From NCBI GenBank assembly GCA_964537935.1, contig CAZICT010000005.1, forward strand, positions 1 to 62,795: 62,795 nucleotides of DNA. Direction: 5' to 3'. The position numbers were made by a program, and so were the translations under genes. Shown here piece by piece: positions 1-62,795 of this stretch (positions are counted from its first letter, which is position 1; each line of letters opens with the position of its first letter). Source of the DNA: an uncultured Candidatus Saccharibacteria bacterium (lineage in GTDB: Bacteria > Patescibacteriota > Saccharimonadia > Saccharimonadales > CAZICT01). The notes beneath the pieces are model-generated. The model made no database searches. It had not been told where the DNA came from and saw only the letters and a list, made by a program, of their open reading frames with translations.

Positions 1-1007
1 GAAATGGGTTGTTAGTCAGGCAACGCATGTCACTTGAGGCAGCTCGTAACATCGAAGTTGTTTTATTCGATAAGACAGGCACCCTTACAAAAGGAGAACA
101 AGGGGTGGTTGATATTGCTGCTCCCGATTACGATAAAGATAAGCTATTAGCTCTTGCAGCTAGCGTTGAATCGGAGTCCGAGCATCCAATTGCGAAAGCA
201 ATTATGCATTCAGCACAAGAACGTAGGTTAAAAGTGGGCCAGTCAACAGGGTTTACGGCGCTATCGGGGCGTGGAGCCAAAGCAAGTGTTGGCGGTAAAG
301 TTATCCATGTTGGCGGACCTAAAATGCTAGAAGAACTCAAAGTAGATATTTCCAAAAATCTGGCAGATGAGTCAAAGGCGGCGGGCGCAGAGGGTAAAAC
401 GGTAGTGTATGTGATTGAAGGTGGGAAAGCACTAGGCGCAATCATGCTGGCGGATGTGATACGGGAAGAATCTAAAGAAGCAGTTTCTTTACTTAAAAGC
501 GCAGGCAAAAGAGTCGCATTATTGACAGGTGATTCTAAGGCGGTTGCGGCGTGGGTAGCCAAAGAACTTGGCATTGAAGAGTGCTTTGCGGAAGTCTTAC
601 CTGAGAATAAAGCAGAAGTTGTAAGCAAGCTACAGTCCGATGGAAGCCGGGTAGCAATGGTAGGCGATGGTGTGAATGACGCCCCTGCGCTAACGCAAGC
701 TGATGTAGGTATTGCGATTGGAGCTGGTACAGATGTTGCAATAGAGTCGGCAGGAATCGTACTAGCGAGCAGCGATACGAGAGGTGTATCTAAAATCGTC
801 GTACTGTCCAAGGCTGCATATCGCAAAATGGTGCAAAATCTTGTTTGGGCAACTGGCTACAATGCTCTGGCTATTCCTTTAGCGGCAGGCGTTACTGCTG
901 GCTTGGGATTTGTTCTCTCGCCAGCAATAGGTGCTGTACTAATGTCTCTCTCAACTATAATAGTTGCTGCTAATGCTCAGCTGCTAAGAAGACTAAGACT
1001 TGATTAA
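1..1007 (+). CDS. heavy-metal (P1B-like) P-type ATPase, C-terminal fragment; 5' end lies outside the window
   Basis: Frame is open from the window edge. Phosphorylation motif FDKTGTLT, hinge motif GDGVNDAPAL, two C-terminal TM helices, TAA at 1005-1007. Confidence 0.85.
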   Translation, partial: NGLLVRQRMSLEAARNIEVVLFDKTGTLTKGEQGVVDIAAPDYDKDKLLALAASVESESEHPIAKAIMHSAQERRLKVGQSTGFTALSGRGAKASVGGKVIHVGGPKMLEELKVDISKNLADESKAAGAEGKTVVYVIEGGKALGAIMLADVIREESKEAVSLLKSAGKRVALLTGDSKAVAAWVAKELGIEECFAEVLPENKAEVVSKLQSDGSRVAMVGDGVNDAPALTQADVGIAIGAGTDVAIESAGIVLASSDTRGVSKIVVLSKAAYRKMVQNLVWATGYNALAIPLAAGVTAGLGFVLSPAIGAVLMSLSTIIVAANAQLLRRLRLD

Positions 1008-1115
1008 ATCTCTTGATAGGTTGAATTGCTGAACCAGATTAGATAGCTTATAAATATCGACATTGTCAGGAGAAGCGGTTAGAAATATGCCAGCTATCCG
1101 GCACCAAAAAGAGAG

Positions 1116-1142
1116 CCCCACTAACGTGGGGTTTTCTTTTTG
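1116..1142 (+). terminator. rho-independent terminator after the ATPase gene
   Basis: Stem cccca/tgggg with loop ctaacg, followed by ttttcttttt. Confidence 0.6.
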
Positions 1143-1396
1143 GTCTTCGATACCGCCGACTCTAGTCCGTGGCCTCTTCAAAAAACAAAAATAGCCACAT
1201 TTTTGATAATGCGAACGATTAGTGAGCAATATATGCCGAATCCATTCGTTCCAGCCTTATAAAAAATAGAACGAACCGGTGTGAAGCTATAGTCCCGCCC
1301 GCCTGTCTTTCCGGCAGGACGGACAGGTGTCTCGCACCACACTGAACACAGTGGAGCCGCTACAACAAGCATCTCGTTTCTTGTTATCATACTGTC

Positions 1397-1759
1397 ATGG
1401 AACACACAGTGAGAGTACAGAGGCTTGAGGCAGGGTTCATATTGTTAGCGAGCATAATCCTCTATGTTAATCTAGGTTATAATCTTTTGTATTTTCTACC
1501 CGTTCTATTTCTAATTGATATATTTATGTTGGGATACCTGGTTAATAAAAATATTGGTGCATACACATATAACTTAGGGCATAGTTTTATTATTCCATCC
1601 TTTTTGTTTGTATTAGGAGTACCTACTGTTAACAATGTCTTAATTGGTCTAGGTTTAATATGGACGGCTCATATTGGCATGGACAGAGCACTAGGATATG
1701 GGCTTAAGCACAAAACCGCTTTTTCGGATACGCACCTAGGAAAAATAGGTAAGAGGTAG
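1397..1759 (+). CDS. small integral membrane protein, function unknown
   Basis: 120-aa ORF, strongly hydrophobic with 3-4 predicted TM segments. No catalytic motif recognised. Confidence 0.55.
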   Translation: MEHTVRVQRLEAGFILLASIILYVNLGYNLLYFLPVLFLIDIFMLGYLVNKNIGAYTYNLGHSFIIPSFLFVLGVPTVNNVLIGLGLIWTAHIGMDRALGYGLKHKTAFSDTHLGKIGKR

Positions 1760-1882
1760 CGCTTTACTTTCGCATCTTAAAGCGCACCAGTTAAAGCCCC
1801 GGCCAGCGCGTCGGATTTTTCATTGGTTGATTGCGGCACAGATTCACAGGTTCCAACCAACTTCTTTGGTATGATGTAGCTA

Positions 1883-2314
1883 ATGAATGATGAAAATGTT
1901 GTAAAAGTTGGAGTTGGCGTTTTCATTGTCAAGGACGGTAAAGTCCTTTTAGGAAAAAGAAAGAATGCTCACGGAGCAGATGAATATGGTGGCCCGGGTG
2001 GACATTTAGAGTATGGCGAAACAGCAGAAGAAACAGCCCTGCGAGAAATAGACGAGGAGTGTGGCATAAAAGTTAAAAATCTAAAAATGTTATGTGTATC
2101 AGACTTACTGACTTATTTTCCTAAGCATTATGTTGATATTGGTTTCGCAGCCGAATGGGAAAGCGGAGAACCGCAAGTGCTCGAGCCGCACAAACTAGAA
2201 GCGTGGGAATGGTTCAATATCGATAGTCTGCCTGATAACTTATTTGGTTGTGTTACCGCATACGCTGAATCGTATAAAACTGGCAAAAAATACTTTACGT
2301 TCCTCGGTAAATAA
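1883..2314 (+). CDS. NUDIX hydrolase
   Basis: Nudix box GGHLEYGETAEETALREIDEECGI fits GX5EX7REUXEEXGU. Confidence 0.85.
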   Translation: MNDENVVKVGVGVFIVKDGKVLLGKRKNAHGADEYGGPGGHLEYGETAEETALREIDEECGIKVKNLKMLCVSDLLTYFPKHYVDIGFAAEWESGEPQVLEPHKLEAWEWFNIDSLPDNLFGCVTAYAESYKTGKKYFTFLGK

Positions 2315-2539
2315 ATCATTCGACAAAATAAATAGCTTCACAAGCCCTCTGAGCTCAGGTAGGTCTACATTCTCTGTGGGTCGTTAAAAATATGCCTGAT
2401 AAGCGCCACCATTTAAATAAGTACATAACCTCTAGAAAGCGTTAAGTATAGATAGCAGATGGCGCAATCTAAAGATACTTAGAGCCGCTAACCAATGAAT
2501 TTGCTATTATAAATACACCAATTAGGAGAATTTAGAAGA

Positions 2540-2821
2540 GTGGAAATCACTAAATTAGTGAGGAATGTTTTGTGGGCAGAACTGTTTTTGGCACTGCCGT
2601 TGATCGGCATGTTGGTTTCTGACGAGGTTGATTGGGGCTTGGTAGATTTTGTTGTAGCTGCCGTGTTGCTGGCCGGAATCGGAGTTGCCTTTAGTCTAAT
2701 AACGGGTGGTAAACGAACTGCTAAACAGGTGATTGCAGGTATTGCGCTGGCCGCTTTTATGCTCCTAACATGGGCAGAGTTGGCTGTCGGCGTTTTTGGA
2801 ACACCATTTGCCGGATCTTAA
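2540..2821 (+). CDS. small membrane protein, function unknown
   Basis: 93-aa ORF with GTG start downstream of aggaga. Three hydrophobic helices. Confidence 0.5.
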   Translation: MEITKLVRNVLWAELFLALPLIGMLVSDEVDWGLVDFVVAAVLLAGIGVAFSLITGGKRTAKQVIAGIALAAFMLLTWAELAVGVFGTPFAGS

Positions 2822-2994
2822 GATTGCCAGTCTTCTATAATCAGCTTTTTGCCGGACCTCTTAACTACTAATTTTTGTCCAGAGCGCCAACTTAGTTGAC
2901 GGATAAGCTCTATAGGCAGGGAAATGCTGTAGGTGCCGGTCCGGTTTTGTGTTAAGTTTCTAATTTGCTCCTGGCCGCGTTTTCTATCGCCCAT
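2818..2994 (-). CDS. AbrB/MazE/SpoVT-type DNA-binding domain protein (58 aa)
   Basis: C-terminal SISLPIELIRQLSWRSGQKLVVKRSGKKLIIE resembles a swapped-hairpin AbrB fold. Start trimmed to the ATG at 2994, which has AGGAGA 6 nt upstream. The 104-aa version in the ORF track has no RBS. Confidence 0.65.
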   Translation of the reverse strand: MGDRKRGQEQIRNLTQNRTGTYSISLPIELIRQLSWRSGQKLVVKRSGKKLIIEDWQS

Positions 2995-3056
2995 TTTAAT
3001 TCTCCTGTGATTAAAGGACGCGCATTGTCCTTGGCAACAGTTATACTCCCCTACCA

Positions 3057-3089
3057 GACTCCGAGTCAACTCCGAGTCGACTCGGAGTC
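3057..3089. promoter_or_regulatory. perfect 20-bp palindrome plus an extra half-site; candidate operator upstream of the AbrB-like gene
   Basis: gactccgagtc aactccgagtc gactcggagtc. Positions 3069-3088 are self-complementary, with a third half-site copy at 3057-3067, 63-95 nt upstream of the 2994 start. Confidence 0.4.
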
Positions 3090-3377
3090 TCAACCACACT
3101 AAAGCCAACGGCTTACCACGAAGTTCGTTCAAAGAAACACCACTTCCCTATCTATTGTAAAGAATATAATACTAAATATGTCAAATATACATAAAAAATA
3201 GGTGATATTATATTCATTAAGCAGTCGAAGAGTCTTGACCGTTACCATAAGAGTGTTAACTGACCATAAGGCCTCAACATGAACTTTTATGAGGTAGTTT
3301 TGCTTAAGATAGAATTACGAGGCCGAGCCGATAAATTTAAAAAACCTAAAATTTGCTAACCTAATTACAAAAGAAGC

Positions 3378-3755
3378 ATGACTAAGACAGACATAACAAC
3401 CATAGACGAATACATCGCAAACTTTCCTAGGGAAAAGCAGGAACAGTTGCAAAAACTGCGCGGTCTCATCAAGGCAGCTGCCCCACATGCCAAAGAAGCA
3501 ATCAAATGGGGTCAGCCGGCATTTACCGATCCTGACGGAATGATACTGGTGATGTTTGGCGGTTATAAAAACCATATGAACCTGGTAGGTACACCCAGCA
3601 CAAAAGAGGCGCTTGCTAAGGAGCTGGCCGGCTATGAGACCGGAAAGGGCTCGGTAAAATTTTCTTATGAAAAACCGTTACCGGCTGAGTTAATAAAGAG
3701 CCTAGTCACCTACCGTGTTACTGAATACCGTGATAGACAAGTGAAGTGGATGTAG
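3378..3755 (+). CDS. DUF1801 (YdhG-like) domain protein
   Basis: N-terminal TIDEYIANFPREKQEQLQKLRGLI and size (125 aa) are typical of the family. Confidence 0.7.
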   Translation: MTKTDITTIDEYIANFPREKQEQLQKLRGLIKAAAPHAKEAIKWGQPAFTDPDGMILVMFGGYKNHMNLVGTPSTKEALAKELAGYETGKGSVKFSYEKPLPAELIKSLVTYRVTEYRDRQVKWM

Positions 3756-3809
3756 ATTTTTGGTAATAAAACGCTTGAATTATTAAAGTACGCATGATAA
3801 ATTATTCAT

Positions 3810-4160
3810 ATGACGAATACATCATATGAAACTTTCTTCGCGACATTGTCGGGCAATAGCCGCCTGGATATCCTGAAATATCTGCAAAAGAACGGCAGTC
3901 AAAGCGTTACGGAGATATCAAACGGCACAGGAATTGAGCAGTCGGCAGTTTCTCACAACCTCAATAAGCTACTCACCTGCCAGTTCGTGCATATCGAAGC
4001 ACGCGGCAAACATCGCTATTACACGCTAAACGAGGAGACTATCGTTCCACTGCTCAGACTTATTGACCAACACGTTGCCAAATTCTGTGACGGCAAATGC
4101 AGTAGCTGTATTAATACCAAGCATGCCAATGCTGCTAAGGCCGGTCAAACCGTTTCCTAG
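3810..4160 (+). CDS. ArsR/SmtB-family winged-helix transcriptional regulator with a Cys-rich tail
   Basis: RLDILKYL...VTEISNGTGIEQSAVSHNLNKL HTH pattern. C-terminal CDGKCSSC. Confidence 0.8.
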   Translation: MTNTSYETFFATLSGNSRLDILKYLQKNGSQSVTEISNGTGIEQSAVSHNLNKLLTCQFVHIEARGKHRYYTLNEETIVPLLRLIDQHVAKFCDGKCSSCINTKHANAAKAGQTVS

Positions 4161-4220
4161 CTAGGATAACTAATACAAAAGGAGGGATTATGTGCCCATG
4201 CAACTAAAAAACTAATCCTG

Positions 4221-4253
4221 TAGACCGCCCACAAAAAGGCGGTCTATTTATTT
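4221..4253 (+). terminator. rho-independent terminator
   Basis: 9-bp stem tagaccgcc/ggcggtcta with loop cacaaaaa, followed by tttattt. Confidence 0.75.
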
Positions 4254-4331
4254 AAGGACGCGCCGGCCATAAACGGGCTTTACAGACGGGTGTATACTAA
4301 AAACATTCATAAAATTAGCAGGCAAATAAAA

Positions 4332-4775
4332 ATGGAATCTCCGGAACTAGAAGCTAGATTACTTCAACCGATAGACGAAGCTGATGAACTGCCAACCGAG
4401 ATAGATGATATCGAATTTGCACGCCGCCGCGGCTACAATCCGACCTATATGCCGGTGGGAGTAAGTCAAATTATCCAGTTTTCGAACGGTTTATACGAGG
4501 GCAGTATTGTCGTAGATCGCTCGGAGTCAGAAAGCGGCGAAGTGCCTGCGAAATTAAAAGTTCGCGGCATTGACCGCACTACTGGCAAGGTGACCGAAAC
4601 GGTCAGCGTATTAGGGAGTTTATTGTGCTACACATTTGCCGGTAACTTGTCAGGTGATCGGGGAATATTCGTTGGCGAGCCTATATTTTTTCGTAAACAA
4701 GACGGAGACATGGTTAAGTTACCTACTCCCACCCATGAGTTAAGAAGTACTAACGGCTACCAGCTTCGCAAATAA
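4332..4775 (+). CDS. hypothetical protein
   Basis: ORF 4290-4775. The ATG at 4332 is preferred because tatact lies inside the longer version. No motifs recognised and the RBS is weak. Confidence 0.45.
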   Translation: MESPELEARLLQPIDEADELPTEIDDIEFARRRGYNPTYMPVGVSQIIQFSNGLYEGSIVVDRSESESGEVPAKLKVRGIDRTTGKVTETVSVLGSLLCYTFAGNLSGDRGIFVGEPIFFRKQDGDMVKLPTPTHELRSTNGYQLRK

Positions 4776-4874
4776 AGATATATCATAGTTTGTCAAAACC
4801 TTTAAAAATCTTTTAAACCACGCCTTAGCAGGATGTTACGATAATATCTGTTAGCTTGGTACAATACTTCTCAT

Positions 4875-4948
4875 GGCGCCTTGGCCGAGTGGTTAGGCAG
4901 CGGTCTGCAAAACCGCGTACACGGGTTCGAATCCCGTAGGTGCCTCCA
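4875..4948 (+). tRNA. tRNA-Cys (GCA)
   Basis: 74-nt cloverleaf. Acceptor ggcgcct/aggtgcc, anticodon stem gcggt/accgc with loop ctGCAaa, T arm acggg-ttcgaat-cccgt, encoded CCA. Confidence 0.9.
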
Positions 4949-4964
4949 TTATGAAAAGCTAAAA

Positions 4965-4990
4965 GCCTCTCCAGGGAGAGGCTTTTATTT
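4965..4990. terminator. bidirectional rho-independent terminator between tRNA-Cys and the convergent ORF
   Basis: Stem gcctctc/gagaggc with loop cagg, A-run upstream and ttttattt downstream. Confidence 0.7.
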
Positions 4991-5006
4991 AGGCAAATTT
5001 TGTTAG

Positions 5007-5315
5007 CTAAGCGCTGAGTGCTTGTTGTTCGCTGAAAATGCTGCCGCGTTCAATGGCATCATTTATAACTCGATTGGTATTTGCTGAAATTGCCACGATG
5101 TCGAGCTCGCAGATACGATTAAGTACTATGCGTCTTGCGTCTGCTCTGATGTTTTCTTGTGGCCTGCGCACTCCATGCAACTGGTCTAACCCATGAAGTA
5201 ATTCTGCGGCCTCAAAGGCGAGGGTTGCTACCTTTTCCTGTTCATCTGTAGCGACCGGAAATATTTCTCCATCAGGCAAGATAAATGGTTCTCTATCAGT
5301 TTTTGCAACTAACAT
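5007..5315 (-). CDS. hypothetical protein
   Basis: 102-aa ORF with no recognisable motif. Confidence 0.5.
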   Translation of the reverse strand: MLVAKTDREPFILPDGEIFPVATDEQEKVATLAFEAAELLHGLDQLHGVRRPQENIRADARRIVLNRICELDIVAISANTNRVINDAIERGSIFSEQQALSA

Positions 5316-5401
5316 TTTTCTTCATCCTCATATTTAACTTGTGCTGCAATGGTACTGTAATTTGCTAGCAAGTTCAAATATGGGCGGTTTGGCGGCGGGC
5401 T

Positions 5402-6121
5402 TTATTGTTTGCGGTTTCGCAGGTAGTGGATACCACCGGCAGCAACTGATGTAACGGCCGGGATGGCTATAAGTGAGCCTGGCCCTGTGTTAGGCAGCTC
5501 TTTAGTAGGACGTTCAGTCTGAACTTCTCTAACTACTTCTACCGGTACCTCAACTTCTCTAACTACTTCTACAGGTACTTCGACTTCTTTGATAACTTCT
5601 TTTTCCTCTACAACTGTTTGAACTTCTTTACAGGCTGGGTTGGCGACTACAGTTGAAAGCATACGTCGTCCATCATAGAAAGGCCCGTTAGGATACTGAT
5701 GCGAAGGATCAGCTGTGTGCCGGCCGCGAACCAGGTCGACTTGCAGGCTACAACCGTCACCGGCCTGCTTAGTAGTAGGCATGCTGGTTGATATGCTTGC
5801 GATTTTTGCGTAACCACGATCTGCCGCATCACTAAGGTCAAACTTAGCAGTGGTATAGTCGTGTAGACGCTGGTTTACGATATCGTTATTACAGCCTTTT
5901 GGTGTACAGACCCATACGGCTATACTGACTTGCGTTTCGGCACAGTTAGCTGCACCGCTGACGCTGAAGTAACCAATTGCCTTGTTGCTTTCGAAGTCTA
6001 GTGCACCATGCTCGCCGCTTACCCGACATTCGTTGGACTGGGCGCTTACAAGCGGAGCAAAAGTGAATGCAGAAAGCGCGATTATGCTAGCTGCACCGAT
6101 TATACTGAGTAGTTTTTTCAT
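5402..6121 (-). CDS. LPXTG cell-wall-anchored surface protein (sortase substrate)
   Basis: Signal peptide MKKLLSIIGAASIIALSAFTFAPLVSA. C-terminal LPNTG, then a hydrophobic stretch and RNRKQ tail. Start set to the ATG at 6121, 9 nt after GGAGG. Confidence 0.85.
   Translation of the reverse strand: MKKLLSIIGAASIIALSAFTFAPLVSAQSNECRVSGEHGALDFESNKAIGYFSVSGAANCAETQVSIAVWVCTPKGCNNDIVNQRLHDYTTAKFDLSDAADRGYAKIASISTSMPTTKQAGDGCSLQVDLVRGRHTADPSHQYPNGPFYDGRRMLSTVVANPACKEVQTVVEEKEVIKEVEVPVEVVREVEVPVEVVREVQTERPTKELPNTGPGSLIAIPAVTSVAAGGIHYLRNRKQ
5523..5582. repeat. 2 x 30-nt tandem repeat inside the LPXTG gene
   Basis: acttctctaactacttctacNggtacNtcN occurs twice and encodes EVEVPVEVVR x2 in the stalk region before the anchor. 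Confidence 0.8.
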
Positions 6122-6338
6122 AATATTCAAACCTCCATTACTCAACTACGCTTAATAATACTATATATTTGTAAAAAAAGCAAGTATTTTCTGTATTTAT
6201 AAAAAATTATTATGTATAAACTTATCTAATTATTCAGCAAGTAATATTACAATTCAGTGCTTTTGGCTTTGCCTTACTTGTAACTGACAAGGTATGTATA
6301 TAAAATCATGTAAGTAAAAGTTAGTTACCAGTCATCAT

Positions 6339-6426
6339 GGGCGAGTGGCGGAACTGGTATACGCGACGGACTTAAAATCCGTTGCCTGAATAAGGCTTGA
6401 GGGTTCGAGTCCCTCCTCGCCCACCA
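6339..6426 (+). tRNA. tRNA-Leu (UAA)
   Basis: 88 nt. Acceptor gggcgag/ctcgccc, anticodon stem acgga/tccgt with loop ctTAAaa, long variable arm, T arm gaggg-ttcgagt-ccctc, encoded CCA. Confidence 0.9.
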
Positions 6427-6468
6427 TCCTCCGTCGCTCTGCTTTTTGCGGAGCTATGGAGGATTTTC
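6426..6468 (+). terminator. hairpin plus T-run after tRNA-Leu
   Basis: 7-bp outer stem atcctcc/ggaggat followed by tttt. The large internal loop is atypical. Confidence 0.4.
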
Positions 6469-6750
6469 AAGTTGAAGTAATTGAACCAAGAGGTGAAAAG
6501 TGCCGTCGGCACTTTGCAAGGGAGCCTTTCTGATTATAAGCTTGCTTGAACTAAGAAAATTCCGGGGTTGCGGAACATGACCGTTCCAACCACGCACACG
6601 ATAGGGTACACATATAAGATGTTTTTGTCGGAGAAAACAAGAAATTCATAATTATTTATAACCATACAATTATATTGACTAAAACCAAAAAATAATTTAA
6701 AATAATACTATTCTTAACGAAAGTCGTTGAGAAGTTCTTTAGGAGGCGAC

Positions 6751-7005
6751 GTGGAGAAGCTCCTCATAACCGAGGGGCCGAATTTGGGCCAAGTTGCGGA
6801 TGCTATACGCAAGCCTGGCAGTCTATTACTCTTCCAGACTGATGGAGGAGATTGCTACTTAATGCTAAGGGGTTTACATCGCAACAGAGATGGATCCATA
6901 GACTTCACTGGTGAAGTCGAGGGTCGAGGATTCGCTTCAGGAGTATATTTTCCCGATGGGAAAAATTCTCCAGACGAGAAGGGGTTCATCAATATTCTTC
7001 CATAA
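6751..7005 (+). CDS. hypothetical protein
   Basis: GTG at 6751, 4 nt after AGGAGG (6741-6746), in frame with tracked ORF 6727-7005. Confidence 0.45.
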   Translation: MEKLLITEGPNLGQVADAIRKPGSLLLFQTDGGDCYLMLRGLHRNRDGSIDFTGEVEGRGFASGVYFPDGKNSPDEKGFINILP

Positions 7006-7030
7006 CGGGAGACTAATAGAAGGGAACAAA

Positions 7031-7267
7031 ATGCCACGTCGGTATACGCGCCGTTTTACTCCGACGCAACATTGCGTAGAAACGAGTGTTTACTACGTTT
7101 ACGCTGAGTACTGGGTTCGCCAGTTCGGCTTGACGGAGAAGCGCGTATTCGATGGCACCATGGAGATTCCGTTCCAGATGTCTCGTGAAGACATCAAGCG
7201 GCTCATCCTCGGTGTGGACATCGAAGACTGCGTGCGTTTCGACGCTGTCTACGAGAAAGTCTCGTAA
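7031..7267 (+). CDS. hypothetical protein
   Basis: ATG at 7031 after gaaggga, in frame with tracked ORF 6911-7267. No motifs. Confidence 0.45.
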   Translation: MPRRYTRRFTPTQHCVETSVYYVYAEYWVRQFGLTEKRVFDGTMEIPFQMSREDIKRLILGVDIEDCVRFDAVYEKVS

Positions 7268-7460
7268 AACACGGCGTACGCCAAAAGCCCGGCCGGCTTG
7301 CTGCAAAACAGCATCCATAAGTCCGGGCATTTACTTTTTTATCTACACGAATGCTTTATATACCCAATATACCCAGGGGTTAGTTGCTCTGATTTTATTT
7401 TTGATTTAGTTAAAAAATGCTACACTATAAGTGTAATAACCAAAGAGGAGTAACCAAAGA

Positions 7461-8021
7461 ATGACCTGGATAATTGTATTAATTGTGGTTGCCGTTATCG
7501 CGATTGCGTTGATTGCTATGTACAACGGCCTGGTACGGCTGAACGTACGCGTTGACGAAGCGTGGAGCGACATAACCGTGCAACTGAAGCGTCGCGCCGA
7601 TCTGATACCGAACTTAATCAACACTGTCAAAGGCTACGCCAAGCACGAACAGGGAGTATTTGAAGAAGTTACAAAGGCCAGGTCTGCGGTCGTGAATGCT
7701 ACGGGCGTTCAAGAGACAGCCGATGCTGAAAACATGCTTACCGGTGCACTGAAAAGTCTGTTTGCCGTCGCCGAAGCTTATCCTGACCTTAAGGCCAATG
7801 AGAACTTTAAAGCTTTGCAGGATGAGCTGGTTGACACCGAAGATAAAATCCAGGCAGCACGCCGCTTTTATAACGGTTCTGCCAGGGACTTAAACATCAA
7901 GGTGCAAACTTTCCCGACTAACCTCTTTGCAAACATGCTCGGGTTTAAAACTCGTGAATTCTTTGAGGTAGAAGAGGCTGAGGCATTGGCTATTCAGCGT
8001 CCAACCGAAGTAAAGTTCTAG
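7461..8021 (+). CDS. lemA: LemA family protein
   Basis: N-terminal TM helix then [32 protein letters not shown], characteristic of LemA. Paired with htpX as is common. Confidence 0.85.
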
Positions 8022-8055
8022 TTTCCGTTTTTGAAAATCACAGGAGTCGATAGAG

Positions 8056-8934
8056 GTGTACCAAGCTATTGCTGGAAATAAGCGTAAAACAGTACTCATG
8101 ATGGTATTGTTCGTAGCTTTAGTGGCCGGACTCGGTTGGCTGTTTAGCGTGTATGTTGGTGAGCCGTTAATTACTCCCTACGTACTGATTGGTGCCGCGG
8201 TTTATGTTCTTATCAGTTACTTTGCCGGCTCAAAGATGTCGCTTGCTCTTAATGGCGCCCATCCGATCAGTAAAAAAGATAATCCGCGACTTTGGCGAAT
8301 AGTTGAAAATTTGAGCATAACCGAGGGTTTGCCGATGCCGAAGGTTTATATTATTAATGACCCGGCACCTAATGCGTTTGCAACTGGTCGCGATCCGAAG
8401 CATGCAGCTGTGGCGGCTACTACTGGACTCCTAGAAATTATGGATGATAACGAACTAGAGGGCGTGATGGCCCATGAGTTAGGTCACGTTAAAAATTATG
8501 ACATTCGCGTTTCCATGCTGGCGTTTGCCTTGGTCATGGTGGTAAGTATATTGGCGGATATTATGCTTAGGATGACGTGGTTCCGTGGCGGAGACGATGA
8601 TGATAGCGGCAACGCGGTTTTCTTTGTCATAGGTCTTATCGGAGCGATTTTAGCTCCGCTCATTGCGACCATGATCCAGTTGGCTATTTCTCGCAATCGT
8701 GAGTATCTGGCTGACGCAACCGGAGCTTTAACTACTCGTTATCCAGAGGGGTTGGCAAGTGCACTCGAAAAAATCGGGGCATACGGCAGTACGATGCGAC
8801 GACAGAACGCCTCAACGGCCCATCTTTTCTTTGCTAATCCTCTGAAGAAAAAGAGTTTTTCAAGCTTATTCAGCACACATCCACCTATCCAGGAGAGGGT
8901 TAATCGTCTGCGAAAAATAGGTCGCCAAGCGTAA
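8056..8934 (+). CDS. htpX: M48-family zinc metalloprotease HtpX
   Basis: HELGHVKNYD (HExxH), four TM segments, C-terminal STHPPIQERV. Confidence 0.85.
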   Translation: MYQAIAGNKRKTVLMMVLFVALVAGLGWLFSVYVGEPLITPYVLIGAAVYVLISYFAGSKMSLALNGAHPISKKDNPRLWRIVENLSITEGLPMPKVYIINDPAPNAFATGRDPKHAAVAATTGLLEIMDDNELEGVMAHELGHVKNYDIRVSMLAFALVMVVSILADIMLRMTWFRGGDDDDSGNAVFFVIGLIGAILAPLIATMIQLAISRNREYLADATGALTTRYPEGLASALEKIGAYGSTMRRQNASTAHLFFANPLKKKSFSSLFSTHPPIQERVNRLRKIGRQA

Positions 8935-8943
8935 GATTTCGTT

Positions 8944-11912
<2,969 letters not shown>

Positions 11913-11914
11913 CC

Positions 11915-12442
11915 ATGGACATAACCGAACTTACTGCTGAAACTAAAAGATGCCTTGTCGGTTGGCGGGCGTATGAAAAAGACTTGATTAAAGCAGGTAT
12001 GGAGGGCGCGCTTCAGCCAACAGCCGTAGGCTGGAAGGTAGCTGATTTGGCAGCTTTTTCTGAAACGATGAACGGCCTCTTGACTCTAAGTAATCAATTT
12101 CATGTCGGTACGGTCAACGATAGGCTTATTGGCTCGTTTATCCTTAAACAGCCACTCGAAACAGAAGGCATCCGGATTATAAAAGTATTACAACGCCGAC
12201 CGGACTCAACAGATGAGTTAGGGCTTGATCATATTGATTTTTATGTGAATGATTTAGGCGGCGCTAAAGAGGCGCTTCGTTCGGTCAAAGCAAATTGGCA
12301 AATTGAATCTAATGACGTTCACGAATGGATAAGCGTTAGATTCGGAGAAGTGCTGGAGTATGAGGCTAAATTTATCGATCACACCGTCTTGCGTGCCGGA
12401 ATCGAAGAAATGAAGCAAGCCGAATCGCTGATACTAAGTTGA
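11915..12442 (+). CDS. hypothetical protein (possibly VOC/glyoxalase-like fold)
   Basis: 175-aa ORF tightly coupled to ligA. Only weak resemblance (DHIDFYVND). Confidence 0.45.
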   Translation: MDITELTAETKRCLVGWRAYEKDLIKAGMEGALQPTAVGWKVADLAAFSETMNGLLTLSNQFHVGTVNDRLIGSFILKQPLETEGIRIIKVLQRRPDSTDELGLDHIDFYVNDLGGAKEALRSVKANWQIESNDVHEWISVRFGEVLEYEAKFIDHTVLRAGIEEMKQAESLILS

Positions 12443-12556
12443 CAAACCGGTTGGAACGGTTATGCTTTAACTAAGTCGTGCGTAACAAGCGGCGCGAGTT
12501 AAATAAAAATATTAAAACAAAACTACCCGCCGCAGGGTGGGCACGCACGAATAAAA

Positions 12557-12584
12557 AGCTACCAATTATCCGGTAGCTTTTGTT
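12557..12584 (+). terminator. rho-independent terminator
   Basis: Stem agctacc/ggtagct followed by ttttgtt. Confidence 0.65.
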
Positions 12585-12603
12585 ATACTAATCCAAGTTT
12601 TAA

Positions 12604-12680
12604 GGGGATATAGCTCAGTTGATTAGAGCGCTTCGCTGGCAGCGAAGAGGTCCGGGGTTTGAGTCCCCGTATCTCCACCA
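12604..12680 (+). tRNA. tRNA-Ala (GGC)
   Basis: 77 nt. G3:U70 identity pair in acceptor ggggata/tatctcc, D stem gctc/gagc, anticodon stem cttcg/cgaag with loop ctGGCag, T arm cgggg-tttgagt-ccccg, encoded CCA. Confidence 0.9.
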
Positions 12681-12693
12681 AGAAAATACTTGT

Positions 12694-12720
12694 GGGGTGA
12701 GTCCCCGTGTTTCCACCAAG
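12694..12720 (+). repeat. degenerate direct duplicate of the tRNA-Ala 3' end (T arm plus acceptor)
   Basis: ggggtgagtccccgtgtttccaccaag compared with ggggtttgagtccccgtatctccaccaag of the tRNA, 13 nt downstream of it. Confidence 0.7.
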
Positions 12721-12727
12721 TTCTTTA

Positions 12728-12750
12728 CCGCATATAATTGCGGCTTTTTT
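12728..12750 (+). terminator. rho-independent terminator
   Basis: Stem ccgca/tgcgg with loop tataat, then c plus tttttt. Confidence 0.6.
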
Positions 12751-12777
12751 ATTTCCAAACTGCTACAATGCAATGTA

Positions 12778-13680
12778 ATGGTAAAAAGTATTTCTGCAGC
12801 ATATCGAGCCACGCGGCTGCTAATTATAGTGGCAATATTAATATTTCTGGCAAGCGGTGTGACGTGGTGGTGGTCGGAGCGGACTGATCCACAGAGAGTG
12901 TTTGAAGCGATGCTAAACAATAATTTACGCACCACAAGCGTGACTCGCAGCGTTTTGCAGTCGGAAAATGGACAAACCCTTGATCAGGATGTACGTTTTC
13001 AGGCTGCTGCAAAACAAGTAGCCGTTGCTGAGACCGCACTGTCACAAAGCGATGAACAAGGCACTCAGACAGCGCGGGTGGTCACGGAAAATATCGGCAC
13101 TCCTCTTGAGGGATATATTCGGTACACGGAAATAGAAACGGTCCAGCAATCTGTTGATGGCGGCGATCTGAATTTTGAAGACGTTCTTAATGTATGGGGA
13201 AGGGTTGAACCTCAAGAGGGGCTTACTACCGGCGAACTGTATAACGAGATTGCCCTTGGAGCTATCCCATTCGGATATATTAATAATGACGAACGAAAGT
13301 CATTACTTGAATTCATAAAAGAAGAAAACGTTTATCAAATTGATTATTCGAGTGTCACTTCAAGCGAATTGAACGGTCGTGAGATCTATGTTTATAACGT
13401 GAGAATAAACCCCCAATCTTACATTTCGCTCCTAAAAGAATATGCCAGTGCCGTCGGACTTACGCAGTTGGATGAGGTTGACCCTGCAGCTTATGCGAAC
13501 TCACAAGCGCTAAACCTGGAGGTCTCAGTCGACGTACTTACCCAGCGCTTAGCCTCAATTACATATCCAAATGGCCGGACGGAAACATACGGCAACTACG
13601 GCGTGATAAAACAAGTGACAATTCCAGAATCGACAATCAGCGTTGAGGAATTGCAATCTCGCGTTCAGTCAGTGCAATAG
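12778..13680 (+). CDS. membrane-anchored hypothetical protein
   Basis: Start moved to the ATG at 12778 because the tracked ORF start at 12619 reads through the tRNA-Ala gene. N-terminal TM helix LLIIVAILIFLASG. Confidence 0.55.
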   Translation: MVKSISAAYRATRLLIIVAILIFLASGVTWWWSERTDPQRVFEAMLNNNLRTTSVTRSVLQSENGQTLDQDVRFQAAAKQVAVAETALSQSDEQGTQTARVVTENIGTPLEGYIRYTEIETVQQSVDGGDLNFEDVLNVWGRVEPQEGLTTGELYNEIALGAIPFGYINNDERKSLLEFIKEENVYQIDYSSVTSSELNGREIYVYNVRINPQSYISLLKEYASAVGLTQLDEVDPAAYANSQALNLEVSVDVLTQRLASITYPNGRTETYGNYGVIKQVTIPESTISVEELQSRVQSVQ

Positions 13681-13728
13681 AACTGATATACTTTTTGTTA
13701 ATGAAACCATAACAAGAATAGGAAGTAT

Positions 13729-15138
13729 ATGAATCCTGGCGATGAGATCAAGCCCGACAATCCCGTAAGTGAAAGTGATGATCAGGCGGCCTTACCTGAA
13801 AATAATCCAATTCAGCCCAAGGGAGCGCCACAGGAGAGCGAACCCGCTCCGCCTATCGAAGCTCAGCAGGCTCCGGTTGATAATGCTAACGTCCCACCGG
13901 TTGCAGCTGCCACCCCGCAACCTGATCAGCCAGTTGCAGAGCCGGTCTTGCAAACTGGCGGTGTGAGTACGACACAACCGCAGGTTGGTTCAGTTGAAAC
14001 CCCGCAGCCCAACAGCGCTCAAATACCTCAACCTACAGGTACCGGCAACGGAAAGAAAAAACGTCTACCGGTTGTGTTGGCGGCGATTATTGCTTTGGTT
14101 TTGTTGGTTGGCGGTGGCGCAGCTGCTTATTTAGGGATAATTTTACCTAACAAGCCTGAAAACGTTTTAAAGCAAGCGCTGGTTAACATTACGGACATAG
14201 ATGAAATATCCAGTAATGGAGCTGAGGGTGAGATCAAATTTGTAGAAGTCGAATCTATGCCTGAAGGCATTGGTAATACGACGTTCGAACTTTACAGAAA
14301 CGATCAGGGAGTATTTTCGTTCAATTCCAAGACAGATCTAAGCGTAACCTCGTTGTCAGTAGACATCAGGCGGCCAGAAGGCAAAGAAGCATACGTGAAG
14401 CTTGACGGATTGACCGGCTTAGGCCCGCTCTTGCAAAGCTATTACACGAGCTTTTTAGGTGTTGGCGGCTCCACTGATCCTGCGACCCAGGCTTATCTTG
14501 ATAATGCCATGAATGCTATCACTGGCTTTCTTGACTCGCTCAATAATCAGTGGTACGTCATAGAAGAGAGCATGATAAATGAAATGTTCGAGAATCCTGA
14601 GCTGCCTCAGATGTCAGACGAAGACAAAGATAAGATTGTCGAGTCTTACAAACAGAATGAATTCCTAAGCATAGTCAATACTCTGGAAGAACAGGAAATT
14701 CATGGCGTAAACAGCTATCAATACGAATTATCCATCGACAAAGAGAAGCTTAAGTCTTTCGCTCAGGCTATCAAGGATGCCGAAATCGAAGGCTTTGATT
14801 TTAGCGACAGCGAACTGAAGAGTATCGACGATCTGGATACTTCCAAGTTTAAGATTACTGTTTGGATATCGAAGTCCAGCAAGCAGTTCACGCAGATACT
14901 CGTCAATACCCTGGAAGAGGGGCAAAAGGCAGATTTCAGACTTGCCATTAAAGATGTCGATCAAGAAGTTAATGTCGAAAAACCCGAGGATGCAAAAACT
15001 ATAATGGAGCTTATGGGCGAACTCCAGCCGTTGTTTGGAGGTTTTTCTGTAAACAGTAGCCCGGACTTATTGCAGAGTCAGAGTACAGGAACGACACTTC
15101 AGACGCTCGGAGCTTTTGATATACGTGAGCTGTTCTAA
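13729..15138 (+). CDS. membrane-anchored hypothetical protein with a Pro/Gln-rich N-terminus
   Basis: 469-aa ORF. Low-complexity P/Q/A region of about 110 aa, one TM helix (VVLAAIIALVLLVGGGAAAYLGII), then a large extracytoplasmic domain. Confidence 0.6.
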   Translation: MNPGDEIKPDNPVSESDDQAALPENNPIQPKGAPQESEPAPPIEAQQAPVDNANVPPVAAATPQPDQPVAEPVLQTGGVSTTQPQVGSVETPQPNSAQIPQPTGTGNGKKKRLPVVLAAIIALVLLVGGGAAAYLGIILPNKPENVLKQALVNITDIDEISSNGAEGEIKFVEVESMPEGIGNTTFELYRNDQGVFSFNSKTDLSVTSLSVDIRRPEGKEAYVKLDGLTGLGPLLQSYYTSFLGVGGSTDPATQAYLDNAMNAITGFLDSLNNQWYVIEESMINEMFENPELPQMSDEDKDKIVESYKQNEFLSIVNTLEEQEIHGVNSYQYELSIDKEKLKSFAQAIKDAEIEGFDFSDSELKSIDDLDTSKFKITVWISKSSKQFTQILVNTLEEGQKADFRLAIKDVDQEVNVEKPEDAKTIMELMGELQPLFGGFSVNSSPDLLQSQSTGTTLQTLGAFDIRELF

Positions 15139-15194
15139 GCTTCTAGGGAGGTCGCTGGTTTTTTGCGTAAACGGCACCTATACTTAATTAAGTA

Positions 15195-16463
15195 ATGAAA
15201 CAGTTACTAAAAAGTTGTGTAGTTGCAGTTTTAGGCTGGCAGGTCCGAAGGCTACGTCAAAAAAATAATTTCAAACTCATTGCCGTCGTTGGCAGTATTG
15301 GCAAAACAAGCACTAAATACGCAATAGCCAACCTACTAAAAGCTAAGCACACCGTTTGCTTTCAAGAAGGTAACTACAACGATTTAATCACCATACCGCT
15401 GGTTCTATTTGGACATCAAACACCGGCTTTGTTTAATGTTTTTTCCTGGCTCAAAATTTTTATATCCAACGAACGACAACTGCGACAGCCGTTTCCGTTC
15501 GATGTTGCAGTGCTGGAACTTGGCACTGACGGCCCCGGACAAATTAAGCAGTTCGCTGAATATCTGCATTTAGATATCGCAGTCTTGACGGCGATTGCCC
15601 CTGAACATATGGAATACTTCAGCACTCTTAATGCGGTTGCTCAGGAAGAAATGAGTGTATTTGAATTTTCTGATAGGCTTTTGGCCAACGCCGACCTGTG
15701 CAGCGACAAGTATCTAAAAATGCTTCCGGAGCCTCCGTTAACTTACGGCCACGATAAAGCAGCTGACTATTCTATTAAAAGTAAATTTAGCAGCCAAGGT
15801 CTGACATTGGGTGTATCTAAAGACAGGCAAGTTATAGTAAACGCCAGCCATGCTTCGTTTGCCAAGACGCAGCTCTATTCTCTCGGTGCGGCAATTGCTG
15901 TCGCTGACATACTGGGGCTTAGCAAACTTGAGATCATAAAAGGTTTGTCATTTATTGAGCCGGTTCCGGGGCGAATGAATCGACTGGAAGGTATAAATGG
16001 TTCTACTATTCTTGACGATACGTATAATGCCAGCCCGGTCGCTACCATTGCCGCACTTGATACACTCTATATGCTGCAGGCGCCCCAGAAGATTGCAATC
16101 TTAGGCAATATGAACGAACTTGGAGCATACTCCAAACGAAGTCACATAGAAGTAGGCAACTACTGTGATCCTAAAAAAGTAGATCTAATAATTACAATTG
16201 GGCCAGACGCCAATAAATATCTTGCTCCGGCTGCTGAGGCCAAAGGATGCCGTGTCAAGGCATTTGATTCGCCCTATGAGATCGCAGCTTACTTAAAATC
16301 ACGTATTAAACCTCAGGCAATTATACTTGCAAAGGGCTCACAGAATGGCGTGTTCGCAGAAGAAGCAGTAAAAGATTTGCTAGCCCACAAGCGTGATGCT
16401 TACCAATTGGTGCGTCAAAGCGAACATTGGCTTAAAATTAAGCGCAAAGCTTTTAATGTTTAA
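15195..16463 (+). CDS. murF: Mur ligase family protein, MurF-like
   Basis: P-loop VGSIGKTSTK, DDTYNASP and GNMNELG motifs typical of MurF-type ligases. Confidence 0.7.
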   Translation: MKQLLKSCVVAVLGWQVRRLRQKNNFKLIAVVGSIGKTSTKYAIANLLKAKHTVCFQEGNYNDLITIPLVLFGHQTPALFNVFSWLKIFISNERQLRQPFPFDVAVLELGTDGPGQIKQFAEYLHLDIAVLTAIAPEHMEYFSTLNAVAQEEMSVFEFSDRLLANADLCSDKYLKMLPEPPLTYGHDKAADYSIKSKFSSQGLTLGVSKDRQVIVNASHASFAKTQLYSLGAAIAVADILGLSKLEIIKGLSFIEPVPGRMNRLEGINGSTILDDTYNASPVATIAALDTLYMLQAPQKIAILGNMNELGAYSKRSHIEVGNYCDPKKVDLIITIGPDANKYLAPAAEAKGCRVKAFDSPYEIAAYLKSRIKPQAIILAKGSQNGVFAEEAVKDLLAHKRDAYQLVRQSEHWLKIKRKAFNV

Positions 16464-17329
16464 GTTTGACTAAGTAATTTTTTGACCGTTAAAAATAATG
16501 ACGTGTGCTGTTTTGTAAGGTTGAGTTGCGAGTGATATATGGCGCTAATCGGGCGCTTAAAGCGGCTAAGGTCACTATCAATTTCTGCAAGTTCACCGGT
16601 TGATAAATCATGGCTAACCAGACTCCATGGCAATAAGGCGGCACCGTGACGTTGAAGCACCATTTGTTTTATAACTTCCGGGTTGGTCGAAACAAAATAC
16701 GGCCGAAGTTTTATGTTTTGTTGTTTGGCGTGGGCCATAATGTGCTGGTAAGTTGTTGATTCTGGGTTATATGTGACGAATGACTCGATGGTGCTTGAGG
16801 CGGACAACTGTTTGGCAACCTCCGATTTTATAGAGGGGTGAACGATCAGCTTGAACTGCTCCGTACCGATTTGCATTTGCTTGAGTTGTTCATTTAGCGT
16901 TACGCGTTGTTCCGTAACGATAGCCACATCAAGCGTACGTTCAAGTACTCGCCGAACAAGCCTGGCGGAATTATCAACATGGATGGACAGGAATTCCGGC
17001 ACGTCAATCTCTCCTATCAGAGATATTGCCACACTATCGATTGCCCCCAAACGTATCCGCGGAGACTTGCCGCTTCCGAGTTGAGAGAGCTGACCTTCCA
17101 GGGCATTCACTTCACCACGCATTCTAAGCGCGCTTTCGTAAAGCAAGGCACCGGCTTCGGTAAGCTTCAGCGGTTTAGTTCCGCGTTCAATCAAAGATTG
17201 TTTGTATTGTGATTCAAGTTGCTTAATTGCTGTGGTAAGCGCAGGCTGTGAAACGTGGATTGCGCGGGCCGCTGCAGAAAAACTACCGTATTCAACCAGA
17301 GCCAGGAACTTCTCATAGTCATGACGCAT
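16460..17329 (-). CDS. LysR-family transcriptional regulator
   Basis: N-terminal HTH FSAAARAIHVSQPALTTAIKQLE, about 290 aa, divergent from the ino1-like gene. Confidence 0.85.
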   Translation of the reverse strand: MRHDYEKFLALVEYGSFSAAARAIHVSQPALTTAIKQLESQYKQSLIERGTKPLKLTEAGALLYESALRMRGEVNALEGQLSQLGSGKSPRIRLGAIDSVAISLIGEIDVPEFLSIHVDNSARLVRRVLERTLDVAIVTEQRVTLNEQLKQMQIGTEQFKLIVHPSIKSEVAKQLSASSTIESFVTYNPESTTYQHIMAHAKQQNIKLRPYFVSTNPEVIKQMVLQRHGAALLPWSLVSHDLSTGELAEIDSDLSRFKRPISAIYHSQLNLTKQHTSLFLTVKKLLSQT

Positions 17330-17443
17330 GAATTAAGTATAAATAAAATTTATAAAATAGTTAAAATTATCTATTGGATTAATAGCACTTGTCTGTCGTA
17401 TGCTTTTAACGATTACGCTATGTAAATTGATTCGGAGGAACAA

Positions 17444-18586
17444 ATGGCGGGCAAGATTAAGGTTGCGATTGTGGGCGTGGGTAACTGTGCCTCATCTCTT
17501 GTGCAGGGTATACATTACTATAAAGACGCAAAGGACGACGAACATATTCCCGGACTTATGCATGTAAATTTCGGCGGTTATCATATTCGTGATATTGAAA
17601 TTGTTGCCGCTTTCGACGTGAATGCCAACAAAGTCGGTAAAGATGTAGCTGAGGCGATTTACGCCCGACCTAACAACACGGCTATTTTTGCAGAAGTGCC
17701 TAAAATGGGCGTAAAGGTTTCCCGCGGTCTTCGACTCGACGGAGTTAATAAATATACGGAAGCAGTTGTGCCGGTGTCCGACGAAAAAGAAGTCGACGTA
17801 GTAAAAGTACTAAAAGAATCAGGCGCTGAAGCCGTAATAAACTATCTGCCGGTTGGATCCCAGAAGGCAACTGAGTATTATGCTCAGGCAGCGATTGATG
17901 CCGGCTGTGGTTTTGTAAATTGTATCCCGGTATTTATTGCCAGCAATCCAGCATGGGCTAAAAAATTCGAAGAAGCCGGTCTACCGGTTATCGGCGATGA
18001 CATTAAAGCTCAAGTTGGAGCTACTATTGTTCACCGCACATTAACCAATCTGTTTTTAGACCGGGGCATGAAAGTCGAGCAGACTTATCAGCTGAATGTT
18101 GGCGGCAATACTGACTTCATGAATATGCTGGAGCGAGAGCGGTTATCAAGTAAGAAAACATCCAAGACAAAAGCCGTAACATCCATGATTGAAGCGCGTG
18201 GCCAGACGATTGAGGAAGATAATGTCCATGTTGGTCCGAGCGATTATGTGCCATGGCTTAAGGATAACAAAGTGTGTTACTTGCGCATTCAGAGCCGGCA
18301 CTTCGGTGATGTACCGATGGATGTAGAGGTGCGTTTGTCGGTTGAAGATTCGCCAAACTCTGCAGGAGTGGCAATTGATTCAATTCGCTGCTTGAAGCTG
18401 GCGCTCGATAACGGGCTTAAGGGTGCCATCGTAGAACCGGCAGCTTTCTTTAAGAAGCATCCGCCGCAGCAGATAGAAGATCGGACGGCTCGTGAGCTGG
18501 TTGAAGCCTATATTACTAAATATGGTCAAAAACAAGAGAAGAAAGTTAAAGCTCACAAGAAGAAAACTCTAGCAGTTTCACGCTAA
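17444..18586 (+). CDS. ino1: inositol-3-phosphate synthase (myo-inositol-1-phosphate synthase)
   Basis: Rossmann N-terminus [21 protein letters not shown] and about 380 aa length are typical of bacterial/archaeal MIPS. Confidence 0.8.
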
Positions 18587-18605
18587 TTAGGTGTCAAATA
18601 AAAAA

Positions 18606-18634
18606 GCAGGTTGCACTCAATGCAACCTGCTTTT
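18606..18634 (+). terminator. rho-independent terminator
   Basis: 10-bp stem gcaggttgca/tgcaacctgc with loop ctcaa, then tttt. Confidence 0.8.
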
Positions 18635-18677
18635 GCTTGCACGTAAAATACTTTTATGGGTATGTTAATACAGAATT

Positions 18678-20258
18678 ATGCGAGAACTAGAAGAAGTAAT
18701 GTTTCAACTGCCGGGGCATGAAGATCATGACCAATTTTATACGACCGCTCGACAGATGCGCACGCTGCCACGCTATGAGTATAAGGAAGACTTAGGCATT
18801 ATCGAAGTTGATGATCCTGTATGGGGTAAGGAACAAATCGGTAATCGTAAGGGCGATGAGATATTTCTAGAGTTCTTCACCAATCCGATGGTACAGCGAG
18901 CCGCTAGAATCGAACAGTTAACCTTGCCTAAACACTTTGCTACGATGCCGGGGTCTACAGACTTTTACCGTTGGGAGCATGTGTGGGGTAGCGTTATTTT
19001 TGTGCGTAAAATGATAGCAAAAGCAGAGGCTGAAGGGCAGGTATTCGATCCACGCGACGTGTTAATTATGCAGCTCAGGACTTTCGTGTCAGACCTTGGG
19101 CATACTGCGTTTTCTCACCTTGGAGACTGGATGTTCCAGGGATTTGGCGGGAAAGAAGATCAGCATGACCTTGATTTAATGGATTTATTGGAGCTTGGTG
19201 GGGTAAATCAGATTTTACTGCGTCATGAAATTGACCCTAGAGAGGTAGTATTTCCCCCAGTTGAGGATTGGATAGAGAGTCCCTCGCCTGACTTATGTGT
19301 TGACAGGGTAGATTTTGGAGCACGGGAAATAGGTCGCTGGGTGAGCGGGTACGAACCGCATGAAAAGTGGCTAGAGCGTTTTATGCTTGATTCTTCAGGA
19401 AGAATTGTCATGTCAGATGAAGCAGAAGCCCTGTATTTTGGTGTGAGGTATGGATTACTTGCAACCGAGCACTGGGGGCACCCGGTTCATAGAGCTCAAC
19501 TTCACCTTTTTGCAGAGCTGGTACGCAGCGTGGTTGTAAATAGAGATACACCGATCATTGGCTGGCATGAGCTCCAGCATCCACGGGACATTCTTTATAC
19601 GGTAGATGATGATATTATTGCCGGCTCTCGGTCGGTCGGTGAGCTTAATCACGATTTATATTCTGTAATGCTCGATATAGCGAGGGCTCAACGGCGTATT
19701 TTTGCACATGGGCGCGAATCAGAACTTAGCCTGTTTCTTGAGCCGTTTAGAATAAAGATTCAAGACAGTAAATTTTCTTTCGATCTACCAGAGTCCTTTC
19801 CGCATCCATTGCAGGCACGACATTGGACTACTGACTATACGGGCTCAAAACCTATAAATCTCTCTTTCGTACCAGTGAACGAAGAAAAAGACCTTAAAGA
19901 CTTTAATAACTTGCCGCATACGCTTGATGTGTATTTGCCCGCACTCAAACCTAGGTGGGTTGATCCGCTATTTTATGACAATGAAGGACGAGTTAAGCGC
20001 CTAAGCGAAGAAAACAAAGTTTATGCAGACCTACTAAGACAACAGCGGGAAATTCAGTCTCAACCGTACGTTGCCCGTTATTATGCCGACCCGGAGTTTC
20101 TTGGGCAGCTGAAGTTAAAGTTAAATAAATACCTTGATCTATGGCATGAACAGCTAAAAGCCAAGCGGGCTAATGAAACTACCATGCGTGCGGTCTTAAA
20201 AGACGCGGGCGCACTGGCAATTGGCCGTTCATTTAGCGGAATAATAAGTTCGCTATAG
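18678..20258 (+). CDS. HD-domain-like metal-dependent phosphohydrolase (putative)
   Basis: 526-aa ORF. His/Asp cluster FVSDLGHTAFSHLGDW. Otherwise uncharacterised. Confidence 0.5.
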   Translation: MRELEEVMFQLPGHEDHDQFYTTARQMRTLPRYEYKEDLGIIEVDDPVWGKEQIGNRKGDEIFLEFFTNPMVQRAARIEQLTLPKHFATMPGSTDFYRWEHVWGSVIFVRKMIAKAEAEGQVFDPRDVLIMQLRTFVSDLGHTAFSHLGDWMFQGFGGKEDQHDLDLMDLLELGGVNQILLRHEIDPREVVFPPVEDWIESPSPDLCVDRVDFGAREIGRWVSGYEPHEKWLERFMLDSSGRIVMSDEAEALYFGVRYGLLATEHWGHPVHRAQLHLFAELVRSVVVNRDTPIIGWHELQHPRDILYTVDDDIIAGSRSVGELNHDLYSVMLDIARAQRRIFAHGRESELSLFLEPFRIKIQDSKFSFDLPESFPHPLQARHWTTDYTGSKPINLSFVPVNEEKDLKDFNNLPHTLDVYLPALKPRWVDPLFYDNEGRVKRLSEENKVYADLLRQQREIQSQPYVARYYADPEFLGQLKLKLNKYLDLWHEQLKAKRANETTMRAVLKDAGALAIGRSFSGIISSL

Positions 20259-20313
20259 TGGCTAACTCTTTATGCAGGTGGTATAGTTACTCATAATGAA
20301 ATATGTGTATAGC

Positions 20314-20352
20314 TATTCGCTTCTACTCCTCGCCTGAATGGCGAATATTTTT
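20314..20352 (+). terminator. hairpin plus T-run between the HD-domain gene and leuS
   Basis: Stem tattcgc/gcgaata with a 20-nt loop, then ttttt. Confidence 0.35.
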
Positions 20353-20403
20353 ACATGTAACTACTTTTTACCGTACACTTATTGATAACAAGGGGAGTTT
20401 TTA

Positions 20404-23286
20404 ATGCAGCGCTACAATCCAAAAGACATTGAACCTAAGTGGCAAAAATCATGGGCCGAAGCTGAGCTTTATAAAGCGGTTGATTTTGACGAATCGCGTC
20501 AAAAATACGTAATGCTTACAGAGTTTCCGTATCCTTCGGGCGACGGACTGCATCTTGGACATGTCCGGGAATATACTCTTGGCGACATTATGGCGCGACA
20601 CAAGCGCATGCTTGGCTACAACGTTCTTTATCCGATGGGCTATGATGCCTTTGGCTTGCCGACCGAGAATTTTGCCATAAAGAATAAAATCGCACCACAG
20701 CTAGCTACCGAACGTAATATAAGTAATTTTCGCAAGCAGTTTGATAGCCTTGGTTATAGCATAGACTGGAGTCGTTCGTTTTCCACTACAGACCCGGATT
20801 ACTACAAATGGACCCAGTGGCTTTTTTTGCAATTCGTAAAAGCCGGGCTGGCATATCAAGATGAGATTGCAATTAACTGGTGTCCAAAATGTAAGACAGG
20901 GCTAGCCAACGAAGAGGTGGTAAACGGCCGACACGAACGTTGTGATACTCCTGTAGAAAAAAAGCTTCTCAAGCAATGGTTGCTGAAAATTACCGACTAC
21001 GCCGACCGCTTGATTGATGGACTCATGAGCGTTGACTACCCGCCTCGAATAGCCGATCAACAGATTAATTGGATCGGCCGAAGTCGCGGAGCTGAGATTA
21101 TTTTTGATGTCCAAAATTCCGAGCATAAAATTACCGTTTTTACGACTCGGCCTGATACCTTGTTCGGTGCAACTTTCATGGTTATAGCCCCCGAGCATCC
21201 TCTGGTAGATAAACTGACAGCGCCAGAAGAAAAGTCAAAGGTAATAGATTACGTAAAGGCCGCAGAGGCTAAGAGTGAAATTGAGCGCCAAGACACCGAC
21301 CGAGAAAAGACAGGCGTGTTTACCGGTTCATACGCGATTAACCCAATCAACCAGCAAAAAATCCCTATCTGGGTGGCGGATTACGTGCTTATGGGTTACG
21401 GCACAGGAGCGATTATGGCGGTGCCTGCCCATGATGAACGGGATAATGACTTCGCATCTGTTCATAATCTGCCAGTGGTAACTGTCGTTGAGCCAGTCAG
21501 CGGCAAAAAACAGGGGGATGAAGTCGAAAAAGATGCCATAGTGGCGGTCGTGCATAACCCAAAAACTGATGAATACTTAATGCTTGATTGGGGGCCGCGT
21601 CAAGACCGTTTTGGCGGAAATCTATTCATTGGTGGCGGTATGGATGAAGGAGAAGATCCGGTTAAGTGCGCCGAACGCGAGATAGCCGAAGAAACAGGCT
21701 ACACCAACGTTAAGCACATTACGACACTACCCTATGTCGTCCACAGTTACTACTATTCAAACGTTAAAAACAAAAACTATTATGCAAAAATGCACGGACT
21801 ATTATTTGAGCTGGTAGATGACAGTAAATCTGAACTGGCGCTTGATGAGGGCGAGAAAAATAAATTCAAACCATTTTGGGTAAACCGTCAAAAAGCGGCT
21901 CAGCTGGTAGACGATGACGGCCATAGCTATATATTCGAAGCTTTAACCGACAGCCTGCACTATACCGGCGAAGGAATAATGACTAATTCCGGCAAATATG
22001 ATGGTACATATTCGAGTGAGGCGAGAGAGCAAATCGTTAAGGATCTTATAAAGGAACGCAAAGCCAAGGAGCGTACCAATTATCGATTGCGTGACTGGAT
22101 CTTCAGCCGGCAACATTACTGGGGCGAACCAATACCTATTATCCATTGTCGAAAAGACGGTGCCGTGCCCGTACCTGATGATCAGCTTCCGGTAACACTG
22201 CCAGAAGTAGATAATTACGAGCCGACCGATACGGGCGAAAGCCCTTTGGCGGCAATAGATGAGTGGGTAAACGTTTCCTGTCCGATATGTGGCGGGCCGG
22301 CCAAACGCGAAACCGATACTATGCCAAACTGGGCAGGCAGCAGCTGGTATTACTTACGTTACTACGATGCTCGCAATGATCAGGCATTCGCTGACCGCGA
22401 AAAGTTGGATTATTGGGGTGCGGTAGATCTGTATTTGGGCGGAATGGAACACACCACCCTACACCTTCTCTACTCGAGGTTTTGGCATCAATTTTTCTAT
22501 GACCAAGGATTGGTACCCACACCTGAGCCATATCAAGCGAGACGAGGGCAGGGTATTGTTTTGGCGACTGACGGCACAAAGATGAGTAAAAGCAAAGGCA
22601 ATATAGTAAATCCGACGGATATCATCGACCAAGGCTATGGAGCTGATGCTTTGCGTGTGGCGATTGCTTTCTTGGCGCCATATGATCAGACCACGCCATG
22701 GAGCCCGGAGGGCGTGGCTGGAACTTATCGTTTCTTAAACCGCATTTGGACGTTAACGTTTGAATACCTGGACAGCGATACAAAAGATAAAGATGATAAA
22801 TCAAATACACTAGCAAAACTGACGCATCCGATAATAAAGAAAGTAAGCGAAGATTTGCATGACATGGCTTTTAATACCGCAATTTCGGCACTCATGGAGC
22901 TCACTAATGCACTATATAAACACAAAGCCGCACACGGCTATGGAGATTCTGCCTGGCGAGATGCTTTATTAACGTTAATTAAGCTTACTGCGCCGTTTGC
23001 TCCTCACATGACCGAAGAATTATGGCAACAACTTGGTCAGAAAGGGTCCGTACACGTTAGCGACTGGCCGATGTGGGATGATAAATTCCTGAAAAGTGAT
23101 ACGATTACAATCGCAGTACAGGTTAACGGCAAAGTACGGGCCGAAATAGATCTTCCGTCAGATATAACTGAAGAGAAAGCCCTGCAGATAGCCCGCGAAA
23201 ATAAAAAGGTGGCCGGATATTTAGCCGACCACCCGGTAAAAAAAGCGATTTACATACCTGGGAAAATTATCAACTTCGTGATTTAA
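20404..23286 (+). CDS. leuS: leucine--tRNA ligase carrying an inserted Nudix domain
   Basis: HLGH (HIGH-type), KMSKS, editing-domain motifs TTRPDTLFG and GTGAIMAVPAHDERD. A perfect Nudix box lies at aa 411-433 (nt 21634-21702). Confidence 0.95.
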   Translation: MQRYNPKDIEPKWQKSWAEAELYKAVDFDESRQKYVMLTEFPYPSGDGLHLGHVREYTLGDIMARHKRMLGYNVLYPMGYDAFGLPTENFAIKNKIAPQLATERNISNFRKQFDSLGYSIDWSRSFSTTDPDYYKWTQWLFLQFVKAGLAYQDEIAINWCPKCKTGLANEEVVNGRHERCDTPVEKKLLKQWLLKITDYADRLIDGLMSVDYPPRIADQQINWIGRSRGAEIIFDVQNSEHKITVFTTRPDTLFGATFMVIAPEHPLVDKLTAPEEKSKVIDYVKAAEAKSEIERQDTDREKTGVFTGSYAINPINQQKIPIWVADYVLMGYGTGAIMAVPAHDERDNDFASVHNLPVVTVVEPVSGKKQGDEVEKDAIVAVVHNPKTDEYLMLDWGPRQDRFGGNLFIGGGMDEGEDPVKCAEREIAEETGYTNVKHITTLPYVVHSYYYSNVKNKNYYAKMHGLLFELVDDSKSELALDEGEKNKFKPFWVNRQKAAQLVDDDGHSYIFEALTDSLHYTGEGIMTNSGKYDGTYSSEAREQIVKDLIKERKAKERTNYRLRDWIFSRQHYWGEPIPIIHCRKDGAVPVPDDQLPVTLPEVDNYEPTDTGESPLAAIDEWVNVSCPICGGPAKRETDTMPNWAGSSWYYLRYYDARNDQAFADREKLDYWGAVDLYLGGMEHTTLHLLYSRFWHQFFYDQGLVPTPEPYQARRGQGIVLATDGTKMSKSKGNIVNPTDIIDQGYGADALRVAIAFLAPYDQTTPWSPEGVAGTYRFLNRIWTLTFEYLDSDTKDKDDKSNTLAKLTHPIIKKVSEDLHDMAFNTAISALMELTNALYKHKAAHGYGDSAWRDALLTLIKLTAPFAPHMTEELWQQLGQKGSVHVSDWPMWDDKFLKSDTITIAVQVNGKVRAEIDLPSDITEEKALQIARENKKVAGYLADHPVKKAIYIPGKIINFVI

Positions 23287-23534
23287 AGGAATTGGTGTAA
23301 GTCGATAATATCCGGTGGTATTTTCACCCTAACAAATTCCGGGTCCTCCATGCAGTTATAAACTGCTAATCTACCCGCTTCGGCAGCGGTTGGTTGGGTT
23401 ATTTGAGCGGTTTGTATTTCCAAAGATGTGCAGGCACGCTTCATGGCCTGTCGCTGTAAGGCGAAGTCATCGATATTATTACCCTTAGTAATTATTTCGT
23501 GGGGATTTTGTTTATGTAAGACAGTAGCTATCAT
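23283..23534 (-). CDS. hypothetical protein
   Basis: 83-aa ORF convergent with leuS. No motifs. Confidence 0.4.
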   Translation of the reverse strand: MIATVLHKQNPHEIITKGNNIDDFALQRQAMKRACTSLEIQTAQITQPTAAEAGRLAVYNCMEDPEFVRVKIPPDIIDLHQFL

Positions 23535-23555
23535 TATTTAACTTTTCGGTATAAA

Positions 23556-23969
23556 TTAGTTGCCTTGAGCGGGAATATCCTCAAACGGAAGGCTAAGTCG
23601 TTCAGCCGCTTCTGAAGGGTCTCCGTCTGCTTCTTGGCAAGCGGTTATTTCGTCAAACACTTCGGCAGGTCGATGGATGCGTCCGTCTTCTCCGGTGTAG
23701 AGATCAACCTCTTCGCCGGTTAATGTAGAGACACACGCCTCCATAGCAGCTTCTCGATCCGCGTCTTTGGATTCATAATGCATGATACCCATGGCCGCAA
23801 GGCCGGTCATTACGATTGCCCCGGCAGCTATAGCTGCGCGCTTAACTTTCTCGTTAAAAGAAAGCGGCTGGCGGTTGGGGTTCTGAACGTGATTGGCGAT
23901 TACTACCAAAGGATCGGTTTCGTAAGTTATCATGATTATAATTATAGCACTTATGGTAATTATTGTCAA
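23556..23969 (-). CDS. hypothetical membrane-anchored protein
   Basis: 137-aa ORF with one TM helix (AAIAAGAIVMTGLAAMGIM). Exact start is uncertain. Confidence 0.45.
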   Translation of the reverse strand: MTIITISAIIIIMITYETDPLVVIANHVQNPNRQPLSFNEKVKRAAIAAGAIVMTGLAAMGIMHYESKDADREAAMEACVSTLTGEEVDLYTGEDGRIHRPAEVFDEITACQEADGDPSEAAERLSLPFEDIPAQGN

Positions 23970-24064
23970 TAAACTTGTTGGTCTATATTCTTGAGGTTTT
24001 CGGCTTTATAAAGTATGATATATGTAAATTTTATCAGTAAGAATAGAAAGTGAGTTGACTTTTT

Positions 24065-24226
24065 ATGGGAAAACCAAAGAAGCGTACGACCCCGCGACGC
24101 ACCGGAAATCGTCGCAGTCATCTTGTAGTCAAGCTTGCCAGAGCGGTGAACGCAAAATCACCGGTAAAGGCCTATACTACACGCCGCGAGAGTGGCAAAA
24201 AGCTTACAGAATCTGTTAAGAAATAA
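24065..24226 (+). CDS. rpmF: 50S ribosomal protein L32
   Basis: Hand-translated 53-aa ORF, below the ORF-track cutoff. MGKPKKRTTPRRTGNRRSHLVVKL matches the bL32 N-terminal signature. Confidence 0.8.
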   Translation: MGKPKKRTTPRRTGNRRSHLVVKLARAVNAKSPVKAYTTRRESGKKLTESVKK

Positions 24227-24289
24227 CAGTATTGTTGCTTTATGTCCCGGTAAATCCGTGGAATAATAGATAAAAAGGAAATTAACAAT

Positions 24290-24760
24290 ATGGCATCAAA
24301 CCGACATCTGGGTAGGATCATAGCGCTACAGACACTGTATGAGCAGGATTTTCGACTAAGCTGCAATGATAAGTCGTTTGATTTGGATAAGGTGCTAAAG
24401 CGGAATATATCCCGCTACGAATCCACCGTTGATGATCGCGATTTTATTGCCGAACTGGTTAACGGGACAGCGGTAAAGCAAGAAGAACTTGACGCTATAC
24501 TCCAGCCAATCGCGCCGGAATGGCCCTTGGACCAGATAGCTCGAATGGATCGAATTGTTTTGAGAATCGGGGCATATGAGCTTCTGTATTCCGAAGGAGT
24601 TCCATCGAAAGTAGTCATTAACGAAGCGGTCGAGCTGGCAAAAGCTTTTGGAGGCGATAACTCCAGTAAATTTGTGAACGGCGTACTCGGAACGGTGCTA
24701 CGCAACAAAGAAGAATCATCTCAAAACAAAAAAGCTCCAAAGGAAGTAAAGAAATCTTAA
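24290..24760 (+). CDS. nusB: transcription antitermination factor NusB
   Basis: RIIALQTLYEQDF ... INEAVELAKAFGGDNSSKFVNGVLG are typical NusB motifs. Confidence 0.9.
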   Translation: MASNRHLGRIIALQTLYEQDFRLSCNDKSFDLDKVLKRNISRYESTVDDRDFIAELVNGTAVKQEELDAILQPIAPEWPLDQIARMDRIVLRIGAYELLYSEGVPSKVVINEAVELAKAFGGDNSSKFVNGVLGTVLRNKEESSQNKKAPKEVKKS

Positions 24761-24773
24761 GAATAAAGTTTAT

Positions 24774-25274
24774 ATGAAGAGACCGAAGCCAATTCAGGGA
24801 ATAAAGAAGTTTGTCCGCAAACGCCGGCCGGCTATCAACGAGGTAGTGCGAGAGCCGACCGCAGGCGGTGTTATTTTTAGGCGCAACAAAAAAAATAATG
24901 AAATTGAAATTTTATTAATCCAAGACGCCAAAGACCGGTGGACAATTCCAAAGGGGCATATCGAAGAAGGCGAGAGCGCAAAAGATACGGCCGAGCGGGA
25001 GATTCGCGAAGAAACAGGACTCCAAGATATGAAAGTGCTTAACTGGCTCGGGAAAATAAATTTTCGTTATCGTAGAGCTTCAAGTCTGGTGCTGATGACA
25101 ACTGAAATTTTTCTCGTTAAAGCTCTTGGTGATACAGATAAGCTTAAACCAGAAGATTGGATGAATGGCATAAAATGGTTTAGTGCCAACGAAGCACTTG
25201 ATAAAATTGAATATGAAGATATCGGTAAGCTAATTTTACTGGGACTTAAAAAGATACGGCAGGCCCAACTCTAA
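24774..25274 (+). CDS. NUDIX hydrolase
   Basis: Nudix box GHIEEGESAKDTAEREIREETGL. Confidence 0.85.
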   Translation: MKRPKPIQGIKKFVRKRRPAINEVVREPTAGGVIFRRNKKNNEIEILLIQDAKDRWTIPKGHIEEGESAKDTAEREIREETGLQDMKVLNWLGKINFRYRRASSLVLMTTEIFLVKALGDTDKLKPEDWMNGIKWFSANEALDKIEYEDIGKLILLGLKKIRQAQL

Positions 25275-25278
25275 AACT

Positions 25279-25977
25279 ATGCAGGACTACACGAAATATT
25301 CCGACTTTGCCAAAAACAATCTGGGAGTAACATTTAATAACATCGAATTGCTGGTTACGGCTTTTACTCATCGTTCGTACGTTAATGAGCACCGTAAAAC
25401 CACTCATGAGCATAACGAACGCCTGGAGTTCCTTGGTGATGCAGTGCTTGAGCTGGTGGCTACGGAGTTTTTATACACAAACTATCCGGACCCGGAGGGT
25501 GTACTGACAAACTGGCGCAGCTCATTGGTTCGTACTGAGAGTATCAGCGCGGCCGGAGCAAAAATCGGCTTCGAGCCCCTACTGCGTCTGAGTCGTGGCG
25601 AGAAGCGCGGCACCGACAGGGCTAGAGCACAGATTCTTGCCAATGCCTATGAAGCAGTCATAGGGGCGCTGTATCTTGATCAGGGTTTTGATGCCGCCAA
25701 GCAGTTTATACACGACACCTTGCTTGTTACATTCGATGACATTTTATCTTCCGGTTCGTGGATGGACCCAAAATCGCAGCTACAGGAGATTGTTCAGAGC
25801 CGGGATGGACATACCCCGCTATACAAAGTGCTTTCAGAAGAAGGCCCCGATCACGAGAAAACTTTTACGGTCGGGGTATACGTTGGAACTAAATTGGTCG
25901 GCAAGGGCTCTGGCCCTAGTAAACAGGCAGGCCAGGTAGCTGCTGCTGAAAAGGCACTTAAAAAATACCAGACCTAA
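25279..25977 (+). CDS. rnc: ribonuclease III
   Basis: Signature ERLEFLGDAVLE plus a C-terminal dsRBD (GPDHEKTFTVGV...). Confidence 0.95.
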   Translation: MQDYTKYSDFAKNNLGVTFNNIELLVTAFTHRSYVNEHRKTTHEHNERLEFLGDAVLELVATEFLYTNYPDPEGVLTNWRSSLVRTESISAAGAKIGFEPLLRLSRGEKRGTDRARAQILANAYEAVIGALYLDQGFDAAKQFIHDTLLVTFDDILSSGSWMDPKSQLQEIVQSRDGHTPLYKVLSEEGPDHEKTFTVGVYVGTKLVGKGSGPSKQAGQVAAAEKALKKYQT

Positions 25978-26083
25978 AGTTTATCTGTTGACAAGAGACA
26001 GCCTTCTCTGTAGAATATCGGAGATTGACCAATAAACTAGTAACCCTACAGTAGGGAAGTGAGAGTTAAGAGTAAGAACTGAT

Positions 26084-26509
26084 ATGTTAGCTATACGTTT
26101 GCAACGAACCGGTCGTAAAGGATACGCACAATACCGTGTAATTGTTCAGGACGCACGACGCACCCCGACAAGCGGAAAGGTTGTCGCAAGCATTGGCAAT
26201 TTCAATCCGCACACTAAGGAAGCGACCCTGGATACTGAAAAAGCAACTTATTATCTCAAAAACGGTGCCCAGCCTTCTGACCGTGTAGCACGGCTATTGA
26301 GTGATAACGGTGTAAAGCTTCCTGATTGGGTCTCGCTCGTTGGTGAGAAAAAGCGCTCTACCCGCAATCCAGAAAAGCTTCGACGAAACCAGCCTGAAGA
26401 AATAAAAGAAGAAAAAGCAGCAAGCGAAGATACCGCTGCTGAAGCTGAAGAAGCTCCTACTGAAGAAGTGGCAGCAGAAGCAACGGAAGCTCCTGCCGAA
26501 GAAGCATAA
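26084..26509 (+). CDS. rpsP: 30S ribosomal protein S16 with an acidic Ala/Glu-rich C-terminal extension
   Basis: MLAIRLQRTGRKGYAQYRVIVQDARRTPTSGKVVASIGNFNPH. Confidence 0.95.
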   Translation: MLAIRLQRTGRKGYAQYRVIVQDARRTPTSGKVVASIGNFNPHTKEATLDTEKATYYLKNGAQPSDRVARLLSDNGVKLPDWVSLVGEKKRSTRNPEKLRRNQPEEIKEEKAASEDTAAEAEEAPTEEVAAEATEAPAEEA

Positions 26510-26529
26510 TTTAGTCAAGATAGTTAAAA

Positions 26530-26562
26530 ACACCGCACCTTAAAAGTATGCGGTGTTTTTGT
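26530..26562 (+). terminator. rho-independent terminator after rpsP
   Basis: Stem acaccgca/tgcggtgt followed by ttttgttt. Confidence 0.75.
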
Positions 26563-26676
26563 TTAGTATGGCTTAAATCTTAAATCACTCTTACGTTAAA
26601 ACGAAACCGATTAATGGTCTCTGCGGCATATTTGCTATAATGTAATTTGTACCTGTAATTGGAGGAACGACAGATC

Positions 26677-27060
26677 ATGAGCACTATTGACCAACAATTT
26701 GTAGAATTTATCGTAAAGTCTCTCGTCAGCAATCCTGACAACGTCCAGGTAGAACGACGTATCGATGAGAAGGGAGTTTTGCTGGAGTTGACGGTTGACC
26801 CGGAGGATTTAGGTAGGGTTATAGGAAAGCGCGGAGCGACGGCTCAAAGCCTCAGAACACTTCTCAGGGCGTTAGGCACTAAGAATGATGCTCGATATAA
26901 TTTGAAAATAGTAGACCCTGGTGAAGGCGGACATACCGGTGGGACTGGTACAACAGACGCTCAAAATAGCGATGATGATGCCGATAATCAAGACGATCAA
27001 AGCGATGTTGTAAGTAAAACCCGAAAAGAACTTGAAGATTTAGACGATTTAGACGTATAA
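26677..27060 (+). CDS. KH-domain RNA-binding protein (YlqC/UPF0109-like) with an acidic tail
   Basis: GRVIGKRGATAQSLRTLL GXXG KH motif. ATG at 26677 preceded by GGAGGA. Confidence 0.85.
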   Translation: MSTIDQQFVEFIVKSLVSNPDNVQVERRIDEKGVLLELTVDPEDLGRVIGKRGATAQSLRTLLRALGTKNDARYNLKIVDPGEGGHTGGTGTTDAQNSDDDADNQDDQSDVVSKTRKELEDLDDLDV

Positions 27061-27171
27061 TCATACATGCAATCGGCTGCATCCTCACTACCAGCGAGCA
27101 AAACAAAAACACCTTACAAATAAAAGCTCATTGCGAGCCACCGTTATGGTGGGAGCTTTATGTGACAGAAC

Positions 27172-27201
27172 GAACCCGTTTATCGGGTTCTTTTTGTTTT
27201 T
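27172..27201 (+). terminator. rho-independent terminator
   Basis: Stem gaacccg/cgggttc with loop tttat, then tttttgttttt. Confidence 0.8.
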
Positions 27202-27311
27202 ACTGACAAGCCTGTGGTTTTTTCTCATCATTCATCGACAAAGCTGGCCCCTAAAGGGCAAATCCGCTGCTCTTTTCCCTTGGGCATCAACATGGTAGTA
27301 TAATAATTACA

Positions 27312-27968
27312 ATGAAAATACAAATTATCTCTTTATTTCCGGAGATGTTTTCGCCGGTCTTAGAAACAAGCATGCTTTGGAAGGCTAAAGATCGGGGTGT
27401 CGTCGAATATGAATATATCAATCTGCGAGACTTCGGTATAGGGAAGCGCAAAACGGTAGATGACACGCCTTATGGCGGCGGCGACGGCATGTTGCTAAAG
27501 CCAGAACCGTTGTTTGCCGCCGTTGAGCACTGTAAGGCGTCGAACCCTGAAGCGCTTGTCTATCTGATGACACCGCGCGGCGAACGCTTACGGCAACGGT
27601 TTGTACGACAAATTGCCAAAGAAGCTAAGGATATGATTATAATTTGCGCCAGGTACGAAGGGTATGATGAGCGGATCACGGCGATCGTAGACAGACAAAT
27701 TAGTATCGGTGACTACGTACTGACCGGCGGGGAACTGCCCGCGATGGTGTTAATTGATTCGGTGGTCCGTTTGTTGCCAGGAGTACTTGGCGGTGAAACA
27801 AGCGCTGAGGTGGAAAGCTTTAGTGACGGTGAAACATTGGAGTACCCACAATATACCCGTCCGGCTGAATTCCGCAACATGAAAGTACCCGACGTTCTTT
27901 TAAATGGAAACCACGGTGAGATTGCCAAGTGGCGGGAAGTGCAAAGTAGGGAGCAGCTTAATGGGTAA
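27312..27968 (+). CDS. trmD: tRNA (guanine37-N1)-methyltransferase
   Basis: DDTPYGGGDGMLL, ICARYEGYDERI and LTGGELPAMVLIDSV are TrmD motifs. Confidence 0.95.
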   Translation: MKIQIISLFPEMFSPVLETSMLWKAKDRGVVEYEYINLRDFGIGKRKTVDDTPYGGGDGMLLKPEPLFAAVEHCKASNPEALVYLMTPRGERLRQRFVRQIAKEAKDMIIICARYEGYDERITAIVDRQISIGDYVLTGGELPAMVLIDSVVRLLPGVLGGETSAEVESFSDGETLEYPQYTRPAEFRNMKVPDVLLNGNHGEIAKWREVQSREQLNG

Positions 27969-28731
27969 TATAATACCTTTTCCAGGTGGCGAGCGCGTTC
28001 TTGATGATAGAGCCCACGCAGCGCTTGAGCATTACATTTACGAAGCTCGTGATATTTTTACCGGGTCCCTGTTTAAATACGGCCCCCAAGCCTTGCGGCT
28101 CAGAGAAGCTATCCCTGAAAAAATGGAGGTGCTCCCACCAAGTGTTACATTGCCGTTTCCTGATGACGCTATCACAGGGGAGGGTATTGTATATGACCAA
28201 GATGCAAAAAGCTTCAAGATACCAAGTGATGAAATCAAGCCCGAGCAGAAGCAACACTTTTTAGAAAAGTACACCACTATTTCTGAGTCAGAAACGCAAA
28301 AGGCCGGGTGGTTTTGGACAGCGGCTGAGTTGTTTGGATTCATGGCTGTACGGACTGTTACAGAAGGAAAAGAGCGTCAACTGGCGGCGGTGACAAGCGA
28401 TAGCGCGCTGGAAGCTTGGATACATGAAGTTCATATGACGGAAGAAGATGTGCCTAATGTAAAGATTAATCAAGCTCTAAGAAACGAGTACGAGAACAGA
28501 ACGGCTATTATTCGTGCAGCGTCAGCGGTTATGCATTTTTGCCTCGATACAATGGAGGTATCCACAGAGCAAGGTGTAAGGCCATTATCGACAGTAGCCA
28601 ACAGGGCAGTAACTACCTACATGGGCGATAATCCGCTAAGCGTAAGAAGTAGATTGGATTTTCTCGCCTATACGCTTCCATTTGGAACGCAGGACCTAAG
28701 AGTTATATTTGCCACAGAATTGTCGGTATAG
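27961..28731 (+). CDS. hypothetical protein
   Basis: ATG at 27961 overlaps the trmD stop (ATGGGTAA coupling). 256 aa, no motifs. Confidence 0.5.
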   Translation: MGNIIPFPGGERVLDDRAHAALEHYIYEARDIFTGSLFKYGPQALRLREAIPEKMEVLPPSVTLPFPDDAITGEGIVYDQDAKSFKIPSDEIKPEQKQHFLEKYTTISESETQKAGWFWTAAELFGFMAVRTVTEGKERQLAAVTSDSALEAWIHEVHMTEEDVPNVKINQALRNEYENRTAIIRAASAVMHFCLDTMEVSTEQGVRPLSTVANRAVTTYMGDNPLSVRSRLDFLAYTLPFGTQDLRVIFATELSV

Positions 28732-28781
28732 TGGTTTATACTATTCACTGTGTGAAGTATGGAATATCAAAAGGAGAAGAT

Positions 28782-29168
28782 ATGTTTTTATTGAAATTCA
28801 TCAAACCAGTGTATGCGCATTGTGATTTGCCGTGCGGAGTGTATGATCCGGCCCAGGCTCGTATTGAGGCCGAATCGGTGTTAGGGATTATGAATAAATA
28901 TGACGGATTGAGCGATACTGATAAAGTTCGGGCAATCCATATTAAAGAACAGCGGGCTGAACTGGTTAAGCATCATCTATGGGTTCTGTGGACCGACTAT
29001 TTCAAGCCTGAACATCTTGACGGCCATCCAGATCTGCATGATTTATTTTGGCGGGCAACCAAGCAGGCCGGGCAAGCCAAGCGTTCAATCGATCCGGCCG
29101 AAGGCCAAAAGCTGTTAGAGCTGATTGATGAGATAGCGGCTATATTTACTGCTACAAAAAAGGGTTAG
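28782..29168 (+). CDS. sodN: nickel superoxide dismutase precursor
   Basis: Ni-hook HCDLPCGVYDP directly follows a 12-aa propeptide MFLLKFIKPVYA. ATG at 28782 after aaggagaag. Confidence 0.9.
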   Translation: MFLLKFIKPVYAHCDLPCGVYDPAQARIEAESVLGIMNKYDGLSDTDKVRAIHIKEQRAELVKHHLWVLWTDYFKPEHLDGHPDLHDLFWRATKQAGQAKRSIDPAEGQKLLELIDEIAAIFTATKKG

Positions 29169-29170
29169 CA

Positions 29171-29491
29171 ATGGTATGGCCGTTCATTATCCGGCGGGTC
29201 ACAGGTCACAGCATGATGCCTGTATTGCCGCCAAATACTTTAGTATTGGGTTGGCGGTGGTTTCAGAAACTGAAAGTCGGTACGGTCATAATTTTTTCTC
29301 ATAACAATATCGAGAAAATTAAACGCATAGCTTCAATTGACGAAAACGGTGATCTTTTCGTTGTGGGAGATAATCCCGACGGCAGTAGCGACAGTCGAAA
29401 ATTTGGAACCATCAAACGTTCCCAGGTACTGGCTAAAGTAGTAGCGCCACGGACCAAAACTGTAGCCGCTAACTCGCCGAAAGATATTTAG
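29171..29491 (+). CDS. sodX: S26-type signal-peptidase-like protease (NiSOD maturation protease, SodX-like)
   Basis: GHSMMPVLPPNT (GxSMxP catalytic Ser motif), VVGDNPDGSSDSR. Located immediately downstream of sodN. Confidence 0.75.
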   Translation: MVWPFIIRRVTGHSMMPVLPPNTLVLGWRWFQKLKVGTVIIFSHNNIEKIKRIASIDENGDLFVVGDNPDGSSDSRKFGTIKRSQVLAKVVAPRTKTVAANSPKDI

Positions 29492-30689
29492 CTTTAGAGA
29501 GATCGTCAGCGCAAATTACGCAGGATTCTTCTTCGTCCTGTTCCGATAAGAATAGTTCCACGGCGTTGAACAAGGGTCGGTAATCGTGGTAGGCAATAAG
29601 GTCGGCCATACGGCGCAGCCACCACCCGACGCGGCCGTAAATCCGGAATCTGCCCCATAAGACCGCCGCCCATTTCGGACCGGCAGGCATAACATAGATG
29701 GGTTTTTTGGCTTTGTATGGCTCAGGTTCCTCGCCGTTGGCAATCCGGATTAAATTACGGGCGACGTAGCGTCCGTCATGAAGAGCGGTCTGAGCCATTC
29801 CACAATAAGGCGTGTCGGCGTTATCACCGAGTACATAAATGCCTGGTTCGGCTTGCAGAAAATGATCGACACGAACCCGGCCGTTTTTACTAAGCTGAAA
29901 ACCTTCTTTTTTAAATAAAGGGTTATTTGTTACACCGGCAGTCCAGATGACGGTATGGCTACGGATTGGCTTATTGTTGACCATAAGCGCATCGGCAGTC
30001 TGTGCCTGTACAGAAGTCTTTACCCGTACTTTTACACCTATACTGCGCAGATGTCTGGCGACGGCTATAGACAGATCCTTTGGCATTCTTGGAAGCAGTC
30101 GAGGCGCAGCTTCTATAAGGTCGACATGCACTTTGTGCTTTCCGGGTATATTATGCCGTTTGGCAATGTGCTTTATGTATGAAGGCAATACTCCGGCCAG
30201 TTCGACACCAGTCGGCCCACCGCCTACAACCACATAGTTCAAATCGAGTTTTTTATTGTCTATCAGTTGTTGATGAAGGTGTTGCTTGAGTTCTTCAGCC
30301 TGGTCGACGGATTTGATACCGAAAGAATATTCTTCAAGCCCCTTAATACCGAAGTAGTTGGTTGTAACGCCTATGCCCATCAGTAGCGCGTCGTAGTTTA
30401 TGGTGTGACCAATCTGGGTTTTAACCGTTCGTTTATCACGATCAATCGAAACGACTTTGTCGTGTATCAAATGAATCGGCTTGTCCTTAAAGATGTGTGT
30501 CAGCGGGATAGCCGATATCCGCTTAGTGCCTCCGGTAGCTGTGCGGTATAACGTACCATAAATATGAAAGTCAGTATTATCGCTTATAAGAGTTATACGG
30601 AAGCGGTCATCTTTGACGAGCTCCAAGGCGGCTTTAATGCCCGCAAATCCACCGCCAACAATAGTTATATTGTGTTTGTTTTTACTCAT
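29469..30689 (-). CDS. ndh: type II NADH dehydrogenase (NDH-2)
   Basis: Two dinucleotide folds, ITIVGGGFAGI and VVGGGPTGVELAG. Start set to the ATG at 30689 (MSKNKHNITIVGGG). Confidence 0.85.
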   Translation of the reverse strand: MSKNKHNITIVGGGFAGIKAALELVKDDRFRITLISDNTDFHIYGTLYRTATGGTKRISAIPLTHIFKDKPIHLIHDKVVSIDRDKRTVKTQIGHTINYDALLMGIGVTTNYFGIKGLEEYSFGIKSVDQAEELKQHLHQQLIDNKKLDLNYVVVGGGPTGVELAGVLPSYIKHIAKRHNIPGKHKVHVDLIEAAPRLLPRMPKDLSIAVARHLRSIGVKVRVKTSVQAQTADALMVNNKPIRSHTVIWTAGVTNNPLFKKEGFQLSKNGRVRVDHFLQAEPGIYVLGDNADTPYCGMAQTALHDGRYVARNLIRIANGEEPEPYKAKKPIYVMPAGPKWAAVLWGRFRIYGRVGWWLRRMADLIAYHDYRPLFNAVELFLSEQDEEESCVICADDLSKAKYLSAS

Positions 30690-30760
30690 GACACCTACTA
30701 GTGTAGAGAAGTAAGTCGTAACTGTAAACACTTAAGCTTAGTCGTGATACACTTGACTAT

Positions 30761-32413
30761 ATGCAGACAATAAAAACACAGCTCAAAAAGCTTATTAAAG
30801 GCGAGGTACAAGACAGCCGACGGGTACGTGATGAGTTCAGTCACGATGCCAGTATGTTTGAACTTTTGCCTGACATCGTGATAAGCCCCAAAGACAGTCG
30901 TGACATTCAAAACCTGGTCAAATTTGTGACTGCTCAAAAACGCAAATACCCAGAGCTTGCTATCACTCCACGAAGTGCAGGCACCGACATGAGCGGCGCA
31001 GCAATCGGCGAGTCGATTGTTCTTAATATGAAGAAGCACTTTAACAAAATTCATGAAGTAAACGAAGAGTATGCTCATACGGAACCGGGCGTTTACTATC
31101 GTGATTTTGAGGCTGAGACACTTAAGCACGGTGCATTATTGCCGTCATATCCAGCCAGTCGTGATTTATGCACGGTTGGCGGTATGGTTGCGAACAATTC
31201 CGGGGGTGAAAAATCACTGCAATACGGTAAGACCGAGAAATTTGTAGAAGAGCTGAAGGTAATTTTTGCAGACGGTAACGAATATACCGTCAAGCCGTTG
31301 ACGCTTAAAGAACTGAAGTCAAAAATGCGGCAGCAAAATTTTGAAGGCAAGGTATATCGAGATATCTTCAAGCTAGTCGACACACATTACAGCGCAATCA
31401 AAAAGGCTCAACCGAATGTCAGTAAAGATTCAACCGGCTATCATCTCTGGAATGTTTGGGACCGCAAGAAAGAAGTGTTTGACCTGACGCAGCTGATAAT
31501 CGGATCACAAGGCACTCTGGGGATTGTGACTGATATAAAATTCAGACTGGTGCCGGCACCAAAGCACTCCGGCACGCTGGTAGTGTTTTTGCGTGATATC
31601 AGTAGACTGGGCGACGTAATTAAAAAAGTACTTACCCATAAACCGGCGACGTTTGAAGGTTTTGACAACTATACTCTTATGCTTAGTTTCAAGCTATTCT
31701 TCTTTTTCTATAAAAAATTAGGGTGGTTGGGCCTAATCAAATTGGGAATCCAGCTTATCCCTAGTGCGTTGATGCTCTTCAGGGGCATTCCTAAAATGGT
31801 GTTGTTGATTGAGTTTAACGGCGAAACTCCGGAAGAAGTAAAAATGAAAATACGTGATTGCAGGAATAGCCTTGGAAAGTTTGCCAAGCATGCTCTTTTC
31901 GAAGAAAACGCAACAGAGGAGAAGGCTAGAAAATTCTGGATTATGCGTCGAGAAAGCTTTAACCTCCTCAGACAAATGGTTAAAGACAAGCATACCGCGC
32001 CTTTCATTGATGACCTGGTGGTCAACCCGGAGCATTTACCGCAATTTTTACCGGAGCTGAGAGAAATACTGGACCGCTATAAATTCTTAGCTACAGTGGC
32101 CGGGCATATGGGAGATGGAAACTTCCATGTCATACCATTAATGAAAATTGAAGACACTTTGGAAAGAATTAAGATAGCGCCGGCGATGAAAGAAGTAAAC
32201 GAGCTTGTCGTGCGTTATGGCGGTTCTTTGAGTGGTGAGCATAATGATGGCATGTCACGCGGGCCGTGGCTGCATCAAATGTACGATCCTGACATAATTG
32301 AGCACTTTAAAACTGTAAAGTTTACGTTCGATCCGCTAAATATTTTTAACCCCAAGAAGAAGACTGATGCGGACTGGGAGTATTCAATGGCACATATCCG
32401 TGAACATTTTTAG
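30761..32413 (+). CDS. FAD-linked oxidase (GlcD / D-lactate dehydrogenase family)
   Basis: PCMH-type FAD-binding region ITPRSAGTDMSGAAIG ... GGMVANNSGGEKS. C-terminal GGSLSGEHNDGMSR. Confidence 0.75.
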   Translation: MQTIKTQLKKLIKGEVQDSRRVRDEFSHDASMFELLPDIVISPKDSRDIQNLVKFVTAQKRKYPELAITPRSAGTDMSGAAIGESIVLNMKKHFNKIHEVNEEYAHTEPGVYYRDFEAETLKHGALLPSYPASRDLCTVGGMVANNSGGEKSLQYGKTEKFVEELKVIFADGNEYTVKPLTLKELKSKMRQQNFEGKVYRDIFKLVDTHYSAIKKAQPNVSKDSTGYHLWNVWDRKKEVFDLTQLIIGSQGTLGIVTDIKFRLVPAPKHSGTLVVFLRDISRLGDVIKKVLTHKPATFEGFDNYTLMLSFKLFFFFYKKLGWLGLIKLGIQLIPSALMLFRGIPKMVLLIEFNGETPEEVKMKIRDCRNSLGKFAKHALFEENATEEKARKFWIMRRESFNLLRQMVKDKHTAPFIDDLVVNPEHLPQFLPELREILDRYKFLATVAGHMGDGNFHVIPLMKIEDTLERIKIAPAMKEVNELVVRYGGSLSGEHNDGMSRGPWLHQMYDPDIIEHFKTVKFTFDPLNIFNPKKKTDADWEYSMAHIREHF

Positions 32414-32523
32414 AGACCTTAGCGGTTACTTTGGTATCAAGTTTATATTAACAGAGACAGTTTGCCTGAAGATTGGTACATAGGGTAAGCTATAAGCAAA
32501 AGCAGTATGGGTAAATAAAAATT

Positions 32524-33618
32524 ATGTATTTTGCGCATGCAGGTCACGACCATTCACTAAGTGCTATTGGCGTCCGCCCGTGGATGATCGCCGGCGTGCT
32601 TGTCGTGGCGCTGATATTGGGCTCGATAGTTTTTTGGGCACTGCGACGTAGCCTTGTTCAGTCAAAAGGTAAGTCTCACGCTAAAAACAGGCGTAATAAA
32701 TTAACTATCTTGAAATTTGGATTGATTGCGGCGGCGTTGATTGCGGCAATTACGTTAGCAGCTATGCAGTTAGGCGATAACAACGTCGCCGTACTAAACC
32801 CGAGAGGAACGATTGCCGAGCAGCAGCGCAGCCTGCTGTTCTTTACGGTACTCCTAAGTTCATTAGTAATCGTTCCGGTGTTTGTGCTCACGGTATTGAT
32901 TTCATGGAAATTTAGAGGAAATAATAAAAAAGCCCGTTACACACCTAACTGGGATCACAACCCTAAATTGGAGCTCATATGGTGGGGTATTCCGTTTACG
33001 ATTATTTTCATCCTTAGCATCATAACTTGGGTAACCACTCACTCACTCGACCCCTACAAGCCACTTGATTCCGACAAAGAACCCGTAAATATACAAGTAG
33101 TGGCGATGCAGTGGAAGTGGCTGTTTATTTATCCTGATGAAGACATTGCAACGGTGAACTTTTTTCAGATTCCAGTAGACACACCGATAAATCTCGAAAT
33201 AACCGCAGATGCACCTATGAATTCGTTTTGGGTTCCGCAATTAGGCGGACAAATATATGCAATGAACGGCATGGTGACAAAATTACACCTGGAAGCTGAT
33301 GAGGCCGGAGACTATCATGGAGTGTCGGCGAATATTAGCGGAGAGGGCTTTGCGGACATGCGGTTTGTGGCTCGTGCCAGCTCGCAAAACGAGTTTGAGG
33401 ATTGGGTTGACAAGATTAAGCAATCACCTGAAGAGCTGGACCTCGATAGATACAATCAACTAGCTTTACCGGCTGTCGTTGATGAACCACTGCAATTCAC
33501 GTCTAAGGATAAGCAGCTTTATGATACGATAGTAATGAAGTTTATGAAGCCTCATGGTATGCCGCATAACGAGGGTAATGAGGTCTATGAGCATAGTGAG
33601 GCGACACATGAGCATTGA
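32524..33618 (+). CDS. cyoA: heme-copper quinol oxidase subunit II
   Basis: Cupredoxin region NSFWVPQLGGQIYAMNGM. The CuA Cys ligands are absent (GVSANISGEGFADM), which indicates a quinol oxidase. Confidence 0.85.
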   Translation: MYFAHAGHDHSLSAIGVRPWMIAGVLVVALILGSIVFWALRRSLVQSKGKSHAKNRRNKLTILKFGLIAAALIAAITLAAMQLGDNNVAVLNPRGTIAEQQRSLLFFTVLLSSLVIVPVFVLTVLISWKFRGNNKKARYTPNWDHNPKLELIWWGIPFTIIFILSIITWVTTHSLDPYKPLDSDKEPVNIQVVAMQWKWLFIYPDEDIATVNFFQIPVDTPINLEITADAPMNSFWVPQLGGQIYAMNGMVTKLHLEADEAGDYHGVSANISGEGFADMRFVARASSQNEFEDWVDKIKQSPEELDLDRYNQLALPAVVDEPLQFTSKDKQLYDTIVMKFMKPHGMPHNEGNEVYEHSEATHEH

Positions 33619-33630
33619 TAAAGGAACAGC

Positions 33631-35604
33631 ATGTTAGGAAGATTAACGCTCGACGCTTTGCCAAAGGATCCGATTGTATTGTTTGGCGTACTGACGATGA
33701 TGCTTGGTGGCCTTGGTGTGGTAGCGGCTCTGACTTATTTCAAGCGCTGGAAGTGGTTATGGAAAGAATGGCTAACATCTCTAGACCATAAAAAAATCGG
33801 AGTCATGTACATAGTTGTGGCTGTTTTAATGCTACTGCGCGGCCTGATGGATGCTTCTATGATGCGTGCCCAGCAGGCGCTTGCGGTCGGTGAATCTCCC
33901 GGTATTTTATCTTCGGATCACTTTCAGCAAGTGGTTACCGCTCACGGCACCATAATGATTTTCTTTGCCGCTATGGGGCTGATGTTCGGAATAATTAACC
34001 TGGTTTTGCCTTTGCAGCTTGGTTCCCGGGACGTGGCTTTCCCTTTCTTAAACTCCACCAGTTTCTGGCTGTTTGCCATGGGTGCGGTACTAATCAATAT
34101 ATCGCTTGGCATCGGAGAATTTGCCGCTACCGGCTGGCTGGCCTATCCGCCGCTTTCCGGGCTTGAATACAGCCCGGGGGTCGGAGTGGATTATTGGGTC
34201 TGGGCCTTACAGATATCAGGTGTGGGAAGTTTGCTGTCCGGAGTTAACTTCATAGTAACAATCATAAAAATGCGCGCACCTGGCATGACACTCATGAAGA
34301 TGCCGATATTTGCCTGGAGCGTGCTTGTAAGCATGCTTTTAGTCATCTTTGCATTCCCGATTCTTACAGCCACACTGGGCATGCTCGGGCTTGATAGGTT
34401 GCTTGGTATGCATTTCTTTACGTCTAGTTTTGGCGGCAATCCGATGATGTACGTTAACCTTATTTGGGCTTGGGGTCATCCGGAGGTATATATTTTGGTA
34501 TTACCGGCCTTCGGTATATTCTCCGAAGTCGTTGCCACATTTTCGCGTAAGCGGCTTTTCGGATATCCATCAATGGTAGCGGCCCTGGTGGCTATTACCG
34601 TATTGTCGTTTATTGTATGGCTGCATCATTTCTTTACGATGGGTGCCGGCGCCAACGTGAACGCGTTCTTTGGAATAATGACGATGATAATCGCTGTGCC
34701 CACCGGTGTAAAAATTTTCAACTGGCTGTTTACGATGTATGGAGGAAGGATACAGTTTAAGACTCCGATGTTGTGGTTTTTGGGTTTTGTGTTTACGTTT
34801 ACTATCGGTGGGGTGACCGGAGTATTGATGGCCGTGCCGGCGATTGATTTCCAGGTTCACAACAGTCTGTTTCTTGTGGCTCATTTCCATAATGTGATCA
34901 TCGGCGGCGTTGTGTTCGGCTACTTCGCGGGCCTTACTTATTGGTTTCCAAAGATATTTGGCTTTAAGCTAAACGAATTTCTGGGTAAATGTGCCTTCTG
35001 GTGCTGGGTTGTAGGGTTTGCAGTGGCATTCATACCTCTCTATGCTCTAGGACTTATGGGCGCTACCAGGCGTCTGGATGGATATGATGAATCACTGGGC
35101 TGGCAATGGCTGTTTATTGTGGCTGGCGTTGGGGTAATGATAATTATCACCGGTGTGATATTCCAGGTATTGCAGTTGATAGTTAGCATCATTCAGCGTA
35201 AGGCAAACCGGGACTTGACCGGCGATCCTTGGGACGGCCGTACCTTGGAATGGTCGCTGCCTTCACCGGCACCGTTTTATAATTTTGCCGTCATACCCAA
35301 GGTTCATACCCGTGACGCATTCTGGGAAATGAAACAAACAAAGGCCGGTGATAAACCCAAGAAACCTGTCTATTCAGATATACATTTACCAAAAAATACG
35401 CCCATGGGACTGTTTATTGCCGTAAGCAGCTTGGTGATTGGATTTGCCTTAGTTTGGCATATCTGGTGGCTGGCGCTGATTGGTTTGCTGGCTCTTATTG
35501 CATGCATTATCGTTAGAACTTCCGATGATAATACGGAGTACACCATAACTGCCGCGGAAATAGAGAAATTGGATAAAAAGTATAGCCGGAGACAGTACGC
35601 ATGA
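33631..35604 (+). CDS. cyoB: heme-copper quinol oxidase subunit I
   Basis: [31 protein letters not shown]. 657 aa, polytopic. Confidence 0.95.
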
Positions 35605-36209
35605 GTGGTGTAAAGACAGCAGCTCAGGCACATAAGCACGCCGAACAACACTCTGACGACAAAACCACATTTGGTTTTTGGGTATATTTGATGACGGACT
35701 GTGTTTTGTTTGCCAGTTTGTTTGCAACCTATGCAGTTCTGCGTCACAGCACCTTTGGCGGTCCATCGGGCGGAGAATTGTTCAGTCTGTCGTTTGTGCT
35801 TATCGAAACACTCATCCTACTAACCAGCAGTTTTACTATCGGATTAGCTGTGTTGTCTATGCAAAGCCGCAAAAAAGCCCAGGCGCTGGTTTGGCTGTTG
35901 GCAACCTTTATGCTTGGTGCTGTGTTCCTCGGGATGGAGATATATGAATTCTCACACCTGATTCATGAAGGTAATAGCTGGCGCAGGAGCGGCTTTTTGT
36001 CGGCATTCTTTACGCTGGTCGGTACTCACGGGGTGCACATTGCCGTAGGTCTGTTATGGGTTTTGACGATGTTTATGCAGATTTTGAACCGTGGCTTTAC
36101 CAAGCCGACAATACGCAGGCTGACGTTACTGAGTTTGTACTGGCATTTTCTTGATATCGTATGGATATTTATCTTTACATTTGTTTACCTGTTTGGAGCG
36201 ATTAAATGA
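35601..36209 (+). CDS. cyoC: quinol oxidase subunit III
   Basis: 202 aa with five TM helices. [13 protein letters not shown] motif. ATGA overlap with cyoB. Confidence 0.9.
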
Positions 36210-36568
36210 GCAAGCAAGATACGCACGCCTCTACCTTCAATTCGTACCTAACAGGATTTTTGCTGTCGGTCGCGTTGACCGTTGTGGCTTTCTTTATGGT
36301 TGCCGCCAAGATATTCTCAGGCCGTGTAATGATGTATATCATCGTTGGCTTAGCGGTCGAGCAGCTACTGGTACAGTTGGTATTCTTTCTTCATTTACAT
36401 AAAGAATCAAAGCCGCGCTGGAACCTGTTCATTATGTTGTTTATGCTGTTAATTCTGGCTATCGTAGTCATCGGCTCCTTATGGATTATGCACCACCTGA
36501 ACTACAACATGATGCCGGAGCACGAAATGGATAGCTATATGATTGAAGAAAGCGGAAAGGGCTTTTAA
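36206..36568 (+). CDS. cyoD: quinol oxidase subunit IV
   Basis: 120 aa with three TM helices. Identified by position in the operon and ATGA overlap with cyoC. Confidence 0.8.
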   Translation: MSKQDTHASTFNSYLTGFLLSVALTVVAFFMVAAKIFSGRVMMYIIVGLAVEQLLVQLVFFLHLHKESKPRWNLFIMLFMLLILAIVVIGSLWIMHHLNYNMMPEHEMDSYMIEESGKGF

Positions 36569-37427
36569 GTCAGATTTGATTAAGGATTATTACCTGTTAA
36601 CCAAGCCCGGAATAATAAGGGGTAATGTTTATACGGCAATCGGCGGCTTCCTTTTAGCATCTCAGGGCACGATCGACTGGTGGTTATTTGTGGCGGTTAC
36701 AGTCGGAGTGGTGCTTATAATCGCTTCGGCCTGCGTCTTTAATAATTATGTTGATCGCCACATAGACAGTAAAATGTCACGCACAAAGTCGCGGGCATTA
36801 GCGGCTGGCCGCGTATCCCACAAAGCGGCGCTAACATATGCCACACTTTTAGGAATCGGCGGCTTCATAGCGCTTAGTTTTACTAATTTAGTGACCATAA
36901 CCTTAGGTCTGCTTGGCATTTTTTCGTACGTTGTAGTTTATGGAGCCGCTAAACGGCGTACTGTTTATGGTACTCTTGTAGGCACGGTTCCGGGAGCCAC
37001 TTCCATCACTGCCGGGTATACAGCCGTAACCGGCGGGATCGATCAGGTAGCGGTACTGCTGTTTTTGATATTGGTTTTTTGGCAAATGCCGCATTTCTAT
37101 GCAATTGCGATAATGGGCATAAAAGATTACGAAGCAGCCGGTATACCTGTCATGCCAATCAAGAAGGGCTTACTGCGAACCAAGCTGGAAATGCTGGTCT
37201 ACACGGTAGCGTTTGTCGTGGCTACGATACTACTGGCTGTTCTAGGTTATGCCGGCTGGGTGTACGGGATACTGATAACCTTGCTGGGGCTAGGTTGGAT
37301 TATAGTTGCAGTCAGGGGTTTTAAAACAAAAAGAGACTCAAAATGGGCGCTTGATATGTTTAAATATTCGCTACGTATACTTTCGGTGTTTTCAGTACTG
37401 ATTGCCGTTGACGTTTGGCTGCCATAA
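36543..37427 (+). CDS. cyoE: protoheme IX farnesyltransferase (heme O synthase)
   Basis: UbiA-family motifs NNYVDRHIDSKMSRTKSR and YGAAKRRT. TTG start overlaps the end of cyoD. Confidence 0.9.
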   Translation: MKKAERAFKSDLIKDYYLLTKPGIIRGNVYTAIGGFLLASQGTIDWWLFVAVTVGVVLIIASACVFNNYVDRHIDSKMSRTKSRALAAGRVSHKAALTYATLLGIGGFIALSFTNLVTITLGLLGIFSYVVVYGAAKRRTVYGTLVGTVPGATSITAGYTAVTGGIDQVAVLLFLILVFWQMPHFYAIAIMGIKDYEAAGIPVMPIKKGLLRTKLEMLVYTVAFVVATILLAVLGYAGWVYGILITLLGLGWIIVAVRGFKTKRDSKWALDMFKYSLRILSVFSVLIAVDVWLP

Positions 37428-37443
37428 GCGGTAAGATTAGTAT

Positions 37444-37722
37444 ATGGCACTACTGATACATGTATTGATTGCAATATCCAGTCTGTTTTATACGGCTTAT
37501 GTATTTTTCCGCCCGACAACCACTAAACTCCACGGCTCGTATCTGCTCGTTGCGCTAACCGTTTTGAGCGGTACTTACTTGGTTTTAAGTATGCAAGCTA
37601 CATTATTACACGCCTGTGTAAGCGGTCTTTGTTACCTTGGCTTAGTATTTGGCGGTATTATTGCTACTCATCGGAAATTGGCAGTCTCTACAGGCCAGTC
37701 AACAGATTCCAAGCTTAACTAA
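37444..37722 (+). CDS. small membrane protein
   Basis: 92 aa with three hydrophobic helices, directly after the cyo operon. Confidence 0.5.
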   Translation: MALLIHVLIAISSLFYTAYVFFRPTTTKLHGSYLLVALTVLSGTYLVLSMQATLLHACVSGLCYLGLVFGGIIATHRKLAVSTGQSTDSKLN

Positions 37723-37748
37723 GCCGTAAACATTCTTAACTTAAATTT

Positions 37749-38714
37749 CTATAGAGTCTCTTGTTTAATTTTCTTAGCAAGATAATTATATTGATTTTTT
37801 AGGCTGGCACACTGAACATGTTCGCTGTTAATCGTTTTGTCAATAAAAATGTCATCTTGGGACCATGCATCCTTCTTGTATGCTATATCGGCTAAGCAGG
37901 CTTCGTACTTGGCTCTTAGAACTTTAAGCTGGTTCATGCTATCTGCCACTACTGGCGACTCAGGTTTGCGGGTTATAAACACAATTGACCCTAAAAGAAT
38001 TACAATGCTTAAACAAACCAGGGCAAAGTTCCACCTTACTTGCATCTTTTGCTTATCGGGATAGGTTATGTGTGGCTTGCGAGGTAAGTGTGGCGAGGAA
38101 GATTGCAGTAACTTAGCTGATTTGGGCAATGTATAAGGTTGCCATACGCCTGGAACAAGATGCTTTTTGCTTATATATTCATTAAATTCTTCAATAAATA
38201 ACGTCAGCGTAAGGCCGCGCAGAGACTCGGACCTAATCGTTACGCCGTTTAACAGAATTACGCCTAAGCCAAGGTGGATTACTAATAATTCTGCTAATTC
38301 TTCGTTACCTTTAGAGTCTTTTAGAATCAGTTTATGGCGAGTCAGTAATAGATGGTGGGCAAGCATGTGGGCGATGGCCGTTCCGCACAAAAAAGGTGAT
38401 GTAAGGAATCGCCAACCCAAGGTTATTCGTGGAGCATGCTTGCTGGCTTGGTATGATTGCGCCCACTCTTGTGTGAAATCTATGTGTACCCGCAAGTTGG
38501 AATGTTTTATTTTTAACCAGTGAAGCAGGGCTGTCAGCATCGCTTGGGCATCCTGCTCTGACGGCTTATCGACATAGAAAGATTCTTCCGGCAAAAAAAT
38601 ATCTGTCGGAGCGTTATACCCAGCGGCAATCCGCTGAATTTTTTTCCGTTTTTCCTTAAGAGAGATTATGTCGGTGGGGCTTATCTTTGTTTCTGTTTGT
38701 ACAACGCACTTCAT
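37749..38714 (-). CDS. hypothetical membrane-anchored protein
   Basis: 321-aa ORF with one internal TM helix (FALVCLSIVILLGSIVFI). No motifs. Confidence 0.55.
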   Translation of the reverse strand: MKCVVQTETKISPTDIISLKEKRKKIQRIAAGYNAPTDIFLPEESFYVDKPSEQDAQAMLTALLHWLKIKHSNLRVHIDFTQEWAQSYQASKHAPRITLGWRFLTSPFLCGTAIAHMLAHHLLLTRHKLILKDSKGNEELAELLVIHLGLGVILLNGVTIRSESLRGLTLTLFIEEFNEYISKKHLVPGVWQPYTLPKSAKLLQSSSPHLPRKPHITYPDKQKMQVRWNFALVCLSIVILLGSIVFITRKPESPVVADSMNQLKVLRAKYEACLADIAYKKDAWSQDDIFIDKTINSEHVQCASLKNQYNYLAKKIKQETL

Positions 38715-38837
38715 AGCATATGCATATCATAGCAAAGCGTGCACATCTTGCATAAGCTTATAGCAGGCTACGCTTTCATCATCAGTTATAACAAAATGTC
38801 TAGCGATAATTTTATACTATTTAAATATAAATTAAGG

Positions 38838-38981
38838 CTAATATGTTACCTGTATCATATCGCGGATGGAATGCGTATGGTTAAATGTGTCTCTGTCAAT
38901 AGAGACAGGATCCTTAAATTCGCTGAGTGATGACGGTTGTGTCTCGATAAGATCACTCATTGTTTTATAATGGTAACGCAT
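38838..38981 (-). CDS. possible 47-aa small protein
   Basis: Hand-translated MRYHYKTMSDLIETQPSSLSEFKDPVSIDRDTFNHTHSIRDMIQVTY, preceded by GAGGAGGAG. Below the ORF-track cutoff. Confidence 0.3.
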   Translation of the reverse strand: MRYHYKTMSDLIETQPSSLSEFKDPVSIDRDTFNHTHSIRDMIQVTY

Positions 38982-39148
38982 GTCTCCTCCTCACCTTAGT
39001 GCTTTAGACACTTTCATAATAGGTGTTTAAGAGGTGTGACACAGTAAAGAAACTAACCAAATACCTGTAATAAAATCTACAAGTCACTAGTGAACTAACG
39101 TCAATTGTTTTACACTAGATAGTAGTTTATTGTTGAGAGACAGCAAAT

Positions 39149-39811
39149 ATGACAAGAAGTTCCAAATTACAATCATTCATTGACTCGTATCCAACCCGTA
39201 AGTTTAAAAAGGGTAATATAATTATTTATCAAGGTGAGGTAACCCGGAGCAGCTACATAATAAAAGAAGGGGCCATAAAAGCCTATAGCATTAACACTCA
39301 GGGAGAAGAGCGGATAGTTCGATTCTATGCAGCCGGCGACATTTTTCCAGCCCCTTGGGCGGTTGATGCTTCAGCTTCGGCTCCTTATTACTACGAAAGC
39401 CTGAATGAACTACTTGTCCACGTTATTCCCCAGGCAGATTTTCAAGAAAAAGCCAAAGAAGACGTGACAATGATGGGAGAAATCACCGATTATTATATAG
39501 CCGCCTACGCTAATGCGATGATGCGGATCAGCGCTTTGGAGCAGGCTAAGGCTACCGAAAAGCTTACCTACACCCTCTTTTATTTGCTGCAAGGTCACGG
39601 CAAGCACCTTGGAGGAGATCTTCACCGCATCAATCTATCACTTACTCAACAAATGATAGCCTCACTTATAGGCTTAACGCGTGAAACGACCGCAAACGAG
39701 CTGTTGCGGCTCAAAAAGAACGGGGTTTTGTCTTATAAGTCGCAGCGCTATATCGTGAATCGCAAAAAACTCCTGGCCATTTTAGGTGAGGAAAGTCTCA
39801 GTAGTCTCTAA
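39149..39811 (+). CDS. Crp/Fnr-family transcriptional regulator
   Basis: N-terminal cNMP-binding-like barrel (FKKGNIIIYQGE...) and C-terminal HTH LTQQMIASLIGLTRETTANELLRLKK. Confidence 0.8.
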   Translation: MTRSSKLQSFIDSYPTRKFKKGNIIIYQGEVTRSSYIIKEGAIKAYSINTQGEERIVRFYAAGDIFPAPWAVDASASAPYYYESLNELLVHVIPQADFQEKAKEDVTMMGEITDYYIAAYANAMMRISALEQAKATEKLTYTLFYLLQGHGKHLGGDLHRINLSLTQQMIASLIGLTRETTANELLRLKKNGVLSYKSQRYIVNRKKLLAILGEESLSSL

Positions 39812-39822
39812 CTCTGAAGCAG

Positions 39823-40191
39823 TTATTTACTAAGAATACTTTTTACGATTTGAGTCAGTTCTTTGGGGGTTGCCCAGGCTTTTAGGATATATTTGTGGGC
39901 ACCAAGCTTGTAAGCTTCATCAATTTCTTGTTGCATGTCGAGATTGCTGAAAATAATCACTTTTACGTCCGGATGTTTTTCCCTTAAATCATATTGCTTC
40001 AAAAAATCAACGCCGCCCATTTTTGGCATTCTAAGGTCTAAAAGAATTAGATCCGGCTCTACATCTTTGGTGATCTCAAGCGCTTCGTTGCCATCAAAAG
40101 CGCAGTAAACATCATAGCCCTCGGCCTTTAATATCATTTCATAAGCCTGATTGAGTGGCCGTTCGTCCTCAACTATCAAAATTTTTGTCAT
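39823..40191 (-). CDS. single-domain response regulator (receiver only)
   Basis: KILIVEDE ... DLILLDLRMPKMGG ... K in LKAW. Start set to the ATG at 40191 after ggag. No output domain. Confidence 0.85.
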   Translation of the reverse strand: MTKILIVEDERPLNQAYEMILKAEGYDVYCAFDGNEALEITKDVEPDLILLDLRMPKMGGVDFLKQYDLREKHPDVKVIIFSNLDMQQEIDEAYKLGAHKYILKAWATPKELTQIVKSILSK

Positions 40192-40268
40192 AGTGCTCCA
40201 ATCGCTATATTCTAACGTTTTATGCAATTTATCTAGTATATTGCTTTACTTAAACAATACTCTGTAAT

Positions 40269-42065
40269 TTATTTTACAGTATTTTTCAGTAATTTAATGG
40301 TGAAGGTTGATCCCTTATGCTTGGTGGAGGTTACTTCCAAATCTCCGCCATGCAGCTCTATCAGTTTCTTAGCCAAGTAAAGGCCTATGCCACTGCCGCT
40401 TGTCTGACGTGAAAGTTCATTAGGGATTCGTGAAAATCTCTTAAAGAGAAGCTTTAGTTCATCCTCATCCATGCCTATGCCTTGATCTGTAACAGAAATA
40501 CTAACAGTGTTTTTACCGGACTTGAGGCCTATGGTTATGTCTGTGTTTTCATATGAGTATTTAATGGCATTTGTCACCAAATTTTCAATTGCCATACGGA
40601 TACATTGTTCATCAACCTCGGCATATACATTCTTCTTTGGAAGATCTAAGATAGCAGTCTGACCGCGCGATTCAAAGTAATTTAGCTGTTCATCTACGAT
40701 ATCTTTTAAGAGGCCGCTGATATTGACTCGGCGTTTGCTTAAGACTATGCCCTCGGCATCGATTTTAGCGACATACAGCAGTTCATTGATAATATTCAAC
40801 TGACGCTCATTGCTTTCATAGGCCTTTTCGACTAAAATTTTTTGCTGTTCGCTTAGTGAACCGGCAAAACCTTCTTTAAGCATACCTATGTATTGTTTTA
40901 CGCCCGTAGCAGGTGTTCTTAGCTGGTGCGACGCCAGTGACAGGAGTTCGTCTTTAGCATTTTGAATTTCTCGCTCTTCACGGGCAGACAGTGACCTGGA
41001 TCGTGAAAGCAGCAGCATAAACACAAGCCCGGAAAGCACAGAAGACATTATGAGGCCGAAAGTAAAAGTTCGTAGCGGGCGGTTGCGAAACGCACTCGAT
41101 ATGATGTCCGGCGAAAATCGGTAGCTGATAATCCATTTTCGTCCGAAGACTTCAAGTTCGCTGGAGTAACGGTGGACGCTTTTAGAGTTGTCCAGTTCTT
41201 CATAATTCGCTGTTTCATATAATATGGTGTCGTCTGAGGGCTGACTGTCGTAGACTCTAAGTTGTCTCAATCCATTCTTGTCGTTATCATCGATGCTGGC
41301 GAAAAAATCGTTACTAATAAACGGCGCAAAGGTAAAACCTTTAATTTTTCTCTCAGGAATATCTTGATTGTAGGTAGTTGTTGTGTACACGGGCATATAC
41401 ATTATGAAACCGGAAATGTCGCTTACTTCTGTTGCGTTGCTGACGAACCGCAATCTGCCGGTTAGTGCAGCTTTGCCGGTCTCTGTGGCCGTATCAATCG
41501 CCGCTTTGCGCATAGCCTCAGAGGCTGCATCGAAGCCAACGCCACCTCCCGTTATTCCATTTTTTGAAACGTAGAAACGAATAGGGGTATAAGAATTGCG
41601 TTGACCGTTGGGATAAATAGTTACCGGGTAGTCTACTTCACGGTTTGCTTGACGGACAAAACGTTCAACCTCCGCATCGCTGGAAAGCTTTTCCAAATAA
41701 CCTATACCTTGAAGGCCCAAAAAATTATTATCAATATCAAAACTTTCTACAAATCGCTTCCATTCAGCGTCGGATACGTCAGTTGAAGATATAAATAAAG
41801 AGGAACCACCTTGTAAAATCGCTGCGTATGTATTGAAGGAGCGTAATATGACATGTTCAAACTCTTCAGCCTGAGAAACTATAATGGCGTTACGTTCACG
41901 ATTATAGTTATCAATGGCGTTTACCGTAACCCAAACCGTAATCGCGAAAAGAACAGCAAAAACCATCATCGACGGCAGGACATGGTACACAACGGTTGTC
42001 CTGTTCAGCTGAAAACGCCGTGATAATGCTTTCTTGACATAGAACATATTAGGAGTATAACTCAA
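40269..42065 (-). CDS. sensor histidine kinase with a large extracytoplasmic sensor domain
   Basis: Two TM helices flank a domain of about 280 aa. H-box LSLASHQLRTPAT. ATPase G-box GSGIGLYLAKKLIELHGG. Confidence 0.9.
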   Translation of the reverse strand: MSYTPNMFYVKKALSRRFQLNRTTVVYHVLPSMMVFAVLFAITVWVTVNAIDNYNRERNAIIVSQAEEFEHVILRSFNTYAAILQGGSSLFISSTDVSDAEWKRFVESFDIDNNFLGLQGIGYLEKLSSDAEVERFVRQANREVDYPVTIYPNGQRNSYTPIRFYVSKNGITGGGVGFDAASEAMRKAAIDTATETGKAALTGRLRFVSNATEVSDISGFIMYMPVYTTTTYNQDIPERKIKGFTFAPFISNDFFASIDDNDKNGLRQLRVYDSQPSDDTILYETANYEELDNSKSVHRYSSELEVFGRKWIISYRFSPDIISSAFRNRPLRTFTFGLIMSSVLSGLVFMLLLSRSRSLSAREEREIQNAKDELLSLASHQLRTPATGVKQYIGMLKEGFAGSLSEQQKILVEKAYESNERQLNIINELLYVAKIDAEGIVLSKRRVNISGLLKDIVDEQLNYFESRGQTAILDLPKKNVYAEVDEQCIRMAIENLVTNAIKYSYENTDITIGLKSGKNTVSISVTDQGIGMDEDELKLLFKRFSRIPNELSRQTSGSGIGLYLAKKLIELHGGDLEVTSTKHKGSTFTIKLLKNTVK

Positions 42066-42105
42066 GTTTTATTTTGTAGTGGCGGACATAGGCTAAGATA
42101 GTGGA

Positions 42106-42663
42106 TTATTTTGAAGCAAAGATATACGCACAAACAGAACCGAGCTTGTAGATTGAATAGGTAATAAATATACTGGCGGTCCATTGGAGCAGTCCTGCCA
42201 GATCCTGCAGCGCAACGGTCGACGAAGCACCGGCGGTGGCTAGCAGGGGAGCTAGTAATGATGTACCGCAGGCTAAACATCCGCCGCCTACTACTGCCAA
42301 GATAAGTCCGCTGGCCCCACTCTTTTTTGGGAGAGAGTTAGCGGTTCGGTGTCTCAATGCAAAGACTAAAAGAGCTAGATTTATACCGAACAGGACTGAA
42401 AAAACCACAATACCGACAGCCTGAATACTGTTGTAGGTGGTAAAAATTCCCCAAAATACACTAAAAAAGAAGTCCAGCTTTTCAACTACAGAAATCGGTG
42501 CGCTAAAGAGTATATACATGATTAAATCAAGGTTAAACAACCATAGAAGCAAACTGCTGGCTAATAAACTTCCAAAGATAGCTATCAGTAAATATGCCGG
42601 ACGAGTAATTACCCTTAAAACAGCTTTGGTGCTTATTTTAATTTTAAAAAAAGTTAGCTTCAT
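42106..42663 (-). CDS. polytopic membrane protein with an intramembrane CxxC motif
   Basis: 185 aa. GGGCLACGTSLLAPLL. ATGA-type overlap with the upstream DsbA-like gene. Confidence 0.55.
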   Translation of the reverse strand: MKLTFFKIKISTKAVLRVITRPAYLLIAIFGSLLASSLLLWLFNLDLIMYILFSAPISVVEKLDFFFSVFWGIFTTYNSIQAVGIVVFSVLFGINLALLVFALRHRTANSLPKKSGASGLILAVVGGGCLACGTSLLAPLLATAGASSTVALQDLAGLLQWTASIFITYSIYKLGSVCAYIFASK

Positions 42664-43346
42664 CTAAGTTGTATGTCAATTAAAGTTTTATAAATATTAT
42701 AAGGTTGTGTGCCGGTGACTGTTTGTCCGGATATCTCGATAGTCGGCGTGCTGGTTACCACGGCTTCTTCAGATGCCTTTAGGTCGGTTTTTACTGCCGC
42801 ATCGAATGTATGGTCGTTAAGGCAACCTCTGAACATTACATCATCGATGCCTATGTCCTTGGCTATGGCGGTTAATATGTCAACAGTAAGTATGTCTTCA
42901 AATTCTGCCGCGGTGTTACCTTTAGCAAAATAGTTATCCCACATATATTCAAATACGGCATCATGGTAAGCCAAGAAAGCCTGCTGATCGTTAGCGCAGT
43001 AAGCCCCCTCAGCGGCACGGTACGAATCCGGTCCAATAAAAGGCAGGGTTCTAAATTCCATAGCCGCTTGATTGGTTTGAATATATTCTTCTCTTATCTG
43101 AGCGCCAGTATCGCGATGAAATTGGTTGCAGGACTTACACTTAAAATCTGCGTATTCAATAATTCTGGCCTTTGAATTAGGATTGCCGATAAAGAGTTTG
43201 GTTTGCTTTTCTGACGCAACAGGTGTTTGGTTATTCGTAGAACTTAGATCGGTGTTATGCGGTACGCTTCTAGGAACTAAAATATACAGGCCGCCGACAA
43301 TAAGCAACAGAAATATAATTACAAATAACACGTTTTTGCGCATCAC
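42660..43346 (-). CDS. DsbA-family thiol:disulfide oxidoreductase, membrane-anchored
   Basis: N-terminal TM anchor and thioredoxin-fold active site FKCKSCNQFH. Confidence 0.8.
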   Translation of the reverse strand: MMRKNVLFVIIFLLLIVGGLYILVPRSVPHNTDLSSTNNQTPVASEKQTKLFIGNPNSKARIIEYADFKCKSCNQFHRDTGAQIREEYIQTNQAAMEFRTLPFIGPDSYRAAEGAYCANDQQAFLAYHDAVFEYMWDNYFAKGNTAAEFEDILTVDILTAIAKDIGIDDVMFRGCLNDHTFDAAVKTDLKASEEAVVTSTPTIEISGQTVTGTQPYNIYKTLIDIQLR

Positions 43347-43388
43347 TACGTAAATTATTGTAACGCTTACCAGGCTTAAAGCGAAAAT

Positions 43389-43928
43389 CTAAGGCGTCCG
43401 TGTAAAGTACTGCAAAAAACGGGCCGTTACGTAAAACATTGCACTGTAAAAAATCAACGTACCGTAAAGTTCGACCCGATAACCTTCAAACGGATGGTCA
43501 AGAAAGTAGTATATAGTAGCAGCCGCATACCCGGCCGTACATAGCGTAGCAGTCGTATAAAGTGCCGTAGTACTCTTTAATAAAGCTGCAACTACCAAAG
43601 GTACCGCGTATAGCGCTACGGCATTGCTGGACATGCCGCGCTCAAGATTGACAATCAATGAAGCCAATAGAATATCAAAGCCGATAAAGGTGTAAATTAT
43701 AGCCCTATGAGCCAGTTCGCTTTTAGTACTCTTGGATAACTGCCATAGCACCGCTGTAATTACTGTCAGTATAATCGCCAATGTCCAACGTGTCTTAAGT
43801 GGCTCTGGCGGTATAAGTTTCCAGAGATCAAAAATTAATAATCCAATTACATACACTCCAACGAACAAAAAATGCGTTACAGCGGTATGCTGAGACCTCT
43901 TTGTCAAATAATTAACTGTATTAGCCAT
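43389..43928 (-). CDS. polytopic membrane protein, function unknown
   Basis: 179 aa with 5-6 hydrophobic helices. Confidence 0.5.
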   Translation of the reverse strand: MANTVNYLTKRSQHTAVTHFLFVGVYVIGLLIFDLWKLIPPEPLKTRWTLAIILTVITAVLWQLSKSTKSELAHRAIIYTFIGFDILLASLIVNLERGMSSNAVALYAVPLVVAALLKSTTALYTTATLCTAGYAAATIYYFLDHPFEGYRVELYGTLIFYSAMFYVTARFLQYFTRTP

Positions 43929-44054
43929 GACTATAATTTAACCACAACCATTGTGCCTGCCAAACATAATTTATGATATGACTGGTGTGAGCGTTGTCAC
44001 ATCTGTCTATCACGAAAGTCTATATTATTGATCTAGAATAGATAGTTTTTTGTT

Positions 44055-44549
44055 ATGAAGCAGCAATCAACCGATGTGAAGATACCAAATACTCGATACG
44101 ATGTGTACGAGTTTCTCAAGAGTCAAACCGTGTGTGCTCTCGGAACGTCGGATTCAAATAGAGTACCTCATGTAGCATCGGTACATTTTTTTGTTGATGA
44201 TGAGCTTATTATTTACTTTTCGACCGCTTCAAAAGGTAGAAAATATACAAATATCACAAACCATCCCGTAGTAGCTATGTCAATAACTGACAATAACAAA
44301 AAGCAAACAGTCCAACTTACTGGAAGAGCTGAAATAGTTTCTGATATTGAGCTAGAAAACAAAGTGTTGACTAAGCTTTGGCGGCTCCAATACAAGAGCG
44401 AAAGTTGGCCATCTCCTTTGATTCGAATTTACGAACGCGGTGGAGTCGAAGACATCAAGGTTGTAAAAGTTGTGCCGACTGAAATGACTTATGCTTGTTT
44501 CTCCAGTTTGCCGCGCGCCAATAAGCCTTATTTTCAAAAGATAATCTAG
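44055..44549 (+). CDS. pyridoxamine 5'-phosphate oxidase-family (FMN-binding split-barrel) protein
   Basis: VCALGTSDSNRVPHVASVHFFVDDELIIYFST pattern and size are typical of the family. Confidence 0.65.
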   Translation: MKQQSTDVKIPNTRYDVYEFLKSQTVCALGTSDSNRVPHVASVHFFVDDELIIYFSTASKGRKYTNITNHPVVAMSITDNNKKQTVQLTGRAEIVSDIELENKVLTKLWRLQYKSESWPSPLIRIYERGGVEDIKVVKVVPTEMTYACFSSLPRANKPYFQKII

Positions 44550-44793
44550 TTACACCACCAGATTGCTTACCATAACTAATGGTAGAATGTATTCGCTTTG
44601 GATTCTAAAAAATATACTCGATAATCCTGTTACTCATTCATGGTCGGGTAATGTTTCTTCTGTTAGGCATTATTTCAGGGCAGTATTGACAAAATTCATA
44701 ATAGTAAAAGCTAGCCTGAACAGGCTTAAACATTACTTTGTATTTCAGTCAAAAACTTCTCAATGTCATCTAAAAACAGATATAATAATAAAT

Positions 44794-46161
44794 ATGTCGA
44801 TGGAAGTATCACCAGAACAGATTGAGGTGATTGAAACAACTGATGAGCTGTTAACGGTTTGCGGTGACGGCTTAAAAAGAGAGCTGCACCAGCTTTATGA
44901 CAAACCATTGAGCGGGGATGTGTATATCAGGGCTTTTGCGGCAGCCGCACTTGATGGGCTAGAAGACCAAAGTAGCGATATAACGCAACTGGTCAATGAG
45001 AGCATTGTATTGCGTGATTTCCAAATGCGCGCAGCCGGTAAAATAAATCAAATCGTGCCCTATTCTCAAGCCAATCTGCTTCTTAGGTGCGTTCAAAAGC
45101 CGGCTCTTGAACTTCGTAGGGAAATAGACTATCCAAAAAGCTTCGCAAGTTCTAAGTCATGGAAAAAATTGTTTTCTCTAATTGCAAGTGACATGAATCT
45201 GAGAGAAGAGGCTATAGAAGATTATGCTAATCGCAATGTCACCAGTAATAAAGAGGACAGGTATGCGAGTACTGTGGTAGCTGCTCAACTCTTTAAGCAG
45301 CGGTTCAGCAGTACTATCAGTATCTTCGACATCGGTTGTAGTCAGAATCGTGGCCTAAAGAAAATAGCACTAAAGGACGATGAGCGATTTGCATTTCCGC
45401 CAATAAAAATCGTAAAGAAAGCAGGTGAAAATAAAGATCTGATCCTGCCGGATGCTGATGCAGCGAAATACGTTAATGGTATTATCGCTGCCAGGCTAGC
45501 GCTTGGCGTTTGTATTGGAGATGACATTCTCCCAATATGGGATGCCGGCAATAAGATATGGGCTAAAAACTGCTATTTTTACCCGGGCGAAGTCAACGAA
45601 GAGAGCCTGCGGTTATATGACATGTTGGAAGGAGAGGGGCTAGACGAAGCAATCATGAAAGAATTACGCAAAGTGGAGTTTGTCGAGGCCGATATATTGC
45701 GAACCGCTGTTGATAAAGAATTCAATATGGGCCGGGCGATGTTTGATGTTACCAATTTATCGACCGTCATGGTCTACCAATCCCAAGATGAACAGCAATT
45801 GATGCTTGAAAAAGGCATCGCATATACGAAAGAAAAAACCGCATACAAACAGATAGATATACCGGGAGCTATCGTTATGCCAGCCTCAGACCATGAGCCC
45901 GGAATAGTAGTCATATCGGATTTTGCCGAGCTTGATCCAGTCAATCCGATGGGTCTACGATTCCATCATATAGGCGGTCCGTATAATACGTTTGTCTTTG
46001 ATCGCGGCCATCCGGAGCATGGCTTACAGGAAATACTTCGTTGGTCAAACGGCAGGTGCAAAGAAGCTGAGGTTGGCAGAGGTAAGATTGACGTTGACGG
46101 AAGAGGTCCACGTCCGGTCCGAGAAGTATTGGCCGATACCTACCATACTTTAACTACTTAA
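44794..46161 (+). CDS. hypothetical protein
   Basis: Long ORF 44563-46161. The ATG at 44794 is preferred because tataat lies just upstream and the earlier residues are low-quality. Possible SAM-MTase-like IFDIGCSQNRG, unverified. Confidence 0.5.
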   Translation: MSMEVSPEQIEVIETTDELLTVCGDGLKRELHQLYDKPLSGDVYIRAFAAAALDGLEDQSSDITQLVNESIVLRDFQMRAAGKINQIVPYSQANLLLRCVQKPALELRREIDYPKSFASSKSWKKLFSLIASDMNLREEAIEDYANRNVTSNKEDRYASTVVAAQLFKQRFSSTISIFDIGCSQNRGLKKIALKDDERFAFPPIKIVKKAGENKDLILPDADAAKYVNGIIAARLALGVCIGDDILPIWDAGNKIWAKNCYFYPGEVNEESLRLYDMLEGEGLDEAIMKELRKVEFVEADILRTAVDKEFNMGRAMFDVTNLSTVMVYQSQDEQQLMLEKGIAYTKEKTAYKQIDIPGAIVMPASDHEPGIVVISDFAELDPVNPMGLRFHHIGGPYNTFVFDRGHPEHGLQEILRWSNGRCKEAEVGRGKIDVDGRGPRPVREVLADTYHTLTT

Positions 46162-46182
46162 ACGACTTACAAGTTACTTAAT

Positions 46183-46749
46183 TTATAAAACGACAGATAT
46201 AAATTTTGCGTACTTTTTCATGAAGCGATGATGCCTAGCGGTTATATCAGATAGAGGCAGGTAATAGCTAAAAATAAGCGCTCCTCTCTCCCGGGCATTA
46301 AGCGGATATACGACGCTGCTGCCAATACCGGCACCGGCTTGATTAAACCTGGCCTCTTCAGGAGTTAACTCGGGGGTGAAAAGATATTGCCAGTCGTCTG
46401 TTTTCTGGGGTTTGTTCGTCTGGATAGCTTTTATAAGAATATTTTCCGGATGATTGAGTGGTATTTTTATTTCTTCAAATGGCTTAACAGAAAAATTTAC
46501 AGCGCCTTTTGCCGGCTCTGTCTCAGAAAGTGCTATACGCTCAAGCATATCTTCTTGTTTATTGACAAGCAGCAAAACGACTATCCCTAAGCCCAGAGGC
46601 ATAACATTATGCTTGCCTTCAAAAGGGGAGTTGACAATTGCCTTAAAAAGCTGCTTATCATTTTTTATCGAAGCAAGCTTTTCTTTGAGCGTTTGGTAAT
46701 ACTCGTCTGTGTCGGTATCAAAGAATACACTCACCCCTGTATTATACAC
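46183..46749 (-). CDS. hypothetical protein
   Basis: 188-aa ORF with no motif recognised. Confidence 0.5.
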   Translation of the reverse strand: MYNTGVSVFFDTDTDEYYQTLKEKLASIKNDKQLFKAIVNSPFEGKHNVMPLGLGIVVLLLVNKQEDMLERIALSETEPAKGAVNFSVKPFEEIKIPLNHPENILIKAIQTNKPQKTDDWQYLFTPELTPEEARFNQAGAGIGSSVVYPLNARERGALIFSYYLPLSDITARHHRFMKKYAKFISVVL

Positions 46750-46923
46750 CGGCTTGAGTATTTTTATGTTCTGATGCTAACTTAAAACAAATCCATGTGT
46801 TGGCTTTAGGCATTAAACTTTACTCGATATATGATTAATAACTTGTAATTTATCTGTGGTTATTAAAGAACTTTTACAAAATAACATACGGTTTTACCAT
46901 AGACGGTGTGGTATACATAAGCC

Positions 46924-47166
46924 ATGAAAACTTTGCGCCGAATTAAGCGAATTATCATAGCGGTCATTGGCGTACCATTACTTTTGTTCGGTATTATCCT
47001 GATACCGATTCCTGGGCCTGGACTACTGGTTAGCTTTATAGCCCTAATGATTTTGTCACTTGAATTTTCTTGGGCCGAAAAGCCTTATTTAAAAGCCAAA
47101 CAAGGATTAAAGTCAATTATTGATAAATCTATGGAAAAATACCGCGAAGAAAAGAATCGGGAATAA
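46924..47166 (+). CDS. PGPGW-motif small membrane protein
   Basis: IPIPGPGLLVSF motif within two TM helices. Confidence 0.65.
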   Translation: MKTLRRIKRIIIAVIGVPLLLFGIILIPIPGPGLLVSFIALMILSLEFSWAEKPYLKAKQGLKSIIDKSMEKYREEKNRE

Positions 47167-47183
47167 TAACAAGATTGGTTGAC

Positions 47184-47786
47184 TTAAAAGAAGGTCTGGA
47201 TACCAGTCACCACAAAATCAACACCGAAAGCACCGACAAAGAATCCGTTTACCCTGAGCAGGATTTCAAGATTTTTATCAAAGACGGTCCTGAACCGCTG
47301 TCTCATGCGGTAGCGAAAAACCGCAAGCGATATAACTACTAAAAAGTTAATTAGCATAACAACTGCAATTCCAAAAATCGCACCGGTTTTTGTTAGTGCT
47401 TCTCCCATAAGAATACTGATTGTAATCGTACCGGCGCCTACCATGAAAGGCAGGGCGACTTGAGCCGCTATACGGCTGAGCTCACCCCTGATAGTTATCA
47501 TTGATTCCTTGCCCTGAAGGATAAAGCTCAACGCAAATCCGATCATCACTAATCCGCCGAAGATACGGAAAGATTCAAAATTTATACGCAGAACGTCGGT
47601 AAATAAGCTGTAGCCGATAAATGAAAAGAAGACAAAGATTGCATATGAAATCAGGCTGGCCCGCGCCATAATATTTATAAATGGGCCCAAACCTAGATTT
47701 TGCTTAAGTGGTAACACGTAAATAAATAATGCGAACGGGTTTAATAGAGTTAGGAATAAAACAATGTATGACATCATAGCCTCCAT
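47184..47786 (-). CDS. MarC-family (UPF0056) membrane protein
   Basis: 200 aa with six TM helices, matching the MarC family in length and architecture. Confidence 0.6.
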   Translation of the reverse strand: MEAMMSYIVLFLTLLNPFALFIYVLPLKQNLGLGPFINIMARASLISYAIFVFFSFIGYSLFTDVLRINFESFRIFGGLVMIGFALSFILQGKESMITIRGELSRIAAQVALPFMVGAGTITISILMGEALTKTGAIFGIAVVMLINFLVVISLAVFRYRMRQRFRTVFDKNLEILLRVNGFFVGAFGVDFVVTGIQTFF

Positions 47787-47871
47787 ATATTAGCAGGTCG
47801 TTTGTAAAAAATATGAAATAAACTCATTTGCAAAAAATAGTATAATTTCTGTTTGATAAGGAGGAGCAGAT

Positions 47872-49131
47872 ATGGCGTATATCGGCCAAATGCCTTATAT
47901 GCTAACCGAAGCCGAGCAGGAACGGTTTGGCCTAAGCGAAGTCGAAACGCTCACCAATCAGTCCAATGACAGGATTGTACTGATGATTCCTGAAAACGGC
48001 CTTGCCGCCGGTGATAGAATTCTCTCGCGTCGAAACCCTTATTATGACCCTGACAAACAGCCCGGCTCCGCATATGATAACCGCCCATCGACCTATGCTT
48101 TTACGGATGACTACGGCATGGGCCGTATATTAAGGGCAGCGGAACACCGTCAGTCCGAGGAAAAGCAGCAAATATCTGATGACATTGGCGTTCTAGACAT
48201 TCTTGGTATAAGTCTATCAACAGTTGACATAACGAGCAGTGCAACCGAGGTGGCTCAGGGAGCAATCGCTCGGGTTGGTGCGAATTATGAAAGCGTCCTT
48301 AATGATAAAAAGAAACAAGCTCAAGCAAGGCTTGAATTGGCAGAAGAAATACTCGATTTAATGAAAGAACGCGGCCACCAACTTACAGGCGAGCGACGAA
48401 ACGCAATTATGCAGGCCGCCGGATCGTTGGCTTTAGGCGCGCGACAGGATTTAACCGGCCGTGATTATGATCTTGTGATGCAGCTAAGAAAAAATCAGGA
48501 TCGCCAGAGAGAACTTCGCGAAGAACTTAAGGCCGGTCAAAATGTAAGAAAGGAAATCTCCAAAGCCGCTGAAGGTCATAGTGCAATTGCTGAAAACGAA
48601 GACGACTTTTATCGTCAGGCTGTGAAGATAAAAACCAAGCCAGGCAGTTTGGCAATCAGGAACGGGGAATACCATAAATATGAAGACGGATCCTGGCAAC
48701 TGGTGGTGCGAGGTTTGACGGAGTGGGAAAGCCGGTATAGCGAGATGTTTCCGCCCATAACCAGGTTGCAATACGAAAAAAAGAGAGATATCCAAAAAAA
48801 TACCGCCAAAGTAATCCTAAGACACAGCCTGGGTTTGCTGGTACTTGAAGACACTGTAGACGCCAGCATGATAGGAGGAGACTACACAACTTTAGGCGTA
48901 AAGTTGCGTGACATGCTGTTTAGAACGGAGGAAAAGCTGCTTCAGGGCGATGCGTCTGCTACCGAGGACGCCGAGACTTTTAGGTTCCTGCTGCGATACA
49001 GGGCTATGCCAGGCGAAGATCCGCCAGAACAATGGTATGGCACACTTCCGGAAAGGGCAGAGGAGTTTGTGCCCAGAATTACCCCGGTAAGTGATGAAGA
49101 TTTATTCACGACCATTTATTCACGCGGCTAA
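47872..49131 (+). CDS. hypothetical protein
   Basis: 419-aa ORF preceded by aaggagg. Charged coiled-coil-like middle region, no motifs. Confidence 0.6.
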   Translation: MAYIGQMPYMLTEAEQERFGLSEVETLTNQSNDRIVLMIPENGLAAGDRILSRRNPYYDPDKQPGSAYDNRPSTYAFTDDYGMGRILRAAEHRQSEEKQQISDDIGVLDILGISLSTVDITSSATEVAQGAIARVGANYESVLNDKKKQAQARLELAEEILDLMKERGHQLTGERRNAIMQAAGSLALGARQDLTGRDYDLVMQLRKNQDRQRELREELKAGQNVRKEISKAAEGHSAIAENEDDFYRQAVKIKTKPGSLAIRNGEYHKYEDGSWQLVVRGLTEWESRYSEMFPPITRLQYEKKRDIQKNTAKVILRHSLGLLVLEDTVDASMIGGDYTTLGVKLRDMLFRTEEKLLQGDASATEDAETFRFLLRYRAMPGEDPPEQWYGTLPERAEEFVPRITPVSDEDLFTTIYSRG

Positions 49132-49197
49132 AAAGCGGCTTTGATATTAATGTCATCGTATTGACAAACCAAGAGTCTTAAATTAACATTTAACCAT

Positions 49198-49524
49198 ATG
49201 GTTGAATATACTTTACCACTCGATAATATCTTTCACTCGCTGGCCGATCCGACCCGGCGGGATATTTTGGCGCGGCTCAAGGAGCGACCATTAACGGTCA
49301 GCGAAGTGGCCAGGTCGTATGACATGTCGCTGGCGGCGATCTCCAAGCATCTGAAGGTTATGGAGAAGGCCAAACTAATCAGTAAAAGACGGCGGGGAAA
49401 GGAGCGGGTTGTGTGCGCGGTGCCGGACGCCTTAAAAGAGGCGGATGACTACTTAAGCGCCTATCGTCGGATGTGGGACGAGCGGTTTGACCGCCTGGAA
49501 ATATTATTAAAAGAAGGAGAATAA
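49198..49524 (+). CDS. ArsR/SmtB-family transcriptional regulator
   Basis: LADPTRRDILARL ... LTVSEVARSYDMSLAAISKHLKVMEKAKLI. Confidence 0.85.
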   Translation: MVEYTLPLDNIFHSLADPTRRDILARLKERPLTVSEVARSYDMSLAAISKHLKVMEKAKLISKRRRGKERVVCAVPDALKEADDYLSAYRRMWDERFDRLEILLKEGE

Positions 49525-49525
49525 G

Positions 49526-50035
49526 ATGGAAAAGACAAAAGTAACCAAAGACCTGAATAATAAGACGCTCACCATTGAGCGGGTGCTGGACGCGCCGATA
49601 GACAAGGTCTGGCGGGCCTATGCCGATAAGCTATGGTTCGAAAAGTGGTGGGGCCCGGAGGGCTGGGTGACAACCACCAAGGAGTTTAATTTCGTGCCGG
49701 GCGGCCGGGTGCATTATGACATGAAGTGTGTCGACAAAAATCAAGGCGACTGGTACGGCCAGTCATCCTGGGGAGTGATGGTCATCGAAAGCGTTGACGA
49801 GCCGAATAGCTTTACCTACAAGGACTATTTCTCTGACGAAAACGGCACGCTCAATCAGGAAATGCCGGCCCTGACTGTCACTAATGAATTCATTGAAGTG
49901 GACGGCAAAACCAGGCTGGTCAGCCGTAGCCTGGCCGCGTCGGCTGAACAGATCGAAGAACTCATTAAGATGGGTATGCTCGAAGGCTTCGACAGTCAGC
50001 TTAGTAAACTTGACCGAATATTTGCAGAAGAGTAA
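49526..50035 (+). CDS. SRPBCC / AHSA1-domain protein
   Basis: ERVLDAPIDKVWRAY...WWGPEGW pattern. Commonly paired with ArsR regulators. Confidence 0.75.
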   Translation: MEKTKVTKDLNNKTLTIERVLDAPIDKVWRAYADKLWFEKWWGPEGWVTTTKEFNFVPGGRVHYDMKCVDKNQGDWYGQSSWGVMVIESVDEPNSFTYKDYFSDENGTLNQEMPALTVTNEFIEVDGKTRLVSRSLAASAEQIEELIKMGMLEGFDSQLSKLDRIFAEE

Positions 50036-50046
50036 GGAGTTTATCC

Positions 50047-50547
50047 ATGAAAAATATTGCTCCCAGCCTGTGGTTTGACAACAACGCCGAAGAAGCGATG
50101 CGCTATTACGTGAGTGTATTTAAAGACTCCAAAATCAACCGGATCGACTACTATCCCGACGAGTCTCTGGACGAGCACTTTAAGGGCATGAGCGGCAAGG
50201 TCATTAATGGTGAGTTCGAGCTAAATGGCCAGCGGTTTATTTGCCTGGACGGCGGCCCTATTTTCAAATTCAATGAGTCCATTTCCTTTACGGTCGAGTG
50301 CGACGATCAAGCCGAAGTCGACTATTATTGGGAAAAACTGTCGCATGTGCCGGAATCCGAGCAGTGCGGCTGGTGCAAGGATAAGTTTGGGCTTTCATGG
50401 CAGATAGTGCCAAAACAACTTGGGGAATTAATGAAGGGTGATGATACCGAGGGCGTTAAGCGAGTTACCGCCGCTATGATGCGGTCCAAGAAGTTCAATA
50501 TAGCCGAACTTGAAGATGCCTATGCAGGCAAAATAACCGGTAAATAA
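50047..50547 (+). CDS. VOC-superfamily PhnB-like protein
   Basis: IAPSLWFDNNAEEAMRYYVSVF ... CGWCKDKFGLSWQIVP is typical of the PhnB/DUF family. Confidence 0.75.
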   Translation: MKNIAPSLWFDNNAEEAMRYYVSVFKDSKINRIDYYPDESLDEHFKGMSGKVINGEFELNGQRFICLDGGPIFKFNESISFTVECDDQAEVDYYWEKLSHVPESEQCGWCKDKFGLSWQIVPKQLGELMKGDDTEGVKRVTAAMMRSKKFNIAELEDAYAGKITGK

Positions 50548-50592
50548 ATTAAAAGCAACCCTACAGTAGATGATTTTATAAAGCACAAGGTT

Positions 50593-50919
50593 TTGCCGGA
50601 GCATCGGTCTCTTGTTGAGGCTTTCCGGCAGCTTGTAGCCAGAGACTTCCCCGAAATAACCGAAGAAATGCGCGGTGGAACCGAAAAATACTATGGCGTA
50701 CCAAGCTATCGGTTCAAAAGAATAATTGCTGTCATCAGTCCGACAAAGAACGACGTTACGTTTGCTTTTTCCAAAGGAGCCAGCTTTGTTGATAGATACG
50801 GCTTACTTGAAGGTGTAGGCAAAACATCAAAAAATATACGTTTGAGTCGTATGGATGATTTTAATCCTGAGTCGTTTAGATACTATTTGCGGCAAGCGAT
50901 TGATTTAGACGCTCACTAA
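50593..50919 (+). CDS. DUF1801-domain protein; the true N-terminus probably lies upstream of the first canonical start
   Basis: TTG start from the ORF track. The open frame from 50548 encodes NPTVDDFIKHKVLPEHRSLVEAFRQLV, which aligns with TIDEYIANFPREKQEQLQKLRGLI of the paralog at 3378. Confidence 0.6.
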   Translation: MPEHRSLVEAFRQLVARDFPEITEEMRGGTEKYYGVPSYRFKRIIAVISPTKNDVTFAFSKGASFVDRYGLLEGVGKTSKNIRLSRMDDFNPESFRYYLRQAIDLDAH

Positions 50920-50921
50920 TA

Positions 50922-51113
50922 CTACAGACTAAGTAATTCTAGAACGCGATGCAAAACATACGCTGGCCATACGCAGGCTTTGAAAATTGCTACAAAAAAG
51001 CCTCCGAAGCCTTCAGATTGCTGGACGAAATAAACCAATGCACCAACCCAAGCCATAAACCAGATATAAGCCGATGGCCCTTCTTTAACTACCTTAGTTG
51101 ATTTATGTGCCAT
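50922..51113 (-). CDS. small membrane protein
   Basis: 63 aa with two hydrophobic helices. Confidence 0.45.
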   Translation of the reverse strand: MAHKSTKVVKEGPSAYIWFMAWVGALVYFVQQSEGFGGFFVAIFKACVWPAYVLHRVLELLSL

Positions 51114-51134
51114 GGTGGTTCTCCTTTTATGGCT

Positions 51135-51689
51135 TTATTGTACAATCTTGCTTTCACGCATTAACTGGTATAGCTTGCGGACGGTATTGCAGTTACGGAT
51201 TGTCATGTGCTTGTAGAGATCTGTTCCGACCAATTTCATTAAGCCGCTACGTGTGACATTAGGCCGATCGACTCGCCAAATCACGGCGCCAGCTACGTAC
51301 TTAACCTCGTCTAAGCCAGGTTTGATAATAAGCTGGTCCAGCACTTTGACATTAGCGTAGTTTTCCCATAAAAACATTACATCGCACTTCATTGTTTTGT
51401 CATTTACCCAATTATCAGGCAGTTCTGCGGCAATTGCGCTAATAGCGTCAAAATCCTTTACCAGGGTTTTTACATAAAAGCCGAACTCGGTCTCGATTTT
51501 TTTCTCGATTGCCTTAGTCATTTTGTCAATGTTCTCGTAGCTGGTGTCGCTAAAGATCACGTTGCCGGAGTTTATGTAGGTTCTAACATTGCTGAAGCCG
51601 AGTTGTTCTAAAACTGCCTTAAGCCGTCGCATTTCGACTTTATTCTTTCCGCCGACATTAATACCTCTCATAAGCGCAACGTATATCAT
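51135..51689 (-). CDS. DUF1697-domain protein
   Basis: MIYVALMRGINVGGKNKVEMRRLK is a typical N-terminus for this family. Confidence 0.75.
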   Translation of the reverse strand: MIYVALMRGINVGGKNKVEMRRLKAVLEQLGFSNVRTYINSGNVIFSDTSYENIDKMTKAIEKKIETEFGFYVKTLVKDFDAISAIAAELPDNWVNDKTMKCDVMFLWENYANVKVLDQLIIKPGLDEVKYVAGAVIWRVDRPNVTRSGLMKLVGTDLYKHMTIRNCNTVRKLYQLMRESKIVQ

Positions 51690-51717
51690 GAGTTTAGTTT
51701 AACACCTCAAACTGACA

Positions 51718-52224
51718 CTATTTAAAAGCAGGGATTAAACCACTTACCAGAATCTCCCCCCACTTTACTGCGCGCCGTAGTTCATTTTTGGCCAAAGGTC
51801 CTTCTTTGTCTTCGACTATAAAACCTTCAGGTGCAGCGATTAATTCGCCACCTTTTGCTTCCAGAGATGATGCAATCTTATTGGCGGCGAATCCGATGGT
51901 TTTCATCAGCAGCTTAAGGCCAAGTCCGTGTTCGTTGATAGCAAAGCGGGTGTCGAAGGCTGCTACATTTACGGAATCCAAAGCATTGTCCGGAAGGGAT
52001 TTTATGAAATCCTGTAAGTCCTGTGTAGGTTTGCCGCCTTGAGTAGGCGAACCTACAATTAATATTGCTATATCTTCCAGGTGGCTTAACGCGACTTCAT
52101 TAATATGCTTTATCTTTACATTACACGACCGCCTTATGCCTTTAGCTATACCATCAACAATTTTTGCCGTGTTACCAAACGATGAATCGTAAATGATCAA
52201 TGCTTTATTGTTCGCAGGTAACAT
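51718..52224 (-). CDS. flavodoxin-like protein
   Basis: ALIIYDSSFGNTAKI ... VGSPTQGGKP are flavodoxin FMN-binding loops. Confidence 0.75.
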   Translation of the reverse strand: MLPANNKALIIYDSSFGNTAKIVDGIAKGIRRSCNVKIKHINEVALSHLEDIAILIVGSPTQGGKPTQDLQDFIKSLPDNALDSVNVAAFDTRFAINEHGLGLKLLMKTIGFAANKIASSLEAKGGELIAAPEGFIVEDKEGPLAKNELRRAVKWGEILVSGLIPAFK

Positions 52225-52226
52225 GT

Positions 52227-52448
52227 TTAGACTTCTCTGCTTTGCGAGTTTACATTGTTATTTTCTCTAGGTGTTACGATAGCAGCTATGATATAGGCTA
52301 TGAGGCCAGGGAAAATCCCGGTCAAAATAGTCAGTATTATCCATGCCAGGCGGACGACGGTTGAATCTATAGCGAAATAAACTCCAATTCCGCCGCACAA
52401 GCCAGATAATTTTTTATCAGTGGATGATAGGGTGAGACGCTTCATCAA
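52227..52448 (-). CDS. PspC-domain membrane protein
   Basis: KLSGLCGGIGVYFAIDSTVVRLAWIILTILTG. Confidence 0.8.
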   Translation of the reverse strand: MMKRLTLSSTDKKLSGLCGGIGVYFAIDSTVVRLAWIILTILTGIFPGLIAYIIAAIVTPRENNNVNSQSREV

Positions 52449-52477
52449 TTCCTCCTTTGCAAAGGTTTATTTAAGCT

Positions 52478-52849
52478 TTATGAAGCGTGATAATGTGTCA
52501 TTGAAGCAGGTGTCACAAAGTGTCTGACGATTGACACAGCCCAGAATGCTACGATTGTGAGCATCAGCAATACGATGTAGTCAGATGCGTTGAAGTAAAT
52601 GCCTAGTCCAGTAATCACCGCGACTAAGGATGCAAATATTGTTGCAATAATAGCTCGTGATTTGCTGTGAATTTTATCGATTACGAAGCTGACCAAAATA
52701 CTGATTGCGGCTAAAGCTGAAATTATCAATATTGTCCAGCGCACGCTTGAAATGAGCGGCCATGTCCAATCATGGAAGTGTGCTCTCTCAACAACGACAG
52801 CTCCAATAGTAGCCAGGGTAACTGCTCCATCTGTCCATGTAATACGCAT
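52478..52849 (-). CDS. small polytopic membrane protein
   Basis: Start set to the ATG at 52849, 8 nt after AGGAGG. Four hydrophobic helices. Confidence 0.5.
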   Translation of the reverse strand: MRITWTDGAVTLATIGAVVVERAHFHDWTWPLISSVRWTILIISALAAISILVSFVIDKIHSKSRAIIATIFASLVAVITGLGIYFNASDYIVLLMLTIVAFWAVSIVRHFVTPASMTHYHAS

Positions 52850-53062
52850 ACCTTTTTCCTCCTTTCTGTATTTACAGTAACTCAGAATAAATTCCGTAGC
52901 AGTGATAGTTATCAACCGACAGCAGTGGTTATTTTTACAGTTTTTTATACTACCAAACAAAGAAATTAATTCAGCAACTTATGTCACAAACAGCTGATGA
53001 CGCGTGTCACAGCAATTAGTTTGAGTCTCCTAATATAATCCAGGCATGAGGAGGAAATTACG

Positions 53063-53575
53063 ATGAATCTACTGAATATTCGCCCACCGAAACACCAATG
53101 TTATTCGGATAGAAGGGTTCGGATCTTGAACTTTCTGAATGAGCATATGGCCGGAGTGCTATCGACGGTAGATCCAGACAGTAATCCTCATGCTGCGGTA
53201 GTGTATTTTTCTGTTAAACCAGACTTTACGGTAACATTCCTCACTAAGCGTCGGACTAAAAAGAGTGATAATTTAAGGCACAACAATCACGTTATGCTAG
53301 CGGTTTTTGATGAAGTCCTACAAACATCAGTTCAAATAAAAGGTGTAGCCTCTGAAATTACCGATACTGATAAAGCGCATGAAGTGTTTCGAAGCACGCT
53401 CAGGGCGTCCCTCAGGACAAGTGAAAACGGCGTTCCTCCAATTTCAAAGTTGAGTGCTGGCGAATACGTTGCATACACTATAAAGCCTGTTGAGGTAGCT
53501 ATGTCAGTCTACTCACGTCCGGATGTTCATCGAAACGAACATTTAAGAGAGTTATTGGATCTAAGCTCTGACTAA
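53063..53575 (+). CDS. pyridoxamine 5'-phosphate oxidase-family protein
   Basis: AGVLSTVDPDSNPHAAVVYFSVKPDFTVTFLT pattern. Paralogous to the ORF at 44055. Confidence 0.65.
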   Translation: MNLLNIRPPKHQCYSDRRVRILNFLNEHMAGVLSTVDPDSNPHAAVVYFSVKPDFTVTFLTKRRTKKSDNLRHNNHVMLAVFDEVLQTSVQIKGVASEITDTDKAHEVFRSTLRASLRTSENGVPPISKLSAGEYVAYTIKPVEVAMSVYSRPDVHRNEHLRELLDLSSD

Positions 53576-54225
53576 AGTTCGCCTCGAAGTTTTTTCTCTA
53601 ACTCAACAATGCTTTTTATGTGCAAGCCTTTATTACCGCTTACTATCAGACCCTTAAGGTCCGATTTATGAATTTCGCGGCTGACGGTCTCGCGGGAAAG
53701 TCCGGCACGAGTAGCAAGCTCAGTTTCATTAATCGGTATAAAATAGCTCCCGTCATTTTTAATTTCGCCAAACCGGTGGCACTCTATAATGATTTCATAA
53801 ACGAGGCGGCTTTTCGCACTTCCGGACATAAGCTGCACCATACGACCCAATATGCCATCCATTCCTTTGTATACGCGGACTAAAAGATCGAATACAACAT
53901 CAGGGTTGCCGTTTAAAAACTTCACGACGTCTTCCGTTGGTGCGACGTTTACAGTCACATCAGTTTCAGCTTCAAAAATATAATTGTTCTTTACATCTGT
54001 TAAAGCATAGTTTATCGGAAAGAATGAATATGGCTTGAAGACATTAACGACGACTTCGTTGCCGTTGTAGGTGATGTCATACTGTCGGATCTTGCCTTTT
54101 TTAAGGAAAAAAATTTTATCAGGTTGATCACCGGCATGTAACAGAATCTGTCCCTTCGAATAGAATCGCTCCGGAAAAGAAGAGAAGAATTGGTCTAGTT
54201 CTTTCGTTACATTTTTAGATGACAT
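53572..54225 (-). CDS. Crp/Fnr-family transcriptional regulator
   Basis: cNMP-binding-like barrel (YSKGQILLHAGD...FFLKKGKIR) and HTH ETELATRAGLSRETVSREIHKSD. Confidence 0.8.
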   Translation of the reverse strand: MSSKNVTKELDQFFSSFPERFYSKGQILLHAGDQPDKIFFLKKGKIRQYDITYNGNEVVVNVFKPYSFFPINYALTDVKNNYIFEAETDVTVNVAPTEDVVKFLNGNPDVVFDLLVRVYKGMDGILGRMVQLMSGSAKSRLVYEIIIECHRFGEIKNDGSYFIPINETELATRAGLSRETVSREIHKSDLKGLIVSGNKGLHIKSIVELEKKLRGEL

Positions 54226-54312
54226 GGCTTCATTGTGACTATAATATAAGCAGCGTTCTTAATCAAAACATCAGGCTTAATTGATAAAACTCCAATGTTT
54301 TAGAATGGAAGT

Positions 54313-54489
54313 ATGACAATTGAAAATCAAAAAACGGCCTGCAAAAAGAAAGTTAGATTTAGCAGCGATGCGGCTGCTCAAACTGCGCTTAAGAAAATTA
54401 ATCCAAAAAGAGTGCTTAAAAAACCTTCAAGAGTTTATAAATGCTCCGTTTGTTTTGGCTGGCATTTAACCTCCCAGCCACGGCGATAG
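54313..54489 (+). CDS. possible 58-aa basic small protein with a C-terminal CxxC
   Basis: Hand-translated MTIENQKTACKKKVRFSSDAAAQTALKKINPKRVLKKPSRVYKCSVCFGWHLTSQPRR. Below the ORF-track cutoff. Confidence 0.35.
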   Translation: MTIENQKTACKKKVRFSSDAAAQTALKKINPKRVLKKPSRVYKCSVCFGWHLTSQPRR

Positions 54490-54497
54490 GTAGTCGC

Positions 54498-55247
54498 CTA
54501 ATCAACCAGTACGATTTTATGTAGCAGTTTGGATAATTGCGTGCGACTGCCTTCACCTCGATAGGTTTTATCTATTATCCATGATGTATAGCCTAGGAGC
54601 ATTAATAACTCACCTAACAGCGCCAATTGAAACCAATTGATAGCGGAAATTGAGCCAAAGGTAATAAAGCCTCCAATTATAATCATCAAAAATGATGTCA
54701 GACGATGCATGCGCCACAAAAGGATGGTTTTACTGCGTTTTACTTTTGTCAGTAATGTGTCTGCAACTACGGTCGCGGCCATACTTAAGCCGGCGATTGT
54801 GACACCGATTATGTGTATTCGGTAGGGCCAAGGTTCCCAGGCAACCGGCATCAATGCAGCAACGTAAAGGCCAAGTACGGTCAGGCTCATCAGCCAGGTA
54901 ATTGGCCTTGTGCGTTTAAGCGTACGACGTAAATGCGACCGCCAACGCCACAAACCGTAAGCGCCAAAAAATAATGATGCAGCCAGGTATGGAGCGGTCC
55001 TGACATCGCGCCCAAAATCACTGAAGGCGGTTGACCAGTTCCGCATATCCGGCCTTATTGCAAAGCAGACCGCAAAGCCGATAGTCATTATTACCACTCC
55101 TGCTATGCCCCACAGTTCATTGCGCAAACGTTGCATAAACCGGAAAATCAAGACTTTATCAGCTATAAAATAGATAGTCTTTTTACCGTAGCTCAGCGTG
55201 TACTGCGGTACTGTTTTGGGTTTTTTGCGAGTCTTTTTCTTTGCCAT
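54498..55247 (-). CDS. polytopic membrane protein, function unknown
   Basis: 249 aa with a basic N-terminus and about 6 TM helices. Confidence 0.55.
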   Translation of the reverse strand: MAKKKTRKKPKTVPQYTLSYGKKTIYFIADKVLIFRFMQRLRNELWGIAGVVIMTIGFAVCFAIRPDMRNWSTAFSDFGRDVRTAPYLAASLFFGAYGLWRWRSHLRRTLKRTRPITWLMSLTVLGLYVAALMPVAWEPWPYRIHIIGVTIAGLSMAATVVADTLLTKVKRSKTILLWRMHRLTSFLMIIIGGFITFGSISAINWFQLALLGELLMLLGYTSWIIDKTYRGEGSRTQLSKLLHKIVLVD

Positions 55248-55334
55248 TTAAAACACAGTATAACAGCCGCCTTTAAGCATTTAAGCAGCAAGCCGGTTTT
55301 TAAGTTACAATGATTTTATAAATAAATAAGGAAC

Positions 55335-55766
55335 ATGGTCATGGAAGACGAAACTTTCGCTCCGCAAAAAATTGTAATCGTTGAAGATAATCCGAGTCTG
55401 TCGGAAATTTACAAAACCCGACTCGAGCTCATTGGCTATCAATGCTTTCCGGCTTATGACGGTGAACAGGCATTGGCTATTATCGAAAGGGAGCGACCGG
55501 CGTTGGTTTTGCTTGACATGATGGTGCCTAAAATTGCCGGTGATCAAATTTTGGCGCATATGCGGGCTAATGAGTGGGGTAAAAATATTCGCGTGTTCGT
55601 AATCTCAAACCTTAGCGAGGCCGACGCTCCGGCTGGACTCCGTGACTATAACATCGAAGGTTACGCTGTCAAAGCCAACCTGAGTGATGATGATATTGAT
55701 AAACTTGTCGATAAAATTCTTACGCCAGCCGGCCAAGAAGAGGGCGTAGACTTAGAATTGGAATAA
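55335..55766 (+). CDS. single-domain response regulator (receiver only)
   Basis: KIVIVEDN ... ALVLLDMMVPKIAG ... VKA. No output domain and no adjacent kinase. Confidence 0.85.
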   Translation: MVMEDETFAPQKIVIVEDNPSLSEIYKTRLELIGYQCFPAYDGEQALAIIERERPALVLLDMMVPKIAGDQILAHMRANEWGKNIRVFVISNLSEADAPAGLRDYNIEGYAVKANLSDDDIDKLVDKILTPAGQEEGVDLELE

Positions 55767-55822
55767 TAAAGTTCTGCCGTCTGAATACGCTGTTGATTAA
55801 CGGTGGTTGTAAAATAATAAAA

Positions 55823-57070
55823 CTATTTGCTTGAAGACTTAAAGATATCTGCCAGTTTGACGCGGGAATTATACTGGAGAGCACCTAGCTTAAACAACTT
55901 ACCGGCCAGCCATACAGCCGCGACGGTGGAGGCTATTAAAATTGCAAGCCCTATGGCTGCTTCGATAATGCTTAAATTGCCCAATGTGTTGCGTAACAGC
56001 AGTGTGGTCGGCGCCGTAAGCGGGAAGAATGTACTAGCCTGACTTAATAGAGAATCGGGAGTGTTGGATATGGCGTCAAAACCCCAGAACGGAACGAACG
56101 CCAGAAGGTAGAACACCGCAGTAAAGCTATTGGCTTCTTTTGAAGAAGGAAAGGCGGCACCGGTAGCCAACATGAGAGCCAGATAGAATAGGAAGCTAGT
56201 CACAAAATATGCAGCGCCGAACAGGATTGGAATTATTGCGAACTCAAGCTCGCCAAGATTAACAGGCAACTGCAGTTCGTTACCGAGTGCCCTGTAAATA
56301 AAGTAGGCAATAACTGCAATGGCAGCATAAAGCGCAATCTGGGTTAAGGTTACCAAGGTTGTACCGATCAGCTTACCAGACATTAACGTTCGTGGGCGAA
56401 CATAGCTCAATACCATTTCAAACGCCCGGTTTTCTTTTTCTTCAGAAACCGATGTAGCCGCGTAGCCGATTCCCATAAACAAAGAGAAATAAAATAAGAT
56501 CATGAATACTCCGGGAACGACATAAGCTTCAAAGCCCGGGACTTCTTGGCCGTCTTCGTATTCAACAGTTTGCGGTTCGGCGCCGTTGAGGGCAAGATTT
56601 GCAACTTCGTCAGATCCAAGCGGTGCCAGCAGGCTTTGTTGCAATACAAAGTGTCCAATTCCGGAGATGGTTGAAGATTTGTCGCTGTCTTCTTTGTCGG
56701 TGCTTATGTAAACCTGGTAAGAGTTTGTTTTGGTTATGTCGGCCGGATAAACTATCAACCCGTCAATTTCATCTTGTCTTACTTGCTCGCGCAGTTGGTC
56801 GGTTTGGCCATCATTAGCTATGGCAATGTTGACTGCGTCGGTGACATCATTGCTTATCAATCCGCTCTGATCGACGACAGATATTTTATAACCGGCTTCA
56901 TTTTTCTGTTTTTCCAGGTCCGTATTACTTCTTGACGACAGATAGTTAATACCGAAAATCAACAAAAAAATAGCCGGTGCTGCTATAAGCGATATCCAAA
57001 ATGACGGCTGTTTGACTATAGTGCGGTACTCATGCCTGGTAACGGCCAGTAATTTTTTGGATTTTATCAT
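55823..57070 (-). CDS. ABC-2-type transporter permease
   Basis: 415 aa. N-terminal TM helix, large extracytoplasmic loop, then five C-terminal TM helices. Overlaps the ATPase gene stop. Confidence 0.8.
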   Translation of the reverse strand: MIKSKKLLAVTRHEYRTIVKQPSFWISLIAAPAIFLLIFGINYLSSRSNTDLEKQKNEAGYKISVVDQSGLISNDVTDAVNIAIANDGQTDQLREQVRQDEIDGLIVYPADITKTNSYQVYISTDKEDSDKSSTISGIGHFVLQQSLLAPLGSDEVANLALNGAEPQTVEYEDGQEVPGFEAYVVPGVFMILFYFSLFMGIGYAATSVSEEKENRAFEMVLSYVRPRTLMSGKLIGTTLVTLTQIALYAAIAVIAYFIYRALGNELQLPVNLGELEFAIIPILFGAAYFVTSFLFYLALMLATGAAFPSSKEANSFTAVFYLLAFVPFWGFDAISNTPDSLLSQASTFFPLTAPTTLLLRNTLGNLSIIEAAIGLAILIASTVAAVWLAGKLFKLGALQYNSRVKLADIFKSSSK

Positions 57071-57789
57071 GCTGATTCCCCGTAAATTTGAACAAATATG
57101 TCTTCAATCGATTTTTTGCGGAATTTTTTCTTTAATTCTTCAATCGTGCCATAGGCTTTGCTTTCGCCGTCTTTGATGATTATCGCCCGATCGGCTAGCC
57201 GTTCAACTTCTTCCATCAGATGGGTGATGTAAATAACAGAAGTGCCTTTACCCCGCAGTTCATCAACCATGTCTATAAGTAGCTTACGGTTGACCGGATC
57301 AAGGCCTTTTGTTGGCTCATCTAGGATTAACAATTTTGGCTCGTTTATGATAGCAACGCCAAGCTGAATTTTTTGCTGCTCACCGCCAGAAAGGCTTTTT
57401 ACCTTTTGGTTTGCTTTATCCGTTAATCCGACTCGCTTCAGGTACTTTAAGGATTTGGACTTGGCTGTTTGCGGGTCCATGCCTTTTAATTCGCCAAAAT
57501 AAACCATCACATCTATAACTTGACTTCTTACATATAGGCCGCGCTCTTCAGGAAGGTAACCGACATAATGGGCCAGGTCTGGCGAGTAGGTTTTGTCATT
57601 AATTAACAACTCACCGGAAGTTGCTTGATAAATTCCAAGCAGTGAACGTATGGTCGACGTTTTGCCGGAACCGTTAGCACCTAAAAATGCGAAGACTTCG
57701 CCTTGATGTACTTCAAAGCTGAGGTTTTTAACTATCGTTTTACCGCTTAGCTGGAGGTTAAAGTCAGATACGGAAACGACTGATTTCAT
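57067..57789 (-). CDS. ABC transporter ATP-binding protein
   Basis: Walker A GANGSGKTS, signature LSGGEQQK, Walker B LLILDEPT. Confidence 0.95.
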   Translation of the reverse strand: MKSVVSVSDFNLQLSGKTIVKNLSFEVHQGEVFAFLGANGSGKTSTIRSLLGIYQATSGELLINDKTYSPDLAHYVGYLPEERGLYVRSQVIDVMVYFGELKGMDPQTAKSKSLKYLKRVGLTDKANQKVKSLSGGEQQKIQLGVAIINEPKLLILDEPTKGLDPVNRKLLIDMVDELRGKGTSVIYITHLMEEVERLADRAIIIKDGESKAYGTIEELKKKFRKKSIEDIFVQIYGESA

Positions 57790-57833
57790 AAAGTTTACCT
57801 TAACATATAACCATTACCGTGGAGAAGAATTTT

Positions 57834-58445
57834 CTATCCGTAGAGAGGGCTAAGGTCAACATCAAGCTCTTCTTTGCTAGGCTGGTGTTGGTCGGCTTCG
57901 GTCGCTAACGGTGGCGTGGCTTCTTTTCGGGAATCTTCAGTTAAGTCGCGTGGTCTGCGTGCTTCGCTAAGGCCGTATTCTTTGCGCCGTTTATTCATAT
58001 TTTGAAAATTCTCGACAGGGTAGAGATATGGCTTGTCCTGAAAGCCCTTAAACCACTGGGTTCCGAACAATTGTTTTTGGCCGTCTAGAACCCTAACGCG
58101 GTCAATTAGCGCCGGGAGCAGTTTTTTATCAACCTGTCCTTCGGGTGCTTGCTGCAGATGTTCAAGTATTTTTTTCATCAGTGAGTGCTTTGAGTGGAGC
58201 GCGATAACTGTTATGGCCTCAATTCCGTGCCAGCTGATCTTGTCTTTTGTTGGTGTGCCAATTTCGTCGATTATTTCCAGTACCCGGGTAGTTCTATGAT
58301 CGGCGTTTTTACGCAAATTTTCAGCGCTTTGCTTCAGCTTTTTCTCTGACGGTTTTGATTTGAAAAGGGCAGAGTGGGCTTTGACTTCCCGCTGATCTTC
58401 TTCAAGCAGATTAACTAATTCTTCGGATAAAGCAGGATATTTCAT
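57834..58445 (-). CDS. hypothetical protein
   Basis: 203-aa ORF overlapping the upstream gene by 4 nt. No motifs. Confidence 0.55.
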   Translation of the reverse strand: MKYPALSEELVNLLEEDQREVKAHSALFKSKPSEKKLKQSAENLRKNADHRTTRVLEIIDEIGTPTKDKISWHGIEAITVIALHSKHSLMKKILEHLQQAPEGQVDKKLLPALIDRVRVLDGQKQLFGTQWFKGFQDKPYLYPVENFQNMNKRRKEYGLSEARRPRDLTEDSRKEATPPLATEADQHQPSKEELDVDLSPLYG

Positions 58446-58978
58446 GGGTTTTCGTTAGAGAGTTTATCAAGCAGCTTGGCAGCGCGTTTAACTACGGCGG
58501 CCGACTTGTGATGCAGCTGAATTTTCAGCAGCTTAGCCAGCTCGTCGGCCGCAAAGTGGCCGTCGCAAGTAAACTGAAACAGTGTGTCCATGGTGTTGGC
58601 AGCGACTATCCAGTCAACGTCTTTGGTAGAAATCTGTTTCTTCAGCCACTTTATCGCAAAATCTCTCTGTTTATCATTCAGACTAACTTGGCGGTAAATT
58701 TGTGCCAAGTGCCACAAAATAGACGGCTGGGTGGTGTCCGATATCTCTCTTTGCATCCTGTCGATAAACGGCTCAATCCAATCCGGGCGTTCACGGCAAA
58801 TTTTCTCAATCGCATCGGCGGCTCGCATCCGAGCCCATGCATCATCGTGAAACAAGCAATCGTACAACTCTTCTAGTCGGTCCCGGTTGCTAAGAACTAA
58901 ATCAATAACCTCATTAACTCTACCCAGAGAGTTGGATTTGCCTCCCACGGTCAGCATGTCGGCGAAAGGTTCGCTCAT
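58442..58978 (-). CDS. hypothetical helical-repeat protein (possibly DNA-alkylation-repair/HEAT-like)
   Basis: 178-aa ORF predicted to be all-helical. Family assignment is unverified. Confidence 0.5.
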   Translation of the reverse strand: MSEPFADMLTVGGKSNSLGRVNEVIDLVLSNRDRLEELYDCLFHDDAWARMRAADAIEKICRERPDWIEPFIDRMQREISDTTQPSILWHLAQIYRQVSLNDKQRDFAIKWLKKQISTKDVDWIVAANTMDTLFQFTCDGHFAADELAKLLKIQLHHKSAAVVKRAAKLLDKLSNENP

Positions 58979-59122
58979 ACGTTTTATAATAGCACCGAAT
59001 ATATTGGCTAATTACGCTATTTTGCCCAGAGAAATTTACAAATCAACCTGTTTAATTTTACAAAGCTCAACCAACAATCTTAGAGACTGCTTAATAATCA
59101 AACAGTTTATGCTGCAAAGCTT

Positions 59123-62100
59123 CTAACCTTGGAGTTCTACTGGCGCATAGTTCAGGTCTTTTACAAACTTATGTATCTCTTCCACGGTTCTTACTTTTCC
59201 GTCAGATTGTGCCTTAGCATATCCGCGAATAGCTATATTAAAAGCAGCCTGTAAATCCGCATCGGCAATATGATGACAATCAGTGTACGGACATACGAAT
59301 ATGGCGATATTACCTCTAGGCTTACCGGTTCCAAACTTTTGGCTAAGTTTTCCCCAATTTTTTCGACGCTTGACTATCTCCATGCCAAGTCCCTCGTCGT
59401 TCGGTCGCATGGCTTTATAAATCAAAATCTTTAAATCTTTACCCTTAATTACTCTCTTCGTATCTTGTTTGCCTAGTAGTCGAATTTCACCATCGGTGAT
59501 CGCAGTCTTAAGTAGTTTGTCTTCGTAGGTTTCAAGCTCATAATTGCTATTAATATCTATTGCCAGGCTTGCCCATCGCTTACATCTGCTGCATGTTTGC
59601 GAGGTTCCGGCGGCAGTCATCTCAAGTCCCCAATTGTTGGCGCCGAAGTCTCCCCAGGCCATCTTGTTGGCAGGGTTATTATCTTTCTTGCGAATATCGG
59701 CGCGTTTCACAGAATTGTACACTCTGCTAATTCTTGATCCGCCGGCTTCAAAAGCGCTGACTTCGTACTCAAAGCTCAATCTTGCATTTTTGCGGACAGC
59801 TAAATCTTCCAGTTGATTTCGATAAGTTCCAATGAGGCTTTCTCTGATTCTAGCGATTCTGGTATCAGATGAATTGAAAGTTGCTCGAACCTGATTTTCA
59901 CGCAACCTTTTTACGGCGCTTTTCAGTTTCTGTTGCTGAGGATCTGCTATGAAACCGCTCTCAAGTTGATCGATTATACCATCGTTAGCCTCGATCAAGT
60001 TCCAGGCTAAGCCGTATTCTCCAATATCGACCCCGATAAATCGGTTTTCAGCCGTTCGAGTTCCTTTACTCCGTGGCTTTATCTCGAACGGCTGACTTAC
60101 AAAAACTCGCGGGTCAGAAATTTTTGATATCTGCGGCCTATCGCCAGACCAGTCCAGCTCGATTGTCTTTTCAGCTATGCAGAATGCGCCGCCAGCTCCC
60201 AATTCAGTTTTCTTACGGTTGTGCAGACCCATAAACCAATCTAGAAATTGAACTTGATACTTGCTGGAGCGCACTTCGAGCGCCGGCGCCAAAGATACTC
60301 TTTCTCGCAAGTCGGCTTTAGTAAAGTTATAAGTTTTATTAAACAAGGTAATCTCACTACGTTGGCCGAACTTATCAGGCAACAGTGCGTATACGTATCG
60401 ATTGTTCCTTATACCAAGGTTGACTTGACCGCCATTCACGGCTTGCAGTGTACTTCGAGTTATGAATTTACGTCGTGAAATCAGGCTACTATAACCGCCT
60501 AGGTTCGAATGCATCAATACGACTTCACGTTCTTTGTCGCTACCTCGTACCAAAGCCGATACGACAATTTTAGACAAATGTACGGTGTCTCGCAGCAGAT
60601 TGTTTTCCTGCGGTGTGCTCTTAGTCTTTTCGTACAGGTCACCTAATTCAGATAATTCGACCAGCCTAGACACGCTGATTTTGTTTTCAATCGCTAGTTG
60701 AGAAACCTTTGTGCGCTCGTAACCGGATACAAAAAAGCGCTTTCTTTCGTTTCGGTCGGCGAATTTAACGCGCAATTCGCGCTCGATAGTTTCAAGACGT
60801 CTTTTGATTTCAGGGTCTCCATCGCTGCTTATGCGTTGCCATAGTACAGCCAGCATGTCTACTTGTTTGTCGGTGATTTCGTAGTCGTCGAATCGCTCCT
60901 TAATTACAGTTTCAAGCTTTTTAATATCTTCACGAATAAGCTCCTTGAGGTTTAGTAGTTTTTTCCATAACGCGTACTTATTTTCTCCAAAGAAAAGCGG
61001 GGAACTTTGAATGCGTTTACTTAACTGTCTTTGCCAGCCAGCCGGTAATTCATTCTCTTTGTTGTTTTGGCTCCACTCGTTCAAATCGGTTTTTAGTGTC
61101 GCCAAGTAACTTTCCAGTTCGTCGCTGAATCTACGGTCTATCTTAGCGCCATGGTCTCTCAAAAAATCCAAAGTCTCCGCCAGGATACCCTCTTTTATGT
61201 TATTACCACCGGGAAGCGCATCGCTAATGTTCTTTAAAAGTTCCCTAAGCCCACCTGTTACTTCACCGGTCTTTTTGTCGATCTTGCCGTCAAGCTGCTC
61301 CAATGCAGCTTCTTGTTTGGATACCCTGTTGCTATACCAGCTCTCGACAGTACCGTTGAAATCACTGCGATAATCACTCCACTTGTTGACTAGTTTTGAG
61401 TCGTCAATCTTATCAGCAAGTTTTTTAAGCTCACCAAGCCTGTTTCTTATTTCGGCAAATTCATTGAAGCCATATGTGTCATCTAAGAACTTTGCTACAG
61501 TGTCGATATCTTCCTGCTTAAGGCATGTCAGCAGATTGCCGAATACACCGTTAAAGTAATTGCCGTTATCGCCGATCGCCAGAAATCTTTTTGTCTGCGC
61601 GGCGTCGATTCGACTTTCGTAGAAATCGACGATTCTATCCATAAATTCAGTTCTGTCGTCGCAAGCGATCACCGGGAAGCTCGGGTCCAGCGCAAAGCTA
61701 AGAGTCATGCTACGTTCAGGAAGCTTCGGCACAGGAATTGCGAAAATCGTACATTTGAATTCTAACTGGTCCTTGTCGAGGCTAAAACCTTCCGACCATT
61801 TTTTGGCTATCTTTTCCATAACCGCCGGATCAACACTTTTCTTTACAAGGTTAAATATGATCTTTTGCCGTTGTTCATCGGTCTTTCTCTCAACACCGCG
61901 ATGAGCTTTGATTAAGAACTGGCAAAAAGCTTGCTCATCAACGACATCCTTGATAGACGCTGCAAGTTTGTTATAGCAGTTTTGCCATATCGTCTTTTTG
62001 CCTAAATACCCCAGGAACTCATTCTCTATGCTGTTCTGGTTAGAGAATACAAAGCCAAGCGACAATGCTTTTAGCCAAAAATCCATCAGGCTAGGAGAGT

Positions 62101-62293
62101 TGTCGTGTGTCAGAAACTCATCGAAATTGATTGGACCGTAAAGGGTGCGATAATCGCTGACTATAGCTTCAGCTACTTCGTTTCTAAGACCTACACCCCC
62201 CTCAATGTCAACGAGTTCATATTTTATTGAACGCATCGAACCGGTGCCTCCCGAGTAGGCAATCCGTTGGTCGTGAAGTCGATAACCTTTCAT
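59123..62293 (-). CDS. cas12d: type V CRISPR effector, Cas12d (CasY)-like, 1056 aa
   Basis: C-terminal split RuvC: I = RFIGVDIGEYGLAW (D756, nt 60026-60028); II = ARLSFEYEVS (E842, nt 59768-59770); III = HHIADADLQAAFNIAIRG (D1011, nt 59261-59263). Zn ribbon C901xxC904 ... C1001x4C1006 lies between II and III. No HNH domain. The N-terminal ~750 aa has no known motifs. The gene is 146 nt from a CRISPR array. Confidence 0.8.
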   Translation of the reverse strand: MKGYRLHDQRIAYSGGTGSMRSIKYELVDIEGGVGLRNEVAEAIVSDYRTLYGPINFDEFLTHDNSPSLMDFWLKALSLGFVFSNQNSIENEFLGYLGKKTIWQNCYNKLAASIKDVVDEQAFCQFLIKAHRGVERKTDEQRQKIIFNLVKKSVDPAVMEKIAKKWSEGFSLDKDQLEFKCTIFAIPVPKLPERSMTLSFALDPSFPVIACDDRTEFMDRIVDFYESRIDAAQTKRFLAIGDNGNYFNGVFGNLLTCLKQEDIDTVAKFLDDTYGFNEFAEIRNRLGELKKLADKIDDSKLVNKWSDYRSDFNGTVESWYSNRVSKQEAALEQLDGKIDKKTGEVTGGLRELLKNISDALPGGNNIKEGILAETLDFLRDHGAKIDRRFSDELESYLATLKTDLNEWSQNNKENELPAGWQRQLSKRIQSSPLFFGENKYALWKKLLNLKELIREDIKKLETVIKERFDDYEITDKQVDMLAVLWQRISSDGDPEIKRRLETIERELRVKFADRNERKRFFVSGYERTKVSQLAIENKISVSRLVELSELGDLYEKTKSTPQENNLLRDTVHLSKIVVSALVRGSDKEREVVLMHSNLGGYSSLISRRKFITRSTLQAVNGGQVNLGIRNNRYVYALLPDKFGQRSEITLFNKTYNFTKADLRERVSLAPALEVRSSKYQVQFLDWFMGLHNRKKTELGAGGAFCIAEKTIELDWSGDRPQISKISDPRVFVSQPFEIKPRSKGTRTAENRFIGVDIGEYGLAWNLIEANDGIIDQLESGFIADPQQQKLKSAVKRLRENQVRATFNSSDTRIARIRESLIGTYRNQLEDLAVRKNARLSFEYEVSAFEAGGSRISRVYNSVKRADIRKKDNNPANKMAWGDFGANNWGLEMTAAGTSQTCSRCKRWASLAIDINSNYELETYEDKLLKTAITDGEIRLLGKQDTKRVIKGKDLKILIYKAMRPNDEGLGMEIVKRRKNWGKLSQKFGTGKPRGNIAIFVCPYTDCHHIADADLQAAFNIAIRGYAKAQSDGKVRTVEEIHKFVKDLNYAPVELQG

Positions 62294-62351
62294 TAATCTC
62301 TCAGCGTCAATCTGAAGACCCGTACTTTACATGTGTATCAAGGTATCTGGT

Positions 62352-62422
62352 AAAAAGGCTAAAGTGTACGCCTTTAAGTACACCGGAAAATCCCAGAATT
62401 TAAGACTATAGAGGCTAAAGGC
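62352..62422 (-). ncRNA. candidate anti-repeat (scoutRNA/tracr-like) RNA between the cas gene and the array
   Basis: The plus strand carries ctATAGAGGctAAAGGC (62406-62422) and AAAAAGGC (62352-62359), which copy the crRNA-sense repeat AAUAGAGGAAAAAAGGC. A minus-strand transcript would therefore be complementary to the repeat. Hairpin gtgtac/gtacac at 62364-62383. aggctaaag occurs twice. No expression data. Confidence 0.35.
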
Positions 62423-62439
62423 AGTTTAAAAACAAAGTC

Positions 62440-62795
62440 TAATCTACGATTCTATTTTTCGAGGTGAGTTCCTAACGTTCTTGCCTTTTTTCCTCTATTT
62501 TTCGAGGGGTCTATTTTTAGACAGTTGCCTTTTTTCCTCTATTTTTCGAGGCTAGCTGAATAGCCTCGCGGCCTTTTTTCCTCTATTTTTCGAGGCCGAA
62601 GCTATGTTGTAGGGCCTTTTTTCCTCTATTTTTCGAGGCCTCAACAGTTCGGTGCTGCCTTTTTTCCTCTATTTTTCGAGGACTCTAATAACTGGCGGTG
62701 CCTTTTTTCCTCTATTTTTCGAGGATCCCGTAGTTTGCTATTGCCTTTTTTCCTCTATTTTTCGAGGCTAGCTGAATAGCCTCGCGGCCTTTTTT
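62440..62795 (-). CRISPR. CRISPR array with 25-nt repeats and 18-19-nt spacers, truncated by the window end
   Basis: Seven identical full repeats gccttttttcctctatttttcgagg start at 62483, 62527, 62571, 62614, 62657, 62700 and 62743. A partial eighth starts at 62787. A degenerate repeat at 62440-62464 keeps 14 nt (tctatttttcgagg). Spacer lengths are 18, 19, 19, 18, 18, 18, 18, 19 nt. The minus-strand orientation is inferred. Confidence 0.95.

Follow-up and report, generated by a model that had tools for sequence, protein, structure and literature searches.

A type V-D (Cas12d) CRISPR-Cas locus with a predicted scoutRNA gene in a Saccharimonadales bacterium

The stretch of DNA analysed here, 62,795 nucleotides and referred to as the window, ends in what we consider, with a probability of about 0.9, to be a chromosomal type V-D (Cas12d/CasY) CRISPR-Cas locus, encoded on the minus strand and truncated upstream where the contig stops. 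The locus is unremarkable but intact, and belongs to a known defence family, for which the Cas12d effector, the short spacers, the CPR hosts and the scoutRNA have already been described. Type V-D membership was judged by a Cas12d model match, a C-terminal RuvC domain with a zinc ribbon, a short-spacer array, a scoutRNA, a lone cas1 and a TR PAM; the window holds a full-length match to the effector model, the RuvC/zinc ribbon arrangement without HNH, the array format and a predicted scoutRNA adjoining the array. The host is a Saccharimonadales bacterium and belongs to the CPR, in line with the CPR-like host of the original prediction. Read on the minus strand, the order is array, scoutRNA gene and cas12d, with the following features.

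59123-62293, minus strand: cas12d (casY) gene, an open reading frame with an ATG start and 1056 codons for amino acids
62306-62343, minus strand: trailer, the predicted 3' arm of a leader-trailer helix, with the core CCUUGAUACACAUGUAAAGUAC at 62322-62343
62342-62401, minus strand: predicted scoutRNA gene, based on covariance model, covariation and layout
62440-62464, minus strand: degenerate terminal repeat, in which the 14-nt 5' part CCUCGAAAAAUAGA (62451-62464) is kept and the AAGGC 3' end is lost
62465-62795, minus strand: CRISPR array of seven perfect 25-nt repeats CCUCGAAAAAUAGAGGAAAAAAGGC and one truncated copy, cut by the window end
62465-62482, 62508-62526, 62552-62570, 62596-62613, 62639-62656, 62682-62699 and 62725-62742: seven distinct spacers
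62741-62795, no strand assigned: terminal 55 nt, identical to 62525-62579

The proposed Cas12d/CasY identity of the effector was borne out by profile searches. The NCBIfam equivalog model for Cas12d (NF033951) matched the 1056-aa protein over its full length with 861 bits (E 1.5e-258), which is 3.4 times the cut-off of 250 bits, whereas the Cas12c model (NF033950), with the same cut-off, gave 55.5 bits; the corresponding PADLOC matches were 3e-145 for Cas12d and 9e-38 for Cas12c. The relatives support the same identity, with NCBI-annotated Cas12d proteins in MAGs of Saccharibacteria and other CPR, 'Nomurabacteria' among them (P0009, P0022, P0026 and P0029, with 53%, 41%, 38% and 31% identity), and unannotated metagenome proteins at 73% (P0002) and 68-69% (P0003). 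All belong to the same clade and share the locus order, a homologous scoutRNA and near-identical repeats (CCTCGAAAAATAGAGG..AAAAGGC). The database entry for the identical protein comes from this contig only and sets the start 19 codons too far downstream; among other sequences, the nearest has 73% identity. Since residues 1-19 are conserved in the homologues, we place the start at M1 and not at M20 of the database gene call.

The reading frame and most of the active site were found as originally described. RuvC-I (GVDIGEYG, residues 754-761) carries D756 (codon 60026-60028), RuvC-II (LSFEYE, residues 839-844) carries E842 (codon 59768-59770), and the zinc ribbon consists of CxxC at 901-904 and Cx4C at 1001-1006 (C901, C904, C1001 and C1006). 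The RuvC-III residue had been given as D1011, two positions off: in the alignment of 27 homologues the invariant, catalytic aspartate of ADADLQAAFNIA (residues 1010-1021) is D1013 (codon 59255-59257), which is also aligned with the Asp in 'HADENAAVNI' of Cas12c2. D756, E842 and the four cysteines are likewise invariant. As predicted, the Pfam search found no HNH domain, nor any other Pfam domain apart from a Cas12f1-like TNB tail at residues 997-1020 (PF07282, below its cut-off). A new subgroup defined by the N-terminal domain, as had been suggested, was not supported; the region is conserved family-wide, and residues 1-335 align with a CasY.1-like protein (E 6e-20).

The AF2 model of the protein (pLDDT 85.6, pTM 0.73) has a full REC lobe, and the comparison with PDB structures recovered both RuvC and Cas12 folds. 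No solved Cas12d structure was found in the PDB copy searched, and the best whole-length matches were Cas12c1 (7vyx, E 9e-24, TM 0.55) and Cas12c2 (7v93 and 7v94) of type V-C, with TM values of 0.53-0.55 overall. Cas12c1 and Cas12c2 are likewise scoutRNA-dependent, and an affinity between Cas12c and Cas12d has been reported (PMC10691335), but their sequence identity to the window protein is about 14-15%. This structural similarity, together with the weak matches of the Cas12c models and the TNB tail shared with Cas12f and TnpB, could be taken to mean that the effector is of type V-C, or a transposon nuclease of the TnpB kind that happens to adjoin a repeat array. Both identities are effectively refuted by the Cas12c score far below its cut-off, by spacers and repeats of the V-D type, and by the gene neighbourhood: the neighbours of cas12d (HEAT, DUF6624 and ABC-transporter genes) included no transposase gene, and no terminal or inverted repeats were found flanking the locus. 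A TnpB/IS200-IS605 element, with a small RuvC protein of ~400 aa and transposon ends or TnpA, which the original prediction had named as the outcome that would count against it, is effectively ruled out for a protein of 1056 aa with neither of these nearby.

The proximity to Cas12c also bears on activity, since for Cas12c some reports describe cleavage and others repression of transcription (PMC11127173, table), and the closest solved folds are those of Cas12c1 and Cas12c2. That the window protein binds DNA without cutting it, and silences or regulates as some Cas12c proteins do, is nevertheless very improbable. The protein is Cas12d and not Cas12c by profile score, its catalytic triad is invariant, and the characterised Cas12d enzymes cut dsDNA, the cleavage by KbCas12d being abolished by D827A or E913A.

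In the array, the 25-nt repeats, the 18-19-nt spacers and the CCUC/GAGG hairpin were all confirmed. The perfect repeat, GCCTTTTTTCCTCTATTTTTCGAGG on the plus strand, starts at 62483, 62527, 62571, 62614, 62657, 62700 and 62743, and a cut copy lies at 62787-62795; five spacers are 18 nt long and two are 19 nt. The gap of 146 nt that had been given between effector and array is correct as the distance from cas12d to the degenerate repeat, which is the oldest end of the array, but the first perfect repeat lies 189 nt away. We read the array on the minus strand because the degenerate repeat is proximal to cas12d, because array and cas12d are co-oriented in ~20 loci, and because the validated CasY.1 crRNA has the repeat at its 5' and the spacer at its 3' end. 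The reverse-complemented repeat folds as the hairpin with -5.7 kcal/mol (z -5.5), and the hairpin covaries across relatives (CCCC/GGGG, CACC/GGUG, CUCC/GGAG). The same repeat length, hairpin and AAGGC 3' end were found in 20 related arrays, with spacers of 17-20 nt; short spacers are thus the norm of the Cas12d family and not peculiar to one locus.

The last spacer of the array appears to be repeated, which most likely reflects the 55-nt overlap at the contig end. The terminal 55 nt are probably an assembly-graph overlap, and from their identity to 62525-62579 it follows that the second copy of the spacer CTAGCTGAATAGCCTCGCG is most likely an assembly overlap, leaving seven distinct spacers in the window.

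Between array and effector lies a putative scoutRNA gene (62342-62401), which went unspotted in the first reading: as judged from its sequence, a two-helix RNA with an unpaired segment complementary to the repeat. P1 is formed by 62393-62397 with 62346-62350 and P2 by 62378-62384 with 62363-62369, and the single-stranded anti-repeat GCCUUUUU (62352-62359) can pair with 8 nt at the 3' end of the repeat, AAAAAGGC. A covariance model (R1) built from three related loci only (L005, L007 and L011), with the window sequence left out, matched here with 31.7 bits (E 2e-4), its sole significant match within the window, and a second model (R2) matched with 55.8 bits. The helices are paired in 98% of the alignment cells and all 13 pairs show compensatory changes; P2 was recovered independently by MAFFT and RNAalifold, and the MFE fold gave the same structure as the covariance model. 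By itself the stability of the fold is not significant (z -1.3), so that the case for the predicted scoutRNA rests on covariation. The adjacency of array and scoutRNA is kept in three different gene orders among the relatives. A search for a scoutRNA promoter identified none.

Among the closest known systems is KbCas12d (CasY.1 of Katanobacteria), a type V-D effector that is active with crRNA and scoutRNA and uses a 5'-TA PAM. It shares with the window the HMM family, a repeat of 25-26 nt that has a hairpin on its 5' side and ends in AAGGC, and spacers of 17-19 nt. The likeness to published CasY repeats that had been suggested was upheld, the repeat used experimentally with CasY.1, cuccgaaaguaucggggauaaaggc, having the same length, hairpin and 3' end as that of the window. 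The validated scoutRNA1 of KbCas12d and the window scoutRNA share the layout P1, UUUCC, P2, UUAGCCUU, P1', and a CasY.1-like locus (L038) has the order array, scoutRNA, cas12d and the leader-trailer pairing, as in the family of the window. The window protein is shorter, at 1056 aa, whereas the 3378-bp kbCas12d gene gives a calculated 1125 aa, and its identity to the L038 protein is ~32% over residues 664-1025 and ~25% over residues 1-335. Its scoutRNA has a longer P2 (7 bp with an 8-nt loop), and the anti-repeat match is 8 nt compared with about 5-6 nt in KbCas12d; in Cas12c the repeat and anti-repeat pair in three short duplexes of 4-7 bp (PMC11246509).

No cas1 was found by tblastn in the 62.8 kb window, whose contig breaks off within the array; in 13 related loci a Cas1 family gene precedes the array. 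In the closest relative (L001, L002 and L027; 73% identity) only an 85-aa N-terminal remnant of Cas1 is left, which over 88 aa shows 61% identity to the L005 Cas1 (E 2e-27), and there are four spacers, so the lineage can lose adaptation. Exact IMG/VR matches were obtained for two of the seven spacers, which is chance level for 18-mers, and their 5' flanks, TC and CG, are not TA or TG; no convincing protospacers were thus found in IMG/VR. These observations would fit a decaying locus, with cas1 lost or truncated and the array frozen, serving fixed-target defence or on its way to loss. We regard such decay as improbable. A cas1 gene may sit just beyond the point where the window stops, the next relative (L052, 69% identity) carries an intact cas1 at the canonical position, the array holds at least seven distinct spacers between perfectly conserved repeats, and nuclease residues, scoutRNA and trailer arm are each intact.

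The trailer has no pairing partner in the visible array; we expect the partner past the end of the window, ahead of the first repeat. In the relatives, leader and trailer are predicted to pair as a long helix that brackets array and scoutRNA, and the window trailer pairs with the leaders of its nearest relatives (L001, -33.5; L052, -32.8; L005, -28.5 kcal/mol). The duplex energies within related loci range from -20 to -48 kcal/mol (z -3.4 to -8.2), with the exception of L014 (-20.2 kcal/mol, z -1.1), and the helix is present in every locus in which both arms are visible (18 linear loci, L019 and L021). Cognate pairs average -35.3 kcal/mol, compared with -17.1 +/- 5.4 for non-cognate pairs, and the cognate pair was best in 13 of 13 rows and 12 of 13 columns; mismatches comprise 54 G-U and 17 A-C, and all these counts come from related loci in which the events are not independent.

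Tentatively, array and scoutRNA in Cas12d loci, probably including that of the window, may form one precursor, in which the paired leader and trailer act as a co-evolving processing or stabilising stalk of 20-45 bp, a candidate RNase III site that would separate the guide cassette from the downstream cas12d mRNA. There is an analogy, and an analogy only, to the processing stalks of rRNA operons, where long 5' and 3' flanking helices are cut by RNase III: the helix of the Cas12d loci (~20-45 bp) is also long-range, flanks a non-coding RNA cassette and has co-evolving arms. Its cargo differs, being a CRISPR array and a scoutRNA. The same complementarity is equally visible in DNA, and in Saccharibacteria not only the pairing but also the sequence of the motif TGTACATTTACAATCTGTTATCAAGG is conserved, as might be seen if the inverted repeat formed two copies of a protein-binding site or bounded a mobile array cassette. 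A function in DNA is unlikely, though, given that different clades have unrelated sequences and yet keep the cognate complementarity, that the mismatches are biased to G-U on the cas12d-sense strand, and that in three gene orders the helix is found at a constant position with respect to first repeat and scoutRNA 3' end. No description of the helix was found in the literature searched, which did not include the original scoutRNA paper.

By analogy with established Cas12d and Cas12c systems (Harrington 2020 as summarised in PMC11127173, PMC7889808 and PMC9723637; KbCas12d preprint), the array would be transcribed from a leader beyond 62795, and the scoutRNA would pair with each repeat and be bound as a scout:crRNA pair by Cas12d. 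Comparative data suggest that the primary transcript would close into the long leader-trailer helix around array and scoutRNA, probably a processing or stabilising stalk. The precursor would be trimmed to a repeat and an 18-19-nt guide (the KbCas12d preprint gives a spacer length of 17-19 nt), and the complex would find PAM-flanked double-stranded DNA, the PAM of characterised orthologues being 5'-TA/TG (TR), and cut it with the RuvC site, with collateral cleavage of ssDNA. Spacers would be added by a lone cas1, which 14 related loci lead us to expect immediately past the array.

The locus adds a compact (1056-aa) and apparently intact Cas12d from Saccharimonadales to the family. As all RNA parts are mapped, that is, repeat, guide length, predicted scoutRNA and anti-repeat, direct reconstitution should be possible, and a small orthologue with a confident model could help structural work on Cas12d. 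If the stalk reading is true, one arm of the stalk would account for the '3' extension' of the published long scoutRNA, which would then not belong to the functional scoutRNA, and the leader-trailer helix, if real, bears on the production of type V-D guide RNAs and on the design of minimal expression cassettes.

The protein encoded beside the CRISPR array is a Cas12d effector, and the original prediction of a Cas12d/CasY locus was correct.

59123-62293, minus strand: cas12d open reading frame, 1056 aa

The NCBIfam Cas12d equivalog model matched this protein with 861 bits (E 1.5e-258, cut-off 250), whereas the Cas12c model gave 55 bits only, and a PADLOC search concurred with the assignment. 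Pfam recognised the TNB tail alone, with a score under the cut-off, and a sequence search of the PDB returned only a marginal match to Cas12c2. The AlphaFold2 model (pLDDT 85.6, pTM 0.73, built on an input alignment of 27 sequences) had its best PDB matches in Cas12c1 (7vyx, E 9e-24, TM 0.55) and Cas12c2, followed by CasX and Cas12a; a Cas12d structure was absent among the entries of the PDB copy searched by sequence and structure. The suggestion of a TnpB or IS protein is excluded, since no transposase is found among the genes flanking cas12d (a HEAT-repeat protein, a DUF6624 protein, an ABC transporter and a response regulator) and no terminal repeats flank the locus.

The motifs first recognised in the sequence were found in the 1056-aa frame at the residues named, with one correction: across 27 aligned homologues the RuvC-III aspartate that never varies is D1013, which aligns with the Asp of the Cas12c2 HADENAAVNI motif, and not D1011. 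The N-terminal region had shown no recognisable motif and was considered a possible mark of a new subgroup, but residues 1-335 align with a CasY.1-like protein (E 6e-20). In a large protein collection 30 relatives were found at E <= 1e-5, the closest being 73% and 68-69% identical; several of those listed carry the NCBI name Cas12d, and they derive from MAGs of Saccharibacteria or 'Nomurabacteria'. When 1.84 billion cluster representatives were scanned exhaustively with HMMER, 240 clusters passed E <= 1e-3 and 149 passed E <= 1e-30, and exact look-ups of the protein returned no further contig that would extend the locus. The public gene call starts at M20 (1037 aa; affected stretch 62237-62293). 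Since residues 1-19 (KGYRLHDQRIAYSGGTGS) are kept across the family homologues, translation more likely begins at M1 (ATG at 62293), which has a weaker Shine-Dalgarno sequence (GAGAG) than the closest relative, L001 (AGGAGG).

The window is chromosomal and encodes LigA, LeuS, cytochrome bo3 subunit I and tRNAs. Among named relatives of LeuS the best (69% identity) belong to Candidatus Saccharimonadales. The leucyl-tRNA synthetase (20404-23286, plus strand) holds an inserted NUDIX-hydrolase domain at approximately residues 381-488, and almost every full-length LeuS homologue listed from Saccharimonadales has the same PF00293 match. CyoB (cytochrome o ubiquinol oxidase subunit I; 33631-35604, plus strand, 1093 bits) is carried on a Saccharimonadales contig, and in a CPR genome it points to a terminal oxidase using or detoxifying oxygen.

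Cas12d depends on a scoutRNA with short complementarity (KbCas12d preprint; PMC11127173). Almost every related locus has its array immediately upstream of cas12d and co-oriented with it, and a conserved element separates the two. A covariance model of this element, seeded from three loci with the window left out, gave a single significant match in the whole window, at 62342-62401 on the minus strand (31.7 bits, E 2e-4). The model also detects 17 elements in 16 sources (the window and 15 related loci), 15 of them just upstream of cas12d; the exception is the pair of copies in L021, which lie downstream of the array of that locus. MAFFT alignments of the scouts were out of structural register, and the covariance model was used in their place. 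In the resulting alignment, which is fitted to the model, 98% of cells were paired and all 13 pairs exhibited compensatory changes (92 cells vs 26 when shuffled); shifting the partners along the alignment abolished the covariation signal. The inner helix (P2) was also recovered by an independent MAFFT and RNAalifold run, with compensatory changes in 7/7 pairs.

The order of the element is outer helix P1, UUUCC, inner helix P2, UUAGCCUU and P1', the same layout as in scoutRNA1, an RNA that sustains KbCas12d cleavage. The unpaired GCCUUUUU (62352-62359) complements the 8 nt at the 3' end of the repeat, and the corresponding match is 5-10 nt in the other loci. In related locus L011 the scout has GUCUU and the sole repeat copy seen there, read by eye, ends in AAGAC, which looks like a compensatory change between scout and repeat RNAs. 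No Rfam family matches the scoutRNA, whether the gathering or an E-value threshold is applied. When the second covariance model was run against the CasY.1-type scout of L038 the top match was in the correct place, but weak (E 0.16).

A scout follows the last repeat of the array in three different gene orders, suggesting that array and scout are co-transcribed. Two of the loci concerned are the following.

L021 2749-2805 and 2861-2915: tandem scoutRNA copies (locus order cas12d, cas1, array, scouts)
L019 4700-4745: minimal scout without P2 (locus order array, scout, cas1, cas12d)

No scout promoter was found, and sigma-70 and terminator scans stayed at shuffle background. A conserved AAAU or TAAAT just 5' of P1 was considered as a -10 box and dropped, because P1 covaries and must therefore be transcribed. 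A second copy of the scout UUUAGCCU motif (14 nt, 86%) is present at 62407-62420 (plus strand TATAGAGGCTAAAG), in the interval from the degenerate repeat to the scoutRNA; it could be left over from a scout duplication or have arisen by chance. More distant cas12d-like genes (L035-L037, L039, L041, L044-L046; 22-29% identity) lack repeats within 330 nt upstream; a conserved structured element is found upstream of these genes, consisting of a long outer stem, UUUCC, a hairpin and UGCCUU, and it could represent a scout-like RNA belonging to a separate sub-clade.

The visible array consists of seven perfect 25-nt repeats and a truncated eighth reaching the window end, with spacers of 18 or 19 nt; 20 related loci have repeats of 25-26 nt and spacers of 17-20 nt. 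The repeats of these 20 loci form a 5' hairpin of 4-5 bp, with arms that covary (CCUC/GAGG, CCCC/GGGG, CACC/GGUG, CUCC/GGAG), and end in AAGGC. Because the repeat has the same form as the experimentally used CasY.1 crRNA (cuccgaaaguaucggggauaaaggc plus an 18-nt guide), we conclude that the array is transcribed from the minus strand. A degenerate repeat at the cas12d-proximal, old end is consistent with this direction.

62440-62464: degenerate repeat, upstream of the cas12d start codon

The last 55 nt (62741-62795) are an exact copy of 62525-62579, an internal repeat-spacer-repeat junction, and assemblers often use 55 as their largest k-mer. Spacer CTAGCTGAATAGCCTCGCG appears duplicated; its second copy, in this terminal stretch, is most likely a contig-end overlap, probably representing an overlap in the assembly graph or else a join of array variants that coexist in the population. 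The number of distinct spacers in the window is accordingly seven.

In the related loci the leader just upstream of repeat 1 and the segment that separates the scout from the start codon of cas12d, here called the trailer, are reverse complements of each other.

62306-62343, minus strand: 3' (trailer) arm, the sole arm in the window
L001, L005-L012, L014, L015, L018-L022, L026, L028, L034, L038, L052 (related loci): co-evolving leader-trailer complements of 20-45 bp around array and scoutRNA

The complementarity was observed in 18/18 loci with both sides visible, and also in L019 and L021 with their other gene orders. Duplex energies in the 18 loci ranged from -20 to -48 kcal/mol, with z -3.4 to -8.2 against shuffled trailers except for the weak duplex of L014 (-20.2 kcal/mol, z -1.1). 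The gap from leader arm to repeat 1 is 0-7 nt, and in loci with a known scout position the trailer arm begins between 7 nt ahead of the model match end and 16 nt past it. Leader and trailer sequences are unrelated between clades, yet cognate pairs averaged -35.3 kcal/mol vs -17.1 +/- 5.4 kcal/mol for non-cognate ones, and the cognate pair was the best of its row in 13/13 cases and of its column in 12/13. Mismatches were 54 G-U vs 17 A-C (counts from related loci and thus not independent), favouring an RNA helix on the sense strand.

The window trailer forms duplexes of -33.5, -32.8 and -28.5 kcal/mol with leaders from its nearest relatives and exhibited no pairing to the region of the terminal repeat or to the array as far as it is visible, so its partner is predicted to lie beyond 62795, with a sequence of roughly GTACTTTACATGTGTATCAAGG at most ~7 nt from the first repeat. 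Judged from these pairings, the helix would form a stalk that encloses the array-scout precursor and serves its processing or stabilisation. Published long forms of the scoutRNA have a 3' tail that corresponds to the trailer arm, and the shortest form, without this tail, had the highest in vitro activity (KbCas12d preprint), which fits a trailer arm acting in biogenesis and not in cleavage.

All seven spacers and the repeat were used as queries against IMG/VR. Spacer 1 matched one contig and spacer 6 two near-identical ones, with 5' flanks TC and CG, respectively, and not TA/TG. Spacer 6 (ACCGCCAGTTATTAGAGT), the only repeated match, is exact in two phage contigs (L050 4897-4914, L051 5667-5684), in a tail-region gene directly after the tape-measure gene. 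Both matches were judged to be chance, their number being as expected for 18-mers. No self-target with <= 2 mismatches was found in the window.

In 13 related loci a Cas1 family protein of ~340 aa (TIGR00287, E 3e-19) is encoded divergently, upstream of the array, and cas1 was also found in L052, a relative at 69% identity. There is no cas1 within the window, whose end falls inside the array; a divergently oriented gene of about this size would be expected past 62795, preceded by further spacers. In the closest relative (73% identity), which has four spacers, Cas1 is reduced to an 85-aa N-terminal fragment, indicating that loss of adaptation does occur in the lineage.

L001 9314-9571, minus strand: small open reading frame upstream of the array, a Cas1 N-terminal remnant, 61% identical to the Cas1 of L005 over 88 aa; also in L002 and L027

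The locus adds to the known Cas12d kind and is not a new subgroup. Beyond the first reading, the analysis contributes the scoutRNA gene, D1013 as the RuvC-III residue, the caveat of an assembly overlap, the likely position of cas1, and the leader-trailer stalk as a testable lead.

Follow-up and report, generated by a model that had tools for sequence, protein, structure and literature searches.

A predicted scoutRNA gene between cas12d and the CRISPR array of a Saccharibacteria-like genome

What do the 146 nucleotides between the start codon of a CRISPR nuclease gene and the degenerate terminal repeat of its array encode, and could this be an RNA that the nuclease needs in addition to crRNA? 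The question is raised by a locus in a stretch of DNA of 62,795 nucleotides (hereafter the window), where the gap occupies positions 62294-62439. A reading made without database searches (the sequence-only reading) gave the gap these same limits and proposed that its minus strand carries a short anti-repeat gene similar to a scoutRNA, mainly on the grounds of two segments that copy part of the repeat, ctatagaggctaaaggc at 62406-62422 and aaaaaggc at 62352-62359. Both segments lie at these positions, as do the hairpin gtgtac/gcctttaa/gtacac (62364-62383) and the two occurrences of aggctaaag (62356-62364 and 62412-62420) that were noted along with them. RNAs of the scoutRNA kind were reportedly described in 2020 by Harrington et al. 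in Mol Cell, the abstract of which is said to mention a conserved five-nucleotide sequence complementary to the crRNA repeat. By definition, a scoutRNA has a short dock, of 3-5 nt or slightly longer, which is complementary to the anchor formed by the 3′ end of the repeat in the crRNA (PMC9522604).

The effector gene, the array and their common direction

The 1056-aa ORF beside the gap is Cas12d (CasY), which agrees with the Cas12c/Cas12d-type effector named earlier: it scores 861 bits against the NCBIfam equivalog NF033951 (cutoff 250), and the Cas12c model of NCBIfam is a distant and weak second (2e-15). It has 30 homologues, several of which carry the name Cas12d at NCBI and come from Saccharibacteria or Nomurabacteria MAGs. 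In a 27-sequence alignment the RuvC residues D756, E842/E844 and D1013 are kept in the homologues, and the N-terminus is conserved from M1, therefore the gene is likely to start at 62293; the public gene call (P0001, 1037 aa) starts 19 codons later. A sequence search of the PDB with the effector returned no Cas12d structure, and Cas12c2 (7v93) was the sole nuclease match.

The window is chromosomal, with LigA, LeuS, CyoB and tRNAs present, and its LeuS is nearest to Candidatus Saccharibacteria MAGs (61% identity). CyoB, the cytochrome o ubiquinol oxidase subunit I (33631-35604, 1093 bits), stands amid an otherwise Saccharibacteria-like small-genome setting. No cas1 is present in the window; in relatives it is found beyond the array.

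The array repeat, which has the plus-strand form GCCTTTTTTCCTCTATTTTTCGAGG, reads CCUCGAAAAAUAGAGGAAAAAAGGC on the minus strand and shares its layout with the KbCas12d crRNA repeat cuccgaaaguaucggggauaaaggc, namely a hairpin on the 5′ side and then a tail rich in A that ends in AAGGC. The repeat sequence and the lengths of repeats and spacers also match KbCas12d. Because the minus-strand repeat is laid out like that of KbCas12d, crRNA, cas12d and any scoutRNA are read leftwards in the window, so the crRNA sense is that of the cas gene, as had been supposed. The scout-proximal terminal repeats of relatives are degenerate in a manner similar to that of the window, with the anchor lost. One 19-nt spacer, ctagctgaatagcctcgcg, is present twice in the array (62552-62570 and 62768-62786), and an 8-bp palindrome, flagged by a terminator scan on the plus strand, arises from this spacer and the ends of the repeats beside it.

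A conserved element directly upstream of cas12d

For comparison, 44 Cas12d loci (designated by L numbers) were used, and 10 more were added later. Two covariance models were built, R1 from four loci (L001, L003, L004 and L007) and R2 from 16 sequences of 15 loci, and the window and its closest relative were left out of both. The closing stem of the element, P1, was out of register in MAFFT alignments; the model was seeded with four in-register sequences and the others were realigned to it.

Each model finds a single significant match in the window when both strands are searched, R1 at 62346-62397 of the minus strand (30.1 bits, E 1e-4) and R2, in the 62.8 kb, at 62345-62398 of the same strand (32.5 bits, E 1.5e-6), the latter score being below that of most family members (37-72 bits). 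R2 also matches immediately upstream of cas12d in 10 of the 10 later-added loci (37-63 bits), and about 35 related loci carry the element at an equal position and strand. In ~30 loci a single strand bears, in this order, the leader, the array, the degenerate last repeat, the conserved element (~53 nt) and cas12d; in a distant clade cas12d precedes the array, yet the element is still directly upstream of the gene. A search of the window against Rfam, at permissive and gathering thresholds, gave nothing relevant and no match for a scoutRNA.

Throughout the family the element has the same order of parts, which consists of the closing stem P1, UUUCC, the hairpin P2 (with a loop that is mostly GAAAGA), UUAGCCUU and the 3′ arm of P1 (Table 1). 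The UUCC of the linker is nearly invariant, and the KbCas12d scoutRNA has UUCC as well. In a 16-sequence alignment 93.6% of the cells are paired, as compared to 51% in shuffled alignments and 28-49% with slid partners, and changes on both sides are seen in 14 of the 15 pairs. The 27-sequence alignment A7, which includes the window, gives 92.0% versus 50.5% for shuffled sequences; here 90% of the cells are paired in P1, with both-side changes in 7 of 7 pairs, and 93% in P2, with such changes in 7 of 8. RNAalifold finds P1 and P2 unaided, and in the 27-sequence alignment the G-U pairs of both stems are compatible only with the cas12d-sense strand. Alignments that are fitted to a model are biased towards what was modelled, but the controls with slid partners, and the compensatory changes among the three closest loci, argue that the structure is real. 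In these three loci the core is conserved and the 5′ flank has diverged; the P2 arms read GGUGUAC/GUACAC in the window, GGUGCAC/GUGCAC in L023 and GGCACAU/AUGUGC in L045, with a compensatory U-A to C-G change between the window and L023 and a different stem in L045. The single-sequence fold energy is unremarkable (z 0.6 to -1.25).

Thus the gap holds a scoutRNA-like gene, with the R2 match, covarying stems and a dock that is found in 28 of 28 loci, but the weight that the sequence-only reading gave to its parts has to be shifted. What is conserved is the portion that it treated as secondary, i.e. the hairpin and GCCUUUUU, closed by a UCUGG/CCAGA stem that it did not see. Of its two anti-repeat segments, the one at 62352-62359 is the dock within the conserved core, whereas the 17-nt block at 62406-62422 falls outside the core and obtains 4.1 bits with R2. 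Covariation across loci, which had been proposed as a check, is seen for P1 and P2, and the dock shows a compensatory change in L007; the block at 62408-62422 gives way to sequence of no likeness in L023 and L045.

Homology, position, strand, covarying structure and conserved complementarity to the repeat are shown by these results, and the minus strand of 62345-62398 very probably encodes the scoutRNA with which the Cas12d/CasY (type V-D) system of this Saccharibacteria-like genome works. The RNA of the gap is an expected component of an already known system, since Cas12d nucleases are known to depend on such a small RNA, and in this the earlier proposal was right. By analogy with published work on KbCas12d and CasY15, the scoutRNA would be expressed, act in trans and be required for cleavage.

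Some relatives depart from the common layout. L017 has two tandem scoutRNA cores after one array (2752-2802 and 2863-2913; 58 and 54 bits with R2), which differ in their stems and have the dock GUAGCCUUG in common. In L007 and L022 a single repeat is left and the scoutRNA is intact. Insertions of 60-90 nt between the last repeat and the scoutRNA are found in L005, L006, L007, L008, L022/L053, L054 and L050, and carry long GC-rich hairpins (e.g. L022 683-718, AAATTCCGCACTCGCGA/TCGCGAGAGCGGAAATT) that may be terminators uncoupling the array transcript from the scoutRNA.

Table 1. Features of the cas12d-array region of the window, and inverted-repeat arms in related loci (positions in the window unless a locus is named)
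Feature	Position	Strand	Basis
cas12d (casY) gene, 1056 aa	59123..62293	(-)	NCBIfam NF033951 and homologue alignment
Conserved element CCTTGATACACATGTAAAGTAC, between scoutRNA core and cas12d	62322..62343	(-)	conserved in the window, L023 and L045
Predicted scoutRNA core UUCUGGGAUUUUCCGGUGUACUUAAAGGCGUACACUUUAGCCUUUUUACCAGAU	62345..62398	(-)	covariance models R1 and R2, built without the window sequence
P1 3′ arm CCAGA	62346..62350	(-)	R2 match, alignment A7
Conserved UUAGCCUU motif, includes dock GCCUUUUU at 62352-62359	62352..62362	(-)	repeat complementarity
P2 hairpin GGUGUAC-UUAAAGGC-GUACACU; stem 62378-62384 with 62363-62369, loop 62370-62377	62363..62384	(-)	alignment A7, helix 2
Linker UUUUCC	62385..62390	(-)	conserved columns, alignments A2, A6 and A7
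P1 5′ arm UCUGG, partner 62346-62350	62393..62397	(-)	alignment A7, helix 1
Imperfect anti-repeat GCCUUUAGCCUCUAU, 5′-adjacent to the core; possible second anti-repeat or promoter part	62408..62422	(-)	RNA duplex
Degenerate terminal repeat CCUCGAAAAAUAGA..., AAGGC anchor lost	62440..62464	(-)	read from the sequence
CRISPR array, 25-nt repeats CCUCGAAAAAUAGAGGAAAAAAGGC, 18-19-nt spacers, runs past the window end	62483..62795	(-)	
Inverted-repeat arms, L023	3637-3664 / 3950-3977		
Inverted-repeat arms, L007	3639-3693 / 3885-3939		
Inverted-repeat arms, L022	629-648 / 823-842		
Inverted-repeat arms, L003	1105-1121 / 1359-1375		
Inverted-repeat arms, L051	2220-2238 / 2455-2473		

Pairing with the repeat and likeness to known RNAs

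The dock GCCUUUUU is able to form 8 contiguous Watson-Crick pairs with AAAAAGGC, the 3′ end of every repeat in the window, which bears out the pairing that had been suggested for 62352-62359. Dock and repeat end pair over 5-10 contiguous nt in 28 of 28 loci, and GCCUU is conserved in the dock apart from L007, which has GUCUU and is compensated (GUC:GAC) by GAC in its only repeat-like unit. When the core is cofolded with a crRNA (repeat plus spacer), as the sequence-only reading had recommended, the repeat hairpin is kept and the repeat tail is paired with the dock. Pairing of the UUUCC linker with GGAAA of the repeat was considered and rejected, for the linker is invariant and that part of the repeat is variable, and Kb and the distant clade have no complement.

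The RNA is predicted to fold into P1 (UCUGG/CCAGA), the UUUUCC linker, P2 (GGUGUAC/GUACACU) and a single-stranded UUAGCCUUUUU. The GCCUU(UUU) dock would pair with AAAAAGGC, the anchor that closes the repeat on its 3′ side, beside the spacer, and the 5′ hairpin of the repeat itself (CCUC/GAGG) would remain folded meanwhile. Cas12d would bind the resulting crRNA:scoutRNA pair and could then cleave DNA at sites specified by the spacer of 18-19 nt. Coordinates, strand and fold of a predicted cofactor RNA are hereby set for a compact (1056-aa) Cas12d, and the definition of this RNA is needed for reconstituting Cas12d as a tool or for designing a single-guide RNA. In addition, the 27-sequence structural alignment and the covariance model could seed an RNA family, as Rfam has no match in the window.

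KbCas12d/CasY.1, which belongs to the same effector family, has a scoutRNA1 (aaaggguuuccaguuuuuaacuaaacuuuagccuuccacccuuu) that is active in vitro, and its minimal version is the most active form (bioRxiv 10.1101/2023.12.12.571249). Kb scoutRNA1 and the window element share the order of closing stem, UUCC, hairpin, UUAGCCUU and P1 3′ arm, and ACUUUAGCCUU is identical in the two (11 nt). Furthermore, in both cases the RNA is on the crRNA strand and the dock pairs with an AAGGC anchor at the repeat 3′ end, and the window core adjoins the last degenerate repeat as it does in L034, the repeat of which is identical to the Kb repeat. In contrast, the stem sequences are unrelated, P1 has 5 bp in the window and 7 in Kb, and the dock 8 nt and 5 nt, respectively; a repeat-antisense segment precedes the core on its 5′ side in the window and in many relatives, whereas Kb has a direct-sense degenerate repeat there. 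Since the Kb-like locus L034 reaches only 16.7 bits with R2, the link of the window to the tested Kb RNA rests on layout and motifs.

With respect to known classes, the RNA has the properties of a scoutRNA: it is part of a type V-D locus, adjoins cas12d and the array on the crRNA strand, has a short dock with conserved GCCUU for the 3′ anchor of the repeat, and shares the secondary structure common to characterised scoutRNAs, as judged from the models, the covariation and the Kb order of parts. Cas12c is the sister family of Cas12d, and its scoutRNA/tracrRNA uses a dock:anchor pairing of the same short kind, 3-5 nt (Cas12c2 cryo-EM, PMC9522604; Cas12c1, PMC9723637), but differs from the window scoutRNA in fold and sequence. 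Cas12c needs its RNA for RuvC-dependent pre-crRNA processing, a role that is unconfirmed for Cas12d (PMC7889808). The tracrRNAs of type II and V-B/E/F/G/K are also non-coding, lie beside array and effector, contain an anti-repeat and are needed together with crRNA, but they form a long duplex, whereas the anti-repeat of the window core is of the 5-10-nt kind, with no long duplex of the RNase III type. The longest contiguous complementarity amounts to 8 nt (dock), or to 6+7 nt with a bulge (62408-62422), and since this is not the long, near-continuous anti-repeat:repeat duplex of type II or V-B, the window RNA is not a canonical tracrRNA.

A further class, the cr-like RNA, was reportedly described by Shmakov et al. 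in 2023 as a standalone regulatory RNA in which a unit resembling the repeat precedes a pseudo-spacer, the latter matching a cas promoter or some other site. On the plus strand, the partial repeat at 62406-62422 is accompanied by the pseudo-spacer AGTTTAAAAACAAAGTCT, for which a search of the window that allowed up to 3 mismatches gave no second site. As this pseudo-spacer has no target within the window, a cr-like regulatory RNA was rejected.

The segment upstream of the core and the flanking elements

On the strand of the array, the core comes immediately after the degenerate last repeat, therefore the scoutRNA would be either the tail of the pre-crRNA transcript or a transcript with its own start, in the latter case at the -10-like TATAGT located 7 nt upstream of P1 (62405-62410). 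A scan of 62150-62795 found no sigma-70-type promoter or intrinsic terminator on the minus strand, and the plus-strand 'terminators' that it returned are artefacts of repeats and spacers.

The TATAGT overlaps the block at 62408-62422, and there is about an even chance that this block is not part of the functional RNA. It would then be either a repeat fragment in inverted orientation that is decaying, stemming from a rearrangement at the old array end or from the origin of the scoutRNA, or a part of the scoutRNA promoter. The low R2 score and the loss of the block in L023 and L045 point in this direction, as does a borderline significance at the DNA level, where flanks of 84 nt and 45 nt, aligned locally to the repeat in reverse complement, yield p 0.06 and p 0.17, respectively. 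The 7-nt and 6-nt identical blocks that the sequence-only reading saw in 62406-62422 are present, but they can be aligned only with a 1-nt gap (GCC-TTTAGCCTCTAT vs GCCTTTTTTCCTCTAT), and the pattern ATAGAGGNNAAAGGC, picked after the sequence was seen, occurs once in the window versus 0 expected. A promoter would fit the spacing between TATAGT and P1, which is the usual distance from a -10 box to the start, and TATAAA, TATTAA or TAGTAA stands at the corresponding position in many relatives; however, no acceptable -35 element was found. Decay alone, in turn, hardly accounts for the enrichment across the family and for the way in which the flanks track their own repeats.

These two observations argue for a functional RNA that begins further 5′ and includes 62408-62422 as a second, tracrRNA-like anti-repeat, to which we assign a chance somewhat short of even. 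The block would pair with AUAGAGG...AAAGGC, so that the scoutRNA would touch the repeat at two separate places, or would touch two repeats that are neighbours in the pre-crRNA. The 40-nt 5′ flank of the window forms an RNA duplex with the repeat at -16.0 kcal/mol, compared to -7.9 kcal/mol for shuffles (p 0.007), and the same test gives p<0.05 in 14 of 27 loci for the 5′ flank as opposed to 3 of 27 for the 3′ flank. At the DNA level, antisense matches to the repeat of the same locus are over-represented in the stretch of 40-45 nt that precedes P1 (Fisher p 3e-9, p<0.05 in 8 of 24 loci; 3′ flank p 0.59), and the 5′ flanks match their own repeats better than foreign ones (permutation p 2e-4; e.g. 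L004 TTTTACTCCC and L054 TTTACTCCT), but because the loci are related these Fisher, permutation and combined p-values are optimistic and overstate independence. Among the 24 near-clade loci, the best antisense segment ends 3-10 nt before P1 in ~10, and in the others its distance is 16-36 nt. Against a second anti-repeat, L023, L001, L003, L008 and others have no significant match, the window block fits the repeats of other loci as well as its own, and the pairing would open the hairpin of the repeat and compete with the dock for AAAGGC; in addition, the minimal Kb scoutRNA1, the form with the highest activity in vitro, has no such segment. A precedent exists in Cas12c, where cryo-EM revealed three disjoint stems between scoutRNA and repeat (PMC9522604, PMC11246509).

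In the distant clade, nt 8-18 of the repeat recur in antisense at ~49 nt 5′ of the dock, as an exact copy 10-12 nt long, which covaries in L042 (repeat GGGTTAGTAACC, element GGGTTACTAACCC). In L031, L032, L033, L035, L037, L040 and L042 of this clade a hairpin (e.g. GGGUUCCUAACCC) stands directly 5′ of the scoutRNA P1, ~100-140 nt upstream of cas12d, and reproduces the hairpin of the repeat in exact reverse complement over 10-12 nt; TATAAT-like boxes precede it.

Given the mixed evidence on the block, the kinship of the loci and the overlap with TATAGT, the second anti-repeat is held to be possible and not established. It may be exact and 10-12 nt long in one clade, and imperfect and ~10-16 nt long in the clade of the window; dock and second anti-repeat may together span most of the repeat, as in Cas12c2, or may link two adjacent repeats during pre-crRNA processing. 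More generally, it is a tentative and rather doubtful suggestion that Cas12d scoutRNAs are not purely of the short-complementarity kind, many of them having a second anti-repeat 5′ of the core that tracks their own repeat, and that an inverted repeat flanking the cassette is perhaps an operator of cas1 and cas12d. If real, a family-wide second anti-repeat bears on how scoutRNA and repeat stay joined, and in Cas12c the picture of 'short complementarity' needed revision once structures appeared.

Other assignments within the gap fared worse. The array-proximal copy at 62403-62440 (AGACU...AGUCU with GUUUUUAA and CUUUAGCCU, Kb-like) was rejected as the true scoutRNA, because it obtains 4.1 bits and the family alignment, R1 and R2 all place the homologue at 62345-62398; with the same score, this copy does not support a tandem second scoutRNA like that of L017. 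It is also highly improbable that the conserved element acts in cis only, be it on the cas12d mRNA, as its 5′ leader or attenuator, or at the array end, as a terminator or insulator. In favour of this, it is always immediately upstream of cas12d on the same strand and is followed by no terminator. Against it, the Kb homologue functions in trans when provided as a synthetic RNA of its own, and the invariant GCCUU can pair with the end of the repeat in 28 of 28 loci, a property for which a leader has no use; moreover, a separate conserved promoter-like element lies between the core and cas12d.

This last element, at 62322-62343, is by inference a candidate for a shared cas promoter or operator. 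In relatives the matching element belongs, as one of two arms, to an inverted repeat on either side of the cassette of leader, array and scoutRNA, and in the window the second arm would fall past the window end. Pairs of such arms, 17-55 nt in length, are found in L023, L007, L022, L003 and L051 (Table 1). One arm is on the leader side and faces cas1, which is often divergent, the other is located between the scoutRNA and cas12d, and the inverted repeat may serve as a promoter or operator shared by cas1 and cas12d.
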